Source: a virus. Taken from it: 64,000 bases of DNA. Positions 1 through 64,000 of this stretch are shown piece by piece (positions within the stretch are counted from its first letter, which is position 1; every line of letters begins with the position of its first letter). Under the pieces are notes generated by a model. The model did not search any database, had not been told where the DNA came from, and saw nothing but the letters and a program-made list of their open reading frames with translations. The stretch lies in the IMG/VR virus record IMGVR_UViG_3300048924_000151, positions 3,285 through 67,284 of that record; one strand, given 5' to 3'. The position numbers and the translations under genes are program-made.

Positions 1-543
1 CGTAGCAGCCGCAGCTTTCGCACTTGCGACCGTCGCCGCAGCAGCGGCCTTAGCGCTGGCGGCTTGAATCGCCGCCGCAGCCCTTGCGCCTGCGATGGTC
101 GCTGCGGCAGCGGCCTTAGCGTTAATAACATTGCTTTGTGCAGTTGCAATCGCGGGGCCTGCGCTTCTAACCGCAGTAGCCTTTGCACGGGCAGTCGTTC
201 CAATGGCCTTTGCACGCGCGGCAACGATGGCAGGATCGGCCACCTTCGGCGATTTAGCAGTAGCACGATTGAGCTTGTTAGTGAGAGATAGCGCGCTCTT
301 AACCTGCGAACTATCAACATTCAGAGTAACACGCTTTGCTGACAGCGCAGCCAAAGCGCCGGAAATGCCCTTGATCTTATTCCGAACTTCGTTCGAATTG
401 ATCCGAATATCAATCGCCTTAGAAGACGACTTAAACGACTTCGCTGTAGCAAACAGCGCCTTCAATTCTTTGTTGATTTTTTTCGCGTTGCCACTCGTTT
501 CATCAACGAGCTTAAGGGTGGCCTTCTCGACAAAATTGGCCAT
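1..543 (-). CDS. Tape measure protein, N-terminal part (runs off window)
   Basis: ATG at 543 with AAGGAAG RBS; MANFVEKATLKLVDETSGNAKKINKEL..., Ala/Lys-rich helical, open to position 1; directly after tail tube. Confidence 0.8.
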   Translation of the reverse strand, partial: MANFVEKATLKLVDETSGNAKKINKELKALFATAKSFKSSSKAIDIRINSNEVRNKIKGISGALAALSAKRVTLNVDSSQVKSALSLTNKLNRATAKSPKVADPAIVAARAKAIGTTARAKATAVRSAGPAIATAQSNVINAKAAAAATIAGARAAAAIQAASAKAAAAATVASAKAAAAT

Positions 544-569
544 GTTACTTCCTTAAGAGATGGTATCAA

Positions 570-600
570 CCGCCCCCTGCACGCGAGATACAGGGGGCGG
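570..600 (-). terminator. GC-rich hairpin between tube and tape measure genes
   Basis: CCGCCCCCTG-N11-CAGGGGGCGG 10-bp inverted repeat. Confidence 0.5.
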
Positions 601-642
601 GATCAACAGAGCCGCTACCGGCGAAATAGCGGACCTGAGCCT

Positions 643-1053
643 TTAAGCAGCCTGGAGAACGCCAGCAGGCAGCAATTCATCGATTTCGCGATAGACCAGA
701 GTCATCGCGACTTCGTGGGTATCGGACTTGTCATCGCCGGTGCCGGTTCCCTGCACTGCCGAGTAGACGAGGCCGTTGTAGTATTCGATCTGGATGCCGA
801 TTTCAGAGCAGCCCTGATACATGGCGAGCGGGATGCGCAGGTCGCGTACCACAGACACTTCGATTTCCGCATTGGACAGAATGCGCTTGACATAGCCGCC
901 CGGCAACGGCTCATTGCTGTAGGCGCAAGCGCGGATTGTCGGAAGTTCTTCCGTCGCAAGCTGGTGTGAGATCGGGCCATAGACACGATCAGTTTCACAG
1001 TCATGGAACGTCAGCATGATATTCTTCACGCCGACTTGATTGCCGCAGGTCAT
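643..1053 (-). CDS. Tail tube protein
   Basis: 136 aa, immediately downstream of sheath. Confidence 0.8.
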   Translation of the reverse strand: MTCGNQVGVKNIMLTFHDCETDRVYGPISHQLATEELPTIRACAYSNEPLPGGYVKRILSNAEIEVSVVRDLRIPLAMYQGCSEIGIQIEYYNGLVYSAVQGTGTGDDKSDTHEVAMTLVYREIDELLPAGVLQAA

Positions 1054-1092
1054 CTTGATATCTCCTGATCTAGGTTAGCTCTATTGAAAGGG

Positions 1093-1119
1093 ATAGGGCA
1101 GGCGGGATGCCTGCCCTAT
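1093..1119 (-). terminator. Hairpin between sheath and tube
   Basis: ATAGGGCAGGC-N5-GCCTGCCCTAT 11-bp inverted repeat. Confidence 0.5.
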
Positions 1120-1126
1120 TATCGGA

Positions 1127-2638
1127 TCAGCAGTTGTCCAGCAGCTTGGGCTGAAGGTTCGAGACGATCTGGCCGACACGTACAGGCGGCCGATATACCA
1201 TGTTCAGGAACAACTTGTCCGGAACGCCCTGGCACTTCGGAGCCAATTCGAAGTCCGTTTGGAGAGTGATATCCGCATCGATATCATCGAACTCGCTGAA
1301 GATCACTCCCACCTGCGTCTTGGCCCAGGCACGAATGCCGCCGAGCATGAGGCGCGGGTTCGTTCCCTTTACGCCGGGACGGATGTCCGTATTTCTCGTA
1401 AACAAGCCCAGACCGTTGTAGGTCTGAAGCTGGGTCGCGAGAGCCACGGCCGTTGCAGCGGCGAGACGGCGCGAGGATACATCGCGGAATGTAGAGTTGA
1501 AACGACCTTCCGCATCGTATCGGTTGTTCGTGATATCATTCGCAATGACCGGCGATGTCAGAGCGCCCTGGCCGCCGTTCAGCGGAGTGGTATACACGAA
1601 GCCGCGATCCTTCAGCTGCATCTGCTCATCGTAAGTGAAGCATTCGGAGCAGCTTTCCGGAGCGGCGAGGCAGGTAAGCACACCGTATACCGGACCCTGA
1701 ACGCTGATCTCCGGGTTATCGACCGTTGAGCAGCAGGACTTGGCGGCATAGGCAGCGACCTTCAGCCAAGGAAAGATTGGATCGGTCGGGCAGTGCGCGA
1801 GGCGGGAGATGACCGCATCGTTGGTATCGCGAGCGAGGATGGTGCCGAGCGAACCGGCGTTGTAGGTATATCCCTGACCAAAGCACTGCGGCTTCGCACA
1901 AGACCACGCATCGTTCAGATACGCGATCATCGCCGCCTGCAATACCGGGCTTTCCGAAAGCACAGCGGCGCAGCAATAGCAGCATTCGCCGAGGATCGTG
2001 ATCAGATCGAGCGGTGTAGGATCGACAGAGCCGACGACCGTATGAGCCCATGCATAGATCAGGCCCGGCGGATAGTAGTCAAGACGGCCATGCCAGTTGA
2101 CTTCCGGATTGAGGAAGTTGCCGACCGTGCCGCCGTTGATAGCAGTGTAGGTTATGACGCCTGCGACCGCTGCGGCGGTGTAGGGGAAGCCGGGCGGGGT
2201 CGCAGCAACGATTGCGGCTGCGGCCTGCGTAACGCTCATGCCAGCTGTGATGAGCACGCTGATATTGTAACGGCTGTCTCCCCAATAGATATCGAACCGG
2301 CCGTCTGCGGTCGGAGCGCCGGTGAGGGTAAGGGTGTACTTCGACTGCACGGCAGCGTCGGCGTCTTCGCGAGGGATGACCCAGATTTCATTCGCGCCGT
2401 TTGCGCAGCATGAAAACGCGACCTTGAGACTTTCTGCAAGAACAGAGCCCTCGCCGAATTGAAGATCGACCTGACGAAGTGAAGTGACCTTCATCGGGAC
2501 ATCCGGAACGACGTTTCCGCCATCGTCTGTCTCGACATACTGCCCTTCGAGCAGGATACGGCATTTGCCGGAGTAGGCATTCAGAGAGGGATCGAAGCAG
2601 AGCCTCACGAAGCCGTCGCGCAGTGAATCGATGGACAT
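1127..2638 (-). CDS. Tail sheath protein (Mu gpL-like), Cys-rich
   Basis: 503 aa, FGEGSVLA motif, AVAGVITYTAINGGTVGN, position before tube; 18 Cys. Confidence 0.9.
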   Translation of the reverse strand: MSIDSLRDGFVRLCFDPSLNAYSGKCRILLEGQYVETDDGGNVVPDVPMKVTSLRQVDLQFGEGSVLAESLKVAFSCCANGANEIWVIPREDADAAVQSKYTLTLTGAPTADGRFDIYWGDSRYNISVLITAGMSVTQAAAAIVAATPPGFPYTAAAVAGVITYTAINGGTVGNFLNPEVNWHGRLDYYPPGLIYAWAHTVVGSVDPTPLDLITILGECCYCCAAVLSESPVLQAAMIAYLNDAWSCAKPQCFGQGYTYNAGSLGTILARDTNDAVISRLAHCPTDPIFPWLKVAAYAAKSCCSTVDNPEISVQGPVYGVLTCLAAPESCSECFTYDEQMQLKDRGFVYTTPLNGGQGALTSPVIANDITNNRYDAEGRFNSTFRDVSSRRLAAATAVALATQLQTYNGLGLFTRNTDIRPGVKGTNPRLMLGGIRAWAKTQVGVIFSEFDDIDADITLQTDFELAPKCQGVPDKLFLNMVYRPPVRVGQIVSNLQPKLLDNC

Positions 2639-2701
2639 TGGTATTCTCCTTGATAGCTCTTGGTCGATTTCAGGAAGTGATACTTGGTATCACTCTTTGG
2701 A

Positions 2702-3007
2702 TTACTTCGTGGTGACGGCTTCGGACTTGCCGGACTGCTCGTTCTGCTTCGCAACGACCTTCGCAGCAACGTCCGCATTCGGCGCATTCAGCTTCGCTGC
2801 GGCGGTGTCCACCGTAACCGGTGCAGTATCATTCACTTCGGCCTTCGAAGTATCCGGCTCGACTTCGATATCGCCATGAACGTTGATCAGGCGCTGAATC
2901 CAGCTGGTATTGACAACCAGCTTGTATCGATTGTTCGGGATTTGTTCACCCTTGGGGCCGTCGAACGCCACGCGGCCTTCCTTGGTCTTAACGCTGATCA
3001 TGCTCAT
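2702..3007 (-). CDS. Small hypothetical tail-region protein
   Basis: 101 aa, WIQRLINVHGDI motif typical of small pre-sheath genes; 4-bp overlap with upstream gene. Confidence 0.6.
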   Translation of the reverse strand: MSMISVKTKEGRVAFDGPKGEQIPNNRYKLVVNTSWIQRLINVHGDIEVEPDTSKAEVNDTAPVTVDTAAAKLNAPNADVAAKVVAKQNEQSGKSEAVTTK

Positions 3008-3573
3008 GTCACTTCTCCGGGTTGCTCATTGCGGATATCGAATGCTGGTCCGCAATAATCGTTTCTAGGCGAACATACGCCCGTACTAATAGACTTGCCA
3101 GCATCATGGCCATCGAGAGCATCGTCAGACGATACATCATCGCACCAAATGACACGAGCCTTAAGGCGAAAGCTTATGTTGATAGAGTATTGATCGCTAT
3201 CAACTTCCATCGAAATTATTTCAATGCGCTCTCTTGAAGGGCCACTATACATCCCCAAATGCGCAAAGAACTTATTTCGAAGGGCCTCATAATCGTAAAA
3301 CGCCCAAAAAGGCGTCTCGCTGCCGTCCGCACGCTTGTACCTTACCGTCTCTAGCATAAACTCTGCGATGAAGTCGTCAGCTATTTTAATAGAGCCGCGA
3401 GAATTTTGCCAGACGTGATCGATATCGGCACGCATGAGCGCCACAATGCACGTTGGCAAAGTGGGCATGTTTTCTTTCGTGATAGTTGCTTCCGATACAG
3501 CGAGCGCGCGACCCTTCAATTCCGGAAACCAGATTGCAATATTCGCTGCGAGGTCAGGGAGCAAAGCCGACAT
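3004..3573 (-). CDS. Tail terminator/completion protein
   Basis: 189 aa, synteny between neck genes and sheath. Confidence 0.6.
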   Translation of the reverse strand: MSALLPDLAANIAIWFPELKGRALAVSEATITKENMPTLPTCIVALMRADIDHVWQNSRGSIKIADDFIAEFMLETVRYKRADGSETPFWAFYDYEALRNKFFAHLGMYSGPSRERIEIISMEVDSDQYSINISFRLKARVIWCDDVSSDDALDGHDAGKSISTGVCSPRNDYCGPAFDIRNEQPGEVT

Positions 3574-3574
3574 A

Positions 3575-3970
3575 TTACTTGAACCTCATGAAATGGCCAA
3601 CGCCTTCTTTGTCCTTGTCGATTGCAAGTAACAAAGCCTCACGAGACATTTTACGCTTGGCCATCTTTGAAGTACCATCGCGCAAGAACTTAGCATAGAA
3701 CATTCCACTGCCAACGTTCGCCTCTTGGCCGTTGGAAGAACTGGATACACTTGCTAGGTGAGCTCCACTATCTCGCGCGGGGAATTCTCCGGGAGCAGAG
3801 GCGCGATGGTTACGGCCCTTGCGTCGGTAAACCCGTCCCGACTTCTTCGAAGCAATCCCTTTGCGGAATTCGCTCTCCGCGTTAGACGCAATGCGATGAA
3901 GATATAGCTGCGTGACGATCCTATCGCGATAAGCGACAAACGACTTCCAAGGATCGAACGACAATCTCAC
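3575..3970 (-). CDS. HK97 gp10-like neck/tail completion protein
   Basis: Basic HRASAPGEFPARDSGAHLAS and YAKFLRDGTSKMAKR motifs. Confidence 0.75.
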   Translation of the reverse strand: MRLSFDPWKSFVAYRDRIVTQLYLHRIASNAESEFRKGIASKKSGRVYRRKGRNHRASAPGEFPARDSGAHLASVSSSSNGQEANVGSGMFYAKFLRDGTSKMAKRKMSREALLLAIDKDKEGVGHFMRFK

Positions 3971-4413
3971 AGAGCTACCCCCGGAGGCAGATCGACAACC
4001 GCATTGAGCGCGTTCGGTTCTGTGGGGGGTGAAAGCACAGCCCCCCGCTCGACCAGTCGCACGTCGGCCTCAAGAAAATTCGCCGCTTCGTCATAATCCT
4101 GCCAAGCGATGACCTTGAACCAGCGTCCTGCGCTTTGCAAACGCTCTTCATAAAACCATACCGTCTGCGTAAAGTCGATGTCGCGACGGAAGCGGATCAT
4201 GATTTTATGCGTCCGAACGTCGCGAGATTGGCCAATTGAAAGGCCGTCTTTGCCGAAGTTCGAACCGATAGATACCGTGATGCGTGCCCAAGAATGGTAC
4301 ACATCTTTGCGCGACAATGACATATTGCCATCGCTCTCAACGACATCCTTCATCGTGCAAACTGCTACACGATGTCGGAATTCGCCTATTGTCGGTCGCG
4401 CGCGTGCCATCAC
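3967..4413 (-). CDS. Head closure (head-tail adaptor, SPP1 gp16-like)
   Basis: IGEFRHRV...THKIMIRFRRDI pattern; synteny. Confidence 0.75.
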   Translation of the reverse strand: MMARARPTIGEFRHRVAVCTMKDVVESDGNMSLSRKDVYHSWARITVSIGSNFGKDGLSIGQSRDVRTHKIMIRFRRDIDFTQTVWFYEERLQSAGRWFKVIAWQDYDEAANFLEADVRLVERGAVLSPPTEPNALNAVVDLPPGVAL

Positions 4414-5120
4414 ATCGACTCATCATCATACATGCGCCACATCTCTAGCGCGCCAGAAAGCAATGCAACGTTGTTGCTTCCGATGATGCCAACGTCGCCC
4501 TTCGATGCGCGATTGCGCACTGTCAAGATTTCATCGCCAGCATTCATGATGCTAAATGCGATGTATCTGAGAACGCCGCTTATGATGGTAGCCGGCACAT
4601 CGTCTTTGCAGGAAATTCCCGCCTTATACATGACGATAGCTTGAGGCAAAGATGGGCCGCGCCGACCGGAATGCGGTTCCGCGCAGCAAGAGGCAAGGTC
4701 CATGTGCGACGGCACCCAATCGATGCGGATTTTTCGTTCGCCTGCGCCTACTCTGATCATCTGATCGGAGATGCCGTTGACAGAGCCGTAGACGTATACT
4801 AGGCCGTCAGAAGACGGATACTTAAGGCTGTAAGTGATATAAGAGCGACGGCCTGAGCTCTTTGATACCACTTCCTCAACGCGGCGAGCCTCGCTGAGGA
4901 TCATGCCAGTATATTTTTCGGCGGCTTCGAATGCTGCACGCCGATAAAACTTCAACAGTTCGTTAGTCACGGATGGCACGTCATCCGTTTTCGTATGCTG
5001 TCGAATGAGTGACAGCGCACAAATGCTTTCAAGATCAAACTTGCTTGTCTGCACGGCAGGCGGAAAAGATTCACTCGTATCCGTGACTTCCGCTTGAAGA
5101 GTTTGATATCCGAGTTTCAT
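4410..5120 (-). CDS. Head-tail connector (gp6/gp15-like neck protein)
   Basis: RAAFEAAEKYTG and YKAG..DDVPATI motifs; ATGA overlap with upstream gene. Confidence 0.75.
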   Translation of the reverse strand: MKLGYQTLQAEVTDTSESFPPAVQTSKFDLESICALSLIRQHTKTDDVPSVTNELLKFYRRAAFEAAEKYTGMILSEARRVEEVVSKSSGRRSYITYSLKYPSSDGLVYVYGSVNGISDQMIRVGAGERKIRIDWVPSHMDLASCCAEPHSGRRGPSLPQAIVMYKAGISCKDDVPATIISGVLRYIAFSIMNAGDEILTVRNRASKGDVGIIGSNNVALLSGALEMWRMYDDESM

Positions 5121-5851
5121 CGGCAACGCCCGATGCTAAGATCGTAGCATGCGATATGGTTGTAATCGCTATCGCAATCGCGAGCAGGCTGATTGACTGT
5201 GATGCGGTAGATCGATCCGACGCATGCGGTTGGCGATACGGAAACCGGCAATGCAGTCTGATGAGCGCGCTGGCTGATGGTCTGCTCACTAAGGTTATAC
5301 TTCACTGGCGGCGTCAGCATGGAAGCGTTCGCAACCGGCGTCGGGGTCGCTTGGCCGACCGAAGACACTGCGATAACGCATTCCCAAATGCGAGGCGGAA
5401 GAACGCCGTTCGATAGCTCCACGAACAAGCGATCATATCCGCTGTATCCGAAGTCTGCCTTGTAGGTGAGGATGCCGTTGGTTATGGTAGCAGTGCCATG
5501 CTTCGGGCCGAACTGCGGCAGCAGTCTTGCCACTGTAGCGTTCAGAACCAGCCCGCCGAGAAGCGGGATGGGGTTCTCTGCGGAGCCATTCGAAGTGGCA
5601 GTGACAAACCATCCGCCCGCAATGACAGTCGGGCTATCGGCCCCGACCGCAGCAGCGCAGCCGCGAATTTCTTCAACACTGACCATCGTGCCGGACACCA
5701 AGCCTACGCCTCCGAGCGGTACGCTCCAAGGGGCATAGTTGATAGTCCATTTCTCCGTGACTCCTGCCCGCATCTGAACCGGAGTGCAGCAGCAGGTATC
5801 GCAGGAACCGATAAGGCCGCCATCGCGCGGATCGACAGTAAACGAATGCAT
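5117..5851 (-). CDS. Virion structural protein (collar-like), Cys-rich
   Basis: 244 aa, CDTCCC N-terminus, Ig/cadherin-like PKHGTATITNGILTY segment; between capsid and neck genes. Confidence 0.6.
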   Translation of the reverse strand: MHSFTVDPRDGGLIGSCDTCCCTPVQMRAGVTEKWTINYAPWSVPLGGVGLVSGTMVSVEEIRGCAAAVGADSPTVIAGGWFVTATSNGSAENPIPLLGGLVLNATVARLLPQFGPKHGTATITNGILTYKADFGYSGYDRLFVELSNGVLPPRIWECVIAVSSVGQATPTPVANASMLTPPVKYNLSEQTISQRAHQTALPVSVSPTACVGSIYRITVNQPARDCDSDYNHIACYDLSIGRCR

Positions 5852-5930
5852 GGTGGCTGCCTTTCTGAAGGGGAAGGTGGCCGAGGCGTCTTAGACCCGG
5901 CCGATTTGATCAATGCCTTGCGGCATCAAA

Positions 5931-6014
5931 TCAGGTGCACTTGAAACACGGCATCGACACGAGGACGACAGCGGGGTTCGTGGCGCAACCGGGACGGCAG
6001 TTGAGAACGATCAT
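5931..6014 (-). CDS. 27-aa Cys-rich micro-protein (putative disulfide capsid linking peptide)
   Basis: MIVLNCRPGCATNPAVVLVSMPCFKCT with GGAAGGA RBS; not in ORF track. Confidence 0.7.
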   Translation of the reverse strand: MIVLNCRPGCATNPAVVLVSMPCFKCT

Positions 6015-6066
6015 GATCGTATCCTTCCAGTTGACCTAACAGATTTGCGGCAACCCGCAGGGTCTG

Positions 6067-6603
6067 TTATTTGCCCTTCGAGGCCGCAGCCTTATCGGCA
6101 GCGACTTTGTCGGCGGCGGCCTTGTCAGCAGCAGCCTTTTCGGCAGCGGCCTTGTTGTCGGCCGCAATCTTGTCGGCAGTTGCGGTGGCGTCGGCTTCGG
6201 TAGCGGCCTTGTCGCTCGCTTCCTTGTCGCTCGCTTCCTTGTCGGCCAAAGAAGCTTCGGCAGCGGCCTTCTGGCTTGCCGCGATTTCATCCGCAGCTTT
6301 TGACATCTCGTCAGCCTGATGCGCCAGATATGCTTCGACCGCATCATTGTATTCGGAGATGAGTGCATCGTCCGGCTGATAGGCAAAGTCCAAGCGTATC
6401 ATCGTCGCCGCAACTTCCGGAGCGATGATGACGATTGGCGAACCTTCCTGCCACTCGACACGGATAGTCTGAGAAAAGACCGAAGCCTTGAACTCAAACC
6501 ACGCGATCCCGTTCACGGGCTTCTGAGAATATCGGGGACATACGGCGTAGAGACCCGAAGGCGTCTCGACATAACCGTCCGAACGCTTGTGCAATTTTTC
6601 CAC
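6067..6603 (-). CDS. Hypothetical protein with Ala/Asp/Lys low-complexity tail
   Basis: GTG start with AAGGA RBS; AADKAAADK repeats and 15-bp tandem repeat near 6208-6244. Confidence 0.7.
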   Translation of the reverse strand: MEKLHKRSDGYVETPSGLYAVCPRYSQKPVNGIAWFEFKASVFSQTIRVEWQEGSPIVIIAPEVAATMIRLDFAYQPDDALISEYNDAVEAYLAHQADEMSKAADEIAASQKAAAEASLADKEASDKEASDKAATEADATATADKIAADNKAAAEKAAADKAAADKVAADKAAASKGK

Positions 6604-6940
6604 GGGCCTTGATCCTTATGGTTGCTGACGTCTCGCTAACGTCATCCTTTTCCTGCTTGACGATCACGTCCATAGCTTCGTCAGCATAGAACTCAAACAC
6701 ATGCACTTTGCGAGCCGAGTGCAGAGTGGTGAACATCGGATGCACCATCAACGGCTTACCGTCTTTCGATACGCCGAGCAGGGCCGTGTCCGTATGGGGG
6801 GAGAACTGATAGACGCCAACACGACTATAAACCCCGATACGGGCGCGGTCGAACTCACGTGCTGACCTTGGCAGGCTTGCGGTGATGGTAACGAGGTCAC
6901 CCCCCGCTACCGACTTTGGCTTGCCAAGGTCATATCGCAT
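6494..6940 (-). CDS. Hypothetical protein (capsid region)
   Basis: MRYDLGKPK... ATG just after the decoration gene stop; 110-bp overlap with downstream gene. Confidence 0.55.
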   Translation of the reverse strand: MRYDLGKPKSVAGGDLVTITASLPRSAREFDRARIGVYSRVGVYQFSPHTDTALLGVSKDGKPLMVHPMFTTLHSARKVHVFEFYADEAMDVIVKQEKDDVSETSATIRIKARGKIAQAFGRLCRDAFGSLRRMSPIFSEARERDRVV

Positions 6941-6944
6941 GATA

Positions 6945-7421
6945 TTAAAATCCGCCCGGCTCAGTGCCGTTGTTGCCGGTGACGTTGCCGGCTGGCGAAA
7001 GACCGCCGAACGAGCCGCCCATCGGGAACTGACGAAGCAGGATAGCACGAACGCTTGCAACGGTGCCGGAGACGGCCGCGAGACCGACAAAGGCGTTGGG
7101 GCGGCAGGGGATCGTTCCGGAGCACAGCGTGCCGACTGGCGTTCCTGCGGGGATCGTGAACTGGGCAAGCGTACCGGCAGGGACGGAGCCGGGGGCCTGA
7201 CAGATCGCGATTGCAGAGACATCCGAAGATGCGCCGGGGACGCAAGGATCACCAGCAGACGGCGGCGCAGACACGACCTTGAAGACCGCGTCGACTGTGA
7301 TTGGTGCCGTGACTTCGAACTGCCAACCGAAGTTGACATGCTTCGTGATATCGCCAAGGACAGCGGCAGCGCCGGTCCATGCCGTGGTAGCCTGCATCTG
7401 AATGCCGGGATTGTTGTTCAT
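6945..7421 (-). CDS. Capsid decoration/minor capsid protein
   Basis: 158 aa beta-rich, several Cys, directly after MCP, AAGGC RBS. Confidence 0.7.
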   Translation of the reverse strand: MNNNPGIQMQATTAWTGAAAVLGDITKHVNFGWQFEVTAPITVDAVFKVVSAPPSAGDPCVPGASSDVSAIAICQAPGSVPAGTLAQFTIPAGTPVGTLCSGTIPCRPNAFVGLAAVSGTVASVRAILLRQFPMGGSFGGLSPAGNVTGNNGTEPGGF

Positions 7422-7463
7422 GGTAGCATGCCTTCTTTCAAGGACGAATTGCGGGAGCAGCTT

Positions 7464-7489
7464 ACGGGGCGATTGTTACATCGCCCCGT
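7464..7489 (-). terminator. Hairpin after major capsid gene
   Basis: ACGGGGCGAT-N6-ATCGCCCCGT. Confidence 0.5.
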
Positions 7490-7504
7490 TCCGGCTTGCG
7501 AAAA

Positions 7505-8995
7505 TTAGGGACCGACGACCAACGTGCGAGCGGCGGGGCAGCACATCACGAAACCGCCGTCTTCAGCGCCGAATTGGTACTTGACGCACCATGCCGACGA
7601 GCCGCCGACATACTGCTCCATGAACATCGGCTTCTTGGAGACCGCAGCGTATGCCGCATTCCAGTTGCCAGCGGCGGCGATGAAGTCGCCAGCGACGAAC
7701 GGTGCGCCATCGGAGCCACGAGTGCCACCGTGCGTCGGATCAGGCAGACAGTTGCTGATCCGAAGGCGCTCACGCGTATCGTCCGGCGAGTAGGTCATCA
7801 GACCATCGCCGAAGATGAACCGGCCGTTCGCATCCAGCGCCGATGCCAGATAGCCGAACACGTTCTGATGCATGGTAGCAACGACCTTGCCATATTCCAC
7901 AGGGGCCGACGCGATGAAGCGGCGGAAGTCCTGATGGTTGAAGGTGGTCGCACCGGTCTTCAGCTTCTTGAAGCAGTCGGCACGGAGCCAGCCGAGCGGT
8001 TCGTTGAGGCCGTCGCCTGCGATCAGGGCGCGGTTCCGGTTCAGGCGATAGCTGCGTGCAGCGGCGCGGAACATGAACGACAGCAGGTCATAGTTCGCTT
8101 CCGTCAGAACCTTCTTCTGGAAGCAGAACACGCCCCGGAAGTCGTGAGTCTTGCCGTTGACGTAGCGGATGTTGCCTTCGGGTCCGAGTTCAGCATCGCA
8201 CTTCGCATCGCAATCGTACTTGCCGATGGCGCCGTAGTCCACGATCTGCGGGTACATGAAGGATGACTTCGTGACCGACACGCTTGCATATAGGTCGATC
8301 AGTTCGGCGCACTCGATGTTGCAGTCGATTTCGATGCCGAGCATTTCCGGCATGAAGAACGCACTGTCCATCGACGCCGCATCAAACGCCTTGCGCTCGC
8401 CGACATCGAACGTGCGGATGATCGCCTCGCGGGTCTCAATGCCCGCCTTCGCCAGCTTGCGAGCCGCCGAACGATAGTCCTTGGCGATGACCAAGTTCTC
8501 CATGTCCGGCTTGAAGTCGTCATCGATGCCGCCCTTGTAGAGGAAGGCGCGGCGCTGAAGCTCCACCGCATTCTTGCGGTCGGCATCGACAAGGTCCTTG
8601 CCGCCGACGATGATAGGAGCGTTGAGCTCCCTCTTGAGGCTGTCAAGAGTGGCGCCGAGGGCCTGATGCTTCTGCACCATTTCGGCGTATTCGTCCGAAC
8701 GCTTCTTGACTTCCAACTTCAGGGCCTCGTTGTCGCCCTTGAGGCCGCCGAAATGGTTCGTCAGTTCGGAATACTGCTTCTCCATCGCAGTCTTGTTCGT
8801 CGCCATCAGTTCGGTGATGGAAGCGAGTTCGGTGGTCAGGGTCGCCAGCATCTTTTCGGCGGTCTTGTCATCGCTCGCAGGCGCTTCCTTGGTCAGAAAG
8901 ACGCCGGGACGGATATGGGAGAATGCCGAAGTGCTGCTGCCGAACAAAACGGCAGCAGCCATCGACATGATAGCAAGGTGGGAGTTCGGGCGCAT
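7505..8995 (-). CDS. Major capsid protein (HK97 fold, with coiled-coil delta domain)
   Basis: 496 aa, ALIAGDGLNEPLG motif, N-terminal coiled coil, follows protease; 10 Cys. Confidence 0.9.
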   Translation of the reverse strand: MRPNSHLAIMSMAAAVLFGSSTSAFSHIRPGVFLTKEAPASDDKTAEKMLATLTTELASITELMATNKTAMEKQYSELTNHFGGLKGDNEALKLEVKKRSDEYAEMVQKHQALGATLDSLKRELNAPIIVGGKDLVDADRKNAVELQRRAFLYKGGIDDDFKPDMENLVIAKDYRSAARKLAKAGIETREAIIRTFDVGERKAFDAASMDSAFFMPEMLGIEIDCNIECAELIDLYASVSVTKSSFMYPQIVDYGAIGKYDCDAKCDAELGPEGNIRYVNGKTHDFRGVFCFQKKVLTEANYDLLSFMFRAAARSYRLNRNRALIAGDGLNEPLGWLRADCFKKLKTGATTFNHQDFRRFIASAPVEYGKVVATMHQNVFGYLASALDANGRFIFGDGLMTYSPDDTRERLRISNCLPDPTHGGTRGSDGAPFVAGDFIAAAGNWNAAYAAVSKKPMFMEQYVGGSSAWCVKYQFGAEDGGFVMCCPAARTLVVGP

Positions 8996-9031
8996 AGCCG
9001 TTTCCTTCAGTGACAGTTGCGGGGGACGCGC

Positions 9032-9823
9032 TCAAGGCGCTAAGGTAGCTTTCAGCCTTGCCATCAATTCGACAGCCGCATCAAGCCTTTCTACCGACAA
9101 CAAGGTCGGGGCAATCACGGGCGGGGTAACTACAGGAGTTACCGCCGCCTTAAAGAACAGCTTAGGATAAGATTTCACTACCTGAGTGATCTTATTCGCT
9201 GCTGCTCTTGTCTCGCAAAGTCCCTTTGCCACAAGGTACTTCTCAAAATCGGCAACGCAATTGATATCAGATTCACTTGCGTCTTTAATAAACACCATTC
9301 CGGCACTATCGTTGGCCGGGAACGGAACGATGGAGACCTCGTAAAGATCGCCCTCGTCAATCTGCAACCACTCCCCTTGCTTATCGTCCCCTTTTACCGT
9401 GTATGCAACAAGAATAAATCCGACCGAAAAAGAAATTCCCTCGTTTGCCTTAGCGGCTTCATACGCGTCACGTACATAGCTAATTGCGAGATTCATCTGA
9501 GCCTCAATCCAGAGGCCACCCGGTCGGTATTCGAGGCGCTTGATGACGCCTGCCATCTGATCCCAATTGTGACCGAGAAGCAGTTTGATGCCTTTTGGAC
9601 CGGTCAACCCGCGCTTCTGGATCGACTTCGTAAACGCACCGTCCATGACGATATGCTGATACACATCCATGTCCTGTGTCGATGCCCAGCCAGCGATGTA
9701 TCCATCAGGGATGTTATCGCCGAGCGCTTTCATCTCCACATCAGTAGCAGGCTTGAACTTGACGTTCAGCGTGCGCTTCTGACCGGGTGCGAACTTCTTG
9801 AGCAGCTTGGGCATTGTGGTCAA
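9032..9823 (-). CDS. HK97-family prohead protease
   Basis: GYIAGWAS, LLLGH, FSVGF, LYEVSIVPFPAN motifs. Confidence 0.92.
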   Translation of the reverse strand: MTTMPKLLKKFAPGQKRTLNVKFKPATDVEMKALGDNIPDGYIAGWASTQDMDVYQHIVMDGAFTKSIQKRGLTGPKGIKLLLGHNWDQMAGVIKRLEYRPGGLWIEAQMNLAISYVRDAYEAAKANEGISFSVGFILVAYTVKGDDKQGEWLQIDEGDLYEVSIVPFPANDSAGMVFIKDASESDINCVADFEKYLVAKGLCETRAAANKITQVVKSYPKLFFKAAVTPVVTPPVIAPTLLSVERLDAAVELMARLKATLAP

Positions 9824-11106
9824 TCCTCTTTCGGTTCAGTGGGCTCGACGACGGGCTTCACCGCCGCTATGACTTCGGGGAATTTATCACTTGGTCCGTA
9901 TCCGCACAACTCACGCTTCTCTGTTGTCGTGAGAAAGTTGACGGAGGTAAGGTTCTTCGCGCGCTGGATGCGGCTATCGGCAAGTGCATCGATGCTATCG
10001 CGGTCGAAGCGAATACGCGCACCGTAAGGGCAGATCGCCGCCGTAAGGCCAACCTCTATGGGGACGAGATAGCAAGGCGTAATGGTATCCGCCCAGAACG
10101 TCATGCGGCTTTCCGCATAGTTGCCAGCAAATTTCGCGGCATCCGCGCCGCCGATGCCGAGCAACGCAATCGGAATGCCGAATGCTCCGCCGATCATGCG
10201 CGACATATCGTCAAGCGGTATCTTCGAATGGATATCGCTAAGATCATTATCCAGCTTATCAATCTTGACGCTGGTACCATCGAGAAAAAGAACCTTGCCT
10301 GATTCTTCGCCCCCCGCCGCTCCTTCTTCGATGTGCTCTTCCATCGCCTTCTTCTGAGGCTTTGTAATAGTCTTCTCGCCGGTGATGATGTACTTCGAAT
10401 TGAAATGTCCAGTGGCGGTATCAAACGCACGCTCCAGAAGCAGTTTGATAACCATTGACGGCATACCGATTGCCGCTAGAGCGTTGATGTTACGATTGTA
10501 GGAAGATGCTGTACCAATCGAACCAGCAAGCGAGGGGGTGTAAATCTCGTGAGCATAGGGTTGATATTTGGTCTCGCTTTCCTCAGAAGATCGACGTGTC
10601 ATCAGCGTCTGTTTTTCTTGCAGATTGCCATATTCAAATTGCGTCGTGACGCCACGATCATTCGGAATGGCCTTAAGAAAACGAGCGTCAAGAGGGTATA
10701 GGCCATTCGCAAATCCACTCACAGATGATACGCCGACCTTAAAGCCAATCCGGCCGAAAACTGCATAGTTCAAAGCCATCCAGAACTTCAACTGATCCGG
10801 AGCAAGACTATCGTTCGGAGAAGCCAGGACCGAATTGATGGCCTTAATCGTGAGAGCGCCTGCGCGTTCGCCGCGCGGCACTTCTGGGTCTTCTTCACAG
10901 TACCAGCCGACCGTTTGCACACTTGATGCGATCTTATTCAAGCATCGATAGATGATAGGATGCTCTAGGGCAGCATCCGCAGCGACTACGTTCCCGTAGC
11001 TAACAACGCTGCGCGCGCCTCCGAACGTCCGCACGGGCGAACGCGGCGCGTCGTTCTTGCCTCGCGCAGGCTTTGCCTTTTCGAATAGACGGTCCAAAAA
11101 GCTCAT
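9820..11106 (-). CDS. HK97-family portal protein
   Basis: IGGAFGIPIALLG, TITP, LTTTEKRELCG motifs; start MSFLDRLF. Confidence 0.9.
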   Translation of the reverse strand: MSFLDRLFEKAKPARGKNDAPRSPVRTFGGARSVVSYGNVVAADAALEHPIIYRCLNKIASSVQTVGWYCEEDPEVPRGERAGALTIKAINSVLASPNDSLAPDQLKFWMALNYAVFGRIGFKVGVSSVSGFANGLYPLDARFLKAIPNDRGVTTQFEYGNLQEKQTLMTRRSSEESETKYQPYAHEIYTPSLAGSIGTASSYNRNINALAAIGMPSMVIKLLLERAFDTATGHFNSKYIITGEKTITKPQKKAMEEHIEEGAAGGEESGKVLFLDGTSVKIDKLDNDLSDIHSKIPLDDMSRMIGGAFGIPIALLGIGGADAAKFAGNYAESRMTFWADTITPCYLVPIEVGLTAAICPYGARIRFDRDSIDALADSRIQRAKNLTSVNFLTTTEKRELCGYGPSDKFPEVIAAVKPVVEPTEPKED

Positions 11107-11110
11107 GGCG

Positions 11111-12397
11111 TTACCTTCTTTTCCGTCCAAAACCGAATTTGTAAACGCCACCGCCGTTATCGTTATCATTCGAAGCGCGCTGAGCATCTTCGCAGGCGTA
11201 ACGGCATGCGTCCCAATAATGGTTGTGCGCATCAACCGGTACGTTTGTCATCTTGCGAGTAAGACGATCTTTCTGCCATGTATAAAGGCGCGCTTCGTCT
11301 CGCATCTCGGAACAATCAGGATCGATGATAATCCGAAAACCCTGCATCCACGTGATGCCGGTCTTGACGGAGCCGGGCCCTTTAACTGCGCCTTCGACGT
11401 TGTAGCCGTTAGCGGATAGATTGTCGATAACTCCGGGCTGAGAACTATCACATTTGATGTAATCGTCTTTACTATCGACCACAAGGTCGATAAGAGCGCC
11501 CAGTTGAGAAATGGGTACGCGACCACCAGCTTCACGAGCGATGTATATTTCCTTGGTATCATAATTGATATACATCTTAACGATAGCAGAAGGATCGGAG
11601 CCGAACCCGAAGTCCATCCCGTAAACCGGAGTGATGTGCGCTGGCACTTCGATACGGCCAATCTCCACATTCTGGAAAATCTTGCCGTCATAATCGTTGT
11701 CGTATTCGCCTAGCCAGATGTGCTGATAGCGCTTGAAATTGCCACGCTTCATATGCTCCATTTCGGCGGGCATTTCGGTATGGTAGAACCAAGGATTATC
11801 AAGGTACGATACGTCAATAACCTTGGTACGCGGCGGCGCATCCTCGCCCGTCGCAGAGAAGTAAGAATCAACCGGGTCTTCCGGCTTTTCCGGGTTATAT
11901 GTCCAAATAATCTTGGAACCCGGCTTACGGATGGTAGGAATAAGAATTTCCATCGACCGTGTATTGATAGTACGTGCTTCTTCCACCCAGCAGATATCCG
12001 CCCCCTCTAGCGATTTCGCGCTTTCCGGGTTGCGATCTAGGCCGATAAAGGTGAATCGACTTTCAGTCTTGCGATGGATGATCTCGCGATCTGTAATCTT
12101 GAACTGCGGAGCAAGACCATGAACCTTGATCTTATGTTCTAATAGTTCTTTCGAACTGTCCGCAATCGAATTCTGAAATTGACGTGCGCAGACGAAGCGC
12201 AGATTGCTTTTTGCGGCGATAATAGGCAGCACCGTTCCGACGCTATGCGACTTCGCGGAGCCGCGACCGCCTTTAAGAACGATGTGCCGCCAGTCTTCGA
12301 ACAGCGGCAAAAACTTTTCGCCAAGGTAGATAGGGACAGCGCCTGGCGTTGCACCAAGGCTATCCATATCAAAACCTTGGCGAACTATCTCATTCAT
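11111..12397 (-). CDS. terL: Terminase large subunit (PBSX family)
   Basis: Walker A GGRGSAKS, WVEEA Walker B, nuclease GMDFG and NHYWDACRY. Confidence 0.95.
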   Translation of the reverse strand: MNEIVRQGFDMDSLGATPGAVPIYLGEKFLPLFEDWRHIVLKGGRGSAKSHSVGTVLPIIAAKSNLRFVCARQFQNSIADSSKELLEHKIKVHGLAPQFKITDREIIHRKTESRFTFIGLDRNPESAKSLEGADICWVEEARTINTRSMEILIPTIRKPGSKIIWTYNPEKPEDPVDSYFSATGEDAPPRTKVIDVSYLDNPWFYHTEMPAEMEHMKRGNFKRYQHIWLGEYDNDYDGKIFQNVEIGRIEVPAHITPVYGMDFGFGSDPSAIVKMYINYDTKEIYIAREAGGRVPISQLGALIDLVVDSKDDYIKCDSSQPGVIDNLSANGYNVEGAVKGPGSVKTGITWMQGFRIIIDPDCSEMRDEARLYTWQKDRLTRKMTNVPVDAHNHYWDACRYACEDAQRASNDNDNGGGVYKFGFGRKRR

Positions 12398-12402
12398 TGA
12401 TA

Positions 12403-12600
12403 TCAGACAGTCGGTCGCGTCATTGAAACACGCGGCGGCTGAGTGCCGACCGCCTGCTGGTTAAGGTTCAGACCCTGCGAGCGAACGACGTTGGTCGATT
12501 GCTGCTGCGCCTGAGACTGGAAGCCCGGCAGAGAGGCCGAGCGGGAGACCGATGGCTGAGCAGGTATTGAAAGTTTGCTTCCGCCGCATCCACAACCCAT
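12403..12600 (-). CDS. Small hypothetical protein (MGCGCGG start)
   Basis: ATG with AAGGA RBS; 65 aa. Confidence 0.55.
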   Translation of the reverse strand: MGCGCGGSKLSIPAQPSVSRSASLPGFQSQAQQQSTNVVRSQGLNLNQQAVGTQPPRVSMTRPTV

Positions 12601-12611
12601 GGTATCATTCC

Positions 12612-12887
12612 TTATAGTACGATCATCGCCGCGATTATAAGAACAAAAGGCACGCTCGCGACGAAAATGCCAATTGCAACGCCCCGGAAGATCAAGCAAC
12701 AAGGGCAGCTGGTGAACATGTAGCGCATAAACGCCGAAGTCCAATGCTCCGGAGTGCTGCACCAAGGGCCGAGAAACGTGAGACTGGCCCAAGCAAAGAA
12801 GTTCGAAAGCCAGTTGTCGGTCCAGTCGTGTGGAGCGGTTTCGAAAGTTGGTACATCTTCCGGACGATACTTAAAAGGATTTCGCAT
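12612..12887 (-). CDS. Small membrane protein
   Basis: C-terminal hydrophobic segment GVAIGIFVASVPFVLIIAAMIVL; AAGGA RBS. Confidence 0.6.
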   Translation of the reverse strand: MRNPFKYRPEDVPTFETAPHDWTDNWLSNFFAWASLTFLGPWCSTPEHWTSAFMRYMFTSCPCCLIFRGVAIGIFVASVPFVLIIAAMIVL

Positions 12888-12897
12888 AGTGTGGTCC

Positions 12898-13320
12898 TTA
12901 TTCCGGGGCCATACCCCTGCCACCGCCACCCGTATTCGCATCGGTAGCACCTATAGGCTGTCCGCAGCAAGGGCAAATGCCGGGATTTGTTTGGCCTTCG
13001 GGAATAGGGGGCGGCGTGTAAGGCGTGGTCACTGTAACATTCGCATTATTACCAGCACCACCAAGGCTGTTGACCGATGGACCTACGTTCTTTTGTATCA
13101 GAGCGCCCAGCGCCATGCTGGCCATCGCAGAGAGGTTTGCGCTCCACGACGCATCGAACGTCGCCTCTACGCCGAGAAGGACCTTGACTATCACTTGAAC
13201 AAAGCCAAGGGAAATCGAAGCAAATACGATCATAGCGCAGACAATAATGCCTGCGTAGTCACGTATCATTGCCGGAGAAGAAGGCCGACGATGGCGGTTG
13301 TATTTGCCGAACACGCTCAT
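12898..13320 (-). CDS. Two-TM membrane protein (holin candidate)
   Basis: Basic N-terminus followed by two hydrophobic helices. Confidence 0.5.
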   Translation of the reverse strand: MSVFGKYNRHRRPSSPAMIRDYAGIIVCAMIVFASISLGFVQVIVKVLLGVEATFDASWSANLSAMASMALGALIQKNVGPSVNSLGGAGNNANVTVTTPYTPPPIPEGQTNPGICPCCGQPIGATDANTGGGGRGMAPE

Positions 13321-13796
13321 CGCCGCACTCTGTATGGGGGATTTAGGTGAAACCTGATCTTAGGAGTTGCCTCGCAATGCGGAGCGGCAAACGTCTTCTG
13401 ATATAGATTGCAGCGTGAGCAGACCATAACGCTGTAATCGACTTCTTCAGGAAGATTAGGCGGCAACTGGAAAGATCGCGGTACCACCTTGTCACCGACT
13501 TCAATGGATTGAGACAACTCAGTAGGATCGAGCGTTGTTATCGGCGTTCCGTCTGGGTTGTCAAACATGCGCTGCAACGTCGCAGGGCAAACACGCCTTA
13601 TCTCTTTAACGGCCCAATTCGCTGTTACCATGCTCTGCTGGTCCGCAGGATCGGGATCGATAAAGCTTGCGCCGTCAGGCGGTCCTACGTCCCAAACATA
13701 CGGCGAGACGTTATCGTTGACCAGATATGCAATCCAAGTGCCAGTCGATAGGCAGATCAACATCCAAACGACTGCAAATGCACGAATGAAATTCAT
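13317..13796 (-). CDS. Membrane-anchored periplasmic protein (antiholin-like candidate)
   Basis: N-terminal TM, 4 Cys in the soluble domain. Confidence 0.5.
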   Translation of the reverse strand: MNFIRAFAVVWMLICLSTGTWIAYLVNDNVSPYVWDVGPPDGASFIDPDPADQQSMVTANWAVKEIRRVCPATLQRMFDNPDGTPITTLDPTELSQSIEVGDKVVPRSFQLPPNLPEEVDYSVMVCSRCNLYQKTFAAPHCEATPKIRFHLNPPYRVRR

Positions 13797-14206
13797 TTTA
13801 TTTGTACCACTATAAATTCCTTCAGCGCTTTCCAAAATTGAGAAACGCCGATAAATGCTCCGCCTACCATCGCGCCGCCGACCCACAGGAATTTCCATAT
13901 GATCTTGGAGGCATTCATGAAGTCTACGGTGGAATTCAGCTGCGAAATCTTTTGCTTGTCTGCTTTGAGTAGCCATCTCTTAGCCTCCGGCGAAAGATTC
14001 TGATAGAAGTCTGCCGATGCCACAACGTTTGCAATGCGTTGTACTGTCATCATCTTCCAGAAAGCCTTTTGCGCTTCTGTCGATGGCTGCTCAAGGTGTA
14101 AGTCTTGCTGCATCCAAGCACGGACTTCTGGAGACATGGCTTCAAACGGTTCGATGACGGTGGGAGGAAAACCATCGTCATCTTCGTCTTCGACTGCGGG
14201 CTTCAT
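13793..14206 (-). CDS. Hypothetical protein with C-terminal TM
   Basis: IIWKFLWVGGAMVGGAFIGV hydrophobic segment; AAAGAG RBS. Confidence 0.55.
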   Translation of the reverse strand: MKPAVEDEDDDGFPPTVIEPFEAMSPEVRAWMQQDLHLEQPSTEAQKAFWKMMTVQRIANVVASADFYQNLSPEAKRWLLKADKQKISQLNSTVDFMNASKIIWKFLWVGGAMVGGAFIGVSQFWKALKEFIVVQIK

Positions 14207-14276
14207 ATCAATCTCTTTTCGCCAAGACTTAATAGTCTTGATGGAAGCCCTTAAAGCATCGAACACAATGCTTCGC

Positions 14277-14372
14277 TTATACGATTGGTTGGCCGAATTG
14301 GATTGCGAAGCCGGGCAAAGGGACTGCGACATTTGCGGCACAGGCGGGACGGCAGGCGGTGAGAATGATCAT
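14277..14372 (-). CDS. 31-aa micro-protein, paralog of 5931..6014
   Basis: MIILTACRPACAANVAVPLPGFAIQFGQPIV with AAAGGA RBS; not in ORF track. Confidence 0.65.
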   Translation of the reverse strand: MIILTACRPACAANVAVPLPGFAIQFGQPIV

Positions 14373-14402
14373 GGCGTTTCCTTTCTGATCGAAGCTTAGT
14401 TA

Positions 14403-14441
14403 GAAGGCGCTGCTGGGGTACCACCCCCCCGCAGCGCCTTC
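14403..14441 (-). terminator. Strong hairpin downstream of terS
   Basis: GAAGGCGCTGC ... GCAGCGCCTTC 11-bp inverted repeat. Confidence 0.5.
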
Positions 14442-14589
14442 CGTGACATCTTCCGTTCTTCCGCTACACCGCAGCGTCTATTAGGAAGTGGCCACACGCC
14501 TTTGCTATCGTGCCACCTCATGACTCCCACAGTGGAGTAGCCAATCGGCTAACTGCAAGCGTTGGTACACCAGCAGCAGTCGCGCTAGC

Positions 14590-15372
14590 CTAGGTATCCT
14601 TAGCAACTGTTACATGATCGATAAGCGGCGTGCGCGCCAGAGGCGTATGCTCAACGACGGGCGCAGGCAAGAATGTGCCAGACGGCACCGGAACAATCGC
14701 AATGTTCGTGACCGAAAGGTTATTGTTTACGACAGAGGGGTTCGCCGCTTCCTCTGCAACGCCCTTGACATGCAACATTTTCAGCAGTGTATCAATCGCT
14801 GCCAGTTTGGAATGCATGCTGAACTTGATGTTCTCATTTTGGCCGAACTGCGTTTGAGTTCGACTAATCGAAATCGACTGGATCGCGGCCAGCTTCTTCC
14901 GGTCGGTATCAGGCGACAGCGTAAGGCGCATGTCACCTGAGCTGTCTGTATCAAAGAAGTCGCCGATGTTAGATGTCGCAATGCTGAAGAGTTCTTCTTT
15001 GAGCTCCTCAACTCGCATCTGCGACTTGGCAGTATGATAGTTCATCACCGCTTCGATAGCGGTAAGCATCGCAGGAAGCTTCAGGAGGTTCGCTGCGGTA
15101 CGGCGAGCGATGGACGGGTCAAAGCCTGCCGCGACGGCAGCCAAAGGCCCGTCCATGCCAGAAGCGAAATATTCGTCAAGGAACACTCGCTGCTTCGTCG
15201 TCAGCAGGGCACGCGCCGCCGCAAGGGCATTCGCCAGCGCAACAAGGTCAGCCCGGTAGCCCTCCGGCATAACGGGCATGTCGTGCCGCGAAGCACTAAG
15301 ACCGGATAGGGGGCTGGGAATCACGGTGTCCTGCATCTCGCGATCTAGAATGCAGTTCGGAGCAGAATGCAA
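14590..15372 (-). CDS. terS: Terminase small subunit (start uncertain)
   Basis: LTTKQRVFLDEY...AAVAAGF...AANLLKLP HTH and KFSMHSKLAAIDTL motifs. Confidence 0.85.
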   Translation of the reverse strand: MHSAPNCILDREMQDTVIPSPLSGLSASRHDMPVMPEGYRADLVALANALAAARALLTTKQRVFLDEYFASGMDGPLAAVAAGFDPSIARRTAANLLKLPAMLTAIEAVMNYHTAKSQMRVEELKEELFSIATSNIGDFFDTDSSGDMRLTLSPDTDRKKLAAIQSISISRTQTQFGQNENIKFSMHSKLAAIDTLLKMLHVKGVAEEAANPSVVNNNLSVTNIAIVPVPSGTFLPAPVVEHTPLARTPLIDHVTVAKDT

Positions 15373-15427
15373 GCGGAAAGCGATACAGCGCAGAAATATC
15401 GCGCATTAAATCGCGTTGATAGTTCCT

Positions 15428-15628
15428 TTACGGAGATGGTACTGCTTGGTATTCGACACCTTCGTACTCGCAGAGAAGTATCCATGTCGCAGCGTTGGGA
15501 CTTGATAGTTCGCCTGCGGCTGCAACCGACAAGACGCGGATATTATCGTTGTTCAGGGCCTTAATGTGCTCGTTCAGTCTATTGCGATTGCAATTCGGAA
15601 CGATAGCAACGCTCTGATGTACCTTCAT
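15428..15628 (-). CDS. Hypothetical protein
   Basis: ORF with RBS in operon orientation. Confidence 0.45.
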   Translation of the reverse strand: MKVHQSVAIVPNCNRNRLNEHIKALNNDNIRVLSVAAAGELSSPNAATWILLCEYEGVEYQAVPSP

Positions 15629-15702
15629 CTGATAGTTCTTTCTTCGATGGTTCTTTGATAGTATCGCACGGCGCGGGATGCGCCGTGCGATGATAGTGGT
15701 AG

Positions 15703-16467
15703 TTACTCCGGGGAGTAGTCGTGAACCGGCACCCAGCCCGGGATTTCGCAGGTGTATCCGGGATCGCCAGTGAACGCGCTTTTCTTCAGGCCTTCTTCCC
15801 ACTTGCGCGGAGCACTGATGATGCCGCCGTTCCAGTTGAACCCCTGATAGGTGCCGACCGGGGTGGAACTGATAGCGATGCCGCCGTTTCCTTCGACGCC
15901 CATTGCGTGGACTTCGCAGTTGTCAAAGCCGATAGCAGACGGGGGAGCGTTCGCGTGCAGCGCGTGACCGAACGATGAAGGAAGCTGAGCGATGTTTGTC
16001 TGCCTGATACCATAGGCCGACCAGTAGTTCCAGAATTGGCAATCGCGCGCGGTGACGGAGACGGCCGACTGGAGCCAGAGCGGAGCCCAGCTCAGCGAAT
16101 GAGAGAGGAAAATCTTTTCGAGATTGATCAGGTTGGTATTGAGAAACTGCCCCTGACCGATGAAGATGCCGCAGTTCGGTCGATACTGCGCAAGGTTTCG
16201 TTCGCCGAGGGTGAAATCGGCAAGAGTGATCATCCACTGATCGAGGATTTCGATCGTGTTCATGTTATCCTGAATCGGGATAATGTTAGTAACGTTACGG
16301 CCGCGACCGCGAACGTTGACGCATGAGCGCATCTCTGCCTTTTGAATGCAGAGGTGACCGGCTTCGATCTGGATGTTGCCGCCGCCTGATGCGGAGACAT
16401 CATAGATCGCCTGTTGGAAGGCGAATGTTTGGTCATTGCCCGTCGGTTGGAAAGAGACTTCTGTCAT
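15703..16467 (-). CDS. Pectate-lyase-like right-handed beta-helix protein
   Basis: GNDQTFAFQQAI...SGGGNIQIEAG and VNVRGRG N-terminal signature. Confidence 0.7.
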   Translation of the reverse strand: MTEVSFQPTGNDQTFAFQQAIYDVSASGGGNIQIEAGHLCIQKAEMRSCVNVRGRGRNVTNIIPIQDNMNTIEILDQWMITLADFTLGERNLAQYRPNCGIFIGQGQFLNTNLINLEKIFLSHSLSWAPLWLQSAVSVTARDCQFWNYWSAYGIRQTNIAQLPSSFGHALHANAPPSAIGFDNCEVHAMGVEGNGGIAISSTPVGTYQGFNWNGGIISAPRKWEEGLKKSAFTGDPGYTCEIPGWVPVHDYSPE

Positions 16468-16572
16468 AGGATGTGCCCTTCGAACGATGCACGCTGCAAC
16501 CGGCATTGGTAGCAGGCGGCATCGTAAGGGCATAGCTACCCTAAGTAGAGCTCATAAGATACAAGGGAGATT

Positions 16573-16815
16573 TCAGAGCGACATCGAATTCATAACTGAT
16601 AGTCGATTAGCTCTATCCTGCAATCTCTGTTCAATGACACCTTCCAATTGTAACGCGATCAGAGCTATAAAGCAATTGCGCCGCGTCTCCGCATACAGAT
16701 ACACATTCTCAGGACAGCAAGTCGCCATCGCGAATTCCATCGAGTTAATGCGACGGCGCAGCGTCATCTGCCATTCATATTTGCGACGTTCGGCTCCGCC
16801 GAATTTGATCGTCAT
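16573..16815 (-). CDS. Hypothetical protein
   Basis: ATGA overlap with upstream gene, AGGAG RBS. Confidence 0.5.
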   Translation of the reverse strand: MTIKFGGAERRKYEWQMTLRRRINSMEFAMATCCPENVYLYAETRRNCFIALIALQLEGVIEQRLQDRANRLSVMNSMSL

Positions 16816-17138
16816 GTACGTTCTCCTGTCTCTGCGCCGCCGAAGTGCACACAAAGACCATCTTCTAGAGGTTGATACAAACGGCACGTAAGTGGTCGCG
16901 TATCGTATATGCCGCATCTGCCTGTGGGCAAAAGGGCAGGACAGCTGTAACGAACTTCGGCGTAAGGTCGGCCACTCTCTGCATCGATGTGCTCCGATAC
17001 TATGCGAGAAACGCGAAATGGCATTTCTTTCTCTTTGACGAGCGTGTCGCGATCTTGGTCCGTCCATACCGTGCTTTCGTTCAACGCGAAGTCTTTACAG
17101 CAGTTGCCCGGCGCATAGCACCTATCACAAAGGCTCAT
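16812..17138 (-). CDS. YkgJ-family Cys-cluster (Zn/Fe-chelating) protein
   Basis: CDRC...CC...CPAL...CGIYDTRPLTCRLY. Confidence 0.8.
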   Translation of the reverse strand: MSLCDRCYAPGNCCKDFALNESTVWTDQDRDTLVKEKEMPFRVSRIVSEHIDAESGRPYAEVRYSCPALLPTGRCGIYDTRPLTCRLYQPLEDGLCVHFGGAETGERT

Positions 17139-17344
17139 GACGTTCGTACTCCACGGCAGTAGTGTATTACAAGAATGCAGCGAGGGCATGTGACCGTACT
17201 CTTGGTGGTACTTGCCATCGGCCCATCGTCATAGCCGATGTCATCTTCGCTGATATCAAATGCATCGCCGCACAAAGTATGCTCGCCATATAGCAAGTGC
17301 ACACCTTCGCTATTCTCGATGTACTCTTTGCCACCGGCCTTCAT
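17135..17344 (-). CDS. Small Zn-finger-like protein
   Basis: HTLCG...VTCPRC. Confidence 0.6.
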   Translation of the reverse strand: MKAGGKEYIENSEGVHLLYGEHTLCGDAFDISEDDIGYDDGPMASTTKSTVTCPRCILVIHYCRGVRTS

Positions 17345-17346
17345 GA

Positions 17347-17646
17347 CTACTCCACGCGCGACGGCTTGTCGTTAAGTTCCACGCGCACGATACTGATTGA
17401 TACCGACTGGTGGCCCGGCACGTTTGTATCAACGACCAGCTGGAGCGCACAAGGGCCGCTTGCTATCATCCGCGCTACGTTCTTCTCGTGTATCGCCCAG
17501 GCTGACACGAACACCCCCGGCGAGGTTTCGAGAACGGGCAGCGCCTTCGTGCCGCCGTGCCGATGCGCAAGCGGCTGCATGCCGTTCGCCGCCATCGGCT
17601 GAAGCTTGATAGGTTCGACGCGCTTCATCTTTTTTTCGAGACTCAT
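17347..17646 (-). CDS. Hypothetical protein
   Basis: ORF in operon; AAGGA RBS. Confidence 0.55.
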   Translation of the reverse strand: MSLEKKMKRVEPIKLQPMAANGMQPLAHRHGGTKALPVLETSPGVFVSAWAIHEKNVARMIASGPCALQLVVDTNVPGHQSVSISIVRVELNDKPSRVE

Positions 17647-18109
17647 GACAGCAGTATCCTTTAATGTTGTGTATTCTTCTGATCCGATATCATGGCTGCA
17701 TCCTAGCAGGACTGATCGCATGGCGCATAGCCGCACGTCTTGCACTGAACAGGCGAATAGCCACAGCGCACGAACGCATCACCGTCTACAGTCGGCTCAT
17801 CGCACGTAGGGCACTTGCCGTCGATGTCTTCATCCTTGTAATCGGTACCAGCGCAGCAGCACATTTGCGGTTCTTTCTTATGGAATTAGCCATTTTATGA
17901 AGTAATACGCGATAAATACCGCGCTACCATAGATCGTAATTCTCGCAAGGTCCATGTGTATCAATCTTCCTTGGGAAGCTGAGACTGGCCCTTACTATTG
18001 ATATCATGATACTCGTATCCGAGGCGAGTGATACGATCCATGATGCTTGCGTATCCATACAGCGATAGAAGTATCAAGCATGTATACAATAGCGCTTCTG
18101 AATTCTTAT

Positions 18110-18328
18110 TCATAGCAAGTCCTGTACTTCGTTTCGTTCTCGCCAGCCCTGCAACTGCGCGAGAAGCCGCCGAGCTATGCCTGCCTCGCGGCGCGCACGG
18201 CGCTGAAAGCGGATCGTCTGCGCGCGCATCTCCGGCATATTCGCTAGCATCTCTATCGTCGCAGCGCGATATGATATCGCAGCCTGATCCTGCCAATAGA
18301 GGATATCGGCGATGTATTCACGATTCAT
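18110..18328 (-). CDS. Hypothetical protein
   Basis: Coupled to upstream ORF stop. Confidence 0.5.
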   Translation of the reverse strand: MNREYIADILYWQDQAAISYRAATIEMLANMPEMRAQTIRFQRRARREAGIARRLLAQLQGWRERNEVQDLL

Positions 18329-19095
18329 TTGATAGTATCCTTCTCCCTGCACGTCTCGCCCATCGCAGCGTTGCAATGCAGGCATTCGCCATTGGTAGCG
18401 ATGCCGCCGCCTTCGCAGCGCTTATCGGTCGGCGGGGGCGGGTTCTCAACTTCCATCGTGCCGTCGCCGTCGCAGAACTGCTTAAGGGCTATCTTGCCTT
18501 CACCGCCGCACGTCGGGCATGCCGGACCTTGATAGTCGCCGCAAGCGTTCGCATCGTTGCACGTCGGGCAGATAACCATGTACTTATCGCCAGAGCTATC
18601 ATCAGGCAGAGAATTGCCATGCGTATCGGTCCAGACCGACTTCATTTCGATATCGATCGATGTATCATCTTCGCGAATGATATTCAGCATGCCTTCAATC
18701 GACTTCGACCATTGATAGCAGACCGCCGCCGTACTGATAGTGTGATGCCGTGCCTTGTCCATGTCGCCCTGCTTAAAGGATGCAAGGCATTTGCCCGCGA
18801 GATAGCCGACGAGCCAGAACCAGTCCTCAGGCGTCTTCGCCGCGTCCTGCGCAGCGGGCCAGCGTTCGCTCTGATGCGCGGCTTCTATTACAACCGCCTT
18901 CGTCCATTCTTCTTTGCTGGGCGAGTTGATAAGATCGCGCAAGCGTTGTATCTCATCAGCCGCTTCATGCGCGAGCGTATCATGCTCGCGAAGCTTCTTG
19001 TCGCGAAGGCGAACTACCAAATCAGCAAGTTCATGTTTCATATCAATCGATCCATCGTTGTTCGCGAGCATACACAGTGATAGCACGAATGACAT
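18325..19095 (-). CDS. Hypothetical protein with C-terminal DnaJ-like Zn-finger motifs
   Basis: CPTC...CPTCGGEG, CDGDG, CEGGG. Confidence 0.6.
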   Translation of the reverse strand: MSFVLSLCMLANNDGSIDMKHELADLVVRLRDKKLREHDTLAHEAADEIQRLRDLINSPSKEEWTKAVVIEAAHQSERWPAAQDAAKTPEDWFWLVGYLAGKCLASFKQGDMDKARHHTISTAAVCYQWSKSIEGMLNIIREDDTSIDIEMKSVWTDTHGNSLPDDSSGDKYMVICPTCNDANACGDYQGPACPTCGGEGKIALKQFCDGDGTMEVENPPPPTDKRCEGGGIATNGECLHCNAAMGETCREKDTIK

Positions 19096-19623
19096 TTGCC
19101 ACCCGCTCAGCGAAGTCGTCTTTCTCGGGACTATACTGCGACCCGGCCTGAAACGAATACTGGCCTACATCAAGCTTCACGCGCGCCATCGGAATGCCGT
19201 CGTCAGTAACAGCAGGCCATGCAGTCCAGACCGGCTTTGCTTTTGGTAGTGCCATAGTATCAATCCTTTCGCGGCGGTCGCGGACACATCCGCGCATCTA
19301 TCTCTTTGAACGCTTCCCAGAGTGCAGCGCGCCAAGGCTTTGTTACCTCTAGCACGTCTTCTGGTAGCATCTGCTTCGCGTCGGATGTTAGCATGCTACG
19401 GAAAGCCGTGCAAAGGTCTTCGTTCGTTGGGCGGGTCATGGAACTTTTCTTTCGTTCCCTTCCTCAGCCCATGCTATCAAAACACTTTCTGATAGTTCTG
19501 CAATTCGATTGACCGCAAAGTCTCCATCGCCATCTCTGCGATACTTTTCTAGCACATCACGAATTGCACTTCGATATGTGCTGGTATGTAACGGTTCAGT
19601 GCCGATGTATATTGTTTTAATCG

Positions 19624-20097
19624 TCATTCGTGCAATTCCCCGGCCTGAACTGCTGCATTGATTTTCGCTTTGATAGCTGCGTCGGGATCGAACGGCGCAT
19701 CAAAGAAGCTCTCCAGCATGCCGAGCGTATTGAAGCGAGTGCGCAGGACTGTGATACCAGTCGAATCGCTGATACAGTCGACCCCCCGGCTGTACCAGAG
19801 CTTCGTTGTACCAATCTCACCGCCGATGACGTGTACGTGAATGCGCTGCGCTGCGCACTGGCGGATGACTTGCTTCTGGCCGGGGCGAAGGTGGACGCGC
19901 AGGCCGAGGATTGTGGGCCTTGTATCAATCATCAGTTCGCCACGCTTCAACTCGCACAGATAGAAATGCTCACGGTACATGATAGTAAAGTCGGGGTAGC
20001 CGTCTGTGCCGCCCTTCGCCGATTCGACCGTCATCAACCGTGCAGGGCCGACCATCTTGCGGACCATGTCGCGTACATCGGATTCAAGCTTAATCAT
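19624..20097 (-). CDS. VRR-NUC / PD-(D/E)XK endonuclease (Holliday junction resolvase-like)
   Basis: LESD...GYPD...CELK...LRPGQ. Confidence 0.8.
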   Translation of the reverse strand: MIKLESDVRDMVRKMVGPARLMTVESAKGGTDGYPDFTIMYREHFYLCELKRGELMIDTRPTILGLRVHLRPGQKQVIRQCAAQRIHVHVIGGEIGTTKLWYSRGVDCISDSTGITVLRTRFNTLGMLESFFDAPFDPDAAIKAKINAAVQAGELHE

Positions 20098-20201
20098 TGT
20101 CGTCTTTCTTTTGATACCAGCAGTTGCATTCGAAAGCGTTACACTTCGGATCGGTACATGAAGGCGGTGGCGCCATCCTGCGGATATCGTTGATCTGATC
20201 T

Positions 20202-20795
20202 TTAAGCAGTACGCGACCGTCCACCGTTCGATCCTTCCACAAAGGCCTCTCTTACCGCATCCGCGCTTGCATCCGGCGTGGCGATATCGACAGCGGTGGG
20301 GAGAAGGCCAGATTTTTCGGCGCACGCGACCATTTCCTGAGCCGCCGCCATGTCTCGCAAGTATCCATGAAGGAAGGACAGCCACAGCCTGCGATAATCC
20401 TTGCTCGCCTCGGCATGCAGCACGGCGACCCCGGCATCTGCGACGGGAGGGGTGGCGAGCCGCTTTGCCGCGTACATGAACCAGCGGTCGCCGCAGCTAT
20501 TGTAGCTTTCCCACATGCGCTTCGAGATATCGCTGTTTGAATAGCGCTCTAGGTCCATCAAGTCCGGCTGTCGTCCCACCGGCTCCGCGCCGGATGCCTT
20601 GGGCGCTGCGCGGAGGGCGGCTCGAAGCACTTTGGAGCGGCGGTCAATCTCCGCCTCGACAATCCCGATACCAATCTCTCGCTCGGACTGATTGTCGAAA
20701 CCACCGCGACCACGAATTTTATGGCGCTCGTCTGTGCACCACATGCTCAAAACCTCAAACTCTTCCGCCAGCTTCTGCTTGTCCTGCTCTATCAT
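20202..20795 (-). CDS. Hypothetical protein
   Basis: GAGG RBS, operon orientation. Confidence 0.55.
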   Translation of the reverse strand: MIEQDKQKLAEEFEVLSMWCTDERHKIRGRGGFDNQSEREIGIGIVEAEIDRRSKVLRAALRAAPKASGAEPVGRQPDLMDLERYSNSDISKRMWESYNSCGDRWFMYAAKRLATPPVADAGVAVLHAEASKDYRRLWLSFLHGYLRDMAAAQEMVACAEKSGLLPTAVDIATPDASADAVREAFVEGSNGGRSRTA

Positions 20796-21011
20796 CGTCG
20801 TTCCTCTCTCTGTTGTCTGTCCTCGGCGCATCGTCGCGCCGATGCTTCATAGTCCGGGCTCCACGACGACGGCCGCAAGCATCCGGCAAACCCTCGCTCG
20901 CCCAAAGTCGCTTCAACACGGCCCGTCGTCTGCGAGCCTTGGCTTCCTCCACCGACGCCATATGCCATTGCAACGATGATACCAATAGTCAGCCAAAAGA
21001 ATATCTGCATT

Positions 21012-21233
21012 CTACCTCTCCATCTCCGCAGCAAGCTTCTCAGCTTCCTGCTGTAGATATGCCATCGTCAAAGCTATAACGGCCTTAGTCGCTACCGCTG
21101 TATCGATGTCACCAGCGAGAGCGACAACCCTATCGGTCATCTTCTCCCACGATGTACGGCTTTCAGCGATGTACTGATCAACGATACGCCGACCAGCAGC
21201 CTCCGCCAAATCGAATGGTAGTTTGGTGCTCAT
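21012..21233 (-). CDS. Hypothetical protein
   Basis: ATGA overlap with upstream gene. Confidence 0.55.
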   Translation of the reverse strand: MSTKLPFDLAEAAGRRIVDQYIAESRTSWEKMTDRVVALAGDIDTAVATKAVIALTMAYLQQEAEKLAAEMER

Positions 21234-21673
21234 GACTTGCGACCTTTCACGACGTTAGGGTTCTGACGCAAACGATGATATGCACACCCCCCGCCGTCCC
21301 TAGGTTCGACGCGGCCCGGCTTCGGCGGAGTATAGTTGCGCACCGATGCAGGTAAAGCAACAACGGGGATTTCAGCAAGGCAGTTGTATGTGTGCGTTGC
21401 TCGCGGACGACGCACTCCATCGCTGTCCAATGGTACATCGAGAAAGCGGCAAGTGCGGCACCATTCAACGGGTTTTGTAGTCATGGGATCGGCCAACCAA
21501 CGCCACTCGTCTCCATCGTCGTCAACCCAACGTGCCACAGGGGCGATGGAGGCGATTGTTTCGTCCTCCGCGTACTGATACCAGTGATCGGGGTCGCAGT
21601 GGGCATGACACGATGTCACGGTGACGGCCACGACGAACGCGAGGAGGAAGGTGATCGACAGGGTGCGGATCAT
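21230..21673 (-). CDS. Hypothetical protein with N-terminal signal/TM
   Basis: MIRTLSITFLLAFVVAVTVTSC. Confidence 0.55.
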   Translation of the reverse strand: MIRTLSITFLLAFVVAVTVTSCHAHCDPDHWYQYAEDETIASIAPVARWVDDDGDEWRWLADPMTTKPVEWCRTCRFLDVPLDSDGVRRPRATHTYNCLAEIPVVALPASVRNYTPPKPGRVEPRDGGGCAYHRLRQNPNVVKGRKS

Positions 21674-22170
21674 GACGCGGCCTGCTTCTGCATGGCGCGC
21701 TTCGCGGCGTCGCGGAGCGCGCAGAGGCTATTGAATTGCACGCTGTCGGGCTCGCGATGTGCGGCGGCATTGGCGTCCTGGAAGATCGCGTACAACGTCG
21801 CGTGGCTGAGCCTTGTCAAAAGGTCGTCGGAATAGGTCATCGTTCTGCTCCTGTCGCGAAATGCGACGACCCGATTATGGGAACGTCGCGGTGATGGTGT
21901 CAAGCAACGCCTATGTGTATGAAACTTCGCCAGCGCTTCCGCGTCGGCAGGGAATAACTCTTTGGCACGTTCAAAAGCTACATCGGTGATGTACCAATGC
22001 GATTTGCCATATCTGCCGCTGGGCATGTACCAAGACGCATAACCGACTCGCTCCAGCGCTTTCATCGTGCGGTCGTCGCGGTCGGAATAGACGAACCGGC
22101 CACCCGCACCGTCGAAGCGCAGCGAATTTCGGAGCGTTGACTTTTGCACAGGAGTAAGTCTGATATTCAT
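21670..22170 (-). CDS. Hypothetical protein; contains a nested in-frame gene 21670..21840
   Basis: ORF track plus internal promoter, AGGAG RBS and ATG at 21840. Confidence 0.5.
   Translation of the reverse strand: MNIRLTPVQKSTLRNSLRFDGAGGRFVYSDRDDRTMKALERVGYASWYMPSGRYGKSHWYITDVAFERAKELFPADAEALAKFHTHRRCLTPSPRRSHNRVVAFRDRSRTMTYSDDLLTRLSHATLYAIFQDANAAAHREPDSVQFNSLCALRDAAKRAMQKQAAS
21874..21903 (-). promoter_or_regulatory. Sigma70-type promoter
   Basis: TTGACA-N18-CATAAT on minus strand. Confidence 0.7.
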
Positions 22171-22240
22171 TGGCGGTTCTTTCTCAACGTTTTGATAGTC
22201 GTCGCGTTCGGTTCGAAGTGATAGTACGAAACACCGGGGT

Positions 22241-22560
22241 CTAAGGCTTAAGGGCTAAACTGTGGGGCTAAACTGCCGCACGGTATAGATAGCCGTAGAA
22301 ACCGCCCCCTAGGTGCCTTTCTAGGCCCTCTTTTCTCTCTTTTCTCCTATCTAATAATATAGAGATAAAAAGGACTATTAGTCCCTATTCACGAAAAGCG
22401 CAGCAATTACAGATACATACGATAGGGCTAACCTGGGGCTAAGTTCAAGGGCTAAATTTCCTCGTTTTTCGTTTAGCCCCACTACCTCTCCGGCAGGGGC
22501 TAAACTCGCAAAGGCTAGAAATCGCGTTTAGCCCCTACTTAGCCCCACGTTTAGCCCCAG
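22241..22560. repeat. Putative replication origin: GGGCTAA iteron cluster around an AT-rich tract
   Basis: 6 forward and 4 reverse (G)GGGCTAA copies; noncoding; directly downstream of primase-helicase. Confidence 0.7.
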
Positions 22561-22564
22561 CATT

Positions 22565-25132
22565 TTACATCGGTTCCCCGTCGTTCGCGGTCCCCGGTTC
22601 GAAGCCCTCTCCGCTCGCAGGAACGTCATCGAGCACCGCTATGTAGTTTTCTAGTGTCTTCGTATAGTGCCGCAGAACCTTGTTCCTTACAGCGTTCTCC
22701 GCGTCCCTATGGCGTTCGGCAATCTCCCTACCGGCCTCGTTATATAGTACCAACGAGCTATTCCCCTTGGTCTTGATCTGCTCCCAGTGGCGAGCAAGAC
22801 CCGCATTCTCGATGATAGCATTTAAGGCGCGTGCGCTGATGCCTTTCTTGTTAGCAGATTGAACTACCAACTCGTCATGCAGCATGGTAGTGTTGATAAC
22901 AACCGGCATCGTTTGCGCCAGCGCCCACTTCGCAAAGTTCGTAACCATATCTTCCTGAGGAGATATGTTTTCTCTCATAACCTCGCGCTTGCGTTTCGTA
23001 AAAGGCGCGTTACTACCCGAGTTCCAGTAGTCTCCGAAGTTCTGCGCTGCATACATAATAGCCTCATAGCCGCACTTGTTATCAAGCCAATCGGCGAATG
23101 CGGTGAACTTATCCATGCGCTGCGCAGCCGGACAGCGACATTCGGGCGGACACTTGCCTATCACTTCCTCGCAAGCAAAGCACCGCTTAGGAGGCGTCTG
23201 GAGCAGGCTAGGGATAAACCAGCGCCTATCCGTGCCGGAGAATTTCATCGCGTCGGTATGGTTGCTTGCCGCCCAGACTTGTGCGGGTGTCGGCATGAAG
23301 ACCGGGTTGCCGTTCTTAACTACCACGGATTGCTCCGACTGCGTGACCGAACTCTTTAAGGCGTCGGCAGTTGCGAAGCGGTGATCTTCACTCCACAACT
23401 CGTCAATACCAACGAACTTTGCATTCGCTAGGTAGCCGTTGTACGGTGTATTGATAATCTTGACGCTTGGGAAGCTACAGTTGCGGAAACCGACTAGAGG
23501 GGGGATCACTTTATTAATCATGAAGCTTTTGCCGCCGCCTTCGTACACCGATAAAAGCAGCACGCCAAACGGCACCTTAATCTCAGGTCTAGCTATTAAG
23601 GTGAATAGCGACTTCTTCAAATTGTATCGGTCTTCGGCATCGATGCAGAGGAATTCTAGATACTCATCGAAAATGTCGATCGGTAGTTCGATCGGTCGGA
23701 CCTTTGATGGCTTATACACGTTCAGATAGTCGCCGCCGTTCCACTCTACAATACCAAACGGATGACCCGGTAGCGATGCTTTAGCAACAGCATGCATCTC
23801 CCCATGCTTCGCGAACAAATCCGCAATCCGTCCGCTGCTAAAGCACCGATTGCTCAGATACCGATTCAGTGCCGGGGCTTCTTTTTCTTCTTCCGGCCGA
23901 TGTATATGAACAAACTTATCCTGCGACGTCAGATAGCAAACCTGATTGCGCGCGTGTTCCTTCAAAATCTCTACTGGCTTAAAGTCCGCAATCTGCTGCG
24001 GCGTCATCCCCTTATGAGGCTTGCTCATCTCCGTCATAAAGGTTACATCGGTCAGCAGGTCTTCCAGCAGCGGCCCTTTATAGATGCGCTTGCCTCCGAC
24101 TTCGATGTATAGGCTGTCCGGCATCGGGTCTTTCATGTCGTAAGACGCCGGGAAACGCTTAAGGGGATCGAGGTTCCAGTTCAGGATGAAGGTCGGCGCG
24201 TCGATGCGCCGGGCGATATTGCGCATGTACTTAAGGCCGATGTCGTCGTTGTCGGCGGCGCAGATGACGCGCTTAAACTTCTTGGAGTTTATCTGGTCTA
24301 CGTCTACGGCGTAGGGGTTAACCGCACCGCCCATGCACCCTAGATGGAAGACGCCGAATAGTTCGCCTGCGAGGCCGTTCTGCTCGCGCAAGGTATCGCC
24401 GCTGCTGTCGATATCGTTGCTCATCTTATGCGCATGCCGGGCCTTTGCAGCGCCCTCATGTATCATAAGCGTATCCTGCCCCGCATAATTCTCCCAACCC
24501 CACTGCGGCAACCCTTCGTCGGGATATCCCTGCTGCCATGTGCCGTCTGAATACGGGCTGAACTGCACATACTTCTTGTTCTTCCCTTCCTCATATTCCC
24601 CATAGGGGTCTTCGATGAAGGTCTTAAACTCGACCATGCACACCTTGCGCTCTGCGGTGCGAAAGATCGTGATATCAGACTTCGGGATATCCATAACCCA
24701 TTTCGGGAAGACGCCCCCCTGCCGGATATCTAGGAAGCCAGCGCCATCGACTACGCTTTCGTTGCCGCTCTTATCGCGGGTCTTGGCGTTCCAGATATCA
24801 TCTTTATGGATCGTATGAGGAAAGATAAGCAGCGAGAATTCTGCGCGGATTGCCTGCGCTTCGAATGCGTCGGGCAGGTATTGCGAGTTGTTCTCATTCT
24901 CTATCGCGTGGCCATTGGCGGCGAAGCGTATAATTGTATTGGAGGCTACACCTTCGTAACCGTCCGGACGCTGCACGGCTTTAATGCGCCATGTGCGAGG
25001 GCCTACGCGGTCGGCTCCAATTCGTTCGGCCCATCCGTTCGCCGCAGGCGTAGACCCAGGACCAGTATAATTCAAGCGCGGCAAGTCGGGGGGCGCGCTG
25101 GCGGGGAGTGCGGAAGATTTAGCCTTCGCCAT
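22565..25132 (-). CDS. DNA primase-helicase (TOPRIM-like plus SF3/D5-like helicase)
   Basis: IHEG...ADNDDIG TOPRIM; Walker A EGGGKS; IDE Walker B; ASNH...DRRW. Confidence 0.85.
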   Translation of the reverse strand: MAKAKSSALPASAPPDLPRLNYTGPGSTPAANGWAERIGADRVGPRTWRIKAVQRPDGYEGVASNTIIRFAANGHAIENENNSQYLPDAFEAQAIRAEFSLLIFPHTIHKDDIWNAKTRDKSGNESVVDGAGFLDIRQGGVFPKWVMDIPKSDITIFRTAERKVCMVEFKTFIEDPYGEYEEGKNKKYVQFSPYSDGTWQQGYPDEGLPQWGWENYAGQDTLMIHEGAAKARHAHKMSNDIDSSGDTLREQNGLAGELFGVFHLGCMGGAVNPYAVDVDQINSKKFKRVICAADNDDIGLKYMRNIARRIDAPTFILNWNLDPLKRFPASYDMKDPMPDSLYIEVGGKRIYKGPLLEDLLTDVTFMTEMSKPHKGMTPQQIADFKPVEILKEHARNQVCYLTSQDKFVHIHRPEEEKEAPALNRYLSNRCFSSGRIADLFAKHGEMHAVAKASLPGHPFGIVEWNGGDYLNVYKPSKVRPIELPIDIFDEYLEFLCIDAEDRYNLKKSLFTLIARPEIKVPFGVLLLSVYEGGGKSFMINKVIPPLVGFRNCSFPSVKIINTPYNGYLANAKFVGIDELWSEDHRFATADALKSSVTQSEQSVVVKNGNPVFMPTPAQVWAASNHTDAMKFSGTDRRWFIPSLLQTPPKRCFACEEVIGKCPPECRCPAAQRMDKFTAFADWLDNKCGYEAIMYAAQNFGDYWNSGSNAPFTKRKREVMRENISPQEDMVTNFAKWALAQTMPVVINTTMLHDELVVQSANKKGISARALNAIIENAGLARHWEQIKTKGNSSLVLYNEAGREIAERHRDAENAVRNKVLRHYTKTLENYIAVLDDVPASGEGFEPGTANDGEPM

Positions 25133-25134
25133 TA

Positions 25135-25578
25135 TTAGTTACCAGCTTTGTATTTTGTGGATTGAATAAGTTCATCGTGATAGCGTCCAGCTTCCGCGAT
25201 TTCTTCATCAAGAAGCCTGCGCGCCTTTTTAATGCGCCGTCCTGCATCTGCCTTTAGTAGGATGAGGCGGTTGTGGTAGTTACGGTGTGCGCGATTGCGC
25301 AGCGCCTCAAGATCACCTTCGAAATACTTTGCGGCGTTCGTCCGCAGTTCTTCCAGCGCTTCGTTCATTCGCCTCAACGCCTTCGCAGCGGAGGCAGAGA
25401 ATTTGGCATCGCTATCTTCAATGCGCGCTTCGTACACAACGTAAGCGTCAGCGGACCGTAGCCGAATTCGCATTTCGCGAAACTGTGCATCGGACGGCTT
25501 CGTTATGCCTTCCTCAGCGAACGCCGCACAGATGCGCGCGAATTCCTTGCGTTCGTCTTCTTCATCGAACCGGTTCAC
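25135..25578 (-). CDS. Hypothetical coiled-coil protein
   Basis: ORF coupled to primase gene. Confidence 0.6.
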   Translation of the reverse strand: MNRFDEEDERKEFARICAAFAEEGITKPSDAQFREMRIRLRSADAYVVYEARIEDSDAKFSASAAKALRRMNEALEELRTNAAKYFEGDLEALRNRAHRNYHNRLILLKADAGRRIKKARRLLDEEIAEAGRYHDELIQSTKYKAGN

Positions 25579-25811
25579 TTGAACCTCTCAGCGAAATATT
25601 CGCCGCAGATTTTCATCGCGGTCAAGTAACACTTCGCTCTAGTTCTAACATCCTCCGGCTGCACCTTAGCACACAGGGATCGGACTAAAATTGGCGAGAC
25701 TTCCTCGCCTGATGTTTTCTTTAGGATATGTGCGATGTATTGTTCAAGCATGGCTTTCCCGTTCGCTGTCTTAAGCGTTTTTGAATCCACTGCTAAGATT
25801 GAGACCCACAT
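25575..25811 (-). CDS. Hypothetical protein
   Basis: GTGA overlap with downstream gene. Confidence 0.5.
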   Translation of the reverse strand: MWVSILAVDSKTLKTANGKAMLEQYIAHILKKTSGEEVSPILVRSLCAKVQPEDVRTRAKCYLTAMKICGEYFAERFK

Positions 25812-25990
25812 CCTTAGCCTAGCAGCGCCCCGCGAAGGCTAGTCCGCATCCCTACCCGGCGCAGAATTGCCGGATAGGGACTAGGAGGGCTAGGCTAGGC
25901 GTGGGACCGCTAGGGTACGCCTTATATGCGGCGAAAGCGAGACCCTATATCTAGTAGGCTTATCAACGACTTAGCACTAGGTGGCCCGCT
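25812..25990. promoter_or_regulatory. Divergent control region, CTAG-rich imperfect hairpin
   Basis: Strand switch point; 8 CTAG in 162 bp; TCCCTACCCGGC/GCCGGATAGGGA inverted repeat. Confidence 0.5.
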
Positions 25991-26043
25991 CAACCCAGAA
26001 TTTGACGGATTAACCTCAGAAAGTGTTTCCTTTTCCCGTTGCG

Positions 26044-26093
26044 GTGGCGCTTTATATGCATACCGGAACGAACCGGAACGGAGCAAGACGATG
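26044..26093 (+). promoter_or_regulatory. Early promoter-stem-loop-RBS cassette, copy 1
   Basis: GTGGCGCTTTATATGCATACCGGAACGAACCGG + AACGGAG + ATG. Confidence 0.75.
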
Positions 26094-26423
26094 ACCGACG
26101 TTAAGACCGAATTGATGAATACCCTGCGTTCGAACATCGCGCTTTGCGCGGAATTGCAGAATTCGCTGGGTTACGTCCTTATTACCGATGATTGCAGCCT
26201 TTGCCTTATGGTCGATGGCAACCAGTACCGTCTCGCAGGCATTAAGTTTGCCCTTGCCTTCCAGACCCGCAAGACTGCCGAACGCATCCGCGACCTGTGG
26301 AACGCACAGCCGCAAGTGCAGACAACCCCGTCCACCCGTATCGACGTTCTTACGATGGAAGCCGCTGCAATCCGGACCGCAGAGCGGGCGCAGGAATTGC
26401 TGAGCATCTTGGAAGCCGCCTAA
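26091..26423 (+). CDS. Early hypothetical protein
   Basis: ATG after GGAG RBS of cassette. Confidence 0.7.
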   Translation: MTDVKTELMNTLRSNIALCAELQNSLGYVLITDDCSLCLMVDGNQYRLAGIKFALAFQTRKTAERIRDLWNAQPQVQTTPSTRIDVLTMEAAAIRTAERAQELLSILEAA

Positions 26424-26431
26424 GCCCCTCC

Positions 26432-26460
26432 GGCGCAGGGGCGATCCCCTGCGCCTTCCC
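26432..26460 (+). terminator. Hairpin after first early gene
   Basis: GGCGCAGGGG-CGAT-CCCCTGCGCC. Confidence 0.5.
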
Positions 26461-26485
26461 TGCCCTCGCACAAAGGACCACCGTC

Positions 26486-26929
26486 ATGCAGACCAAGCTT
26501 TTCCGTAAGACTGCCGCCGACCTTCTCCGCATGGTTATCCGCCGCGATGCGCGCGAGAAAGGGTTCCCCGGAACGAAGCGCCGCCGCATCTATCGCATGG
26601 CGTGCGAATACGCTGCGGAGGCTTCTGAGAATTGCAGCAATCCTGCCGAATACCGGATGTGGGGATTGGTCGAAACCTATTTGCACGATGCATGGACGAA
26701 AGCATGCATCCATGCGAACCGGGACACCGTTACCGTGCTGGCGTTCGCCTTCGAAGATCGCATTGAACGCATCAGGTTCAAGAACGCCGACGCGGCGCGC
26801 AACGCGGCAAAGTTCCGGTACGGTTCCGAAGTCCGCCAGATTTGGATTGAGCATACCGTCGCGGTTCCGTTCGTCCAGTGCGAACGCATACCGCAGGATT
26901 GCAGCGCACGGATGCTTAGGAGGGGTTAG
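26486..26929 (+). CDS. Early hypothetical protein
   Basis: AAAGGA RBS; MQTKLFRK. Confidence 0.65.
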   Translation: MQTKLFRKTAADLLRMVIRRDAREKGFPGTKRRRIYRMACEYAAEASENCSNPAEYRMWGLVETYLHDAWTKACIHANRDTVTVLAFAFEDRIERIRFKNADAARNAAKFRYGSEVRQIWIEHTVAVPFVQCERIPQDCSARMLRRG

Positions 26930-26932
26930 GCA

Positions 26933-26985
26933 GGCCGAAACGGGCAATTGCCCGTCGCAGCGTAAGGCGCTGCCTGACGATGGCC
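26933..26985 (+). ncRNA. Type II hammerhead ribozyme
   Basis: GGCC-GAAA-CGGGC(AATT)GCCCG-TC-GCAGCG(TAAGG)CGCTGC-CTGACGA-T-GGCC: complete core, three stems, GUC cleavage triplet 26954-26956. Confidence 0.88.
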
Positions 26986-27014
26986 GTCGGTTATCTAGCA
27001 TAGAGGTTATCGAA

Positions 27015-27419
27015 ATGTCCTATACCGATATCGCAACTGCGAACGGGATCACCATTCGCCATCTGCATTCGCCCGATAGGATGAAAACTTTCGGGTATCT
27101 TACCGGAAGGATTCAGCCGGACAATTCCCTCTCCGACGCAATTCCCCATGCCCATAGGCTCCAAGCAGAGCGCGCATTGGGATGCTATTCGGTCGTGGAC
27201 CGGATCAACGATTTTGAAATCCGCAAGCTTCGCGGCATCTCCGGCGTGCTGGGGTATGCGGCGGCTCATCCTGACGGGACCACGGTTTACCACTCTACAC
27301 TTCTCGCCGCACGGCAGGCGGCAGGCTGGAAGCCGGTTCCGAGCAAGTCGCTGACTTTGCCCAAGACCGCATATATCCAGAATACGCCCGGCTATCGCGC
27401 GGACGCGCAGCGAAAATGA
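27015..27419 (+). CDS. Early hypothetical protein
   Basis: GAGG RBS; MSYTDIAT. Confidence 0.65.
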   Translation: MSYTDIATANGITIRHLHSPDRMKTFGYLTGRIQPDNSLSDAIPHAHRLQAERALGCYSVVDRINDFEIRKLRGISGVLGYAAAHPDGTTVYHSTLLAARQAAGWKPVPSKSLTLPKTAYIQNTPGYRADAQRK

Positions 27420-27634
27420 AGAAGGGAAGCGGCAAGTTCCCTAAGACCAACGAGGGGGGTGGACTGACTTCCGCCCCCTCTACGGAACCGGAGGAAACGG
27501 TTCAGCAGCGCATCGCCCGCCAGCGCGCCGCACGGGAAGCGCGGGACGGTAGCCCCGAAGAAATCCGGGTGGCTAAAAAGGATTTCTGGAAGACCAACGA
27601 AGGGATGAAGAAGTTTTGGCCGCGTAGCCGCTAG
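27416..27634 (+). CDS. Small basic hypothetical protein
   Basis: ATGA overlap. Confidence 0.55.
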   Translation: MKKGSGKFPKTNEGGGLTSAPSTEPEETVQQRIARQRAAREARDGSPEEIRVAKKDFWKTNEGMKKFWPRSR

Positions 27635-27647
27635 ATCGCCCTAGGAA

Positions 27648-27802
27648 GGCCGCAGGCGCGTTTTACCCCGGAGAGGCATCTTAGATCATCTTTCGGAAAA
27701 TAACGCGCCTGCGGCCATTTCACAGATTTTACTATCATAACTACACTTTCTGGGTTTACTTACCCAAATTGGCCATGCTAAGATAGGGCGATGCCTAACT
27801 GA
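27648..27802 (+). repeat. Hairpin-promoter-minigene element, copy A
   Basis: 15-bp perfect IR with 39-nt spacer; TTTACT-N18-TAAGAT with extended TG; ATGCCTAACTGA. Confidence 0.7.
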
Positions 27803-27867
27803 CAAGAATGCCTTCCTACAGATAAGTGATTAATTGCCTCAGATTTTTGTACCCGGTTCGATGCAAA

Positions 27868-27918
27868 GTGGCGCTTTATACGTCTACCGGCGCATGGCCG
27901 GAACGGAGACGGAAGATG
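27868..27918 (+). promoter_or_regulatory. Early promoter-stem-loop-RBS cassette, copy 2
   Basis: GTGGCGCTTTATA...TACCGG-N7-CCGGAACGGAG...ATG. Confidence 0.7.
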
Positions 27919-28140
27919 ATTAAAGTTTGCACGATTTCTTACGAAGAACGCCACGGCAAGCTTCCTCGTGGGGCTTGGACGCAGGGCTGGACGTTCGAAT
28001 TCCGCGCTTTCTCTACCGCCTCCGCGCGAACCTTCCCCGGCACCTATAGCGAGGCCCGCAAGTCGGCAATCGCTTATGCAAAGTCCAACGGATTTAGCGA
28101 CGTCATCCTTTATCCTGCGACCCATCCTATTCAGAAATAA
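27916..28140 (+). CDS. Early hypothetical protein
   Basis: ATG from cassette. Confidence 0.65.
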   Translation: MIKVCTISYEERHGKLPRGAWTQGWTFEFRAFSTASARTFPGTYSEARKSAIAYAKSNGFSDVILYPATHPIQK

Positions 28141-28169
28141 TTCAAATAACTGTTTTAATTCTCATCCCG

Positions 28170-28219
28170 GTGGCGCTTTATATCGCTACCGGGATTAGCC
28201 GGAACGGAGACGGACGATG
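28170..28219 (+). promoter_or_regulatory. Early promoter-stem-loop-RBS cassette, copy 3
   Basis: GTGGCGCTTTATAT...TACCGG..CCGGAACGGAG...ATG. Confidence 0.7.
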
Positions 28220-28375
28220 ACCTATACGGTCTGGAGCAATGGCGGACGCCACGAATATATCGCCCGCGTCGATGGGCAGATTGTGGCCCGTTCCGGCATG
28301 ATTTATTCCAGCCGCAAGCAGGCAATCGCCGCGCTCATGCGCGATCCCGCAGTCGTCGCATTTCAGAAAGCATAA
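28217..28375 (+). CDS. 52-aa early hypothetical protein
   Basis: MTYTVWSNGGRHEY..., GGAG RBS; below ORF-track cutoff. Confidence 0.6.
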   Translation: MTYTVWSNGGRHEYIARVDGQIVARSGMIYSSRKQAIAALMRDPAVVAFQKA

Positions 28376-28379
28376 GCAG

Positions 28380-28640
28380 ATGGCCAAGATCACAGCACGC
28401 CGCATTCACCCGCTTAAGCGTATGCCGATGTACCCGACAAACGGCCTTATGCCTACGCTGCACATGGTCAAGCTTGAGGGCAGCAAATGCTGGCGGCGCG
28501 TTTATGAGCGATATGAAACGAAGGCACATTGGCCTGCCGGTTCGAAGCAGGGATTTATTCCAGTCGTTAAAGACGACAACGAGATGCGCGACCTCACCGC
28601 TGTAGAGCGCAGGCACATCGGATACCGGCTCGATGTTTAA
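28380..28640 (+). CDS. Hypothetical protein
   Basis: ORF in operon. Confidence 0.6.
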   Translation: MAKITARRIHPLKRMPMYPTNGLMPTLHMVKLEGSKCWRRVYERYETKAHWPAGSKQGFIPVVKDDNEMRDLTAVERRHIGYRLDV

Positions 28641-28908
28641 TATCTCTTATCGCAAGGAATAAGATCATGGCAGGGCTTCCAAATAAATTGCAAATTCAAA
28701 AACTCATCGCTACTGGCAAAGTAGCAGACGTTGAAGACGAAGGCATGGACGAAGGCCGATTTTTTGTCCATCTCAAGCCTCCATATTCTTATGATGAAGG
28801 GAATGGAACGCAACGGACCAAATCGTTTGGTAATTATCGCGATGCCATTTCACTTATCAAAAAAGTAGTAGCTGAGAAAGACGATGTTTAACATCTCTTA
28901 TCGCAAGG
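28631..28908 (+). repeat. 27-bp direct repeats flanking an AT-rich gene
   Basis: CGATGTTTAA(T/C)ATCTCTTATCGCAAGG at 28631-28657 and 28882-28908. Confidence 0.85.
28667..28891 (+). CDS. AT-rich hypothetical protein (inserted cassette)
   Basis: AAGGA RBS, largely supplied by the left repeat. Confidence 0.65.
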   Translation: MAGLPNKLQIQKLIATGKVADVEDEGMDEGRFFVHLKPPYSYDEGNGTQRTKSFGNYRDAISLIKKVVAEKDDV

Positions 28909-29244
28909 TCGGTGGCCTCCGGTTCCTTAAGATTGGACGCCTCAATTTCTGCTTTTCCGTTAGCAGCGAATTCCGCCCGATAAAGGGGACATAAATCTGC
29001 GCTTGCGGTCTACTTAGCGGTGGACTACGTTAGGCAGCATTAAGGCATTGGAGACTGCGATGACAGGTAACAGCGAAGCATACCACCGGCATTATGCCGA
29101 TCTTGATTTGATTAACGGCGAGCCGCACCGCTTCGACAATCCTGAGTATATGCGTAAGCTGCATGAATTGTGCAGCGAGACGCTTGCGAAGGCCGTAGAG
29201 GCGCGTAAGTCGATTGCCCAGCATTCGCTGCCGGGGGATATGAA

Positions 29245-29640
29245 GTGGTAGCATATAGGCTCACTACGGCCGCCGCATTCGGTCTTATCGCATGCGTCGT
29301 TGCCTCTCCGCTTGCTGCCGTTCTCGCGCCGGAGAGCACCACCCCCGGCTATGCGGTTTCCTGTGGCAGGCTGTCGTCTGCGGAATGCGATGCGACGTTG
29401 CGCACGGCTGCGACGGCAGGCTACCTAGCGGCACTCTCTGCGCCGTCGCGGTGCGGACGGTGGTACGAATATAGCGGGGCTGCGCTTGCCGCCTATGCCC
29501 TAGCAGGCGACATCAATCGCATTGGGCTTGCATCCTTTAACCTAGCGTTTACGCAAGTGGCGCTATTGTCCGAGACGGCGCTAATCCGCGCTTGCGCTGG
29601 TGCCGCCAGCGCAATCCCTTCCGCAATCAAGAGGAAATAG
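29245..29640 (+). CDS. Hypothetical secreted protein
   Basis: Signal-peptide-like N-terminus, several Cys. Confidence 0.5.
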   Translation: MVAYRLTTAAAFGLIACVVASPLAAVLAPESTTPGYAVSCGRLSSAECDATLRTAATAGYLAALSAPSRCGRWYEYSGAALAAYALAGDINRIGLASFNLAFTQVALLSETALIRACAGAASAIPSAIKRK

Positions 29641-29775
29641 AATCATGTTTCGTAAGAAGATGGTACGCACAGAGCTCAGCTACGCCATTTCGATGTTCGC
29701 GCTGAAGGTATTCGATTATACCTGCTTCTCGATTTTCATCTATACCTGCTATCAACTCTGGAAGGTTCTTCCGAA

Positions 29776-30117
29776 ATGAGCATTTGGAAGCGCGCCCTTG
29801 CGCTGCTATCGAAAGAGCCGACGCAATGGGCAGTGCCGAGCCTGCTACATGCGCCTCTAGACATGCAGTGGCTTATCGATACGATGGGCGAAAATGTTGA
29901 ACGCCCGCGCGTCGGTGATCTTATAATTGAGCTGGTCGCAGACAGCATGGCGGTTTGTGTAAAGCATGATATCCGTTATCGCGTTGTACAGAGCAATTCG
30001 CCATATCCCAATTCGGTTTGCGCCGAGAACTGCGATAGCGCCCGTGCGCATATCCTGCATATCTTCTATATGCGGCGACATAAGACGTTGCCGCGCGTCT
30101 GGTTTCTTGCGTCATGA
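29776..30117 (+). CDS. Hypothetical protein
   Basis: ATGA-coupled chain. Confidence 0.55.
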   Translation: MSIWKRALALLSKEPTQWAVPSLLHAPLDMQWLIDTMGENVERPRVGDLIIELVADSMAVCVKHDIRYRVVQSNSPYPNSVCAENCDSARAHILHIFYMRRHKTLPRVWFLAS

Positions 30118-30519
30118 TCGGCCTAGGGAAAGCGACTGTAACGTTCAGGGTCCAATGCACTTGCGACGACTGCGGAACGCATGCACCTAGCTCGCAGAGC
30201 AACGTTATCGATACAGGAACAATCGCGATTAGCGATCTTGGATCGATGATTGTTGTTCTTATGGAAGCGGCGTTCGTGCAGCCTCCGGTCGGATGGGCGG
30301 TCTATGGCCGCTATAGCTACAAATGCGACAAGTGTTTGACATGAAAATAGACCTAAACGACAACGATGCCAGAATGCTTATGCTGCACATTGACTATGTG
30401 CTTACTAGCAATGCCGCATCTGAAGATTGGTCTATCCGCTTAGTAGAAGGGCAATTTGAAGTTCTTCTAAACGTATTAGACCAAATAAACTATCAACTTC
30501 CAAACAAGAAAGAGCTATC

Positions 30520-30942
30520 ATGAGCATCTCTTATCAAGGCAATATCGATCTGCGCGAAGTCGCTGACCAGTTGGTCGGTTCGGAGCAACTAGATGAATTC
30601 TTCAACGTGCTTGGCGATGCATGCAATGAGAATGCATTTCTGCCGGAAGATGTCGCAGAGTTCTTTGGCGACAATATCGGTAGGCGGCTGGACGACGATG
30701 GGCGCATGTTCCTCATCGCGCTCGCCAAGTACACCATGCAACAATTCCCGACCGACTTTGTGCCGACTATCGACGCGATGCCCGGCATGACGTCAGTAGT
30801 CAACGCCATCGCTGCGGTCGAAAAAGTGCAGGAATGGACTAGCAGCGAAAGCGGCACGATGTTCCACGTTGACGGGAAGACGCATGAGGGGGGCTGGTAC
30901 GCTACCCGCGATGTCGTTAAAGCGCTTACGGACCTCGCATGA
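30520..30942 (+). CDS. Acidic hypothetical protein
   Basis: ATGA-coupled chain. Confidence 0.6.
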   Translation: MSISYQGNIDLREVADQLVGSEQLDEFFNVLGDACNENAFLPEDVAEFFGDNIGRRLDDDGRMFLIALAKYTMQQFPTDFVPTIDAMPGMTSVVNAIAAVEKVQEWTSSESGTMFHVDGKTHEGGWYATRDVVKALTDLA

Positions 30943-31418
30943 TCCCCCGGCAGGCTATCGGCCCTTTCCACCAAATCTATACATGGGTCCGCGACGACGG
31001 CAAGAACTTCAACATATCCACTCATCATCTGATCGAGTGGATTAATAAGACGAAACCGGCGCACGATTTCTTGCCAATCGATAAATCTTTGGTCGATGGG
31101 TTTATCGCTAGTAACTCGATCAGCGTTGATCGTATACGGCAGATGATGATGATGGATAACCCCCCTTCTGATCCGATTATCATGTGCCTTACCGGACGGC
31201 AGAATATCAACGGCATCCCGGGGCCGGAGGGGATGTTGGTAGATGGTCGGCATCGATATGCGCTGTATGCCGCTTGCGGTTTAAAGCTCATCCCCTGCTA
31301 CGTCATCAAGAAGCTAGACTGGCAGCCGTTCCGCATATCCGGAATGCCAAGGTTGACGAAACAAGGGCTGGTTGAAGTGCCTGTTTTAAACCATATCATG
31401 AGCAAGTTTCAGTCATGA
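30939..31418 (+). CDS. ParB/Srx-like N-terminal domain protein
   Basis: PIIM...MLVDGRHRY. Confidence 0.65.
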   Translation: MIPRQAIGPFHQIYTWVRDDGKNFNISTHHLIEWINKTKPAHDFLPIDKSLVDGFIASNSISVDRIRQMMMMDNPPSDPIIMCLTGRQNINGIPGPEGMLVDGRHRYALYAACGLKLIPCYVIKKLDWQPFRISGMPRLTKQGLVEVPVLNHIMSKFQS

Positions 31419-31609
31419 TTATAGATCGCCCGCATCGTCTTGCGCGTAGGACTAAGCCAAAGCTGAATGTTCTCCATTACAATCGCGCCAAAGTCGTCAC
31501 CTGCCCATACTGCGGAGCAGTCCCGAATAACAGTTGCATCCGTATCGATGGCAAGCCAAGCAGGCCACATCGTGAACGGGTGATTGAATATGAAAGGAAA
31601 CTGCCGTGA
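31415..31609 (+). CDS. Phage Zn-finger protein
   Basis: CPYCGA...C...HRER. Confidence 0.65.
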   Translation: MIIDRPHRLARRTKPKLNVLHYNRAKVVTCPYCGAVPNNSCIRIDGKPSRPHRERVIEYERKLP

Positions 31610-31986
31610 CATATTGTCTAGAGCTTCGCAGCACTGCGAATTGGGAGGGCGATATCCGATATCGCGCTTATACGAAGTCTCTTAAGACCGTTGAGCGATT
31701 CAAAACTATAAGCAAAATTCAATTCAGCGATAGTGGTCACGGTATCGTTCCAGTAGTTAGCGAAGACAAGTTCAATCGTAAGCCGACTATCCGAACCCTT
31801 TGGGAATATGTCGAAGCGCATTATGAACAGTGCGATGCGAAAGCGAAGCGCGATAAGCGCGCAATTCAGTCCGCCACTCGATCTGCGTTGCAGATGCAAT
31901 TGGACTTGGCGCGCGAGGAAATCGCACGACTGACGGAAGAACTTGAGCGGTACAAGAAGTTTGGGCCGGGCAGCAAGGATTATTGA
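31606..31986 (+). CDS. Hypothetical protein
   Basis: GTGA-coupled. Confidence 0.55.
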   Translation: MTYCLELRSTANWEGDIRYRAYTKSLKTVERFKTISKIQFSDSGHGIVPVVSEDKFNRKPTIRTLWEYVEAHYEQCDAKAKRDKRAIQSATRSALQMQLDLAREEIARLTEELERYKKFGPGSKDY

Positions 31987-32245
31987 TGTGATACAGCGTA
32001 GTCGGATTGCATTGCGGATCGAGGCGCAGGAGGCCCGCGAAGAATTGATAGCATCTCGCGCCTTGCTACTTGCTACAATTGACGAACTAACAAAAGACAA
32101 CGTCGCTTTAATGGCGACGATAAAGAAGTTGACGCTGGATAATTCGCGCCTGCTCCGAGCGCGACGTGTAGGAAAGAAGGCCTAAGTTATTTCTAGATCA
32201 CTTAGGTTTATGATCCTACAAATAGTTGTTCTAATCATTTTTGAA

Positions 32246-32298
32246 GTGGCGCTTTATATGCATACCGGAACGAACCGGCGCAACGGAGAACGACGATG
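32246..32298 (+). promoter_or_regulatory. Early promoter-stem-loop-RBS cassette, copy 4
   Basis: 33 bp identical to 26044-26076. Confidence 0.8.
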
Positions 32299-32535
32299 AA
32301 GAACGAGTTTAAAGGCATGTACGTCGTGGCGACTGTCACGACCAACGAGCGCAAGATGGGCACTCACGGACGCAAAGTCGTCGGCGCAATCCTGCGCGCA
32401 GGCCCGGCCGGTATCAAGGTTGACGATCTCAAGCCGGACCCGAACGGCAATCTGAACAAGCATATCGCTTGGGAGCTTGCGCGCGGCCGGGTTAAAGTGC
32501 TGGCCCGCGCGCCGCGCGCAGCGAGGCAGGGTTGA
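32296..32535 (+). CDS. Small putative DNA-binding protein (paralog family 1/3)
   Basis: N.R..GTHG...IAWELARG.V motif. Confidence 0.65.
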   Translation: MKNEFKGMYVVATVTTNERKMGTHGRKVVGAILRAGPAGIKVDDLKPDPNGNLNKHIAWELARGRVKVLARAPRAARQG

Positions 32536-32540
32536 TAGCA

Positions 32541-32572
32541 GGTGGCAGACTGCCAAGTCTGCCACCCTTTTC
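32541..32572 (+). terminator. Rho-independent terminator
   Basis: GGTGGCAGAC-TGCCAA-GTCTGCCACC-CTTTT. Confidence 0.75.
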
Positions 32573-32668
32573 TGCGAATACAAATAGTTGTTGCCGCATA
32601 TCCTGCGTGGCCTATAAAAGCGGGACTTAGTTTAAGGCGAACCCCTGAAAAGCCCGAAAGGCAAAATC

Positions 32669-33565
32669 ATGACAACCGCTACCAATACCACTCCCACGAC
32701 TTCCGCCGCAACGGTGGGCCGCAAGTCGAATTTCTCCGGCCACATCATCGCCGCTGTCGAACTCAAGAACCACCGTCGTCCCGGTTCGTTCGGCTACTTC
32801 TCGATGGACAAGATCATCGCGCACGGCAAGAATGGCGCCAGCTATGAAGTCCTTCTCAAGGAAGGCGTTCGGTCCGGCGATATCGCCTGGGACGTTCTGC
32901 ACGGCAAGGTCATCGCATCAATCGACGCGGAAGCCCAAGCCAAGGCTATGGCGGCCGCTGCCGAGAAGGTCGCTGCCGAGAACGCTGCGAAGGAAGCGAA
33001 GGTGAAGGAGAAATCCGACGCTGTCGCCGCGAAGGTCGCTGCGAAGGCTGCGCAGAGCGCGGAGAAGGAAGCCGCGAAGGCCGCGAAGATCGAAGCAACG
33101 GCTGCTGCGAAGGCCGCGAAGCTGGAAGCTGGCGGCGCGAAGGCTGCTGAGCTTGCCGCTGCGAAGGCCGCGAAGGCCGAGGCCCTTGCCGCAACGAAGG
33201 CTGCGAAGGCCGAGGCCGCTGCGGCGAAGAAGGCAGAAGCCGAAGCCACCAAGGCCGCGAAGGCCGCCGCTGCCGCTGCCGAGAAGGCTGCGAAGGCCGA
33301 GGCCGCTGCGGCGAAGAAGGCAGAGACCGAAGCCGCCAAGGCTGCGAAGGCCGCTGCGGAAGCCACTGCGAAGGCGGAGAAGCTTGCCGCCGACAAGGCC
33401 GCTGCCGATCAGGCCGCTGCCGATTTGAAGGCCAAGATCAAGGCCGACAAGGAAGCTGCCGACGCCATCGCCAAGGCCGACAAGGACGCCAAGGCCCGTG
33501 TCGCTGCCGAGAGCAAGGCCGCGAAGGACAAGCAGAAGGCTGACGCTGCCGCGAAAAAGAAGTAA
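32669..33565 (+). CDS. Histone H1/AlgP-like Ala/Lys-rich protein with N-terminal paralog domain (2/3)
   Basis: About 210 aa of AAKAAK repeats; 42-bp exact internal repeat at 33196 and 33283. Confidence 0.75.
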   Translation: MTTATNTTPTTSAATVGRKSNFSGHIIAAVELKNHRRPGSFGYFSMDKIIAHGKNGASYEVLLKEGVRSGDIAWDVLHGKVIASIDAEAQAKAMAAAAEKVAAENAAKEAKVKEKSDAVAAKVAAKAAQSAEKEAAKAAKIEATAAAKAAKLEAGGAKAAELAAAKAAKAEALAATKAAKAEAAAAKKAEAEATKAAKAAAAAAEKAAKAEAAAAKKAETEAAKAAKAAAEATAKAEKLAADKAAADQAAADLKAKIKADKEAADAIAKADKDAKARVAAESKAAKDKQKADAAAKKK

Positions 33566-33607
33566 CAACGAATAGCTGATCACGGATGTACTGATCAGCG
33601 AGACGAA

Positions 33608-33637
33608 GGGCAGGCTTAATACACCTGCCCTTTTTCT
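33608..33637 (+). terminator. Rho-independent terminator
   Basis: GGGCAGG-N9-CCTGCCC-TTTTT. Confidence 0.75.
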
Positions 33638-34154
33638 TACCCATCTTAAAGTAAACCAGTATCAACAGAACTGGTTCCCTTTGCGATGCAAACCTCAACC
33701 GGGGGCGATATGATTAGAGTGTGGATAGTGCCGAAGTCCACCCCCAATGCGGATGCGACTGCGCATTCGATTGAGGTGGACGTGCCGAACGAAACCCGGT
33801 TCAGCGATGCGGTCGATGTGCTTATGCCGCATGTGCCGGATGGATACTACATCGTCAAAATCGAAAGGAACGGAGACTATGAATCTAAAGGTAGAGCTAA
33901 CGGAAGCTGAGATCATGCTTGCTATCGCGGCATGGATCGAAGCTCAGACCGGAGTTGCTGTCCCTGTCAAGGGCCTCTTTGTTGAGACCAAGTCCAAGCA
34001 GAATTACAAGAGCGAGTGGGAGGTAGCGGCCATTCGCGTTTCTTGCAATGTGCAAAGGCCGTGAACTGGTTGCATAGCGATAGCCCGCGCTGGGCAAGCC
34101 TCCGCTTCGTCCTGCGCTCCATCTTCACCCCGAAACGATTAGGAACCACCAGCG

Positions 34155-35144
34155 ATGGCATACGGCAAGGAATACGAAGCGAAGTCGAATCACCAGATGA
34201 TTCGCGACGGAGTTGAACAGCCGATATATAAGATCGGCAAGTACAACGTCCAGATCAATTATAGCAAACGGATTGTGTATGTATCGGAGCCGGATCGGCC
34301 CGAACGTATCGATCAGAGCATTTCGCTTATGGATGGCGTACTCAACGTTGATTTTTCTTTCATAGTGGAAGAAGTCCTGCGTAAATGCGATCCAATCGAG
34401 ATTGCACGCGGCATGTGCGAAGATGCCGATGTTCGTGAGCACTTCATTGAATCGCTCGCTGAACGCTGGTCGCAGGATAACGTTGGCGATGCAGAGCGCC
34501 GCAAGTTCCTGACCAAGGTAGGCTGCGCCGTCAACGAAATCACAGTTGACCGACTTGCCGATACAATGCGAAAGTGGGAATACGAATTCTGCCGACGCGC
34601 ATATGTCGATGAGCATGTCAGCAATATCAACCGCACGCTGCGCGAGTTGAATGTAATGGTACAGGGGCCTAGCACTTATAGCTCTAGCGTACCGGGCGAA
34701 TGGGAGCGCGGTCCTGACGTTCTGTTGCAGATGCGACGGCTGGACGAACGGACGACTGATGCCGATGGCAAGTCTATCCCCGGCCCTGTTGCTATTACTG
34801 GGCAGGCTTGGGAGCAGGCGCGCACTTACTGGCGTGACGAGATCGGCAGGCTATTCCCGCCGCCGCTTGCACCGATGCCGGTGGCGTTCGATGCATTCGC
34901 AATTATTCAGGGTGATATCGATACCCTGCGCAACGAGCGAAGCGGCAGCACGGGAAGCGAGTTTGTTACCGTATCGCAGAAAGCGCTGGACGCTGTACTC
35001 TCCAAGATCGATGACATGCGCGGCATGAAGCCGCCGAAGCCTCCTGTATCGTTCGGGGAATTCGCTGGCGGCGCTGATGCTATATTGGATAGCGCAGAGA
35101 CGCCCGCTGCTTCGATTGACTCCGGCGATGATATCCCGTTCTGA
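34155..35144 (+). CDS. Hypothetical protein ending in SSB-like DDIPF tail
   Basis: 329 aa, AGGA RBS, C-terminus IDSGDDIPF. Confidence 0.7.
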   Translation: MAYGKEYEAKSNHQMIRDGVEQPIYKIGKYNVQINYSKRIVYVSEPDRPERIDQSISLMDGVLNVDFSFIVEEVLRKCDPIEIARGMCEDADVREHFIESLAERWSQDNVGDAERRKFLTKVGCAVNEITVDRLADTMRKWEYEFCRRAYVDEHVSNINRTLRELNVMVQGPSTYSSSVPGEWERGPDVLLQMRRLDERTTDADGKSIPGPVAITGQAWEQARTYWRDEIGRLFPPPLAPMPVAFDAFAIIQGDIDTLRNERSGSTGSEFVTVSQKALDAVLSKIDDMRGMKPPKPPVSFGEFAGGADAILDSAETPAASIDSGDDIPF

Positions 35145-35359
35145 TGGCACGCTCAGCAGAATATAACCTTGTCGAAAACATCCTGAGTGCGACAAGCGTT
35201 AGCAAAACGCCATTCTCAGGATCGCTCGATGAGCGCGCGGTATCGCGCCTAATCAAGGCGTGCAAAGACCGGCAGAAAGTCGCCGCCATCAAGGAAGTCC
35301 GCGCCCTCGCATGCTGCGGACTTCGCGAAGCCAAAGACCTCTATGAGAAGTATTTCTGA
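35144..35359 (+). CDS. Ribosomal protein bL12 C-terminal-domain-like protein
   Basis: KVAAIKEVRALACCGLREAKDLYE matches the bL12 CTD pattern. Confidence 0.7.
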   Translation: MARSAEYNLVENILSATSVSKTPFSGSLDERAVSRLIKACKDRQKVAAIKEVRALACCGLREAKDLYEKYF

Positions 35360-35724
35360 TGAACATCGAACTGCTCACGCTTGCCGACGAAGCAAAAGAG
35401 ATGCTCAAACATGCTAACACGGAGAACTTCGTGATTTGGCAGGCAGAGCAGTTCATAAAGAAAGTTGAACCCATACTTCGGCAACTGGCATGGAAGGAAG
35501 ACGACGAATGAGCGCGACGATTACAAGCGACGAATGCGATGCCGTGCTAGCGCAGGGCAGAGCAGCACGCCGGGCGAATGCCAACCTGAAAATCCCGCCC
35601 CCGGAGTTGGATGCTTTCCTCGCGAACTACTGGCGCGTTGGCTGGATGCGGGAACACGACGAAATCGCCCTGACGGGGGGTCGAACGCCAGCGGCTCACG
35701 ATAGCCCATTGCTGGGCCTGCGGA

Positions 35725-35866
35725 GGCCGTAAGCGCGTTTTAATCGTTCCGGGTACTATGCCCCATAATTCCGGAAATAACGCGCTTACGGCCATTTTCA
35801 CTTTCTTCAAGTTGTGGGTTTACTCGTGTCAATTTTTCATGCTAAAATCGGGCGATGCCTAAATGA
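35725..35866 (+). repeat. Hairpin-promoter-minigene element, copy B
   Basis: 15-bp perfect IR, 39-nt spacer; TTTACT-N18-TAAAAT; ATGCCTAAATGA. Confidence 0.7.
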
Positions 35867-35943
35867 AGGATATCAATCCTAGGATTGAGCGGGCCAAAAA
35901 GAAACCAAATCCGTTCAAATAATGCTTCCTTATTCGGATTGGT

Positions 35944-35975
35944 TGGCGCCTTATATGCCTACCGGAACGAACCGG
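35944..35975 (+). promoter_or_regulatory. Early promoter-stem-loop cassette, copy 5
   Basis: TGGCGCCTTATATGCCTACCGGAACGAACCGG. Confidence 0.7.
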
Positions 35976-36000
35976 TTGGGTCCTTTGAAGGAATTAGATC

Positions 36001-36960
36001 ATGTCGCACGAAGTCGAAACGATTGCATACGTTGGCGAAACCCCTTGGCACGGTATCGGCACGCGCTGCGCCGATGGCATCTCCACCGACGATATGCTGG
36101 TGGCCGCCGGTCTGGACTGGACCGTTAAGCAATACCCCATGCAGGTAACGCTGGAGGATGGCAAGTCCATCGATGTAGAAGGCAAGCGCGCCCTGATCCG
36201 TTCGAAGGATCATAAGGTGATGAACGTTTCGTCCGATAGCTGGACGCCCGTGCAGAATGCCGATCTCATCGGCTTTATGCGCTCTTACGTCGAAAGCGGC
36301 GGCGCGAAGCTGGAGACGGCCGGAAGCCTGCGCGACGGTTCGGTTATCTGGGGCCTCGCGAAACTGGATCGCTCCTTCGAAGTATCAAAGAAGGACAAGG
36401 TTCAGGGCTACCTCCTGATCACCGGCTCGCACATCGTCGGCGTATCGACCAAAATCCGCACCGTTGCAACCCGCGTCGTCTGCATGAATACAATGCGGAT
36501 GGCGGAACGCGAAGTCGGCAGTGTCTGCTACAAGCAGAACCACCTTGCCGAATTCGATGTGAATGCGGCCAAGATTGCGGTCGCAACTGCGAACGAAGAA
36601 TTGGCGCAGGCGGAAAGCCGCTACAAGAAGATCAAGAAGCTGAAACTCAGCATCGAAGATGCGGTCCAGAAGCTTTACTGGAAGGTTCTTCCGGACAACG
36701 TCTATTCGACCGAAAGCGTCAAGAAGCTTCTCGCCGCGCCGGAAACTCAGTCGGCTCGCATGCAGGCCCTCATCGATAGCTACAAGACCGCGCCGGGCGC
36801 TGACGTCGGAACCGGCTGGGGCGCGCTGAACGGCTTCACGCACTGGACTGATCATAAGTTCGGCAACAGCGGCGAGGCTCGCATGCATCGCGTTACGTTC
36901 GGTGACTTCTCGCGCGAGAAGGATGCGATGGAGAAGACCCTTCTGGAATTGGCGGAGTAA
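36001..36960 (+). CDS. DUF932-family phage/plasmid protein
   Basis: MSHEVETIAYVGETPWHGIG, ETAGSL, RVVCMNT, GTGWGALNG motifs. Confidence 0.85.
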   Translation: MSHEVETIAYVGETPWHGIGTRCADGISTDDMLVAAGLDWTVKQYPMQVTLEDGKSIDVEGKRALIRSKDHKVMNVSSDSWTPVQNADLIGFMRSYVESGGAKLETAGSLRDGSVIWGLAKLDRSFEVSKKDKVQGYLLITGSHIVGVSTKIRTVATRVVCMNTMRMAEREVGSVCYKQNHLAEFDVNAAKIAVATANEELAQAESRYKKIKKLKLSIEDAVQKLYWKVLPDNVYSTESVKKLLAAPETQSARMQALIDSYKTAPGADVGTGWGALNGFTHWTDHKFGNSGEARMHRVTFGDFSREKDAMEKTLLELAE

Positions 36961-37042
36961 TGTTGCCACTGCACTCTGCCGATGTGGTCGCCCGGCAACT
37001 CCCCCTTGCCGGGCGACTTCCTCCAACCTAGAAAGAACCACA

Positions 37043-37696
37043 ATGCCAATCTCAGAAAAGTCCGATCCGAACCAGTGGCCCGACCGCTTCCTTGTGATAC
37101 TTGCGCATGCGATGCATCGCGCTGAGCTCGCAGAGAACGCTGGCGAGACGCCCGATTACAACATCCTTCCTCCGCCGCCTGAGGCTGACAAACGCGGAGA
37201 TGTGGATATATCTATCAACGCTATGTTACACATCGCCGTTTTGGAATTGGTACCCGGCGACGAAGGCGATGCATATTTTCGCGGCAAGCAAAAGGCCGTT
37301 ATAACGAAGCTTGCGCAGCAACTGATGAACGGTGAATTTCGCGGCATGGACCCGACGCCGGATATTCCTTTCGCAGCGCGCGATAGCGCAGCGCCGGGAC
37401 GCGTTGCATCCTACAGCGAGCCGCGCGCCCCGAAGGCCCCGCGCGAGCCTAGAGCAGAGCGCCCGGCGAGCGACGGCCCGAAGGCCCCGCGCGCATCCGC
37501 CCTAGGCGGCAAGACCCTGCACAGCCTATGCGCCCCCGGCGTTAACCCGCGCGCTGCGGGATCGCATGGGCATAAGTCATTCCAGATTATTCTGGATAGC
37601 CCCGGCATCGAACACAGCGCATACCTCGCAGCCGGGGGGCGACAGGCCGATCTGGCCTATAACGTAACCAAGGGCTTCGTTGAAATCCGCGACTAA
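37043..37696 (+). CDS. Hypothetical protein with C-terminal paralog domain (3/3)
   Basis: NPRAAGSHG...DLAYNVTKGFV. Confidence 0.65.
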   Translation: MPISEKSDPNQWPDRFLVILAHAMHRAELAENAGETPDYNILPPPPEADKRGDVDISINAMLHIAVLELVPGDEGDAYFRGKQKAVITKLAQQLMNGEFRGMDPTPDIPFAARDSAAPGRVASYSEPRAPKAPREPRAERPASDGPKAPRASALGGKTLHSLCAPGVNPRAAGSHGHKSFQIILDSPGIEHSAYLAAGGRQADLAYNVTKGFVEIRD

Positions 37697-37709
37697 AGGA
37701 ACCACACTC

Positions 37710-38246
37710 ATGAAGAAGATGCGATTTGATACAAGCAAGCCGATTGCGACCTCGCTTGAGTTCTTCAACGCGGCAATGAACAGGGAGGTAAAACCCCCCA
37801 ATCCGATAGGGGAGAAGGTCGGCGGGTTGTACCTGAACATCGGCGCAGGGACGAAGGAATTCCCGTGGGCAGTATCGATGCAACGACCGCAATGGAACGC
37901 GCCGGACCCGTTGCCCTACAGCGATAATGTTATCGATGGTATCGTGGCTCTGCATTTCTTTGAGCATCTCAGCGGGCGAGATGTACCGATCGTTCTCGCG
38001 GAATGCGCCCGCGTGCTTAAGTCGGGTGGCCTGATCAACATCGCCGTTCCGCATCGTGCAGGCGGAATGTCCGTGCAGGACTTGGATCATAAGTCGTTCT
38101 TCATGGAACGAACTTGGGACACATTGCTGAACAACGAATACTATCAGACGTTCGGCAATGAAATCCCGCTCTACATAAATTACAACTTGATCATGGGCGA
38201 CGAAGAACGTACCCTTACGGTATTCACCCAGATGCGAAAGCCTTGA
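37710..38246 (+). CDS. Class I SAM-dependent methyltransferase
   Basis: LNIGAG motif I; HFFEHL; ECARVLKSGG. Confidence 0.8.
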   Translation: MKKMRFDTSKPIATSLEFFNAAMNREVKPPNPIGEKVGGLYLNIGAGTKEFPWAVSMQRPQWNAPDPLPYSDNVIDGIVALHFFEHLSGRDVPIVLAECARVLKSGGLINIAVPHRAGGMSVQDLDHKSFFMERTWDTLLNNEYYQTFGNEIPLYINYNLIMGDEERTLTVFTQMRKP

Positions 38247-38314
38247 TAGATACACGCCTCAGATTGTTAGCGCCCGGCGCGGCGAACGTGCTATAAACTA
38301 ACGTATCCTGCGGA

Positions 38315-40063
38315 ATGTATCAAATGATCGAATGTAAAATCGTCGGGGACCGCGCTACTGTCGCGGTCCCGCAAAGTATCAAAATGCTACTTCTTAGCAC
38401 GTCGCTAGAGGGCAGGCGCGTCTGGCTTAAAGGCGGTGGCCTTAGCATCGATGCGACACGCCATAACCTTGATAAGCTCAAGGCAGGTATTCCCGGTCTA
38501 TTCGTCACGGAAGAACTGAAGCCGACGCATGTTACAAGCCGTCGCAGGTTTACGTATGAGCCCGTGTTCCCGCCAATGCAGCATCAACATCGTTGTCTAG
38601 ATAAGATGTGGGGCCTTGGGCAGGGAGAAGATCAGGGCGCACGTTCGGACGGCAATCCCGTTACCGCCTTTGCGGTTTTCGCAGACGTAGGAACCGGCAA
38701 GTCAAAGATCAGTATCGACTTCGCAGGGCAACTATTCTCCAAAGGAATCATCGATGCGATGATCGTGATCGCTCCAAAGGGAGTGCATGAGCAGTGGGTG
38801 TACGAGCAGTTGCCCACTCACTATCAGTATCCTATCAATACAATTTTGTGGCCGTTCAAAGGCGATTTCAATTACACCACGCTCAATCCTAACAACCTTA
38901 CCGCGCTCTGCATAAATTGGGAGGCCGTTCGGACTGAGCGAGGGATCGAGGCGATGAATAATTTCATCGCGTATTTCAAAGGCCGCATCCTGTTAGTCGC
39001 AGACGAAAGCCACCGCATCAAGAACAAAGAAAGTGCGACGTGGGACGCTGCCGAGAAGTTGGGCAACAAATGCTCACATAAGATCGCGATGACCGGTACG
39101 CCGATTGGTACAAACCTGCTGGACGAGTGGGCGCAGATTTGCTGGCTTGATGAAGACATCATCGGCATTCGGTACAAGAAGTCTTTTACCAACGAGTATC
39201 TGATACTTGGTGGATACGACGGGGATCAAATCGTCGGCGTGCAGAACATGGACCGATTTCGCAAGCTGGTCGATCCTCATACGTTCAGCATTACGCGCGA
39301 AGGCATGGGGCATCCGCCTCCGGTAAGAGAGCGTTGGAGCTTCCATATGACGAAGCGACAGCGCGAGATGATCCGTGAGATCAAGGAAGACCTCGTCACA
39401 CAAATCGATACAGGCGAGTTGATGATGGCAGCTAATGCTGCTGTCGCATTCTTGCGTATGCAGCAGATCAGTAACGGCTTCATCGTGGAGAAGATCGATG
39501 TCGAAACGCAAATCGTCCATCCTATATTTCCTAAGCTTATGGACAATCCGCGAATTGCTGCCATGGGTGATTATGTTGACAACCACCCCGGCAAGCTAAT
39601 AATCTGGGCACGTTTCCGAGACGATATTAAATTCATCGCAGAGTTTTACCGGTTGACCGGTCGCAAGTTCGTTGAGTATCACGGCGGGATAGATAGCGAC
39701 GGCAGACGTGCAGCGGTACAGGGCTTTATGCAGGGTGACGCGCAGGGCTTCCTAGCGACAACTGCGACGGGCGGCACGGGCCTTAACTTGCAAGGCGCGT
39801 GCAACTATGATCTGTTCTACAGCAGCGATGATAATTTTATCACTCGCACTCAGGCTGAAGGCCGCATTGATCGTATCGGTTCGAAGGGGCTTATAACCCA
39901 CACCGACCTATTCGCCCGCGCCTCTATGGACGGTCGCATCCTAAGCAGGCATCGGACTAAGGCGCTGCTTACTGAAATGAGCATCGGGGACTTGCGCACT
40001 ATGCTAGTCACCGATGACGAAGAATTCGAAAAGCCTATCATCACTGCCGATAACTGGAGCTAA
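38315..40063 (+). CDS. SNF2-family helicase
   Basis: DVGTGKS, DESH, MTGTP, GTGLNL, QAEGRIDRIG. Confidence 0.9.
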   Translation: MYQMIECKIVGDRATVAVPQSIKMLLLSTSLEGRRVWLKGGGLSIDATRHNLDKLKAGIPGLFVTEELKPTHVTSRRRFTYEPVFPPMQHQHRCLDKMWGLGQGEDQGARSDGNPVTAFAVFADVGTGKSKISIDFAGQLFSKGIIDAMIVIAPKGVHEQWVYEQLPTHYQYPINTILWPFKGDFNYTTLNPNNLTALCINWEAVRTERGIEAMNNFIAYFKGRILLVADESHRIKNKESATWDAAEKLGNKCSHKIAMTGTPIGTNLLDEWAQICWLDEDIIGIRYKKSFTNEYLILGGYDGDQIVGVQNMDRFRKLVDPHTFSITREGMGHPPPVRERWSFHMTKRQREMIREIKEDLVTQIDTGELMMAANAAVAFLRMQQISNGFIVEKIDVETQIVHPIFPKLMDNPRIAAMGDYVDNHPGKLIIWARFRDDIKFIAEFYRLTGRKFVEYHGGIDSDGRRAAVQGFMQGDAQGFLATTATGGTGLNLQGACNYDLFYSSDDNFITRTQAEGRIDRIGSKGLITHTDLFARASMDGRILSRHRTKALLTEMSIGDLRTMLVTDDEEFEKPIITADNWS

Positions 40064-40064
40064 C

Positions 40065-40352
40065 ATGTCGCGGAATATACTGAGCAAACAGGAAATGAAA
40101 CTCTATGCGATGCTTATGGCCCGCGCGGATGATATCGTCCGTGTGGAAGAAATCTGCGCGCACATGTTTGGAACTCCACTGCTGCTTGTCTGTCAAGAAG
40201 ACATCGATCAGATTAACCGGATGATTCGAAAGATCAACGGTAAGATTGATGGCAAGATTAAGCGGACCTCCGGCCTAGGCCCCGGTCAAAAGGCGATGTA
40301 CCGCGTGGATCGGCCGATCCCGATGAAAGCGATAGAGGATAATCATGCATAG
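40065..40352 (+). CDS. Winged-helix (OmpR/PhoB C-terminal-like) DNA-binding protein
   Basis: LSKQEMKLYAMLM...VEEIC...IRKINGKI pattern. Confidence 0.55.
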   Translation: MSRNILSKQEMKLYAMLMARADDIVRVEEICAHMFGTPLLLVCQEDIDQINRMIRKINGKIDGKIKRTSGLGPGQKAMYRVDRPIPMKAIEDNHA

Positions 40353-40462
40353 CGTCTATCAATTCCCTTCGGGCCTAGATATTCTGACGATTGTCTTCTC
40401 GCTTGCTGCAATCGCCATATCTGTATACACAATAATTAAAGACCGCAGGAAAGATCGCAAAA

Positions 40463-40714
40463 ATGGAAAGCGTTAAGCCTCCGCGACTAAGTCGAAGCAT
40501 CGGTGAATCGCAAGGGTACAGGCCTCTGCACATCAGCGACCGTACCTACAATTGTAACGTCAACGGACCCGATACGCCGATGATGGTTACGCACTGGAGG
40601 CCCAGCCCGAAAGAGTTGGAAGCCCTCGTTCAGGGGGCGGTCATCGAGCTATCGATAACTGGCAACCAACACCCCCCTTTGCTGCTCGCAGTTTGGCCGA
40701 GTGAACATTCATGA
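40463..40714 (+). CDS. Hypothetical protein
   Basis: ORF with AGGA RBS. Confidence 0.55.
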   Translation: MESVKPPRLSRSIGESQGYRPLHISDRTYNCNVNGPDTPMMVTHWRPSPKELEALVQGAVIELSITGNQHPPLLLAVWPSEHS

Positions 40715-41121
40715 GCAGGGTGGCTTTGTACAGGCCTAGCGATAAGACCGACTATGCCGCTTTGCGAAGGATCGCCGATGAGGTTGAGAGAATACGTTCT
40801 CCATCTCGATTTGTCGATGTAGACATAATGCTTTCGATGGCTGGACTTCCTCGCGATACCTTGTATATCGATATGGGAGAAGGAAAAAAGAAGCGCGTTG
40901 TACACGCTGCTCCATTCTATACGATTGGATTCAACCCTGCGCGAGCGCTAGGCGGGACGATTGTGTTCGCTTCGGATATAGGTGCAGATGGATTGCCTAT
41001 AGTTAAGGTGGTGTTTGATACGTCTACATCTCCTGTTGTTGAGCATACCGGGATTGCGCGCCGGTTGGAATTCGCGCTATTGTCGGCGACGTTGAGAGGA
41101 ATTAGTCATGGCAAGTGCTGA
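40711..41121 (+). CDS. Hypothetical protein
   Basis: ATGA-coupled. Confidence 0.55.
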   Translation: MSRVALYRPSDKTDYAALRRIADEVERIRSPSRFVDVDIMLSMAGLPRDTLYIDMGEGKKKRVVHAAPFYTIGFNPARALGGTIVFASDIGADGLPIVKVVFDTSTSPVVEHTGIARRLEFALLSATLRGISHGKC

Positions 41122-41794
41122 AATGAACGAGACAGAGCAGGCGCTGTTCGCAGAGAACGAAAGCTTGCGCACGAAGCTTGCGAACGTCGAAGCAGAAAGT
41201 CTGCGGCGCGGCAAGATGCTTCTGCGATATCGTGATGTCATCGCTAACATCAACGACACACTGCAAGACGAAGGTGACCGCGCGTATCTAGGATCGACCA
41301 ACGACGTATACTCTATCAAAGAGATTTCAACCGCGTTGGAAGACTTTGGATGGGATCAAATTCGCATAGAGAGCGGCAAGCGCGACGTGTTCGCTGACCT
41401 GCGCAATGCCAATGCTTATATTCGGCTGCTCGAAGAAAACGGCGACCTTGCCCGGCTGGGCAATGCGAATGAAAAGCGCGCATTGCTTTGGGACCCTGAT
41501 AGTAAGCTGGACAGCAGCTTCCATTCGAACGAATTTGCCGGTGAGCTTGCTGAGCTTGCCATCGTATGCAATGTAATTAAAAAGCTTGAACGAGAGAGGC
41601 TTGGAATTAAAGGTTCGCGAGATACCGTTGAGCATCTTGGAAGTGAACTTGCTGATGTTGTTATTTGCGCAAGTAAGATTGCTGTGAGATATAAGATCAG
41701 TCTATGGAGTTATATTGTCGGCAAATTTAATGCGACATCAGAAGCACAAGGCTTTGATTGCTTTTTGCTGAGCAGTGCTAAAGAAGCCATCTAG
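41108..41794 (+). CDS. MazG-like NTP pyrophosphohydrolase domain protein
   Basis: NEFAGELAE...KKLER...LGSELADVVI...KFN. Confidence 0.75.
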   Translation: MASAEMNETEQALFAENESLRTKLANVEAESLRRGKMLLRYRDVIANINDTLQDEGDRAYLGSTNDVYSIKEISTALEDFGWDQIRIESGKRDVFADLRNANAYIRLLEENGDLARLGNANEKRALLWDPDSKLDSSFHSNEFAGELAELAIVCNVIKKLERERLGIKGSRDTVEHLGSELADVVICASKIAVRYKISLWSYIVGKFNATSEAQGFDCFLLSSAKEAI

Positions 41795-41887
41795 AACAAA
41801 AAGCTTTCCTTTTAGGTACAAAGCTAGTACCGTTCGAATGCCGGTATAGCAGCGGCGAAAAACTGCTTTTAACCAGAGAGAGAAACT

Positions 41888-42859
41888 ATGAAGAAGCCAT
41901 CCGAATACAAGGCCGGTGATAAGATCACCAAGGCTGCACCTACCAAGGCAGAGATTGCCGCAGCCGCTGCAAAGATCGCATCCGACAAGAAGGCCGCCGA
42001 AGAAGCCGCCGCGAAGGAAGCCAGCAAGGCAGTCGCAGTCGTTAATTCCGGCGCAACCGACCTCGTTACTCATGACGACTTCGGCGACTTCGCAGGGATG
42101 GGCACCGAGAATGTCACCGCCAAAGACCTTCTCATTCCCCGTCTTACGATCCTGCAAGACCTTTCCCCGCAGGTGAAGAAAAACAAGCCGGAATTCATCG
42201 AAGGCGCTGAGATCGGTCAAATCTGCGATGTCGGCATGGGCACGGTCTTCGAAGGTCCGATCATTTTTCTGCCGGTCTTGTTCCGGAAAGACTATCTGGA
42301 ATGGGCGCCGCGCGCATCCGGCAAGGGCCTCATTGCGATCCACGACAACGACCGCATTCTGAGCAAGTGCACGAAGGACGAAAAGGGCCGTCCCTTCCTG
42401 CCGAACGGCAACTACATCGCCGAGACGGCTCAGTTCTACGGCTTCAACGTCACGGACGGAATGCGCAAGTGTTTTATCCCGATGGCTTCGACCGGGCTGA
42501 AAAAGGCGCGGCAGTGGATGACGCTCGCTACCGGTGAAGTTCTGCGGCGCACGGACGGCAGCAGCTTCATGCCGCCGTTGTTCTATCGCGTCTATGAACT
42601 GGACACGGTCGAAGACAGCAACAACGAAGGCACATGGTTCACGTGGAAGATCACTCGTGGCATGAGCCTTCCGGAACTTCCGGCTGAGCTTTCCGGCGAC
42701 AGCAACTGGCATGCACTCCGCGACCGCTGCATGGAATTCCACAAGAGCCTCGTCACCGGCGTGGACAAGGCAGACTTCGAAGAACCCGGCGAGCACGATT
42801 TGCGAACCGGCGAGGTTTCCGGCGATCAGTCCGGCGACGACACCGAAAGCAAGATGTAA
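41888..42859 (+). CDS. Putative ssDNA-binding/annealing protein
   Basis: DLLIPRLTILQDLSPQV motif, acidic C-tail, position in replication module. Confidence 0.6.
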   Translation: MKKPSEYKAGDKITKAAPTKAEIAAAAAKIASDKKAAEEAAAKEASKAVAVVNSGATDLVTHDDFGDFAGMGTENVTAKDLLIPRLTILQDLSPQVKKNKPEFIEGAEIGQICDVGMGTVFEGPIIFLPVLFRKDYLEWAPRASGKGLIAIHDNDRILSKCTKDEKGRPFLPNGNYIAETAQFYGFNVTDGMRKCFIPMASTGLKKARQWMTLATGEVLRRTDGSSFMPPLFYRVYELDTVEDSNNEGTWFTWKITRGMSLPELPAELSGDSNWHALRDRCMEFHKSLVTGVDKADFEEPGEHDLRTGEVSGDQSGDDTESKM

Positions 42860-42933
42860 CATACCTCCTGTCTATCAATACCCCGTGCGCAATAACGCGC
42901 ACGGGGAACGACGGAACATAAGTGGAGATTGTT

Positions 42934-43521
42934 ATGTCAAATGCAGACGACTTTGACGTCGGCGCAGAATTGGCCCCGGCAGGACCGTTAGCCGCACTCA
43001 GGGCACTAGCCGACGAAGCATCGGCTTTGGATGAAGAAATCGAAGCCATCGAAAGCCTTCTGGAGATTAAGAAGGCTGAGATGACTGAGATCAAAACTAT
43101 AAAGATGCCGAAAATCATGATCGAGTCAGGCGTTCCATTGCTTGATGTCGGCCTCCGGCGTTTCGAATTGCAGAAATTCGTTTCCGGCAAATTACCGGAA
43201 GAAGAACCGCAGCGGACTACAGCAATTGAAAAGCTGATGGAATACGAAGGAGGTGGTATCATTACCGCAGACGTTACCGTTCAGTTCGGTCGCGGAGATC
43301 ACAACGCTTTCGTTTCTCTCCGTGAAGAACTGAAAGAACGCGGCTTTGCGGTGACAGCAGATACCGAAAAGGTCCATGCGTCATCTTACTGCGCATTCTT
43401 GCGAAGGCGTCTGGAAGACGGGAAAGATATCGATGCTGATATCATGAACGTCCACTTCGGAGATATCGTGAAAATAAACAAAGTGCCGAAAGCATTGCTC
43501 AAGAAAAGAGGATTGGCATAA
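42934..43521 (+). CDS. Conserved replication-module hypothetical protein
   Basis: Coiled-coil N-terminus; follows SSB-like gene. Confidence 0.6.
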   Translation: MSNADDFDVGAELAPAGPLAALRALADEASALDEEIEAIESLLEIKKAEMTEIKTIKMPKIMIESGVPLLDVGLRRFELQKFVSGKLPEEEPQRTTAIEKLMEYEGGGIITADVTVQFGRGDHNAFVSLREELKERGFAVTADTEKVHASSYCAFLRRRLEDGKDIDADIMNVHFGDIVKINKVPKALLKKRGLA

Positions 43522-44165
43522 TGTCTACTATCAACGACATCGCGAAGATGGAAGAAGAACTGGCGTCGCTTCGTCTCGCTCGCCAGACCGACCAGCATAT
43601 GCTCTCCATGCAGGACTTCGAACTCCGAAGCCTCCGAAGCGACAACATCACGCTTCGCGGAAGGATTGAAGAAGAACTCATGCGGGGTCGGGAGCTTGAC
43701 ACCCTGCTCCGGACCCTCTCTGCGGGCCTCGTTTCCGGCCTTGCGATCTATGCGAACGGCCGGAATGCCGCCGCAGCCGCAAGGCAGGGCGCGTTAGAAC
43801 CGGAGCCGGGGGCCGAAGCCTGCCCGGAGCCGGAACCCCTCTCTACGGCCTTCTCCGCAGGGGCGGAACCGGAGGGAACCCCCCGTTTGGGTTCCGTCAT
43901 TCCGGACCCGGACCAGAGGGTTGTTCCGGAGGCCGTAGAGAGGTTTGCGCCCCGCAGGGTACTAGGCCCGCCTATGACGGCTATGGACGTTGCTACGGGC
44001 CTTCCTAGCCGCACCGTGCCCAGGCAAGTGGTCCAGCATCCTCTTGAAGAACGGTTGGCATTGGCAGCGGACGGCATCGGCAGGCCGCACCGTACCCCGA
44101 TACCGGGCGGACCGGAATTCGTTGATCAGGAATTGCCTCCTATGTTCCTGAGGAATTCGAAGTGA
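43521..44165 (+). CDS. Hypothetical coiled-coil/Pro-rich protein
   Basis: TAATG-coupled. Confidence 0.6.
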   Translation: MSTINDIAKMEEELASLRLARQTDQHMLSMQDFELRSLRSDNITLRGRIEEELMRGRELDTLLRTLSAGLVSGLAIYANGRNAAAAARQGALEPEPGAEACPEPEPLSTAFSAGAEPEGTPRLGSVIPDPDQRVVPEAVERFAPRRVLGPPMTAMDVATGLPSRTVPRQVVQHPLEERLALAADGIGRPHRTPIPGGPEFVDQELPPMFLRNSK

Positions 44166-45067
44166 GTTTTGTTGTCATCGGCGCAGGCATGGCGGGGCTT
44201 TTAGCTTCCGCCATGCTGAGAGGGGAATGCACAGGCGTCTATGAACGCGCGCCTTGCCTTCCTAATAATCACAGCGCGGTCCTTCGGTTTCGTTCCGCAG
44301 TCGTCGGAGATACCCTAGGCATCCCATTCAAGAAAGTGCGCGTCATCAAGGCCGTCCATCCTTATATAAATCCCATCGCTGAGGCGATTGCCTATTCTAT
44401 CAAGACCAATGGAACGGCATCTCTGCGCAGCAGCATCTCAGCGCGCGGTGAAGTCGATGATCGATATATCGCTCCAACTGATTTGGTAATGCAGATGGGC
44501 AGGATGTCGGTAGATAAGATCGTGTTCAGCGTCGATTTCAAGAACCAATTCGAAGGCCCGGTCATCAGCACTATGCCAATGCCGGTCCTTATGGAAGTTC
44601 TGGAGTATAAGCAGCGCGAGGCGTTTGATTTCGGTAGCTATAGCGGCACGAACATTATCGTCAAGCTTCGTAACTGTGACATTTATTCGACGCTGTATGT
44701 TCCCGACCCGGAAGTGCGTTACAACCGGGTATCTATAACCGGCGATGAAATGATCATCGAAATGCGCGGCACTATCGATGCGAGCGAAGTGCAAAAAATA
44801 ATCATCGATGCAATGCTAGGCTGTGGCTTTACAGAACCGGACTTTGCATTGTCTTACTCAGTGCGTGAGCAGCGTTACGCAAAGATACTTCCCATCGAGG
44901 ATGCAGCGCGCAAGCGCTTTATACAATGGGCATCTCGCGAGCGCGGTGTATTCTCTCTTGGTCGTTATGCGACTTGGAGGCCCGGATTGCTTATGGACGA
45001 TATAGTGAACGACGTTCGCGTCATTCAGAGAATAGCGCGCGACAACCACTCATACGATCACACTTAG
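44162..45067 (+). CDS. FAD-dependent oxidoreductase, UDP-galactopyranose-mutase-like
   Basis: N-terminal VIGAGMAG Rossmann motif plus VYER; C-terminal GRYATWR...MDD. Confidence 0.7.
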   Translation: MSFVVIGAGMAGLLASAMLRGECTGVYERAPCLPNNHSAVLRFRSAVVGDTLGIPFKKVRVIKAVHPYINPIAEAIAYSIKTNGTASLRSSISARGEVDDRYIAPTDLVMQMGRMSVDKIVFSVDFKNQFEGPVISTMPMPVLMEVLEYKQREAFDFGSYSGTNIIVKLRNCDIYSTLYVPDPEVRYNRVSITGDEMIIEMRGTIDASEVQKIIIDAMLGCGFTEPDFALSYSVREQRYAKILPIEDAARKRFIQWASRERGVFSLGRYATWRPGLLMDDIVNDVRVIQRIARDNHSYDHT

Positions 45068-45076
45068 GGAGCTATC

Positions 45077-45814
45077 ATGAACGTTCAGCTTATCGACTAT
45101 ACTGGATACGGCTCGCGCCATCCCGCAGACCACGCAGCCAATGTTCTTATCTTCACGAAGAACACCCGACTCAAGATGGAGCCGGACGGCGCAGCGCAGA
45201 TCGAACGATGGGACGCGGCTCGCAAGCTGGAAGAACTTACGTACATGGCGGCTACAATCCCGTCGTCGCACGAATTCGTCCATTATACGTTCTGCATTAC
45301 CGGCGTGTCGCGCGCTTTCACTCATCAATTCGTTCGCACGCGAACCGGTAGTTATGCACAGCAGACCATGCGCGTTCTCGATGTGTCCGGCTGGAGCTAT
45401 ACAACCGGTCCGACGTTGCACAATTTCGAAGGAACGTTTGAGCTTTGGGAGGATACGATGAAGACCATCGATCTTGCCTATCAAGAGCTCATTGCGAAAG
45501 GCGTATCAATCGAAGATGCGCGCGGCATCCTGCCGACGAATATCCAAACCAATATCGTCGCAGGCTTTAACCTTCGCACTCTCTGCGAACTTGTGCAGAA
45601 GCGTTCGTCTTCTCGCGTGCAGGGCGAATATCGCGATGTGCTTAACGGCATGCGCGCAGAGGCGATCCGTGTTCACCCGTTCGTGGAACTGTTTCTCAAT
45701 TCGACGCCGGTTAAAGCCGCTGACGATCTGGAGGCGCTTGTCCTTCAGCATATGCCTGCGGAGTTGCGCATCACGGCAGTCAAGCTTATCGACAAGTTGC
45801 GGAGCGCAGTCTAA
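45077..45814 (+). CDS. thyX: Flavin-dependent thymidylate synthase-like protein (divergent motif)
   Basis: HEF..YTF.ITGVSRAFTHQFVRTR..SYAQQTMR, EDARGILP, NLR. Confidence 0.8.
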   Translation: MNVQLIDYTGYGSRHPADHAANVLIFTKNTRLKMEPDGAAQIERWDAARKLEELTYMAATIPSSHEFVHYTFCITGVSRAFTHQFVRTRTGSYAQQTMRVLDVSGWSYTTGPTLHNFEGTFELWEDTMKTIDLAYQELIAKGVSIEDARGILPTNIQTNIVAGFNLRTLCELVQKRSSSRVQGEYRDVLNGMRAEAIRVHPFVELFLNSTPVKAADDLEALVLQHMPAELRITAVKLIDKLRSAV

Positions 45815-46305
45815 TGCCTGCAATCGTCGTTGATCTTGATGGCACGCTGAGCGATCATTCTCACCGTGCCCACCTCGCTATCAAGAGAGACTGGAACGCT
45901 TACAATGCTGCGGCGTATCTAGACCCGCCGCATAAAGAGGTCATCGAATTCCTAAAGGATGCGCGCGTTGGGTGCCCGGAATGCGAGCACATTCTGCTTA
46001 CGGCTCGCAGCGATGCGTGGTATATCCAGACCGGCGATTGGCTCAAGAACATCGGGGCAACGTCTCTGTTCGATACGCTGTTGATGCGCCCAAAAGATGA
46101 CATGCGCAGCGATGCGATCATAAAGCCACTTATGCTCATCGAGCATTTCGGCGGCAACATTGCACGGGCAAAAAGCGAAGTGCGGATGATACTTGAAGAC
46201 CGCACTACGGTTGTCAACGCTTGGCGCGAGATTGGCTTTAAGTGCTGGCAGGTCCGTGCAGATATCATGCACGAAGAAACGATTTACACTCAAGGCGGAG
46301 ATTGA
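45814..46305 (+). CDS. HAD-family phosphatase (T4 PNKP 3'-phosphatase-like)
   Basis: VDLDGTL, LTAR, LLMRP...K, EDR motifs. Confidence 0.85.
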   Translation: MPAIVVDLDGTLSDHSHRAHLAIKRDWNAYNAAAYLDPPHKEVIEFLKDARVGCPECEHILLTARSDAWYIQTGDWLKNIGATSLFDTLLMRPKDDMRSDAIIKPLMLIEHFGGNIARAKSEVRMILEDRTTVVNAWREIGFKCWQVRADIMHEETIYTQGGD

Positions 46306-46306
46306 A

Positions 46307-47926
46307 ATGTTAGTTCTTGGTTTGAAACTTACGCATGACGGCGCTGTCGCGATTATGGACGGCAGGCGTCTAGTCGGCGCAATTGAGATGGAGAAGGTGG
46401 AGAACCGCCCCCGCCACTCGCATTGCAGGGGGATGGCTGACGTTGAGCAGGCCGTTCGTATGTTCGGCTATGAGGTGGGAGATTTTGATATCATATCTAT
46501 CGATGGTTGGTCATCTGGCATTATCCCCGGATGGAACGACCTGCAAGTCAATGAATACGTTGATAATGAAAATTGCGAACGATATATCGAATGCAAAGGG
46601 TTCGCAGGTTTTGGACATGATTATATTTCCTACACTCATGTGCAGAACCATATATCGTCGGCCTTCCGCACTCACCCCGATGCGCCGGAAGAAGCCTATT
46701 GTATTGTATGGGATGGCGGAATTGGACCCACAGTATTCAAAGTCACGAACTACGGGACTGTATACATCGGCCGCATTCATGATTTCGTCGGTTCCGTCTA
46801 CTCGATTATGGCCCGATACTATGGGCCGTTCAAGGATCAAGCGTACATCGATGCTACGCCGGATCAGATCGTAATGGATCGCATGAAGGGCGGATACGAT
46901 GTGCCCGGAAAGCTTATGGCTTGGATCGCGAACGGAAAGCCCGACTACGGCGTTGTTCATGCAATCAATAAAGAGCTCATCGATCATGCGATGCCTAGCA
47001 GGCTGCCTCAGCCTTTGGCAGAGCATGGGTTCGCAAGGGCGCTTGGCTCTTACAACTACGGCACCGATGCCGATCTAATGCTCAACGCGCATCTTGCTTT
47101 GCAGCAGTCTTTGGTCGAAGGCGCTACGCAATTGATCCCAAAAGGATCACATCTTATGTTTGTTGGCGGAAGCGCGCTTAATATCAAATGGAATTCTGCG
47201 CTTCGAAATACGGGACGCTTTGCAAGTGTATGGGTCCCACCTTTCCCGAATGATGCGGGCTCGGCTATCGGCGCTGCGATGTCGGTCGTCGGGCCGACGA
47301 TGGGCAATGCATCGTGGAACGTGTTCAGCGGACCCGGTGTGAACTTCACGATGGAGCGCGGGACGCAATTAGGATGGGAATGCCGAGATGCTACGCCTTC
47401 TGAGGTAGCAGCCATCCTAGAAGATAATGCCTCAGTCGTTCTGGTGATGGACGGCAGGGCAGAGTTGGGTCCACGCGCACTAGGAAACCGTAGCTTGATT
47501 TCATCGGCAGTCGAAGCCGGCATGAAGGATCGATTGAATTACATGAAGAAGCGCGAGGGCTACAGACCGGTATCTCCGATCTGTATTGAAGACGAAGCGA
47601 AAAGCTGGTTTTCTCCGGGGACCCCTGATCCATACATGCTGTTCGAGCACGTAGCGAAAAATCTGGCGGTCAAGAATTGTCCGGCTATTGTGCATACGGA
47701 TGGAACGTCTCGTTTACAGACTATCGGAATTGATGTAGACACGACGGCCGCAAAAATTCTTCGAGCCTATCACAAGCGCACCGGCCTGCCGATCCTTTGC
47801 AATACGTCGGCAAACGATCTAGGCTGCGGCTTCTTTGCTGATACCGCGACCGCACTTGCATGGTGCCAGAAGAACGATTGCGATCATATGTATAGTAGCG
47901 GATTGCTATTCACGAGAAAAGTATGA
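46307..47926 (+). CDS. nodU: NodU/CmcH-family O-carbamoyltransferase
   Basis: GLKLTHDGAVA, WDGG, GGSALNIKWNSAL, VPPFPNDAGSAIGAA, ELGPRALGNRS, HTDGTSRLQT, LCNTSAN. Confidence 0.88.
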   Translation: MLVLGLKLTHDGAVAIMDGRRLVGAIEMEKVENRPRHSHCRGMADVEQAVRMFGYEVGDFDIISIDGWSSGIIPGWNDLQVNEYVDNENCERYIECKGFAGFGHDYISYTHVQNHISSAFRTHPDAPEEAYCIVWDGGIGPTVFKVTNYGTVYIGRIHDFVGSVYSIMARYYGPFKDQAYIDATPDQIVMDRMKGGYDVPGKLMAWIANGKPDYGVVHAINKELIDHAMPSRLPQPLAEHGFARALGSYNYGTDADLMLNAHLALQQSLVEGATQLIPKGSHLMFVGGSALNIKWNSALRNTGRFASVWVPPFPNDAGSAIGAAMSVVGPTMGNASWNVFSGPGVNFTMERGTQLGWECRDATPSEVAAILEDNASVVLVMDGRAELGPRALGNRSLISSAVEAGMKDRLNYMKKREGYRPVSPICIEDEAKSWFSPGTPDPYMLFEHVAKNLAVKNCPAIVHTDGTSRLQTIGIDVDTTAAKILRAYHKRTGLPILCNTSANDLGCGFFADTATALAWCQKNDCDHMYSSGLLFTRKV

Positions 47927-48324
47927 AGTCAGTTCCCGAAATGCTAGAGACGGCAGCGGAGACCTATCGGGATCGCAACGCCGTCTACGGTGACGACTAT
48001 AAAAAGATTGGCGCGATGTATGTCGCGCTTTTCCCGAATGGCCTGACAGTAAAAACCGCAGACGACTGGCAGCGCCTCGCGCTGCTTATGGCCGCAGTCG
48101 GCAAGATGCGACGCTACACGAACAACTTCGAAAGCGGGGGGCATGCTGACAGCCTGCTTGACCTCGCCGTATATTCGACTATGCTAAAGGAATTGGACGA
48201 ATGCGCGCTATCATCTTCGACACAGAAACGACAGGCCTCCTCAAAAAGAAAGCAGCGCCGCTCAACACGCAACCAAGTGTCATCGAGTTTTACGGATGTG
48301 CGGTTGATCATACCGGTGAAGTAA
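47923..48324 (+). CDS. All-alpha nucleotide pyrophosphatase-like (nucleotide-modification-associated) protein
   Basis: RNAVYGD...KMRRY...HADSLLDLAVY. Confidence 0.6.
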   Translation: MKSVPEMLETAAETYRDRNAVYGDDYKKIGAMYVALFPNGLTVKTADDWQRLALLMAAVGKMRRYTNNFESGGHADSLLDLAVYSTMLKELDECALSSSTQKRQASSKRKQRRSTRNQVSSSFTDVRLIIPVK

Positions 48325-48734
48325 TCGACGTTTACGAAACGCTGATAAAACCACCGGAAAAGATCGCGCCTATCATCACGCAAATCACAGGCATCACGAA
48401 CGAGATGCTGGAAGACGCACCCCCCTTCTCGTTCGTTGCGCCAAAGATCAAGAAGTTTTTGGAAGGCGGAGAGCGCGTTGTCGCTCACAATCTTTCATTC
48501 GATGTGGGTATGATCGATAACGAATTCGAAAGGCTTACGCAAGCACTTGCGTGGCCGAAGGTTAGAACTTGTACGGTCGAGCAGTTGGAGTTCATCAAGG
48601 GGCATCGGATGAAGCTGGCTGACTTATACAACTACTTTTTCCCCGGAGAGACTTACGGCGCGCATAGGGCGAAGGCAGACGTTGTTGCGCTTACCCGGAT
48701 TTATCGTGAATGCTTGGTGCGCAATTGGCTCTAG
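48201..48734 (+). CDS. dnaQ: DEDDh 3'-5' exonuclease (Pol III epsilon-like)
   Basis: DTETTG, AHNLSFD, HRAKAD. Confidence 0.9.
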   Translation: MRAIIFDTETTGLLKKKAAPLNTQPSVIEFYGCAVDHTGEVIDVYETLIKPPEKIAPIITQITGITNEMLEDAPPFSFVAPKIKKFLEGGERVVAHNLSFDVGMIDNEFERLTQALAWPKVRTCTVEQLEFIKGHRMKLADLYNYFFPGETYGAHRAKADVVALTRIYRECLVRNWL

Positions 48735-49168
48735 CGTTTCCTCCTAGGCGCGGGTTTAAGCTGGCAGACCCGGAAGACCCTGACCACCCCGGCGTCGATG
48801 AGCATACGTATCGCATATTGCTCACCGACGATCCAAACGGCCTTTGCGCGATAGTCGATGCGATAGACTACTGGTGGGCATGCCAATGGCGCTGGCATAA
48901 TCATCCGAGCAATCCGAACGGCAACAGGGTAGTTAAGAACTATGCGAGGCGCGCGCCTAGAGGCAGTCGAGATAGCAACGAAGGCGGCGCGCCAACTCAA
49001 ATATACCTGCACAAAGCCATCTTAATTCGGATGGGTGCGCCGCAGCCGACCGAGTATCATACAATAGGAGATCACCAAGACGGGGATAGCCTAAACTGCC
49101 GACGATATAACCTAGAGTGGAATACTCTCTCTGGTAATGCGCAAACTGCGAAGCGAAAGAAACGATGA
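48710..49168 (+). CDS. HNH homing-endonuclease-like protein
   Basis: YLHKAIL...GDHQDGDSLNCRRYNL. Confidence 0.7.
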   Translation: MLGAQLALAFPPRRGFKLADPEDPDHPGVDEHTYRILLTDDPNGLCAIVDAIDYWWACQWRWHNHPSNPNGNRVVKNYARRAPRGSRDSNEGGAPTQIYLHKAILIRMGAPQPTEYHTIGDHQDGDSLNCRRYNLEWNTLSGNAQTAKRKKR

Positions 49169-52107
49169 CCTTTCAGAGCATTCGATACCGTACTGGCTTT
49201 AGCTTCCGAGCCGCGACCGGGCACATCGATGAAGTGCTCAATCGCATCATCGAGACCGGCGCGAAGGTCGCGCCTATAACGGATCGATCCAGCACATTCG
49301 GATTTAACAAATGGTCGAAGGCTTGCAAGAAAAAGGGCATTCGTCCCGTATACGGGATCGAACTTGCTGTTAGCGTTGATCCTGTAGCAAAGAAGCCTGT
49401 GATCGATTATTGGACTTTTATTTCATATAGTGACATCAAAGAAATCAATCGTCTTCTAGCCGTAGCGACTGCTCAGTTTAGGTATACAAACGTACTATCG
49501 TATGAGCAGGCTCTGGAAGCTGATTGCTTTAAAATCGTCGGGCATCGCAGCGACGTTGCGAGGATCGTTACAGCGAGCGGCCCTAAAGGCCCCCTTAACA
49601 CCTACTATGCCCTAGGGCCTGCCGTAAGCAGGGGCTACGTTGCGCAGATGCGGGAAGCAGGGATAAACCCCGCCGCATCCGGAGACAACATCTATCCGAC
49701 GAAGCGCCGAGAGGCGCAGGCTGAAATCATTCTAGGTCGCGGCTTTAGCTCGCAATCGTACCCCCAGCATATATTGAGCGAAGACGAATGGCTGGATAGT
49801 ATTGCGCATTTAGATATGAGTGCAGAGGAAATCGCAGCGGCCATTTATAACACAGAAGACATCCTAGAGCATAGCACTTCTCATATGGTGCTATCTGAAT
49901 TTATGATACCTGAAAAGCCGGAGACCTTGCGCGCGATGTGCGAGAGGGGGGCGGCCAAGCTAGGTGTCGATCTTACGAATGAAGTATACAAGGAACGATT
50001 AGATCGCGAGCTTATGCTTATCGATGTAAAAGGATATGACAACTACTTCTATATCGTTGCCGATCTTGTATCATGGGCTCGCGAAAGAATGCTAGTCGGC
50101 CCAGCGCGCGGTTCTAGCTGCGGCTCACTGGTATGCTATCTGCTGGGCATAACGATGGTAGACCCTATCCCTTACGGACTTCTGTTTGAGCGTTTCGTCG
50201 ATATCAATCGTATGGATATGCCAGATATCGACATCGACTTTGCCGATCAAAAACGGCATCTCGTTGAAGAATATGCAGCAGATAAATACGGCATCGATCA
50301 CGTTGCGCGCCTAGGCACCGTCAATATGTTCAAGGCCCGTTCAGCTTTGCAAACTACTTGCATGGAATTAAACGTGCCTCGTTGGAAGGCAGATAAGGCT
50401 CTGGACGCGCTCGTCAAGCGTTCGTCAGCAGACGCCCGCGCGATGGATACTCTTATCGATACCCTATCTCTTACGGATGCAGGCAAAGAGCTTGTCAGTG
50501 AGCATCCTGAAATTGTACCGGTGTTGGAAGGGTTCGAAGGCCACCCCCGCCATGCAGGCCAGCACGCGGCAGGTATCGTTATTTCAAAGACGCCAATTCG
50601 TGATACCGTCGCAATCGATAGCAGGACCGGCGCAACGCAATGTGATAAGAAGGATGCGGAAGAACTGAACCTGCTTAAGATAGACGCCCTTGGTCTCGTT
50701 CAGCTATCGATCTTTGAAGACTGCCTTGCGCTCGCCGGATTGCCTAAGAAACATCTTGATACAATTTCATATGATGATCCTGCTGCATATGCAGTGCTAA
50801 ACAATTCTCAGTTCGCAGGCATCTTTCAGTACAACGGGAAGGCGCTGCAATACCTCGCCAATTATATCAAGTCTGATAACCTTGAAGACATCATCTCTGT
50901 TACAGCCCTTGCGCGCCCCGGCCCTCTAGCATCTGGCGGCGCAAACGAGTGGGCACGGCGACGGATCGGAGCAGACCCGGTAACGTATCCGCATCCCGTA
51001 TTCGAAAGCCATCTCAAGAATTCTCTAGGGGTTATCATCTATCAAGAGCAGGTGATGACCATCGGCCGCGACATCGGAGATATGAACTGGGAGGAAGTGA
51101 CCCAAGTTCGTAAGGCTATGGCTAAGTCGATGGGCAAGGAATACTTTAACCAATTCGGAGATAAGTGGAAGATCGGTGCCATGAAAAAAGGCATCAGCAA
51201 AGAAGTAGCTGACACAGTATGGGATCAGCTTTGCGCATACGGCGCATGGTCGTTCAACCGTTCGCATTCGGTCGCATACGGAATGATCAGCTATCAATGC
51301 TGCTGGCTTAAGGCGCACTATCCTCTAGAGTTCGCAGCAGCGACTTTGCAACATGCGCACGATACAGAACTGCAACTGAAGCTCCTCCGTGAGATCGTGA
51401 GTGAAGGCCACAACTACATCCCCGTAGATGCCGAGCAATCGACTAACAGATGGACTGTCGGCGTTCGTGGGCCGAACAAGATGCGCGTTCTAGTCGGCCC
51501 GTTGCAGAACGTTAAAGGCATTGGCCCGAAAGGCGTAGTCAAAGTTATATCGGCGCGTGCATCCGGAAAGAAGTTGACTGGCCGTGAAGCAAAGCTATTA
51601 GAGAACCCAGTTACTCCTCTGGACAGCCTGTTCCCTATCCGCGATGCATTCCGCAAGTATCTTCCGGACCCGAAAGCGCGTAACATATTCACCGAGCCGA
51701 CGAAGATAATCGACATCCAATGTGTGCCGAAGAACAAGGCCGACGAAGAACATCTAGTCTTTTGCGTATTGGCTCGCATCGCACCGCGCGACGAAAACGA
51801 TTTGCAGAACGTCGCAAAGCGCGGATACGAATTGCGCGGACCAACGCAAGCGTTGAACTTGCGCATCATGGATGATACAGACGTCTTATTCGCAAAGATT
51901 AATCGCATGGACTATGAAAGGATCGGCGCAGAAATCGTAGAGCGGGGGGTTCCACTTAAACATCTGTACGTTCTAAAGGGCACTGTGCGTAGCGGTCTTG
52001 ATTTTAGAATGTTCAATGTTAAAGCGGCACGCTATATCTGCCCTATCGGCGGCGTCGAAGAACCGAAGCCTGTGAAGGTGAAAAAGACTAAGCAGCAAGA
52101 CGACTAG
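49165..52107 (+). CDS. dnaE: DNA polymerase III alpha subunit (family C)
   Basis: GPARGS, RMDMPDIDIDF, QHAAG, LLKIDALG, YQEQ, FNRSHS, WLKAHYP. Confidence 0.95.
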   Translation: MTFQSIRYRTGFSFRAATGHIDEVLNRIIETGAKVAPITDRSSTFGFNKWSKACKKKGIRPVYGIELAVSVDPVAKKPVIDYWTFISYSDIKEINRLLAVATAQFRYTNVLSYEQALEADCFKIVGHRSDVARIVTASGPKGPLNTYYALGPAVSRGYVAQMREAGINPAASGDNIYPTKRREAQAEIILGRGFSSQSYPQHILSEDEWLDSIAHLDMSAEEIAAAIYNTEDILEHSTSHMVLSEFMIPEKPETLRAMCERGAAKLGVDLTNEVYKERLDRELMLIDVKGYDNYFYIVADLVSWARERMLVGPARGSSCGSLVCYLLGITMVDPIPYGLLFERFVDINRMDMPDIDIDFADQKRHLVEEYAADKYGIDHVARLGTVNMFKARSALQTTCMELNVPRWKADKALDALVKRSSADARAMDTLIDTLSLTDAGKELVSEHPEIVPVLEGFEGHPRHAGQHAAGIVISKTPIRDTVAIDSRTGATQCDKKDAEELNLLKIDALGLVQLSIFEDCLALAGLPKKHLDTISYDDPAAYAVLNNSQFAGIFQYNGKALQYLANYIKSDNLEDIISVTALARPGPLASGGANEWARRRIGADPVTYPHPVFESHLKNSLGVIIYQEQVMTIGRDIGDMNWEEVTQVRKAMAKSMGKEYFNQFGDKWKIGAMKKGISKEVADTVWDQLCAYGAWSFNRSHSVAYGMISYQCCWLKAHYPLEFAAATLQHAHDTELQLKLLREIVSEGHNYIPVDAEQSTNRWTVGVRGPNKMRVLVGPLQNVKGIGPKGVVKVISARASGKKLTGREAKLLENPVTPLDSLFPIRDAFRKYLPDPKARNIFTEPTKIIDIQCVPKNKADEEHLVFCVLARIAPRDENDLQNVAKRGYELRGPTQALNLRIMDDTDVLFAKINRMDYERIGAEIVERGVPLKHLYVLKGTVRSGLDFRMFNVKAARYICPIGGVEEPKPVKVKKTKQQDD

Positions 52108-52588
52108 AGCGCGGAACTACCCGACCGCGAAGAACGAATACAGGGTGAAAAACCGCCCCCTACCGGAGACTTAAAATGGCACCCTCTATATGCTCGCACT
52201 GCGGAAATCTCATACCGCCCGGCGAAGATGAATGCCCTATCTGCGAAGCGGATATTGATGAGCCACTATTCGAAGACGAGGAATTCCCAGATGAGGAATA
52301 GCAACATCATGTTCTACTTTGCTCGATCAACCGCAGCGGCAGTAATGTACCTGGTCGTTTTCTTTACGTATCGCGCGTGGAAAGCGATTGAGGTTCGATC
52401 TAGCTGGAGAGAGGCGACTATAATCATGGTCGCCGTATATGCTGCAATCTGGTTTTTTTTGGTAGGGCAAGGAGTGCATTAAATGTGGATGTTTAAGCAT
52501 CCTGACGGAAGGCCCGACAAGTTAGGCATTTCAATTGCAGTAGTATGGACCTGTAGCCTTGTAGGCTATTTAATCTATTGGGCGATTA

Positions 52589-53266
52589 ATGTCCATTGAT
52601 AACCTGCGATTGATGCTGGAGCGTACCGACGCAATCGATATGCGCGAGGGGAAGCTAGCCTATGAGCGATACAACGAAGTCATGCGGCAAATCGCAGACC
52701 TGTATCAATTCGAGATATCAAAAGTCATTGCTGCTTTCGTCTCGCTATCTCCCAATTCGGACTATGCGGGAAATTTGCGATCAACGATATCCGTACTTGA
52801 TGGTATACGAAGCGGAACGCCCTGCGAGTATATCAATGTCAGCACCTATAAGCATTGTCGAAATAGAGCGTTTGCATATGCAACGGGAGCAAGAGTTTTC
52901 TTGGAGGAAACTAAAGGTCCAAAGATCACCAACTTCTACCACAACCTCTTGGACCCGCAGGACAGTCGTTTCGTTACTATCGATGGACATATGGTAGCTG
53001 CATGGAAAGCGCAGAACCTAACGATGAAAGAGGCGCTGGTATCTGCTCGCGGCTATCGCGAAATAGCGGGAGAGGTTAAGCGCCTCGCATTCGAAAACTA
53101 CATGCTTCCTAATCAATTGCAAGCCGTGCTATGGTTTACTCACAAGCGGCTTGCGAATTCGAAATACGATCCACAAGGATCGTTGTTTAACTCACCCGAC
53201 GATCTATGGAATACTTCCGTGGACGTTTCGAGCCTAAGACCATACCGAACGAGGAAAGAACCATGA
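52589..53266 (+). CDS. Putative HhH/DNA-glycosylase-fold protein
   Basis: LSPN...GPKITNF...VTIDGHM...QLQAVLW pattern. Confidence 0.55.
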   Translation: MSIDNLRLMLERTDAIDMREGKLAYERYNEVMRQIADLYQFEISKVIAAFVSLSPNSDYAGNLRSTISVLDGIRSGTPCEYINVSTYKHCRNRAFAYATGARVFLEETKGPKITNFYHNLLDPQDSRFVTIDGHMVAAWKAQNLTMKEALVSARGYREIAGEVKRLAFENYMLPNQLQAVLWFTHKRLANSKYDPQGSLFNSPDDLWNTSVDVSSLRPYRTRKEP

Positions 53267-53757
53267 TACCAGAAAACGAACGAAGCGCAATTGAGATCAT
53301 GCGGGATGAACTCGTCGCAATTGAAAACATGGAACTAGTGAATCGCAACCGTGCGCGGCAATCGGCCCTAGACCAGCTGGGAATGCGAATGGCAGAGATT
53401 AGCGACGAAGTTAAAAACATCGTCTCAACGCAAGCGCTGATCTTGAAGCAGTCAGAAGATGACATAGCAGAGACTAACAAAAAGACATTGCGCATAATCA
53501 ACAAGTGCGAAGTAGGCATGGGCCGCAAAGTGCTAACGATGCAGCAAGCTCTGGAAAGGTTTGCGCCCGGCAGGGCGGCTACGGAGGCGCAGGGCGCGTC
53601 GGCGCAGATCGAGGACCCGACGCCCGGCGAAACGACGGCCGCGAACGAGGCCCCTGCGGCTTCTCCGGCGATCGATACGAAAACGCCGCCCGAAGGCGGC
53701 GAATACGGTATCGAATACATCGAAGGCGTTGCCTTTAACAAGGCTCAGCCGCACTAG
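53263..53757 (+). CDS. Hypothetical protein
   Basis: ATGA-coupled, GAGG RBS; last plus-strand gene. Confidence 0.6.
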   Translation: MIPENERSAIEIMRDELVAIENMELVNRNRARQSALDQLGMRMAEISDEVKNIVSTQALILKQSEDDIAETNKKTLRIINKCEVGMGRKVLTMQQALERFAPGRAATEAQGASAQIEDPTPGETTAANEAPAASPAIDTKTPPEGGEYGIEYIEGVAFNKAQPH

Positions 53758-53758
53758 G

Positions 53759-54097
53759 TCAACGCGGGGGGACGATTGTAGGAGCGGCCCCCCGACCGGA
53801 GATTTCGGCAGAAAGTTCACGGTACCATGAGGTGCAGTTCACTTTGTCGAGGTTTCCTTTGTCGATGGTGCGGTTTCCGTTTTTGATGGCAACGATGGCT
53901 TCGTAGCCTTCGCGAACCTTGATGTGCGGGTATTGTCGAGTACACTCTGTTGGGTACTCAGGGAGCGTGACGCGGGCATTTGACGTTCCGATGGTTGTAC
54001 CGGCTTCATCGAGCAGTTCCTTATTTTTTGCGCAGCCAATCAATGTCAGCGCCAGTAAGAGGACAAGAGCGTTTGTCGGCCTTGAGCTTCGCGGCAT
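53759..54097 (-). CDS. o-spanin (Rz1-like lipoprotein)
   Basis: Lipobox LLLALTLIGC; overlaps i-spanin end. Confidence 0.75.
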   Translation of the reverse strand: MPRSSRPTNALVLLLALTLIGCAKNKELLDEAGTTIGTSNARVTLPEYPTECTRQYPHIKVREGYEAIVAIKNGNRTIDKGNLDKVNCTSWYRELSAEISGRGAAPTIVPPR

Positions 54098-54407
54098 AGT
54101 CCTGCAAATCCTTTCTTTTGGCATCCAACGTCGCGTCGTCTTCAGCCTTCTGTTTATCGATGGTAGCCTTGAGCATGTTAGTGGCTAGGATTGCAGCGTT
54201 CGCCTGCCGCATTCGTTCGTCTAGTTCGGCTTTCGCCGCGACCGCAGAGACTTCCAAAACATATCCGCCACGGGCCTCTTCACGAATACGCGGATTTTCG
54301 ATCCACATATTCCACATCGTAAACAGCACCGCAACTAGTGCGATGTAAGACCACGCGGCAAGTGCGCCGACAAGAAAGTTCTTGATAACAGTAAGTGCAA
54401 CTAGCAT
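54021..54407 (-). CDS. i-spanin (Rz-like)
   Basis: N-terminal TM, coiled coil, C-terminal Cys; follows endolysin. Confidence 0.75.
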   Translation of the reverse strand: MLVALTVIKNFLVGALAAWSYIALVAVLFTMWNMWIENPRIREEARGGYVLEVSAVAAKAELDERMRQANAAILATNMLKATIDKQKAEDDATLDAKRKDLQDYAAKLKADKRSCPLTGADIDWLRKK

Positions 54408-54408
54408 A

Positions 54409-55302
54409 TTACACCATGCCTAGTTTTGCAAGACCGCGCTCAAACAGGCGCGCTTCAGTCTCGCGACGTGCAAGCAAGCCGTCCAAATTCTTGCCGACCC
54501 AAAGCCGCTTCATGGATCGGAATTCGGCAGGCACCCGTTCGGGGTGTCCATCGCGAAGATGGTTCCGAATGTTGAGCATTTCAATACGACTGTTGCCGCC
54601 TTTTGGATCGACTAACGCTAGGCCGCGATTGAACCCGACAGACACCAACGAACCTTCGCAGTCAGGGCCAAGCGCTTGAGTATTCGGGAATACCTTGCGG
54701 ACCTTGCTGACCCAACGAGGAAGCTCCACATTGATAAAATGCTCGATTGCAACCGGCCACGGAATGCTGATACCGCTGTATCGACCTGAAGCAACGAGGC
54801 CGTGCGCGCGCTCGCCGGTAGCCCCTGCGCATTGCTGCATCAGAGATACCATAGCAGCCGGGAGCCGCGTTCCCCAGTCTTCCGCGATACTCTCCGCCGT
54901 CGCATATCCGAGATCAATACCAACTGCGACCGTCACCCCGGACGAGCCGCCCGGCCAAGTCGGTCGCATGTAGCTCTGAATATACTTCGCAGGGCTGGTC
55001 ACTTCGCTTTCAACGATGATATCTCCAGCCTCTTTGCCGACGTGGATGTAATCGTCTGGCAGAGAGTTACGCACGACTGGCGCAGGACGCGGCGCAGAAG
55101 GATCGGCAGCAATTGCATTGCCGGAGAACAAGACCGCCTCTGTCATCATTCCGTAGCCATCTGTCGTAAGGTTGTTGCGTTTTTGAAACTCAACGGCCGC
55201 AGCTTTGAACATCGGTCCTTGCGTATTTGACGCGGCACCAGCATTGTAGCCTAGCTGATTAAGGCGTTCGGTCGCTTGCGAAATTGAATACTTAAGTGGC
55301 AT
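54409..55302 (-). CDS. Endolysin: peptidoglycan-binding domain plus lysozyme-like domain
   Basis: LNQLGY...FQKRNNLTTDG; WPGGSSGVTVAVGIDLG; GLLARRETEA. Confidence 0.88.
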   Translation of the reverse strand: MPLKYSISQATERLNQLGYNAGAASNTQGPMFKAAAVEFQKRNNLTTDGYGMMTEAVLFSGNAIAADPSAPRPAPVVRNSLPDDYIHVGKEAGDIIVESEVTSPAKYIQSYMRPTWPGGSSGVTVAVGIDLGYATAESIAEDWGTRLPAAMVSLMQQCAGATGERAHGLVASGRYSGISIPWPVAIEHFINVELPRWVSKVRKVFPNTQALGPDCEGSLVSVGFNRGLALVDPKGGNSRIEMLNIRNHLRDGHPERVPAEFRSMKRLWVGKNLDGLLARRETEARLFERGLAKLGMV

Positions 55303-55326
55303 AATTTTATTCCTTAGGGTTGATGA

Positions 55327-56409
55327 CTACGGACCCGATACGTACCTTGCGCAGATGCATGTTGCTCTGTTAGCGAGGCCTGAAATGCCAGTCGCTATGA
55401 CGAAACCCGCACCTGTGCTTCTATTTCGTGCGCCTAGGGTGAAGTTCGTCGGCCCTGTGAGAACCGCCTTGTACACCATACCTGCGGAGATTTCAAATCC
55501 TGCGGCCGGGATGGTGTCTGAAATCTGAACGACTGATGTTCCGCCAACGTGTATCCTGAATAAGATACTTGCTGCCGAACTTGCATCAACCGCCCCGACG
55601 ACGGCCGATATCTCCCACGTCTCGCCTGCGGCACCTATTGCGCCAGTCGCGACGATATCTATATCGGTATTCAATGCCAACGCAATGGCAACGTTAAGGA
55701 AGACTTGGATCATCTGTCCTTCACGAGCAGCGCCGATATTTGCGCGACCCTGAGTTTTCTGCGGGGCAGTTAAAGCCTGCGCGACATTCCACGCAACGCT
55801 TCCCGCCGCGATGATGTTAGTAAGGTTCGATCCGTCAAGGGTTGGAAGCTTACCCCCCGCGATGACTTCTACGAGGTTCCCGACCGCGATGCCGACGTTA
55901 CGATCAACAGCAGTGCCGAATTGCTGATTTGAGCGAACCATAGCCAACTGAGGCCCCGTCAATATCTGAGCGACGTTTAGGCGCAGATAGTCGGTCGCGT
56001 TTGTATAGGCGGCACTGCCCAATCCGAGGGCAGCGGCCATTGCCACTGCGCTAACCGTCCATGGGGATGCGGTCGTCCCTGCGCCGACGATGGTGTTGTT
56101 ATCTACGATCTTGTTTTCCGCGCTCCATGCCGCGAAGAAATCAGAAAGATTAGTTAGCGTTGCGCAATTCCAATTGCCATCCGGATTGAGTACGTAAGCA
56201 AACCGGACGATTTCGCTGACGATGGCGTTGATCTGCGCGGCCGAGATGCGAGCCGTACAATCCGATGGCAGTGCGGTAAGCTGGCATGACGACGTAAACG
56301 AAGCGGGGGGACAGTACGCGCTTGGCACGCCAGACGGCGCGAGACACACACCAGCACCGTCTCGAATAACGATACCGCCATTGACGGTATCAGGAAAAAT
56401 TCCGGGCAT
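55327..56409 (-). CDS. Tail fibre / receptor-binding protein 2
   Basis: LGLGSAA and QALTAPQKTQGRANIGA fibre motifs; N-terminus paralogous to 56978..58048. Confidence 0.75.
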   Translation of the reverse strand: MPGIFPDTVNGGIVIRDGAGVCLAPSGVPSAYCPPASFTSSCQLTALPSDCTARISAAQINAIVSEIVRFAYVLNPDGNWNCATLTNLSDFFAAWSAENKIVDNNTIVGAGTTASPWTVSAVAMAAALGLGSAAYTNATDYLRLNVAQILTGPQLAMVRSNQQFGTAVDRNVGIAVGNLVEVIAGGKLPTLDGSNLTNIIAAGSVAWNVAQALTAPQKTQGRANIGAAREGQMIQVFLNVAIALALNTDIDIVATGAIGAAGETWEISAVVGAVDASSAASILFRIHVGGTSVVQISDTIPAAGFEISAGMVYKAVLTGPTNFTLGARNRSTGAGFVIATGISGLANRATCICARYVSGP

Positions 56410-56420
56410 CTAATCTTTCC

Positions 56421-56981
56421 TTACATTGCATCAAATACGGCGTCGATCTCAGCCGTTGTGGTAATTTCGCCGTTCTCGATTTTTTCGAAAAGGCCAGGAA
56501 GAGCATCGAACGTTGACTGAATAAAATCAGCAACATGCGCCGCAGCCGTTATAAAATCTTCCGACGTGATAGCGACGAATGACGTAGGTCCGACCTGCCA
56601 GTTCACCGTTGCGGGAGGATTAGGCAGTTGGATGCGAAGGGCCTTGCCATTCACGAATGCCATTGATACCGGATCGGTAGAGAATTGAATGACCTGATCG
56701 GTAAGCTGAACAGATACGCCGCCCAACGCCTTCTTCATCTGAGACAAGTTCGCGTGAGATATCAACCCCGTTGCTGACGGGATTATAACGCCCGGAGCGA
56801 GCCTTGATAAGACTTCCGATAGCTCATCCTCGTTTGCGATGCGCGTTGCAACGCCACCGCAATCGACCCATGCCGTATATGCCTCGCTGTCCTGCCGAAC
56901 GTATGCGGCAGATGCCGACGAAAAAACCATTTGTCCGACATCTCCGACGATCCAGTACCAATTAAGAGCATTAAAAGTCAT
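56421..56981 (-). CDS. Tail fibre assembly/chaperone-like protein
   Basis: Between fibres; C-terminal GEITTTAEIDAVF. Confidence 0.6.
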   Translation of the reverse strand: MTFNALNWYWIVGDVGQMVFSSASAAYVRQDSEAYTAWVDCGGVATRIANEDELSEVLSRLAPGVIIPSATGLISHANLSQMKKALGGVSVQLTDQVIQFSTDPVSMAFVNGKALRIQLPNPPATVNWQVGPTSFVAITSEDFITAAAHVADFIQSTFDALPGLFEKIENGEITTTAEIDAVFDAM

Positions 56982-58048
56982 GTGTATTGTCCTCCGGAGC
57001 CGGTAACGCCCGCGATAGTGCCGGGCAGGTAGCTAGTCGATTGACCGTTGGTGTCGACAACGGAATTCTGCGTGGCGCTGTACTTGTAACCGGTAACGTT
57101 ACCGGCACCAGTGATCGAGGCATAGCGCGGCTGGGCAAGGGAAAGCTGTACGAGCAGGCACCATACCGCACTCGCACCGCCAACCGACGCTGTGATGTTA
57201 AGGATAGGGTTGATACTCGTAAGATATCGCGATCCATTAATGACGACAAGGAAGTTGCCATATGATCCGCTGATAGTTTGCGTTACTGTTGCAAGAGCAC
57301 CAGCCGGACCGTAAACGAGTGTCGATCCATTTTGCAGATAAATTTGGTTCAGGGTTACGAAACCATGATCAATATTATAGATCGAGTGCGACCCGGTAAC
57401 GACGGTGATGCCGTTTCCGCCTCCGGTATTCGTAACCTTGAAACCGGCGATACAGTATCCGCCGCCGCCGACCCCGTTCAAGGTGATCGCATTGCCGTTA
57501 CCACCGCCGCCTGTCTGATTGATAATGCAATTCGCAGGCGTCGCAAGATCACCGAGAATATATACAGTACCGTTGCCGATAACGCCTGCGGTGTTGATAG
57601 GTCCGTAGACGCCAGAAGCAACGTGGATACGAATGCTAAACCCGTTCAGATTGAATAGGCCAGTTACAGCAAGTGCATGGTCAATAGTCGCCCAAGGGCC
57701 ATGTGCTCCGCTTATGGTTGCCGTAGTTCCATCGTAAAGGGTATCGCTTCCGGTAGCGGCATTGACATAGTAGTCGAGCGATGTCGTGAGGAACGGCGGA
57801 AGAACGGGAAGCATCGAACGAATTGCACGACACAGATTGTCAAGCCTATTGCAATCATACGGCATGCTTGCGCATGCCATCACATTTAGCATTTCAGATA
57901 TAACCGCGTTAGCCTGCGCAGGATCAAAGCGCGGAACACAACGAGATGTAGAATAGAAAAGCTCAGCGCAGCCTGCTACGGATGGAACGTCCACCGTATT
58001 CTTCGCGTCTGATGCGGGAACGCCGCTATTCGGATAAATGCCTGACAT
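56978..58048 (-). CDS. Tail fibre / spike protein 1
   Basis: YYVNAATGSD...PWATIDHAL beta-helix-type start; follows baseplate. Confidence 0.75.
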   Translation of the reverse strand: MSGIYPNSGVPASDAKNTVDVPSVAGCAELFYSTSRCVPRFDPAQANAVISEMLNVMACASMPYDCNRLDNLCRAIRSMLPVLPPFLTTSLDYYVNAATGSDTLYDGTTATISGAHGPWATIDHALAVTGLFNLNGFSIRIHVASGVYGPINTAGVIGNGTVYILGDLATPANCIINQTGGGGNGNAITLNGVGGGGYCIAGFKVTNTGGGNGITVVTGSHSIYNIDHGFVTLNQIYLQNGSTLVYGPAGALATVTQTISGSYGNFLVVINGSRYLTSINPILNITASVGGASAVWCLLVQLSLAQPRYASITGAGNVTGYKYSATQNSVVDTNGQSTSYLPGTIAGVTGSGGQYT

Positions 58049-58059
58049 TGTTTATTCCT

Positions 58060-58953
58060 TTAGCAGGTTCGGAAGATGTTGTTTGGGCATGCTACCGGTA
58101 GCATGGATCGAACGATACATTCTGCCGCGATGACGCCGGGCCAGATTTGGTCAGGCATTCCAGCAGGACGATTGCAAGTATTCAAATGAATGACTGCATC
58201 TACAATCCCAGCAGCGGCATCGGGACAAGCGATATCGGAAGGAAGACAGGCTTGAAGAGTGTCACCGATAGGATACAACTCAAATTCCGCCCCCTCGCAT
58301 GAGCACGGATATCCCGGAAGATCGCCCCCCTCGCGCGGGCGAATACCCGCTCCGAGGGGGGCGATCACCCAGTTAAGCCACGCAAGCGTCTTAACGCCGC
58401 CATTGTTAGCACGGGTAAGCGCTTTGACGATGCCAAGTTTAACCGCGCATTCAAGTTCTTCCGGACTATCGACCGGGCAGAAAACAGGGCCGCACTCTCC
58501 CATGATTTCGAACGGCGTAAGCGTTCCGAGAAGGACCGACCGGCAAGACGTAGCATAGCAATCCTGCCAGCCGAGCCGAGCGATCCAGTCATCTAAACTC
58601 GCCTTCGTAGCTGTGTTCGGATCACTCTCACGAAGGTTCTTGGCCAATCCATTCTGCAACATGTCGCGAAAAAGAATGGAGAGATACACGGCATATGATA
58701 CAAGCCCTTGGCATGTCATATCAGTAGGCTGGTAATCTAGCTCGCAAGCGTTGACGCCGTTGCCTGAGCGATAATAGCTCATGGTTTCTGCCTTCGGTCG
58801 ATCCCACAAAGGGCCAGACGGAAGCAGTTGTATAAAGCTACATGCCATCCCGCATGCATCGATCTGACAAAGCGGAACCGGGCAGCAATCGTCAGATGCG
58901 ATTACTCCAATTCCGTCTTGCAGACCGTCAGATGTCAATACGCTCATGTGCAA
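58060..58953 (-). CDS. Baseplate wedge protein (Mu gp48-like), Cys-rich
   Basis: QLLPSGPLW, ESDPNTA...LDDW; 20 Cys. Confidence 0.8.
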   Translation of the reverse strand: MHMSVLTSDGLQDGIGVIASDDCCPVPLCQIDACGMACSFIQLLPSGPLWDRPKAETMSYYRSGNGVNACELDYQPTDMTCQGLVSYAVYLSILFRDMLQNGLAKNLRESDPNTATKASLDDWIARLGWQDCYATSCRSVLLGTLTPFEIMGECGPVFCPVDSPEELECAVKLGIVKALTRANNGGVKTLAWLNWVIAPLGAGIRPREGGDLPGYPCSCEGAEFELYPIGDTLQACLPSDIACPDAAAGIVDAVIHLNTCNRPAGMPDQIWPGVIAAECIVRSMLPVACPNNIFRTC

Positions 58954-60149
58954 GTGCCAGTGGCAACGGCAGGGCCGGTAAAGTAAATTTCATTCAAGCA
59001 CGGCATGTAATCACACTCTGGCTCTAGATCGCCGCAAGCCGTAACATGAACTTTAGATTCATCCGGAGTAACTGGAACGAAGATAACATCGCTATCAATC
59101 GACGCGCCGATAACCCCTGCGACGACAAGAGAAATCTGCTTCGCTCGCAAAGGTTCAGACGGATTAACAAGACTCATAAGATCGGTAATGCGAGCGCGAA
59201 TTGATGCGAGTTGAGCGATGGTCGGGCATCCGACGATGTCAACACGAACATCGACCATAAACGATTTCGGAAGCGCAATGCTACCGCATACGCCGATTTC
59301 AACTTGTCCTTGTCCATATCCCTGCGTCTCTCCGAAGAACCAGCCCGACACTTCGTCAAGAACGTTTTGTGGAGCAATGCCGCAAGGGAATGAGTTGTCG
59401 AACATGACATAAAAATCTAGGGTGCCGCCGCACGTCTGGCATTCGCAATCAGTCCCTTCTCCGCAGCGGCAGCAAGAGCCTGCGCGGGGAATGACCCGAG
59501 TGACGCAATCCCATTCGAGAAGCTTTTCAATAGCCCAGGCCTGCGTTGCACGCGGCTGATACTGCTTACGGGCGATGTATCTAGTTCGGAAAGTTTCGCA
59601 ATCTTCACCGAGCTTACCACCGCAGAGTGACCCCCCGCAGATGGTCACTGCATCGTCGATACCAACGATTGGATTAGACAGCGTTGCAGTCGTTACGACG
59701 CCAGCAGAATTTCCATCGGGACCCGGCTGTGTATCCTGAACTCGTAGGGTTAGCGCGCCTTCCGTTCCCATTGACGTAGGAATATTGCCAATCGTCGCAT
59801 AGTTGCGGCCGTTCGTTGCCGTTATCTGGATGCGCGACGGAAGGGGAGAGCCGGGAATTCCTGTGATTATAACATATCCAGTCGCATATCTTGCTGGATA
59901 AGGAACAACGCCATCGTTCGATGCCATCTTGATAAGGTTGTCGCAGCATGCGTATCTAGGATCGCGCTCTTTCCAATACTGCTCGCTGATGGCATAGAAT
60001 TCTTCTGCCATCGCATAATTTAGCGCGACAACATACCACTCGTTACTCTCCGGAACGACTGGAGCGCCGCCAAGAACGTTCGCAGAGAACATATTCTTGT
60101 ACTGATCAAAAAGGACTTGCGGGTTCGGCCGAGAGATCAAGCAGGTCAT
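58944..60149 (-). CDS. Baseplate J-like protein (Mu gp47), Cys-rich
   Basis: ATGYVIITG, GPDGN, GEDCETFRTR motifs. Confidence 0.88.
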   Translation of the reverse strand: MTCLISRPNPQVLFDQYKNMFSANVLGGAPVVPESNEWYVVALNYAMAEEFYAISEQYWKERDPRYACCDNLIKMASNDGVVPYPARYATGYVIITGIPGSPLPSRIQITATNGRNYATIGNIPTSMGTEGALTLRVQDTQPGPDGNSAGVVTTATLSNPIVGIDDAVTICGGSLCGGKLGEDCETFRTRYIARKQYQPRATQAWAIEKLLEWDCVTRVIPRAGSCCRCGEGTDCECQTCGGTLDFYVMFDNSFPCGIAPQNVLDEVSGWFFGETQGYGQGQVEIGVCGSIALPKSFMVDVRVDIVGCPTIAQLASIRARITDLMSLVNPSEPLRAKQISLVVAGVIGASIDSDVIFVPVTPDESKVHVTACGDLEPECDYMPCLNEIYFTGPAVATGTCT

Positions 60150-60150
60150 A

Positions 60151-60705
60151 TCAATTCCATACCCAAGATATTGCACTGCGTTCGCCGGTCAGTCCGACTT
60201 TAGCATCAACGCCCGCGATTGAAGTTACAACGATATCTACTTTGACCTTATTGCCGCCGATGTACGTTGCATTGACAACGACCGAGCTAGCGATTTCCAT
60301 CGAGATCAATTTACTTAAATCATTCTCAAGATGCGCTTTTACGGCTGCAATGCTGTCTTTGATTGATCGCCCTGTCTTCAATTCTCTGACAAGGGTACCA
60401 GTCTTTTGGCCATCGTTACGATAGCTCTCCGACCAATGGCCTCCCTGCTGCCACGCTTCATATCCGCAGGATCGATCAGGCAATTTCGCATCAGTGCCAA
60501 GGATATTTAACAACAAGCCGCGAACCCAATCCGAAGTAACAAAAGATCGAGGCGTGCCGGGATCGCTGGTGACCGGAGTAAGCAATAGGCCGGGCCGACC
60601 GCAATCCATATTGCACTCTGCAACAGTACCGCAGGCATTCGGCTGCGTCGTCCAAAAATGACGACGGCGCTCTGCAAAATTGGCGCTGCATGCTGCAATG
60701 GCCAT
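60151..60705 (-). CDS. Baseplate protein (Mu gp46-like)
   Basis: LGTDA...GGHWSESY...GTL pattern; synteny. Confidence 0.8.
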   Translation of the reverse strand: MAIAACSANFAERRRHFWTTQPNACGTVAECNMDCGRPGLLLTPVTSDPGTPRSFVTSDWVRGLLLNILGTDAKLPDRSCGYEAWQQGGHWSESYRNDGQKTGTLVRELKTGRSIKDSIAAVKAHLENDLSKLISMEIASSVVVNATYIGGNKVKVDIVVTSIAGVDAKVGLTGERSAISWVWN

Positions 60706-61232
60706 TATGCTTCAAACCCCGGAATTGTTTTCGTGCCCGGCTCAACAAGAGGGGTTACCACCTTCTCGTTGACATACAAAACCTTCTTAACAATCATCTC
60801 ATCGGCGCGAATGTATACTTTGCCATCGATTACTTCGATGACGCCTTCCATGCCAATGGCGAACTTGTCTTTGGTAATATGCGCTCTCTTCGCATTGAAC
60901 TCAAACGCGAAATCTTTATCGTTCCAGTGCTGAAGCCCATTCGAGCCTTCTTTCCAATTCCGCTGCTTATCGCGCGGGATCGTAAGATGCGCCATCTTCA
61001 AGTTTGTATCGGAGCTAGATGCTAACAGAAACACTTCCGTGTTACTGTTTTTCGGCAGATGCATTCCGACGCCGTTGTTCATGACAACGGCCTCTTCATC
61101 TACAGTGCCGGTGCCACGAACCTTTATGACCGATCCAGCGTCTTTGACAAACGTCTGCTCGCCCCAGACATGGCGTTCAAAGCCGTCTTGGATATCTCGC
61201 GTTCGTTCAGCATATCGCTGGACAGAGGTCAT
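60705..61232 (-). CDS. Baseplate spike (Mu gp45-like)
   Basis: Synteny between hub and gp46; 175 aa. Confidence 0.75.
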   Translation of the reverse strand: MTSVQRYAERTRDIQDGFERHVWGEQTFVKDAGSVIKVRGTGTVDEEAVVMNNGVGMHLPKNSNTEVFLLASSSDTNLKMAHLTIPRDKQRNWKEGSNGLQHWNDKDFAFEFNAKRAHITKDKFAIGMEGVIEVIDGKVYIRADEMIVKKVLYVNEKVVTPLVEPGTKTIPGFEA

Positions 61233-61236
61233 CGGC

Positions 61237-62583
61237 TCAACTTATCTTTAATGGCGGAGTTGGCTGCGAAGCGTTTACCAGCGTTTGCAGGAACGGTGCC
61301 GGGGCTTCGACCGGCAAAACGTCTGCAACAAGCGTTAGGACTGGGCCTGACCAAGGACTAGGATACTGCCCCGGCGTAAACGTTACCCCGGCTGCGGCCC
61401 TGCGGCTAGCCCCTAGCGAAGATAAAGACGAGACAGCCGATCCGAGCGCAGATAGCAATCCTCCGCCATCTTCGCCAGCAATGCCGCCACCGACGCCACC
61501 GCTAGGAGGCGGAGAAAGGGTGAGGGTTGTTTTAAGTGTCTTGTCGTTCTGCACTGTATATGTTAGCTCAGTGCATTCCATCTCGTCAAAAATCCCCTCA
61601 GGGGGGACTTCGACATAATGAACATTTCCAATATCCCAAGGATCGCCAGTGGTAGTCTGCACATGAAACACTTCAATCGTAACAGTCTTGCTCTCAGAAG
61701 ACCGTTTATCAGTTTCGAATTTTGCTCTACGCTCAAGTGCTTCATCAGTAGCGTCTCCATAATGCTGAATGATATACGGAGCATTCGACTGAACCCAAGC
61801 ATCCTTGACGGTCTTTTCCGTTTTCAGAAGCGCTGCTTCACCCCAAAGTTCCTTTTTCGTGCGCTGCCCCTTGACCTTAACTTCTGATCTTGCATCTTCT
61901 TCACTCTGCTCTGCTGAGAAAGTGAGTATGTTCTGTCCAAGGATGAGAGCCTCGCCGGACCCGTCGCCGGTCCCATCCGTAACGCGAAGCTTGCCCTCAC
62001 GAGTTTCATAAATGAAATGACCGTTTTCAGAGCCGACCCGAAATATTTCATCTGCCACCTTTGCGCCATCACGGAAACGAACCTTGTCAAGCTTGATAAC
62101 TTTAGACTTCCAGTCAAGATCGATCTGAAAATCGGACACTAGTTTTTCTACTACTTCTTTGTTGGTCGGCTGCATCATGTTGGTAGTCTTATGTTGATGC
62201 GAGCTATCGATCAAATACTTCGTCTTTCCGCGTGCAGTCAGCTTGACTGTGTATTCGTTCGGTCCTATGCTAACAGACCGCCCGCCGCCGCCCGCATCGG
62301 TGCTTTGTTCCGGATTGTCGTCCGTGCCGCTCTTGCCGTGCTTTGCTCCGGTTCCGGTTCGTGAATCGACCTTGCCGGTGAATGCGAGTTGCCCGCCGAC
62401 GTACACCGTTATTTCTTTGCCACGATTTGCGCCTACCATTACGGGCGCTTTCGGAACGTAACTGAAGAAAATGCTTACCGACAATTCGCCAGTCATGTCT
62501 TTCTTCTTGCGGGTCAACGTTGATTCGGTCCAGCCTTCAAGCTTGCTGCCGCCGATGTAAATTTCATAAGGGTCCGCCATCAC
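61237..62583 (-). CDS. Baseplate hub (Mu gp44/P-like)
   Basis: LTARGKTKYLIDSS, LILGQNI, RSEVKVKGQ motifs. Confidence 0.85.
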   Translation of the reverse strand: MMADPYEIYIGGSKLEGWTESTLTRKKKDMTGELSVSIFFSYVPKAPVMVGANRGKEITVYVGGQLAFTGKVDSRTGTGAKHGKSGTDDNPEQSTDAGGGGRSVSIGPNEYTVKLTARGKTKYLIDSSHQHKTTNMMQPTNKEVVEKLVSDFQIDLDWKSKVIKLDKVRFRDGAKVADEIFRVGSENGHFIYETREGKLRVTDGTGDGSGEALILGQNILTFSAEQSEEDARSEVKVKGQRTKKELWGEAALLKTEKTVKDAWVQSNAPYIIQHYGDATDEALERRAKFETDKRSSESKTVTIEVFHVQTTTGDPWDIGNVHYVEVPPEGIFDEMECTELTYTVQNDKTLKTTLTLSPPPSGGVGGGIAGEDGGGLLSALGSAVSSLSSLGASRRAAAGVTFTPGQYPSPWSGPVLTLVADVLPVEAPAPFLQTLVNASQPTPPLKIS

Positions 62584-63764
62584 AAACTCACGCTCGTTAC
62601 AGTCGATCCAAATCGGCCGGACTGTGTCAACAGATTGCCCATCTCAAGATCGCGATGACGCTTCGCATCGCCATAGATCGAATATGCGGCAGCGAGAGGA
62701 TGAACGCCGCCTCCGAAGTTGTAACGAACGAGGCCCGGCAGCGTGAAAGCTTTTACGAGAATGGAGTTCTGAGCATCGACCGTGAATCGACGAAGGTTTA
62801 TGAATGTAGAGTTTCTGCATTCGGCGTATGCGAGAGAAATTTCGGACTGGATAAGCGACATGAACTTATCAAGATAGTTGAACGCTTCATTCATTGACCC
62901 GAAGCGAATTTCCATGATAGCTTGACCCATCGTCGCCGCAGCAACGACACGGGAGAATTCATAGATCGAATTCTCAACACTAGCACTGCTATCAGGGATC
63001 GAGCTACTGCGCGCATTCGCATTGGCAATATTGCGCATGGCTTGGAATTTATCATCGCCGGTAGTCTTATTTGCGACGGCCTGAATGCCAAGGCTAATCG
63101 CCTTCGTAAGCATCGCCTTATCTCTAAGCAATTCAGAATCATTTGCGAGAGTATTAAAATCACTAATGATCTGATTCGTAGTCGCATCGGGCGCAGATGC
63201 AACGGCCTTCTTGAATTCTGCAAGGATCGCCATAACCGACCGAGATGCAGCGGCAATAACTTGCGGCTGACGATGCACTGCTACGTCGTCAATAAGATAC
63301 GCCTGCGCAAAGTCGTCTGTTGCGCTGAGAATTATGTCATCGGTAAAAATGCCGAGCACAGTTCCGATAAGCGACATGCCAGAAGGCCATTCATTCGCTT
63401 CCACGAATTCGATATCAACAATCGTGATACCTTGGCCTTCCATAACGTCGTCGGTCACCTTTATCGATTTGCATGCGGCCATTACGAGGCCGCGCGTCGG
63501 ATGAGAGAACGGACCTGGGCCTACGCTTTCGCAGGCCGCAATAAGGACGCTAGAATCAGCTATGTGCGAATTGAGAACGAAACGTCCCTTGATGGTATAG
63601 GTCCGAATACGACGGCCCATATCAGCATATGCCGTTCTCTCTCCGAACGGGAATTCGCCTTCCGCACCGCGACGGCCATGCTCGCTGCCTGCCTCCATAG
63701 CTTCGAACGGCACGCCCTTAAAGGATGCCGGAGCGTAGAGGTCCTGATAACAGCCGAGTGCCAT
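62580..63764 (-). CDS. Mu gpN-like DNA circularization / tail tube initiator protein
   Basis: PASFKGVPF...GRR...EFPF...DMGR, GPGPFSHP. Confidence 0.88.
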   Translation of the reverse strand: MALGCYQDLYAPASFKGVPFEAMEAGSEHGRRGAEGEFPFGERTAYADMGRRIRTYTIKGRFVLNSHIADSSVLIAACESVGPGPFSHPTRGLVMAACKSIKVTDDVMEGQGITIVDIEFVEANEWPSGMSLIGTVLGIFTDDIILSATDDFAQAYLIDDVAVHRQPQVIAAASRSVMAILAEFKKAVASAPDATTNQIISDFNTLANDSELLRDKAMLTKAISLGIQAVANKTTGDDKFQAMRNIANANARSSSIPDSSASVENSIYEFSRVVAAATMGQAIMEIRFGSMNEAFNYLDKFMSLIQSEISLAYAECRNSTFINLRRFTVDAQNSILVKAFTLPGLVRYNFGGGVHPLAAAYSIYGDAKRHRDLEMGNLLTQSGRFGSTVTSVSL

Positions 63765-63863
63765 GGTAGTCTCCGATCAGAGCGCGGGGGGCGGAGGTGA
63801 AAACAACGCCCCCCGGCCGGACTTCGCAGCGGAAAAGAACCACCAAAACCGCTGCGAAATTAC

Positions 63864-64000
63864 CTATTTCAATTTAGCCCCGGCAATAGCTGCGCGGAAT
63901 TTAACATCGTTATTTTTTGCTTCCATTAGGATGGTCAGCCTAGCAAAAAGCTTTCGCATCGGAAGTGCAGAGAAATCGAACCCAGTATGATAGCTTATAC
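63864..64000 (-). CDS. C-terminal fragment of upstream tail gene (possible tail assembly chaperone)
   Basis: Open frame ...ISYHTGFDFSALPMRKLFARLTILMEAKNNDVKFRAAIAGAKLK*. Confidence 0.45.
   Translation of the reverse strand, partial: ISYHTGFDFSALPMRKLFARLTILMEAKNNDVKFRAAIAGAKLK

Follow-up and report, generated by a model that had tools for sequence, protein, structure and literature searches.

A NodU-type carbamoyltransferase in a divergent-ThyX gene block of a distant PB1-like phage relative: a candidate thymidine hypermodification pathway

Introduction

In 5-hmdU pathways of the M6, ViI and PaMx11 type, a DNA kinase follows the hydroxymethylase. According to the available part of PMC8989533, these pathways begin with a ThyA-family dUMP hydroxymethylase, which provides the core C5-uracil step, and continue with variable tailoring enzymes that are clustered with replication genes. 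For cytosine, the available text of the MetaGPA study (eLife 2021, PMC8670742) describes the sole characterised phage DNA carbamoyltransferase, which forms 5-carbamoyloxymethylcytosine from 5hmC using carbamoyl phosphate and ATP, and has no activity on 5hmdUTP. Its gene lies among nucleotide-metabolism genes, and its partners are a ThyA-fold enzyme (PF00303), PRA-PH and a dCMP deaminase; the claim in a preliminary description of the present locus, that phage 5hmC carbamoyltransferases occur beside ThyA-type enzymes, is thus in print. The enzyme sets a precedent for a phage-encoded member of the carbamoyltransferase family working on a base in DNA.

Among the phages with the gene order of the present locus are the Pbunavirus phages F8 and 14-1, which are known by their DNA chemistry. 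In TG contexts of their virion DNA, about one quarter of T is replaced by sugar-like thymidine derivatives with masses of 362 and 390 Da (2025 preprint, 10.1101/2025.03.31.646159); the accessible part of the preprint assigns no genes to the adduct. Here, we describe a phage, known from its genes alone, in which a similar block includes a carbamoyltransferase.

Results

The gene block

The window, the whole stretch of 64,000 nt that was analysed, is nearly all of a complete genome of 67 kb, from a phage distantly related to the PB1-like phages (Pbunavirus) and to Carpasinavirus and Wifcevirus. The one public sequencing run located, probably of the source sample, consists of contigs. The ORF listing and family scans place eight genes, from the flavoprotein to DnaE, on the plus strand between 44162 and 52107 (Table 1). 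That they abut or overlap with gaps of 9 bp or less, as first described, is correct because the successive junctions measure +9, −1, +1, −4, −124, −25 and −4 nt. The 124-nt overlap between the DUF6378 and DnaQ genes is confined to a low-complexity tail that is missing in relatives. The carbamoyltransferase is translationally coupled at both ends, as judged from the junction sequences, with GGAG 7 nt upstream of its ATG at 46307 and an ATGA overlap with the DUF6378 gene at 47923–47926; its G+C content is like that of neighbouring genes. Upstream of DnaQ and DnaE, what we read as the early operon holds the conserved nucleotide-chemistry genes for the flavoprotein, ThyX, the HAD phosphatase and DUF6378.

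Table 1. Genes of the block and a methyltransferase gene elsewhere in the window.
Feature	Position	Strand	Length (aa)	Family matches
Small SAM methyltransferase	37680–38246	+		PF08241 E 8e-8
Flavoprotein	44162–45067	+	301	phrog_4828 E 7e-51; no Pfam family
ThyX-fold flavin enzyme	45077–45814	+	245	PF02511 E 1.3e-30
HAD phosphatase (HAD_PNKP, PNKP phosphatase-domain type)	45814–46305	+	163	PF25109 E 2.4e-20; phrog_415
NodU/TobZ-family O-carbamoyltransferase	46307–47926	+	539	PF02543 E 5e-43; PF16861 E 3.4e-41
DUF6378 protein	47923–48324	+	133	C-terminal part of phrog_4889, E 4.3e-19
DnaQ-like 3′-5′ exonuclease (RNase_T)	48201–48734	+	177	PF00929 E 3.6e-24; phrog_192
HNH endonuclease, free-standing (probable)	48710–49168	+	152	weak: PF13392 E 0.0036; phrog_59 E 3.4e-5
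Family C DNA polymerase DnaE	49165–52107	+	980	PF07733, PF17657, PF02811; phrog_405 E 6e-212

ThyX is the genome's sole thymidylate-synthase-type gene and the classical ThyA route is therefore absent; a ThyA-type gene is likewise missing from all five other complete genomes that carry the carbamoyltransferase. This sets the window's phage apart from M6, ViI and PaMx11, which it resembles in its proposed core C5-uracil step and in having candidate tailoring enzymes clustered with replication genes; no homologs of tailoring enzymes of the M6/ViI/PaMx11 type were identified in it. No GT-A or GT-B glycosyltransferase families were found in the genome, and no DNA-binding or base-flipping domain within the block.

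Flavoprotein and ThyX

The flavoprotein has a GxGxxG motif at residues 7–12 and is, by its sequence, a predicted FAD/NAD(P)-binding member of the phage-only family phrog_4828. The family, of about 300 aa and at least 2919 homologs, has no precomputed Pfam family, and the contigs that carry its 120 best listed homologs are no longer than about 64 kb. A weak match to NAD_binding_8 is found in 23 of 34 members, in contrast to none for the GLF mutase family, and the best UGM match of the family profile has an E of 0.15; the “mutase-like” or “UGM-like” character first proposed is thus reduced to an FAD/NAD(P) Rossmann motif.

ThyX enzymes use mononucleotides as substrates. The clade profile of the window's enzyme matches PBCV-1 ThyX (2cfa, E 1.8e-35), and the enzyme has in common with canonical ThyX (T. 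maritima, PBCV-1) its fold family and most of the arginines that contact the nucleotide. The motifs are nevertheless altered clade-wide, bearing out the description as divergent: RTRTGSYAQQTMR stands in place of canonical RHR...S.RY, with Thr for the RHR histidine and Thr and Val for the Ser and Tyr of S.RY, and SSWEF in place of HWSIFE, with Ser for the histidine of HxS(I/V)FE. Also unlike canonical ThyX, the clade is always paired with a flavoprotein gene: 69 of 73 related loci have it directly upstream in the same orientation, and the remaining four are contig edges.

Phosphatase, DUF6378 protein and replication genes

The HAD phosphatase has a DLDGT motif at its N-terminus and is fused with DUF6378 as one “PNK” protein in Pbunavirus and several relatives. 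In the 133-aa protein, the DUF6378 domain spans approximately residues 1–95 and the tail overlaps dnaQ; the protein itself falls under the Pfam cut-off (20.8 vs 27.1 bits), while 19 of 20 members of its family match DUF6378 (PF19905). The family profile has no relevant match among solved structures in the PDB, the lowest E (0.0045) belonging to a designed coiled-coil protein for which no individual stretch passed. The earlier assignment of this protein as a pyrophosphatase finds no support, given the DUF6378 matches and the absence of MazG likeness, with a probability of 0.2% against the MazG-like pyrophosphatases of F8, 14-1, Bas101 and phiDCL-PA6.

DnaE, with PHP, alpha and finger domains, is 35% identical to that of F8. 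The preliminary description saw in it a dedicated polymerase, for which we find no support: there is no sign that DnaE or DnaQ serve modified nucleotides, and the TG specificity in Pbunavirus, as given in the available text of the preprint, favours modification after replication. The gene between dnaQ and dnaE is probably a free-standing HNH endonuclease inserted there, and none of 75 other loci has a homolog at this junction. Finally, the small methyltransferase upstream of the block may possibly be a further pathway member, since it is 37–38% identical to block methyltransferases of the related loci L041 and L014; loci L239, L248 and L251 have methyltransferases of this kind flanking the carbamoyltransferase, and L247 has them within the same block.

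The carbamoyltransferase

PDB matches of the carbamoyltransferase include a carbamoyltransferase (7xb6), TobZ, GdmN and a novobiocin carbamoyltransferase, and the two-domain architecture and conserved motifs of NodU, TobZ, GdmN and NovN are found in it. It shares 110 conserved positions with bacterial homologs, among them H10, D11, H111, H115, D136 and D316 and the metal and nucleotide-binding motifs, so that the enzyme looks active from its residues; it deviates at 16 otherwise near-invariant positions and has a long branch (1.74 in the first tree). The closest bacterial O-carbamoyltransferases are 35–42% identical.

In the first tree (89 rows; L157, L211 and L235 omitted), the window and eight block rows form one clade with an SH-aLRT of 98, and the second tree (61 rows) unites 23 block rows in a single clade, again with an SH-aLRT of 98 and with one label change. 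The block clade branches from within bacterial NodU-like enzymes associated with NRPS/PKS and nod clusters: among the neighbours of these relatives that were checked, NRPS/PKS were found in all four giant neighbours, NodS in 4 of 53, ABC transporters in 5 of 53 and methyltransferases in 5 of 53. While the bacterial enzymes reside in NRPS/PKS, aminoglycoside or nod clusters, the phage clade, among the carbamoyltransferases sampled in the trees, is confined to the replication/nucleotide block.

The window's enzyme and that of the MetaGPA study, likened here by family and description, are both phage-borne with Carbam_trans_N and Carbam_trans_C, and both lie among nucleotide-metabolism genes and adjoin a thymidylate-synthase-type enzyme (available text of PMC8670742). 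They differ in their partners, which in the window are the divergent ThyX, the flavoprotein, HAD and DUF6378 in a genome without ThyA, and in the base, a C derivative for the MetaGPA enzyme and likely a T derivative here.

Spread of the backbone and its accessory genes

The backbone of flavoprotein, divergent ThyX, HAD phosphatase, DUF6378, DnaQ and DnaE recurs in 73 IMG/VR loci retrieved with ThyX, in the common order flavoprotein–ThyX–(HAD)–DUF6378–DnaQ–DnaE, which is the same in FoX6, phiDCL-PA6, F8, 14-1 and Bas101; Pbunavirus, Carpasinavirus and Wifcevirus carry the backbone as well. The PB1-like ThyX/PNK/DnaE module of the preliminary description is therefore real. The assembly as a whole is not new: six of its eight genes are a backbone common to at least 73 related loci without the carbamoyltransferase. 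In F8 and 14-1, the block proteins are 31–47% identical to those of the window, the carbamoyltransferase is lacking, and HAD and DUF6378 are fused.

Since the carbamoyltransferase is missing in all 73 ThyX-retrieved loci and in the cultured relatives, it is dispensable for the block. It is an accessory gene, yet not a one-off. Of its 80 nearest homologs in metagenomes, 9 lie in the block, as do 21 of 21 IMG/VR loci retrieved with clade-specific patterns, giving 30 further loci in 22 sequence clusters (≥90% identity). The position of the gene varies across the 30 loci, with at least seven different placements. In 21 of the 22 clusters (the exception is L160; some contigs end on one side), the gene is enclosed by the flavoprotein-to-DnaE block or directly adjoins block genes, and in ten it is directly upstream of ThyX.

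Genes for other small-molecule tailoring enzymes gather in the same block of relatives: of 76 loci, 34 have an SDR, 30 its VOC-fold partner, seven Methyltransf_11, one FkbM and one Nmad5 (PF18757), so that the Nmad5 link is a single locus. Outside it, at least 599 other phage stretches carry distant members of the carbamoyltransferase family, which PHROGs places in the category “moron, auxiliary metabolic gene,” and 78 of 80 examined have no homologs of the window's block genes.

Discussion

The reading that we favour, and to which we would give about an even chance, is that the block is a thymidine hypermodification pathway whose product the carbamoyltransferase O-carbamoylates. F8 and 14-1 provide the analogy. 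Most of their module proteins are 93–99% identical, with divergence around ThyX (HAD-DUF6378 79.7%, ORF58 77.8%, ORF60 77.9%, ORF61 81.8%); since the adducts reported in the available text of the preprint differ as well, we counted this for the block making the base. Together with the linkage of the carbamoyltransferase in 22 other clusters, the sugar-like thymidine of Pbunavirus, as far as the preprint's accessible text goes, lends weight to the earlier suggestion of a carbamoylated, possibly sugar-bearing pyrimidine. Several observations were counted against this reading. The most divergent protein between F8 and 14-1, ORF70 (56.5%), lies outside the block. The TG specificity points towards an enzyme that works on DNA once it has been replicated; ThyX enzymes use mononucleotides, and no DNA-binding or base-flipping domain was found in the block. 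The backbone could simply supply dTMP, and the carbamoyltransferase is dispensable for the block. The characterised phage enzyme has a ThyA-type partner and was inactive on 5hmdUTP, and the nearest cellular relatives serve in the tailoring of secondary metabolites and Nod factors. The window's copy has its long branch and 16 deviating positions, and the Nmad5 link is a single locus.

In a rival reading, which we hold rather unlikely, the block serves ordinary nucleotide supply. ThyX would make dTMP, partnered by the flavoprotein as NAD(P)H-flavin reductase, while HAD and DUF6378 would trim nucleotide pools or DNA ends; the carbamoyltransferase would be an unrelated auxiliary gene whose product modifies something other than DNA, for instance a glycan of the host envelope, a metabolite or RNA. 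The retained nucleotide-binding arginines of ThyX, a flavoprotein with a dinucleotide-binding motif only, and the three quarters of T that are canonical in Pbunavirus (in the part of the preprint available), for which dTMP is therefore needed, all fit, as do the NRPS/PKS and nod-type clusters of the closest cellular carbamoyltransferases, the distant phage members away from the block and the PHROGs category. However, one monophyletic lineage keeps to the same few kb in 22 clusters and the window despite at least seven insertion points, which would be unexpected of an unrelated auxiliary gene; SDR/VOC, methyltransferases and Nmad5 gather in the same block; the ThyX clade is without two hallmark histidines; and modified T does occur in the superfamily, with no known gene set to account for it in the preprint's available text.

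Distinctly less probable, in our view, is a direct 5-carbamoyloxymethyl pyrimidine without a sugar, for which ThyX would be a flavin-dependent hydroxymethylase that halts before reduction and releases 5-hydroxymethyl-dUMP (or -dCMP), the hydroxymethyl then being carbamoylated as in the 5cmdC system. 5hmC carbamoylation, on DNA and dNTP, is its precedent (available text of PMC8670742), the exocyclic methylene intermediate of ThyX could be captured by water or other nucleophiles (PMC8989533, in the part available), a ThyA-type hydroxymethylase is missing in six of six complete genomes, and ten of the 22 clusters have the gene directly upstream of ThyX. The same divergent ThyX, however, is found in many relatives without the carbamoyltransferase, and in Pbunavirus, where T is mostly canonical and the adducts reported in the accessible preprint text are far heavier than 5hmdU; moreover, 5hmdUTP was not a substrate for the characterised enzyme, as the MetaGPA text available states. 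It seems very improbable that the carbamoyltransferase gene now lacks a function, as a decaying or selfish insertion would: an HNH gene lies two genes downstream, the gene is interrupted by a stop in L157 and the window's copy has a long branch, but its 539-aa frame is intact with the 110 conserved positions, its G+C matches that of its neighbours, translational coupling is seen at both ends, and it is kept in 21 other intact clusters.

In the hypermodification pathway that we favour, the flavoprotein, divergent ThyX, HAD phosphatase and DUF6378 would form the core acting on C5 of uracil, joined by interchangeable tailoring enzymes: SDR and VOC-fold protein, small SAM methyltransferases, Nmad5, or the NodU-type carbamoyltransferase. 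The C-terminal domain of the latter would convert carbamoyl phosphate and ATP to carbamoyl-AMP, and the N-terminal domain would then carbamoylate a hydroxyl carried by the modified base, either on a sugar or polyol or on a 5-hydroxymethyl group, at the level of DNA or of the nucleotide, adding 43 Da. By analogy with F8 and 14-1, we infer that the block makes a Pbunavirus-type base and that the window's phage would have such a base, with the carbamoyl group on the proposed acceptor. The modification would presumably allow the phage to escape host nucleases.

Gene organization around the block

The window covers bases 3285-67284 of an IMG/VR virus record of 67,284 bases, which has direct repeats at its termini and a completeness rating of 100%; no tRNA genes were found in the window. 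The single public sequencing run that turned up is stored as contigs and probably represents the source sample. ORF listing and family scans give eight plus-strand genes between 44162 and 52107, and the close packing claimed for them in the preliminary description is borne out by the ORF calls and the junction sequences, the junctions measuring, in gene order, +9, −1, +1, −4, −124, −25, and −4 nt. The gene for the NodU/TobZ-family O-carbamoyltransferase (CbmT) has GGAG 7 nt upstream of its ATG and ends in an ATGA overlap, and its G+C content of 0.518 is the same as that of the neighboring genes. A consensus scan for promoter- and terminator-like sites showed no excess over shuffled sequence.

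Features of the window and of related loci (L-numbers), with their coordinates and family matches
Feature	Locus	Coordinates	Strand	Length	Family match or content
Region upstream of the block	window	36001-40063			DUF932; 264-aa ORF without family; small methyltransferase; SNF2-type helicase
Homolog of the block methyltransferase	window	37680-38246
Pro/Ala-rich ORF	window	43521-44165		214 aa
Eight-gene block	window	44162-52107	+
Flavoprotein	window		+	301 aa	phrog_4828, without Pfam family
ThyX	window		+		PF02511, E 1.3e-30
HAD phosphatase, PNKP type	window		+		PF25109
Carbamoyltransferase (CbmT)	window	46307-47926	+	539 aa	PF02543 plus PF16861
DUF6378 protein	window		+	133 aa
DnaQ-type exonuclease	window		+
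HNH	window	48710-49168	+	152 aa	weak match
DnaE	window		+	980 aa
Nmad5	L004	8768-9364			PF18757, E 2.9e-20
Split CbmT	L157	7149-8813		347 and 201 aa
ORF70	L259 (phage F8)	23894-25090
ORF70	L260 (phage 14-1)	19997-21301
Cyanophage-like ThyX and three genes	L141	821-4692
Cyanophage-like ThyX and three genes	L115	5311-9158

The HNH-like ORF is wedged between dnaQ and dnaE and has no homolog at this junction in 75 related loci. The dnaQ–dnaE gap in many relatives consists of 0.3–2 kb of other sequence (e.g., L004, L018, L033, and L037), and homing-type insertions seem to favor this junction. Directly 5′ of the flavoprotein gene, and overlapping it by 4 nt, lies the Pro/Ala-rich ORF; it falls into no Pfam or PHROG family, and tblastn matched it to none of the 75 related loci. 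The SNF2-type helicase upstream of the block shares 27% identity with F8 ORF53, likewise a helicase. Searching 20 further plus-strand ORFs against PHROGs and Pfam added only DUF932, the SNF2 helicase, the methyltransferase, and proteins like gp33 and gp34 of Pam3.

A backbone shared with PB1-like phages

In a blastn search of 50,697 phage records, the region aligned only along some 300 bases of dnaE, at 67–71% identity, with Pbunavirus, Carpasinavirus, Wifcevirus, and others. When proteins are compared, the order flavoprotein, ThyX, HAD plus DUF6378, DnaQ, DnaE is found in the reference phages FoX6, phiDCL-PA6, F8, 14-1, and Bas101, in agreement with the ThyX/PNK/DnaE module ascribed to PB1-like phages at first reading, with HAD and DUF6378 often fused as “PNK”. 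The flavoprotein, ThyX, DUF6378, DnaQ, and DnaE of F8 match the window proteins in the same order, at 31–47% identity. Patterns taken from the window ThyX recovered 73 IMG/VR loci with the same backbone by tblastn; in 69 of them ThyX is immediately preceded by the flavoprotein gene in the same orientation, and the remaining four loci are truncated at contig ends.

Between ThyX and DnaQ the relatives carry a varying set of additional genes: an SDR in 34 of 76 loci, its 160-aa VOC/glyoxalase-like partner (PDB 3gm5, E 5.8e-5) in 30/76, a small Methyltransf_11 enzyme in 7/76, and an FkbM methyltransferase and Nmad5 (“nucleotide modification associated domain 5”) in one locus each, the latter being L004. 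CbmT is found in combination with the SDR (L229), with SDR and VOC (L243), and with methyltransferases (L239, L247, L248, and L251). By its gene content the block is a tailoring hot spot. The Nmad5 gene of L004 is placed between ThyX and the HAD phosphatase, and the same locus also has a methyltransferase between flavoprotein and ThyX.

ThyX, the flavoprotein, and the DUF6378 protein

The window ThyX belongs to the Thy1 fold family (107 bits), and the profile of its clade matches PBCV-1 ThyX (2cfa) with E 1.8e-35. Set against PBCV-1 ThyX and the canonical ThyX from a cyanophage locus, the window protein and its aligned relatives have RTRTGSYAQQTMR at the position of the canonical RHR...S.RY and SSWEF at that of HWSIFE; the window protein and these relatives have neither the RHR(X)7S motif nor the histidine of HxS(I/V)FE. 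The divergence suspected at first reading is thus a property of the whole clade. The lost histidines presumably correspond to the ones with a suggested role in handling flavin and folate in ThyX of T. maritima. Retained throughout the clade are the arginines of the ARG(I/V)LP and R...TQ.E segments, which we take to be the binders of the dUMP phosphate. The window's genome contains no other gene of the thymidylate-synthase type.

In the flavoprotein family the N-terminal GxGxxG is invariant (G7, G9, and G12), and 23 of 34 members match NAD_binding_8 weakly (best E 1e-4). The homologs, at least 2919 proteins of about 300 aa, have no precomputed Pfam family, and the best 120 of them come from contigs no longer than about 64 kb. 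Neighbors in the ESM Atlas of a 55%-identical homolog (P0201) are viral hypothetical proteins first, followed by amine oxidase and PPOX flavoproteins. On the strength of the motif, the NAD_binding_8 matches, the phage-contig family, and the Atlas neighbors, we call the protein a putative phage-only FAD/NAD(P) flavoprotein. Its initial description as mutase-like is not supported: the GLF mutase family (PF03275) is matched by 0 of 34 members at E up to 1, and the best match of the family profile among solved UDP-galactopyranose mutases has E 0.15; a single-sequence search gave no match. The GenBank label “UDP-galactopyranose mutase” on the phiDCL-PA6 counterpart is an annotation, not a test.

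The pyrophosphatase label of the 133-aa protein is likewise unsupported; 19 of the 20 members of its family match the DUF6378 model. None of the 20 matches the MazG or PRA-PH families of Pfam, the family profile has no relevant match among solved structures in the PDB, and its alignment by hhalign with the MazG-like pyrophosphatases of F8, 14-1, Bas101, and phiDCL-PA6, which are encoded elsewhere in those genomes, has a probability of 0.2%. Sequence and profile comparisons alike argue against an all-alpha NTP pyrophosphatase of the MazG type.

The carbamoyltransferase is accessory to the block and recurrent

CbmT has the two-domain build of its family, with a Kae1-like Carbam_trans_N (E 5e-43) and a YrdC-like Carbam_trans_C domain (E 3.4e-41), both above cut-offs, and its PDB matches are 7xb6, TobZ, and GdmN. 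H10, D11, H111, H115, D136, and D316, together with the GPRALGNRS segment, are kept in CbmT and in 20 non-phage homologs; we assume that these histidines and aspartates correspond to the metal site of TobZ. The window enzyme keeps 110 positions conserved both in the phage block and among the non-phage homologs, and deviates at 16 otherwise nearly invariant positions, several of them near the HxxxH segment.

Its best database matches are only 41% identical, and many of the named ones are actinobacterial or Bacteroidota “NodU” proteins. A single-protein scan of IMG/VR found no relative, and an alignment-based scan had only distant enzymes among the matches listed. The uniqueness of CbmT to this phage that these scans would imply is a sampling artefact, overturned by metagenome homologs and by an IMG/VR scan with clade patterns. 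Nine of the 80 closest metagenome homologs sit in the same phage block, and patterns from those block sequences retrieved 21 IMG/VR loci, in all 21 of which the gene lies in the block. Besides the window, CbmT is in the block in 30 loci (22 clusters at ≥90% identity); it is absent from all 73 loci recovered through ThyX, as well as from FoX6 and phiDCL-PA6. These counts are not prevalences, since the pattern-based scans behind them differ in sampling frame. Judged by this distribution, CbmT is accessory to the block but recurrent, and its place within the block varies considerably.

Position of the carbamoyltransferase gene (CbmT) in block loci
Gene order	Occurrence
flavoprotein > (methyltransferase) > CbmT > ThyX	10 clusters
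ThyX > HAD > CbmT > (SDR) > DUF6378	4 clusters, plus window
ThyX > CbmT > HAD	L248
ThyX > CbmT > SDR > VOC > DUF6378	L243
DUF6378 > CbmT	L255, L157
DnaQ > CbmT > methyltransferase > DnaE	L251
CbmT > DUF6378 or DnaQ	L257, L158
after Pam3 gp34-like gene	L160

One internal stop splits the block CbmT of L157 into two ORFs, which may reflect a pseudogene or an assembly error.

Phylogeny and origin of the carbamoyltransferase

Two trees were calculated, both as quick searches with SH-aLRT as the sole support measure. The first (IQ-TREE, LG+C20) held 89 rows: the window, 77 of the 80 metagenome loci, nine named bacterial proteins, and two cyanophage outgroups, with L157 omitted for its stop and L211 and L235 for their short matches. 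In this tree the window groups with eight block-borne rows in a single clade (SH-aLRT 98); the program warned that two long branches, those of the window (1.74) and of L229, come together here. The second (LG+G4) held 61 rows: the window, 22 other block-borne sequences, 27 of 71 non-block loci picked to span the first tree, the nine bacterial proteins, and two outgroups, with L256 and L257 omitted as partial. All 23 block rows again form one clade with SH-aLRT 98, and a single label change.

Giant neighbors of the non-phage homologs are NRPS/PKS megasynthases in four of the four scanned, and 53 smaller neighbors include five ABC transporters, five Methyltransf_11 enzymes, four NodS, four carrier-protein domains, and three thioesterases. 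From this company we conclude that the phage lineage descends from bacterial O-carbamoyltransferases of small molecules.

The nearest non-phage homologs, in L178, L184, L194, L210, and other metagenome loci, stand beside multi-module NRPS/PKS or NodS genes, and these loci constitute a large set of uncharacterised natural-product carbamoylation clusters. A separate arrangement occurs on two cyanophage-like contigs, L141 and L115 (the latter also with psbA), where a canonical RHR-type ThyX is followed directly by a full-length distant CbmT (25% identical to that of the window), a second gene for the N-terminal domain only, and a CxxxCxxC radical-SAM-like protein. We give this adjacency little weight because it was seen in only 2 of 80 viral CbmT loci.

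Chemistry in relatives and missing classical routes

According to those sections of the preprint that deal with the DNA of Pbunavirus (10.1101/2025.03.31.646159), F8 DNA is resistant to enzymes with TG in their site, and nucleoside digests of F8 and 14-1 yield additional species of 362 and 390 Da, which take the place of roughly one T in four. The same sections describe Pbunavirus as lacking the genes usually used for predicting hypermodification, and assign no genes to the adducts. A further quoted passage names the EcoP1_I type III system as its one exception. By our arithmetic, 5hmdU (258) joined to a tetritol (122) or to a pentose (150) with loss of water gives the two masses; deoxyuridine with a C-linked 1-deoxypentitol or hexosyl group fits equally well.

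Most module proteins of F8 and 14-1 are 93–99% identical, the more divergent ones being HAD-DUF6378 (79.7%), ORF58 (77.8%), ORF60 (77.9%), and ORF61 (81.8%). HAD-DUF6378 is ORF57 in the numbering of these phages, ThyX is ORF59, and the flavoprotein is ORF65. The largest difference lies outside the block in ORF70 (56.5%, with neighbors at 91–99%), which is another candidate for the adduct difference between the two phages. No informative family was found for ORF70, ORF66, or ORF69 of F8.

A ThyA-type gene (PF00303) is found neither in the window's genome nor in any of the five other complete genomes with block-borne CbmT, and none of the five records of distant viral carbamoyltransferases has ThyA nearby. 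The window's genome has no match to GT-A or GT-B glycosyltransferase families; a Tet_JBP search of it was silent, as was its control.

What the carbamoyltransferase may act on

Enzymes of the CbmT family work by the TobZ mechanism cited in PMC8670742, in which carbamoyl phosphate and ATP yield carbamoyl-AMP and a hydroxyl then receives the carbamoyl group. The window enzyme would do the same, making carbamoyl-AMP and then transferring the carbamoyl group to an acceptor hydroxyl. That this hydroxyl belongs to a thymidine hypermodification is, in our estimate, an evenly balanced question. The strongest evidence for an acceptor produced by the block is that one monophyletic lineage stays linked to the flavoprotein/ThyX block through many rearrangements. 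The hydroxyl could sit on a sugar or polyol, as in Pbunavirus, or it could be a bare 5-hydroxymethyl group, made if ThyX released its exocyclic-methylene intermediate (mechanism in the relevant part of PMC8989533) to water. The closest known system is the phage 5hmC carbamoyltransferase that makes 5cmdC; in the portion of PMC8670742 that treats it, its partners are ThyA, PRA-PH, and dCMP deaminase, and 5hmdUTP is not accepted. The window's arrangement differs from it in being without ThyA. In our literature search, no paper connected a carbamoyltransferase to ThyX in phages of this kind, and 5cmdC was the only carbamoyloxymethyl base found for phage DNA. What is new here is the partners of CbmT, the probable base, and the phage group; the enzyme family, and carbamoylation of a DNA base as an idea, were known before.

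According to the main rival, the block supplies dTMP in the ordinary way through a two-component flavin system, and CbmT is an auxiliary enzyme acting on a non-DNA acceptor. The lasting linkage of a single CbmT lineage to the block speaks for a block product as acceptor, and we consider this rival improbable, if still worth serious thought. For a DnaE or DnaQ dedicated to modified nucleotides, as the preliminary description suggested for the polymerase, we found nothing in support. The restriction of the Pbunavirus adduct to TG points to modification after replication, which in turn makes it difficult to ascribe the adduct to a mononucleotide enzyme such as ThyX.

Returning to a hypermodified thymidine as acceptor, a more far-reaching proposal, which we regard as doubtful and put forward only tentatively, is that the flavoprotein and the histidine-less ThyX constitute a new flavin-dependent route that puts a sugar or polyol carbon skeleton on uracil C5 without a ThyA hydroxymethylase, TET/JBP dioxygenase, or glycosyltransferase. 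This route would be the missing biosynthesis of the Pbunavirus adducts, with SDR/VOC, methyltransferases, Nmad5, and CbmT as interchangeable tailoring enzymes, and the phage of the window would carry a carbamoylated polyol- or sugar-thymidine, a base not yet described.

Significance

Few phages are used more often in therapy against Pseudomonas aeruginosa than PB1-like phages, whose DNA, to our knowledge, was taken to be unmodified until 2025. A compact candidate gene set for a Pbunavirus-type adduct is provided by the flavoprotein, the divergent ThyX, and HAD-DUF6378. If this assignment is right, it gives directly testable gene-to-adduct predictions and predicts a new carbamoylated thymidine derivative; it would extend the flavin-N5 carbon-transfer chemistry of ThyX, TrmFO, and MnmG to DNA hypermodification, and would add enzymes useful in DNA labeling. 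It would also explain the restriction resistance of relatives such as Wifcevirus, which have no known protection genes. The window and its relatives show that the candidate gene set diversifies by exchange of tailoring enzymes, and the CbmT lineage, with 23 sampled lineages, is one branch of this diversification.

Follow-up and report, generated by a model that had tools for sequence, protein, structure and literature searches.

We wanted to understand what a carbamoyltransferase gene resembling the rhizobial nodulation gene nodU does in a phage genome, and on which hydroxyl its product could act. The gene lies in a stretch of viral DNA of 64,000 nucleotides (the window). Its initial annotation had singled out four motifs as NodU-like and had proposed either a symbiosis gene exchanged with phage or an enzyme with a sugar-hydroxyl acceptor, such as that of a glycosylated base. 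Carbamoyltransferases are common in phages, yet to our knowledge the substrate, 5-hydroxymethylcytosine (5hmC), is established for a single one. In a literature search, part of which was crowded by papers retrieved through the word 'nodule', none dealt with NodU-like carbamoyltransferases of ThyX/Pol III modules in phages.

The translated gene gives a protein of 539 aa, P0001, with a Kae1-like N domain and a YrdC-like C domain. Its longest open reading frame begins with a TTG at position 46193; the ATG at 46307 was preferred because it has a GGAG 6 nt upstream, lies 1 nt past the stop of the upstream HAD gene and lines up with the N-termini of 32 homologues in an alignment. Carbam_trans_N (PF02543, E 5e-43, 148.3 bits, gathering cut-off 24) and Carbam_trans_C (PF16861, E 3.4e-41, 141.1 bits, gathering cut-off 27) both scored above their gathering cut-offs, which places P0001 in the NodU/CmcH/TobZ carbamoyltransferase family. 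The PHROG 1601 profile matched over the full length (E 4.6e-67), and the sole NCBIfam match was the NodU model NF041651, over the full model length (421.2 bits, E 7e-126), a sequence match far beyond chance. In a 33-sequence alignment, P0001 retained all the invariant columns (H10, D11, H111, H115, D136, D316, R390, K414, R416, R420 and N499-S501), and the motif table and the alignment showed that GPRALGNRS is retained as well. By analogy with the TobZ structure, H111, H115, D136, D316 and the others would belong to the metal and ATP sites. With these residues intact and its C-terminal half alignable with TobZ, P0001 is likely an active ATP- and carbamoyl-phosphate-dependent O-carbamoyltransferase.

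The four motifs quoted in the initial annotation are indeed in this protein: KLTHDGA at residues 7-13, LNIKWNSALRNTGRFASVWVPPFPND at residues 291-316, PGTPDPYMLF at residues 437-446 and LCNTSANDLGCGFF at residues 497-510. In a 23-sequence alignment they recur in the NodU of rhizobia, in NodU-like proteins that are not rhizobial and in the phage clade described below, and they read otherwise in NolO-like (n=1) and generic bacterial carbamoyltransferases (n=3), in other phage carbamoyltransferases of the cyanophage type (n=3) and in a 5hmC-carbamoyltransferase-like protein (n=1). Among the aligned proteins they are thus signatures of a NodU-like clade that is both bacterial and phage. The comparison set covered NodU, NolO-like, generic, TobZ, GdmN, novobiocin and other phage enzymes. 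Within this set, the NodU HMM, the motifs and the trees agree with the claim that the protein is NodU-like, unlike the generic, NolO, TobZ and 5hmC-carbamoyltransferase types.

To be NodU-like is not to be NodU. The curated cut-off of the NF041651 equivalog is 1000 bits; all five rhizobial NodU proteins scored 1018-1114 bits, non-rhizobial bacterial relatives 637-710 (n=4) and other phage-clade proteins 404-528 (n=4), and the score of P0001 is below the cut-off. P0001 aligned end to end with rhizobial NodU at 36-39% identity (E down to 2e-99) and was 34-41% identical to NodU-like proteins of Actinomycetota, Bacteroidota, Bacillota and others, which are as similar to it as true NodU or more so. 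In the trees, the NodU-like clade had a support of 99 (65 of 77 rows) and, in a second tree, of 100 (66 of 70 rows). P0001 did not cluster with phage hmC or generic carbamoyltransferases, the grouping that would have refuted the initial annotation; it fell into a phage/metagenome clade supported at 99 in the 77-row tree and at 96/88 in the careful tree, whose bootstrap was not fully settled (correlation 0.981), the branch of P0001 being long (1.4-1.5). Rhizobial NodU was monophyletic (100/100) and nested in a separate bacterial group, with the phage clade outside and not sister to it. Constraining the phage clade to join rhizobial NodU gave a tree 38.4 lnL worse (AU test, p-AU 0.038). The trees thus confirmed membership in the NodU-like clade and separated the phage proteins, as a clade of their own, from rhizobial NodU. 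Moreover, none of nodS, nodC, nodI and nodJ was found among the neighbours of the gene, so the nodS-nodU-nodIJ context seen at the rhizobial loci inspected is absent. By score, clade and context, P0001 is not a NodU orthologue, and its assignment to the carbamoyltransferase family and to the phage clade is highly probable.

Viral homologues were collected from IMG/VR by an alignment-based scan, a single-protein query having given 0 matches. The scan yielded 24 loci with homologues of P0001 at 32-44% identity, five of them near-duplicates of other loci in the set. Sixteen of the 17 full-length IMG/VR homologues used in the 77-row tree belong to the clade of P0001, which holds 17 viral rows (16 IMG/VR loci and the window) and dozens of metagenome proteins. 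The phages are uncultured myophages of ~55-70 kb (67 kb for the phage of the window), distant relatives of PB1-like, Wifcevirus and Kylevirus phages. Their carbamoyltransferase gene accompanies a conserved module in the order flavoprotein, ThyX, HAD phosphatase, DUF6378, exonuclease and Pol III alpha (Table 1).

Table 1. The carbamoyltransferase gene and neighbouring genes in the window
Feature	Position	Strand	Support
Class I SAM methyltransferase	37680..38246	+	Pfam Methyltransf_11; PHROG 6636
Small flavoprotein of the FAD type (phrog_4828), at the start of the module	44162..45067	+	PHROG 4828 E 7e-51
Flavin-dependent thymidylate synthase ThyX	45077..45814	+	Pfam Thy1 E 1.3e-30
HAD phosphatase, PNKP-phosphatase type	45814..46305	+	Pfam HAD_PNKP E 2.4e-20; PHROG 415
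NodU-like O-carbamoyltransferase P0001	46307..47926	+	Pfam, NodU HMM, PHROG 1601, trees, GGAG before ATG
DUF6378-like helical protein	47923..48324	+	Pfam DUF6378 E 4.8e-4, below cut-off; PHROG 4889 E 4.3e-19
DnaQ/epsilon-like 3'-5' exonuclease	48201..48734	+	Pfam RNase_T E 3.6e-24; PHROG 192
DNA polymerase III alpha, end of the module	49165..52107	+	Pfam DNA_pol3_alpha, finger and PHP domains

In 22 of the 24 loci (not in L020 and L024), the carbamoyltransferase gene directly borders one or more of the module genes. By tblastn across the same 24 loci, DUF6378, the exonuclease and Pol III alpha (33-55% identity) were each found in 20, ThyX in 18, the flavoprotein in 17 and HAD in 12. The slot of the carbamoyltransferase lies between the flavoprotein and ThyX in L003, L004, L008 and L016, and between HAD and DUF6378 in the window, L005, L013, L015 and L017. 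The genes of the window from the flavoprotein through DUF6378 are separated by gaps of 0-9 nt or overlap, and the DUF6378 ATG overlaps the carbamoyltransferase stop (ATGA); judged by these junctions, translation of the gene is coupled to that of HAD and of DUF6378. Two isolated relatives, Pantoea phage Kyle and Burkholderia phage WTB, have the module without the carbamoyltransferase. Compared with isolate phages by blastn, the 6-kb region had a single match of 92 nt, in ThyX, and a search for tRNA genes found none. Three longer or fused forms of the carbamoyltransferase carry an aminotransferase, an SGNH-hydrolase or a further domain; none of these domains belongs to nucleotide metabolism. Isoelectric points did not separate the groups.

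We then looked at the neighbours one by one. The AF2 model of the flavoprotein (pLDDT 83) matched UDP-galactopyranose mutase (UGM), L-amino-acid oxidase and renalase in Foldseek at E about 1e-9; its profile against PDB sequences matched in the N-terminal dinucleotide-binding motif only (E >= 0.027). The flavoprotein is also found in 362 isolate phage records without a carbamoyltransferase. ThyX scored 82.3 bits against TIGR02170 (cut-off 87.9) and carries an RTR variant of the RHR motif. In cyanophage S-RIM44, a carbamoyltransferase of another branch adjoins ThyX. In Burkholderia phage WTB, HAD and DUF6378 form one fusion protein, whose middle part showed no homology to the carbamoyltransferase. 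The AF2 model of DUF6378 reached a pLDDT of 90; Foldseek gave 0 matches at E<=0.001 and VIA-align returned generic helical bundles only (Z<=7.5), so that these searches did not show a MazG-like fold. The methyltransferase gene adjoins the carbamoyltransferase (1 bp) in L002 and L014; in L010, L011 and L023 the two share the module but are not neighbours. It is no hallmark of phages with a carbamoyltransferase, as PB1-like phages have the methyltransferase alone. For this reason, and because BLASTP showed no similarity to NodS, a pair of the NodS-NodU kind was rejected; BLASTP against the HTVC008M methyltransferase showed no similarity either.

Our best explanation, to which we give as a whole a probability of about 0.45, is a phage-lineage NodU-like O-carbamoyltransferase working in a replication module on a nucleotide or DNA acceptor. 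On this explanation, a phage-specific NodU-like lineage has long been carried within a module for nucleotide metabolism and replication. By analogy with the family, carbamoyl-AMP would be formed by the YrdC-like C domain, and its carbamoyl group would be moved onto a hydroxyl by the Kae1-like N domain, which has a His/His/Asp/Asp metal site. This hydroxyl would sit on a nucleotide, a nucleoside or phage DNA and the product would be a nucleotide or base bearing a carbamoyl group, in a pathway unlike the known pair of ThyA-hydroxymethylase and 5hmC-carbamoyltransferase. There is a precedent in Yang et al. 2021 (PMC8670742), where a phage enzyme of the same family carbamoylates 5hmC in DNA and dNTPs; the same study lists 62 carbamoyltransferase genes with their contigs, and NodU-type members may be among them, on 'modified' or 'unmodified' contigs. 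The choice of a nucleotide- or DNA-linked hydroxyl as acceptor, suggested by gene placement only, is tentative, with the odds somewhat against it.

The search for genes that could make such an acceptor speaks against a nucleotide, as none that would produce a hydroxylated base turned up. ThyA-like PF00303 was absent from all six complete genomes (that of the window and five others of the clade), while the control genomes matched. A ThyX re-purposed as a hydroxymethylase was rejected, as no column separates the 16 ThyX of carbamoyltransferase-bearing genomes from the 7 of carbamoyltransferase-less ones and the RTR variant is present in both groups. Also against a nucleotide acceptor, the flavoprotein and the methyltransferase occur in phages that have no carbamoyltransferase. 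We consider it rather unlikely that the phage clade, separately from the 5hmC enzyme, enlisted a NodU-type enzyme for its DNA or nucleotide metabolism and carbamoylates a nucleotide or base with no need of a ThyA-type hydroxymethylase, which would be an undescribed modification pathway. In such a pathway, the acceptor might come from the conserved pair of ThyX and the UGM/renalase-like flavoprotein, or the HAD phosphatase might expose a sugar or end hydroxyl that then serves as acceptor.

P0001 could instead be an auxiliary enzyme that acts outside nucleic acids, on glycans of the host envelope, hydroxyls of peptides or small metabolites, its place in the early/middle block being a matter of expression timing only; the gene neighbourhood may reflect no more than this. 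We hold such a role to be possible, on the unlikely side. The acceptors of the NodU-like clade, whether characterised or inferred from context, are not nucleic acids. In rhizobia, NodU acts on the Nod factor, by 6-O-carbamoylation of the non-reducing GlcNAc. Among the 15 bacterial loci examined, seven (L044, L045, L053, L056, L064, L078 and L093) have NRPS/PKS genes or a thioesterase and three have CmlA-like beta-hydroxylases; these genes flank non-rhizobial members of the clade. As members of the NodU-like clade are often beside NRPS genes, a sugar acceptor is therefore not implied by clade membership, contrary to what had been proposed. Cyanophage and pelagiphage carbamoyltransferases adjoin sugar- or cofactor-metabolism genes, and the failure of the ThyA-type searches and of the ThyX column comparison to reveal an acceptor-making partner also agrees with an auxiliary role. 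Against it, the gene is kept in one replication module in 22 of 24 loci despite its shifting slot, a retention exceeding that expected of a free-floating accessory gene, and in the window it is coupled to HAD and DUF6378.

Carbamoylation of 5hmC (to 5cmdC), or of the sugar of a glycosylated hydroxymethyl base, as in the known phage system, is improbable, even though the gene is set among nucleotide-metabolism genes and the same superfamily does so in other phages according to PMC8670742. In our comparisons the published enzyme was represented by a stand-in, P0121 of Bacteroides phage BF486P3, which adjoins a dCMP hydroxymethylase and dut and has short motifs in common, read by eye, with the published enzyme. 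P0121 aligned with P0001 over ~243 residues only (~25% identity, E 3e-6), scored 75 bits on the NodU model and lay outside the NodU-like clade. The lack of a ThyA-type hydroxymethylase in the six genomes also counts against this acceptor. GT1 and GT2 glycosyltransferases were absent from the complete genome of the window, which goes against the glycosylated base put forward at first, and from three of the four relatives searched. A Tet_JBP search gave 0 matches, and 0 in the control genomes too, and so had no positive control.

Finally, a recent exchange of nodU between rhizobia and a rhizobiophage, either one being the donor, is very improbable and already marginally rejected by the AU test: the full-length likeness to NodU of symbiosis plasmids, the sole NCBIfam match and the fact that the sole sequencing run containing the contig is a root metagenome (DNA), probably the source sample itself, are outweighed by the low NodU score, the equal or greater similarity of NodU-like proteins of many phyla, the two monophyletic, non-sister clades, the lack of nod neighbours, the methyltransferase that is not NodS-like and the fact that the phage-clade carbamoyltransferases have diverged from one another about as far as their Pol III alpha. 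The gene belongs to an old branch confined to phages and lies amid genes of DNA replication; it is therefore not a borrowed symbiosis gene, and the absence of recent exchange with rhizobia is probable.

The phage-lineage reading thus describes a second phage-specific carbamoyltransferase lineage, of the NodU type, fixed in a ThyX-to-Pol III module without a known hydroxymethylase partner. Were its acceptor a nucleotide or DNA, this would be a new base or nucleotide modification, of use in anti-restriction biology and enzymatic DNA labelling. Otherwise, a tempting misreading is corrected, since in this case being 'NodU-like' implies no traffic in symbiosis genes and no sugar as acceptor.

Among known systems, NodU (NF041651) resembles P0001 in its two-domain architecture, its end-to-end alignment and the motifs KLTHDGA, ALNIKWNSALR...VWVPPFPND, PGTPDPYMLF and LCNTSAN..G.GFF; P0001 differs by its 421 bits, its separate clade and its place in a phage module free of nod neighbours. 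TobZ, GdmN and the novobiocin carbamoyltransferase NovN are antibiotic O-carbamoyltransferases with solved structures, from which the catalytic scheme used here is taken. Only their C-terminal half, from late in the Kae1-like domain through the YrdC-like C domain, aligns with P0001 (77-100 bits, E 1e-20 to 1e-27); the N-terminal half gives no sequence-level alignment, and their HHxAH reads SYxHxxxH in the NodU-like clade. The phage 5hmC carbamoyltransferase of Yang et al. 2021 (eLife, PMC8670742) is like P0001 phage-encoded, of the same superfamily and placed among nucleotide-metabolism genes; it uses carbamoyl phosphate and ATP and pairs with a ThyA-like dCMP hydroxymethylase, a partner that the six P0001-type genomes lack. 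The 'Nol-like carbamoyltransferase' of cyanophages and pelagiphages (PHROG 1601) is phage-borne like P0001, but the isolate proteins are at most 29% identical to it and group with NolO-like proteins outside the NodU-like clade, and their genes, carried by T4-like phages with genomes of 147-252 kb, have other surroundings than that of P0001.

The family membership of P0001, the NodU-like carbamoyltransferase encoded in the window, was looked at by profile matching. The protein carries both Carbam_trans_N and Carbam_trans_C (Pfam) and has a full-length PHROGs match, 'Nol-like carbamoyltransferase'. Its sole NCBIfam match is the NodU equivalog model, at full model length and with 421 bits for a cut-off of 1000. 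This model gave 1018-1114 bits with five rhizobial NodU, 637-710 bits with four non-rhizobial NodU-like proteins (Streptomyces, Chitinophaga, Noviherbaspirillum, Paenibacillus), 404-528 bits with four other phage-clade proteins and, with one protein each, 266 bits (Ralstonia 'nodU'), 177 bits (NolO-like), 157 bits (cyanophage enzyme) and 75 bits (5hmC-carbamoyltransferase-like). With TobZ, GdmN, NovN and 7xb6, whose structures are solved, the alignment is confined to the C-terminal half. The initial annotation had quoted four motifs as specifically NodU-like. All four are present in the P0001 translation and, in a 23-sequence alignment holding no CmcH sequence, they are signatures of the NodU-like clade that read differently elsewhere (NTSFN in place of CNTSAN, HHxAH in place of SYxHxxxH), so that this observation was correct.

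P0001 homologues are encoded at 24 IMG/VR loci, 5 of them near-duplicates of others. A first tree (77 rows, LG+C20 PMSF, SH-aLRT) used 17 of them, omitting the partial loci L019, L021 and L023 and the near-duplicates L009, L012, L022 and L024. In this tree, a NodU-like clade (65 rows, support 99) contained a phage/metagenome clade (43 rows, support 99) made of the window protein, 16 of the 17 IMG/VR proteins and 26 of the 27 metagenome proteins, with a Noviherbaspirillum/Chitinophaga/Saprospiraceae group as its sister (support 91). NolO-like, cyanophage, pelagiphage, XacN1 and 5hmC-type proteins all fell outside the NodU-like clade, and the proposed placement was thus borne out by a tree built, like the alignment, without CmcH. 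A second data set (70 rows, LG+G4) was made without the long-branch outgroups, without 15 of the 27 metagenome rows and without the near-duplicates L086 and L111; genome loci took the place of the named proteins. From these rows, the careful tree recovered a phage/metagenome clade of 29 rows with 96/88 and a rhizobial NodU clade of 9 rows with 100/100, its bootstrap not being fully settled (correlation 0.981), and the quick tree placed rhizobial NodU inside a bacterial clade beside an actinobacterial group (support 98). The branch leading to the window protein is long (1.4-1.5), and the protein it pairs with inside the phage clade is unstable, being L013 in the first and careful trees but L015/L017 in the quick one. 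We put the assignment of P0001 to this family and phage clade at a probability of about 0.9.

A symbiosis gene exchanged with phage had also been suggested. Rhizobial NodU are 36-39% identical to P0001, and their genes lie on symbiosis plasmids in nodABC-nodS-nodU-nodIJ clusters. The closest matches among 5.8 billion proteins reach 41% identity at most. Prokaryotes were scanned, one genome per species, with signature peptides of the NodU-like clade as patterns, giving 514 matches, 488 of which are relatives. The best 80 of these 488 are 34-41% identical to P0001 and come from Actinomycetota, Bacteroidota, Bacillota, Pseudomonadota (including rhizobia), Melainabacteria and Verrucomicrobiota; rhizobia are therefore one among many equally distant holders. 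This, the separate phage clade and the cost of forcing phage and rhizobial NodU into one clade (38.4 lnL, p-AU 0.038) speak against the exchange, and a recent symbiosis-gene transfer from or to rhizobia is very improbable. The phage lineage has carried the gene for a long time, and our literature search found no account of this lineage.

The source record (67,284 bp, complete, direct terminal repeats, CheckV completeness estimate 100%) is a tailed phage with large and small terminase subunits, portal, prohead protease, capsid and Mu/P2-like baseplate genes, whose replication and nucleotide-metabolism genes are grouped in a long plus-strand block. The longest ORF over the P0001 gene starts at TTG 46193; the ATG at 46307 is the better start, because GGAG lies 6 nt upstream, the HAD stop lies 1 nt before, and homologue N-termini align. 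The stop overlaps the DUF6378 start codon as ATGA. The DUF6378 and exonuclease ORFs overlap by 124 nt in different frames, the DUF6378 C-terminal tail being predicted as one long helix with many K, R, S and Q residues; one of the two boundaries may be miscalled. A 152-aa ORF before Pol III alpha, without counterpart in the 24 related IMG/VR loci, is probably a homing-endonuclease insertion.

Coordinates of the features discussed (window positions unless a locus or genome is named)
Feature	Position	Strand	Length	Remark
Flavoprotein (phrog_4828) and ThyX subtype	44162-45814
ThyX	45077-45814
HAD_PNKP	45814-46305
P0001, NodU-like carbamoyltransferase	46307-47926	+	539 aa	by translation
DUF6378	47923-48324
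Epsilon-like exonuclease	48201-48734
ORF	48710-49168		152 aa	between the genes for exonuclease and Pol III alpha; HNH_3 matched weakly (E 0.0036)
HAD_PNKP + DUF6378, Burkholderia phage WTB	L026:10205-11938		577 aa	one protein
HAD_PNKP + DUF6378, Pantoea phage Kyle	L025:9929-11029		366 aa	one protein
GT2 + GT1 genes (L129, L130)	G002:C1:31963-35124			complete relative
P0121, Bacteroides phage BF486P3	L042:2053-3888		611 aa	annotated 'hypothetical protein'
ThyX and carbamoyltransferase, cyanophage S-RIM44	L043:1885-4140			carbamoyltransferase annotated in two pieces (546, 1014 nt)

With the window genes as tblastn queries, DUF6378, the exonuclease and Pol III alpha were each detected at 20 of the 24 IMG/VR loci, ThyX at 18, the flavoprotein at 17 and the HAD phosphatase at 12. 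Only L020 and L024 lacked any module gene; their contig is high-GC, and its protein (32% identity) falls outside the phage clade and groups with Amycolatopsis and Actinokineospora proteins. The pair is probably actinophage or prophage DNA or a bacterial contig that was misbinned. Everywhere else the carbamoyltransferase lies within the module, in a slot that varies: the flavoprotein/ThyX gap at some loci, the HAD/DUF6378 gap at others (the window included), and next to the exonuclease at L001 and L014. The module also occurs without it, in the isolates Kyle and WTB and, by gene matches, in PB1-like, Wifcevirus, Serratia, Xanthomonas and some Rhizobium phages; Pol III alpha of isolated relatives does not exceed 37% identity to that of the window. 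The HAD_PNKP and DUF6378 domains fused in WTB and Kyle are separate genes in the window, with the carbamoyltransferase exactly between.

ThyX showed no substitution specific to carbamoyltransferase-bearing phages. Its canonical RHR...S motif reads RTR...T in the window, where it scores 82.3 against TIGR02170, slightly under the cut-off of 87.9, and relatives mostly read RTR, RSR or RNR with or without a carbamoyltransferase. The flavoprotein, of predicted UGM/renalase/L-amino-acid-oxidase-type fold, and this ThyX subtype occur in nearly the same isolate phages (362 vs 363 records, mostly PB1-like Pseudomonas phages); the flavoprotein may be a dedicated ThyX partner, such as one that handles flavin or NAD(P)H. 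Like the methyltransferase, it also occurs in phages that lack the carbamoyltransferase.

Because of the steady placement and tight coupling in the ThyX/HAD/DUF6378/Pol III module, we tentatively regard a nucleotide- or DNA-linked hydroxyl as the most likely acceptor. No acceptor-making partner was found among the enzymes considered (ThyA-like, GT1/GT2, ThyX, flavoprotein, methyltransferase). An acceptor other than nucleic acid is only slightly less likely, and bacterial neighbourhoods bear on it. At 15 NodU-like loci, where 53 of the 97 called ORFs were scanned, the gene adjoins NRPS/PKS genes or a thioesterase in 7, a CmlA-like beta-hydroxylase occurs at 3, a second carbamoyltransferase at 3 and a carbamoyl-phosphate synthase at 1; nodC lies within 6 kb at only 4 of the best 80 loci. 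Non-rhizobial genes at L047, L056, L081, L097 and other loci adjoin NRPS/PKS genes and CmlA-like diiron beta-hydroxylases, and one in a Melainabacteria MAG adjoins both carbamoyl-phosphate synthase subunits; O-carbamoylation of beta-hydroxy amino acids within peptides is the probable activity of these enzymes, many of which are annotated 'nodulation protein U'. Given these varied neighbours and the rarity of nodC, the hydroxyls accepted within the clade are chemically diverse, and 'NodU-like' therefore does not imply sugar. The sugar hydroxyl of a glycosylated base, which the initial annotation had offered as an alternative, also fits poorly with the absence of GT1 and GT2 glycosyltransferases from the window's genome and 3 of 4 relatives searched. 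One complete relative, G002 (the genome of L011), has both GT2 and GT1 genes, at a distance of about 18 kb from the carbamoyltransferase gene.

Known 5hmC-type chemistry is improbable for P0001: in the phage precedent, as described in PMC8670742, a carbamoyltransferase of another branch is paired with a ThyA-like dCMP hydroxymethylase, and neither the window's genome nor any of five other complete clade genomes has a ThyA-like gene, control genomes giving matches. In cyanophage S-RIM44, the gene immediately downstream of ThyX encodes a carbamoyltransferase of another branch, and Sf-CH3 has the same arrangement; ThyX and carbamoyltransferase are thus neighbours in a second setting, independent of the module. 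The published 5hmC enzyme was compared through a stand-in, P0121, which by shared motifs read by eye is an evident homologue of it. P0121 is encoded two genes from dCMP hydroxymethylase and dut and has matches of its type in six Bacteroides phage records, isolates that probably carry 5-carbamoyloxymethylcytosine. P0001 and P0121 share about 25% identity over 243 residues.
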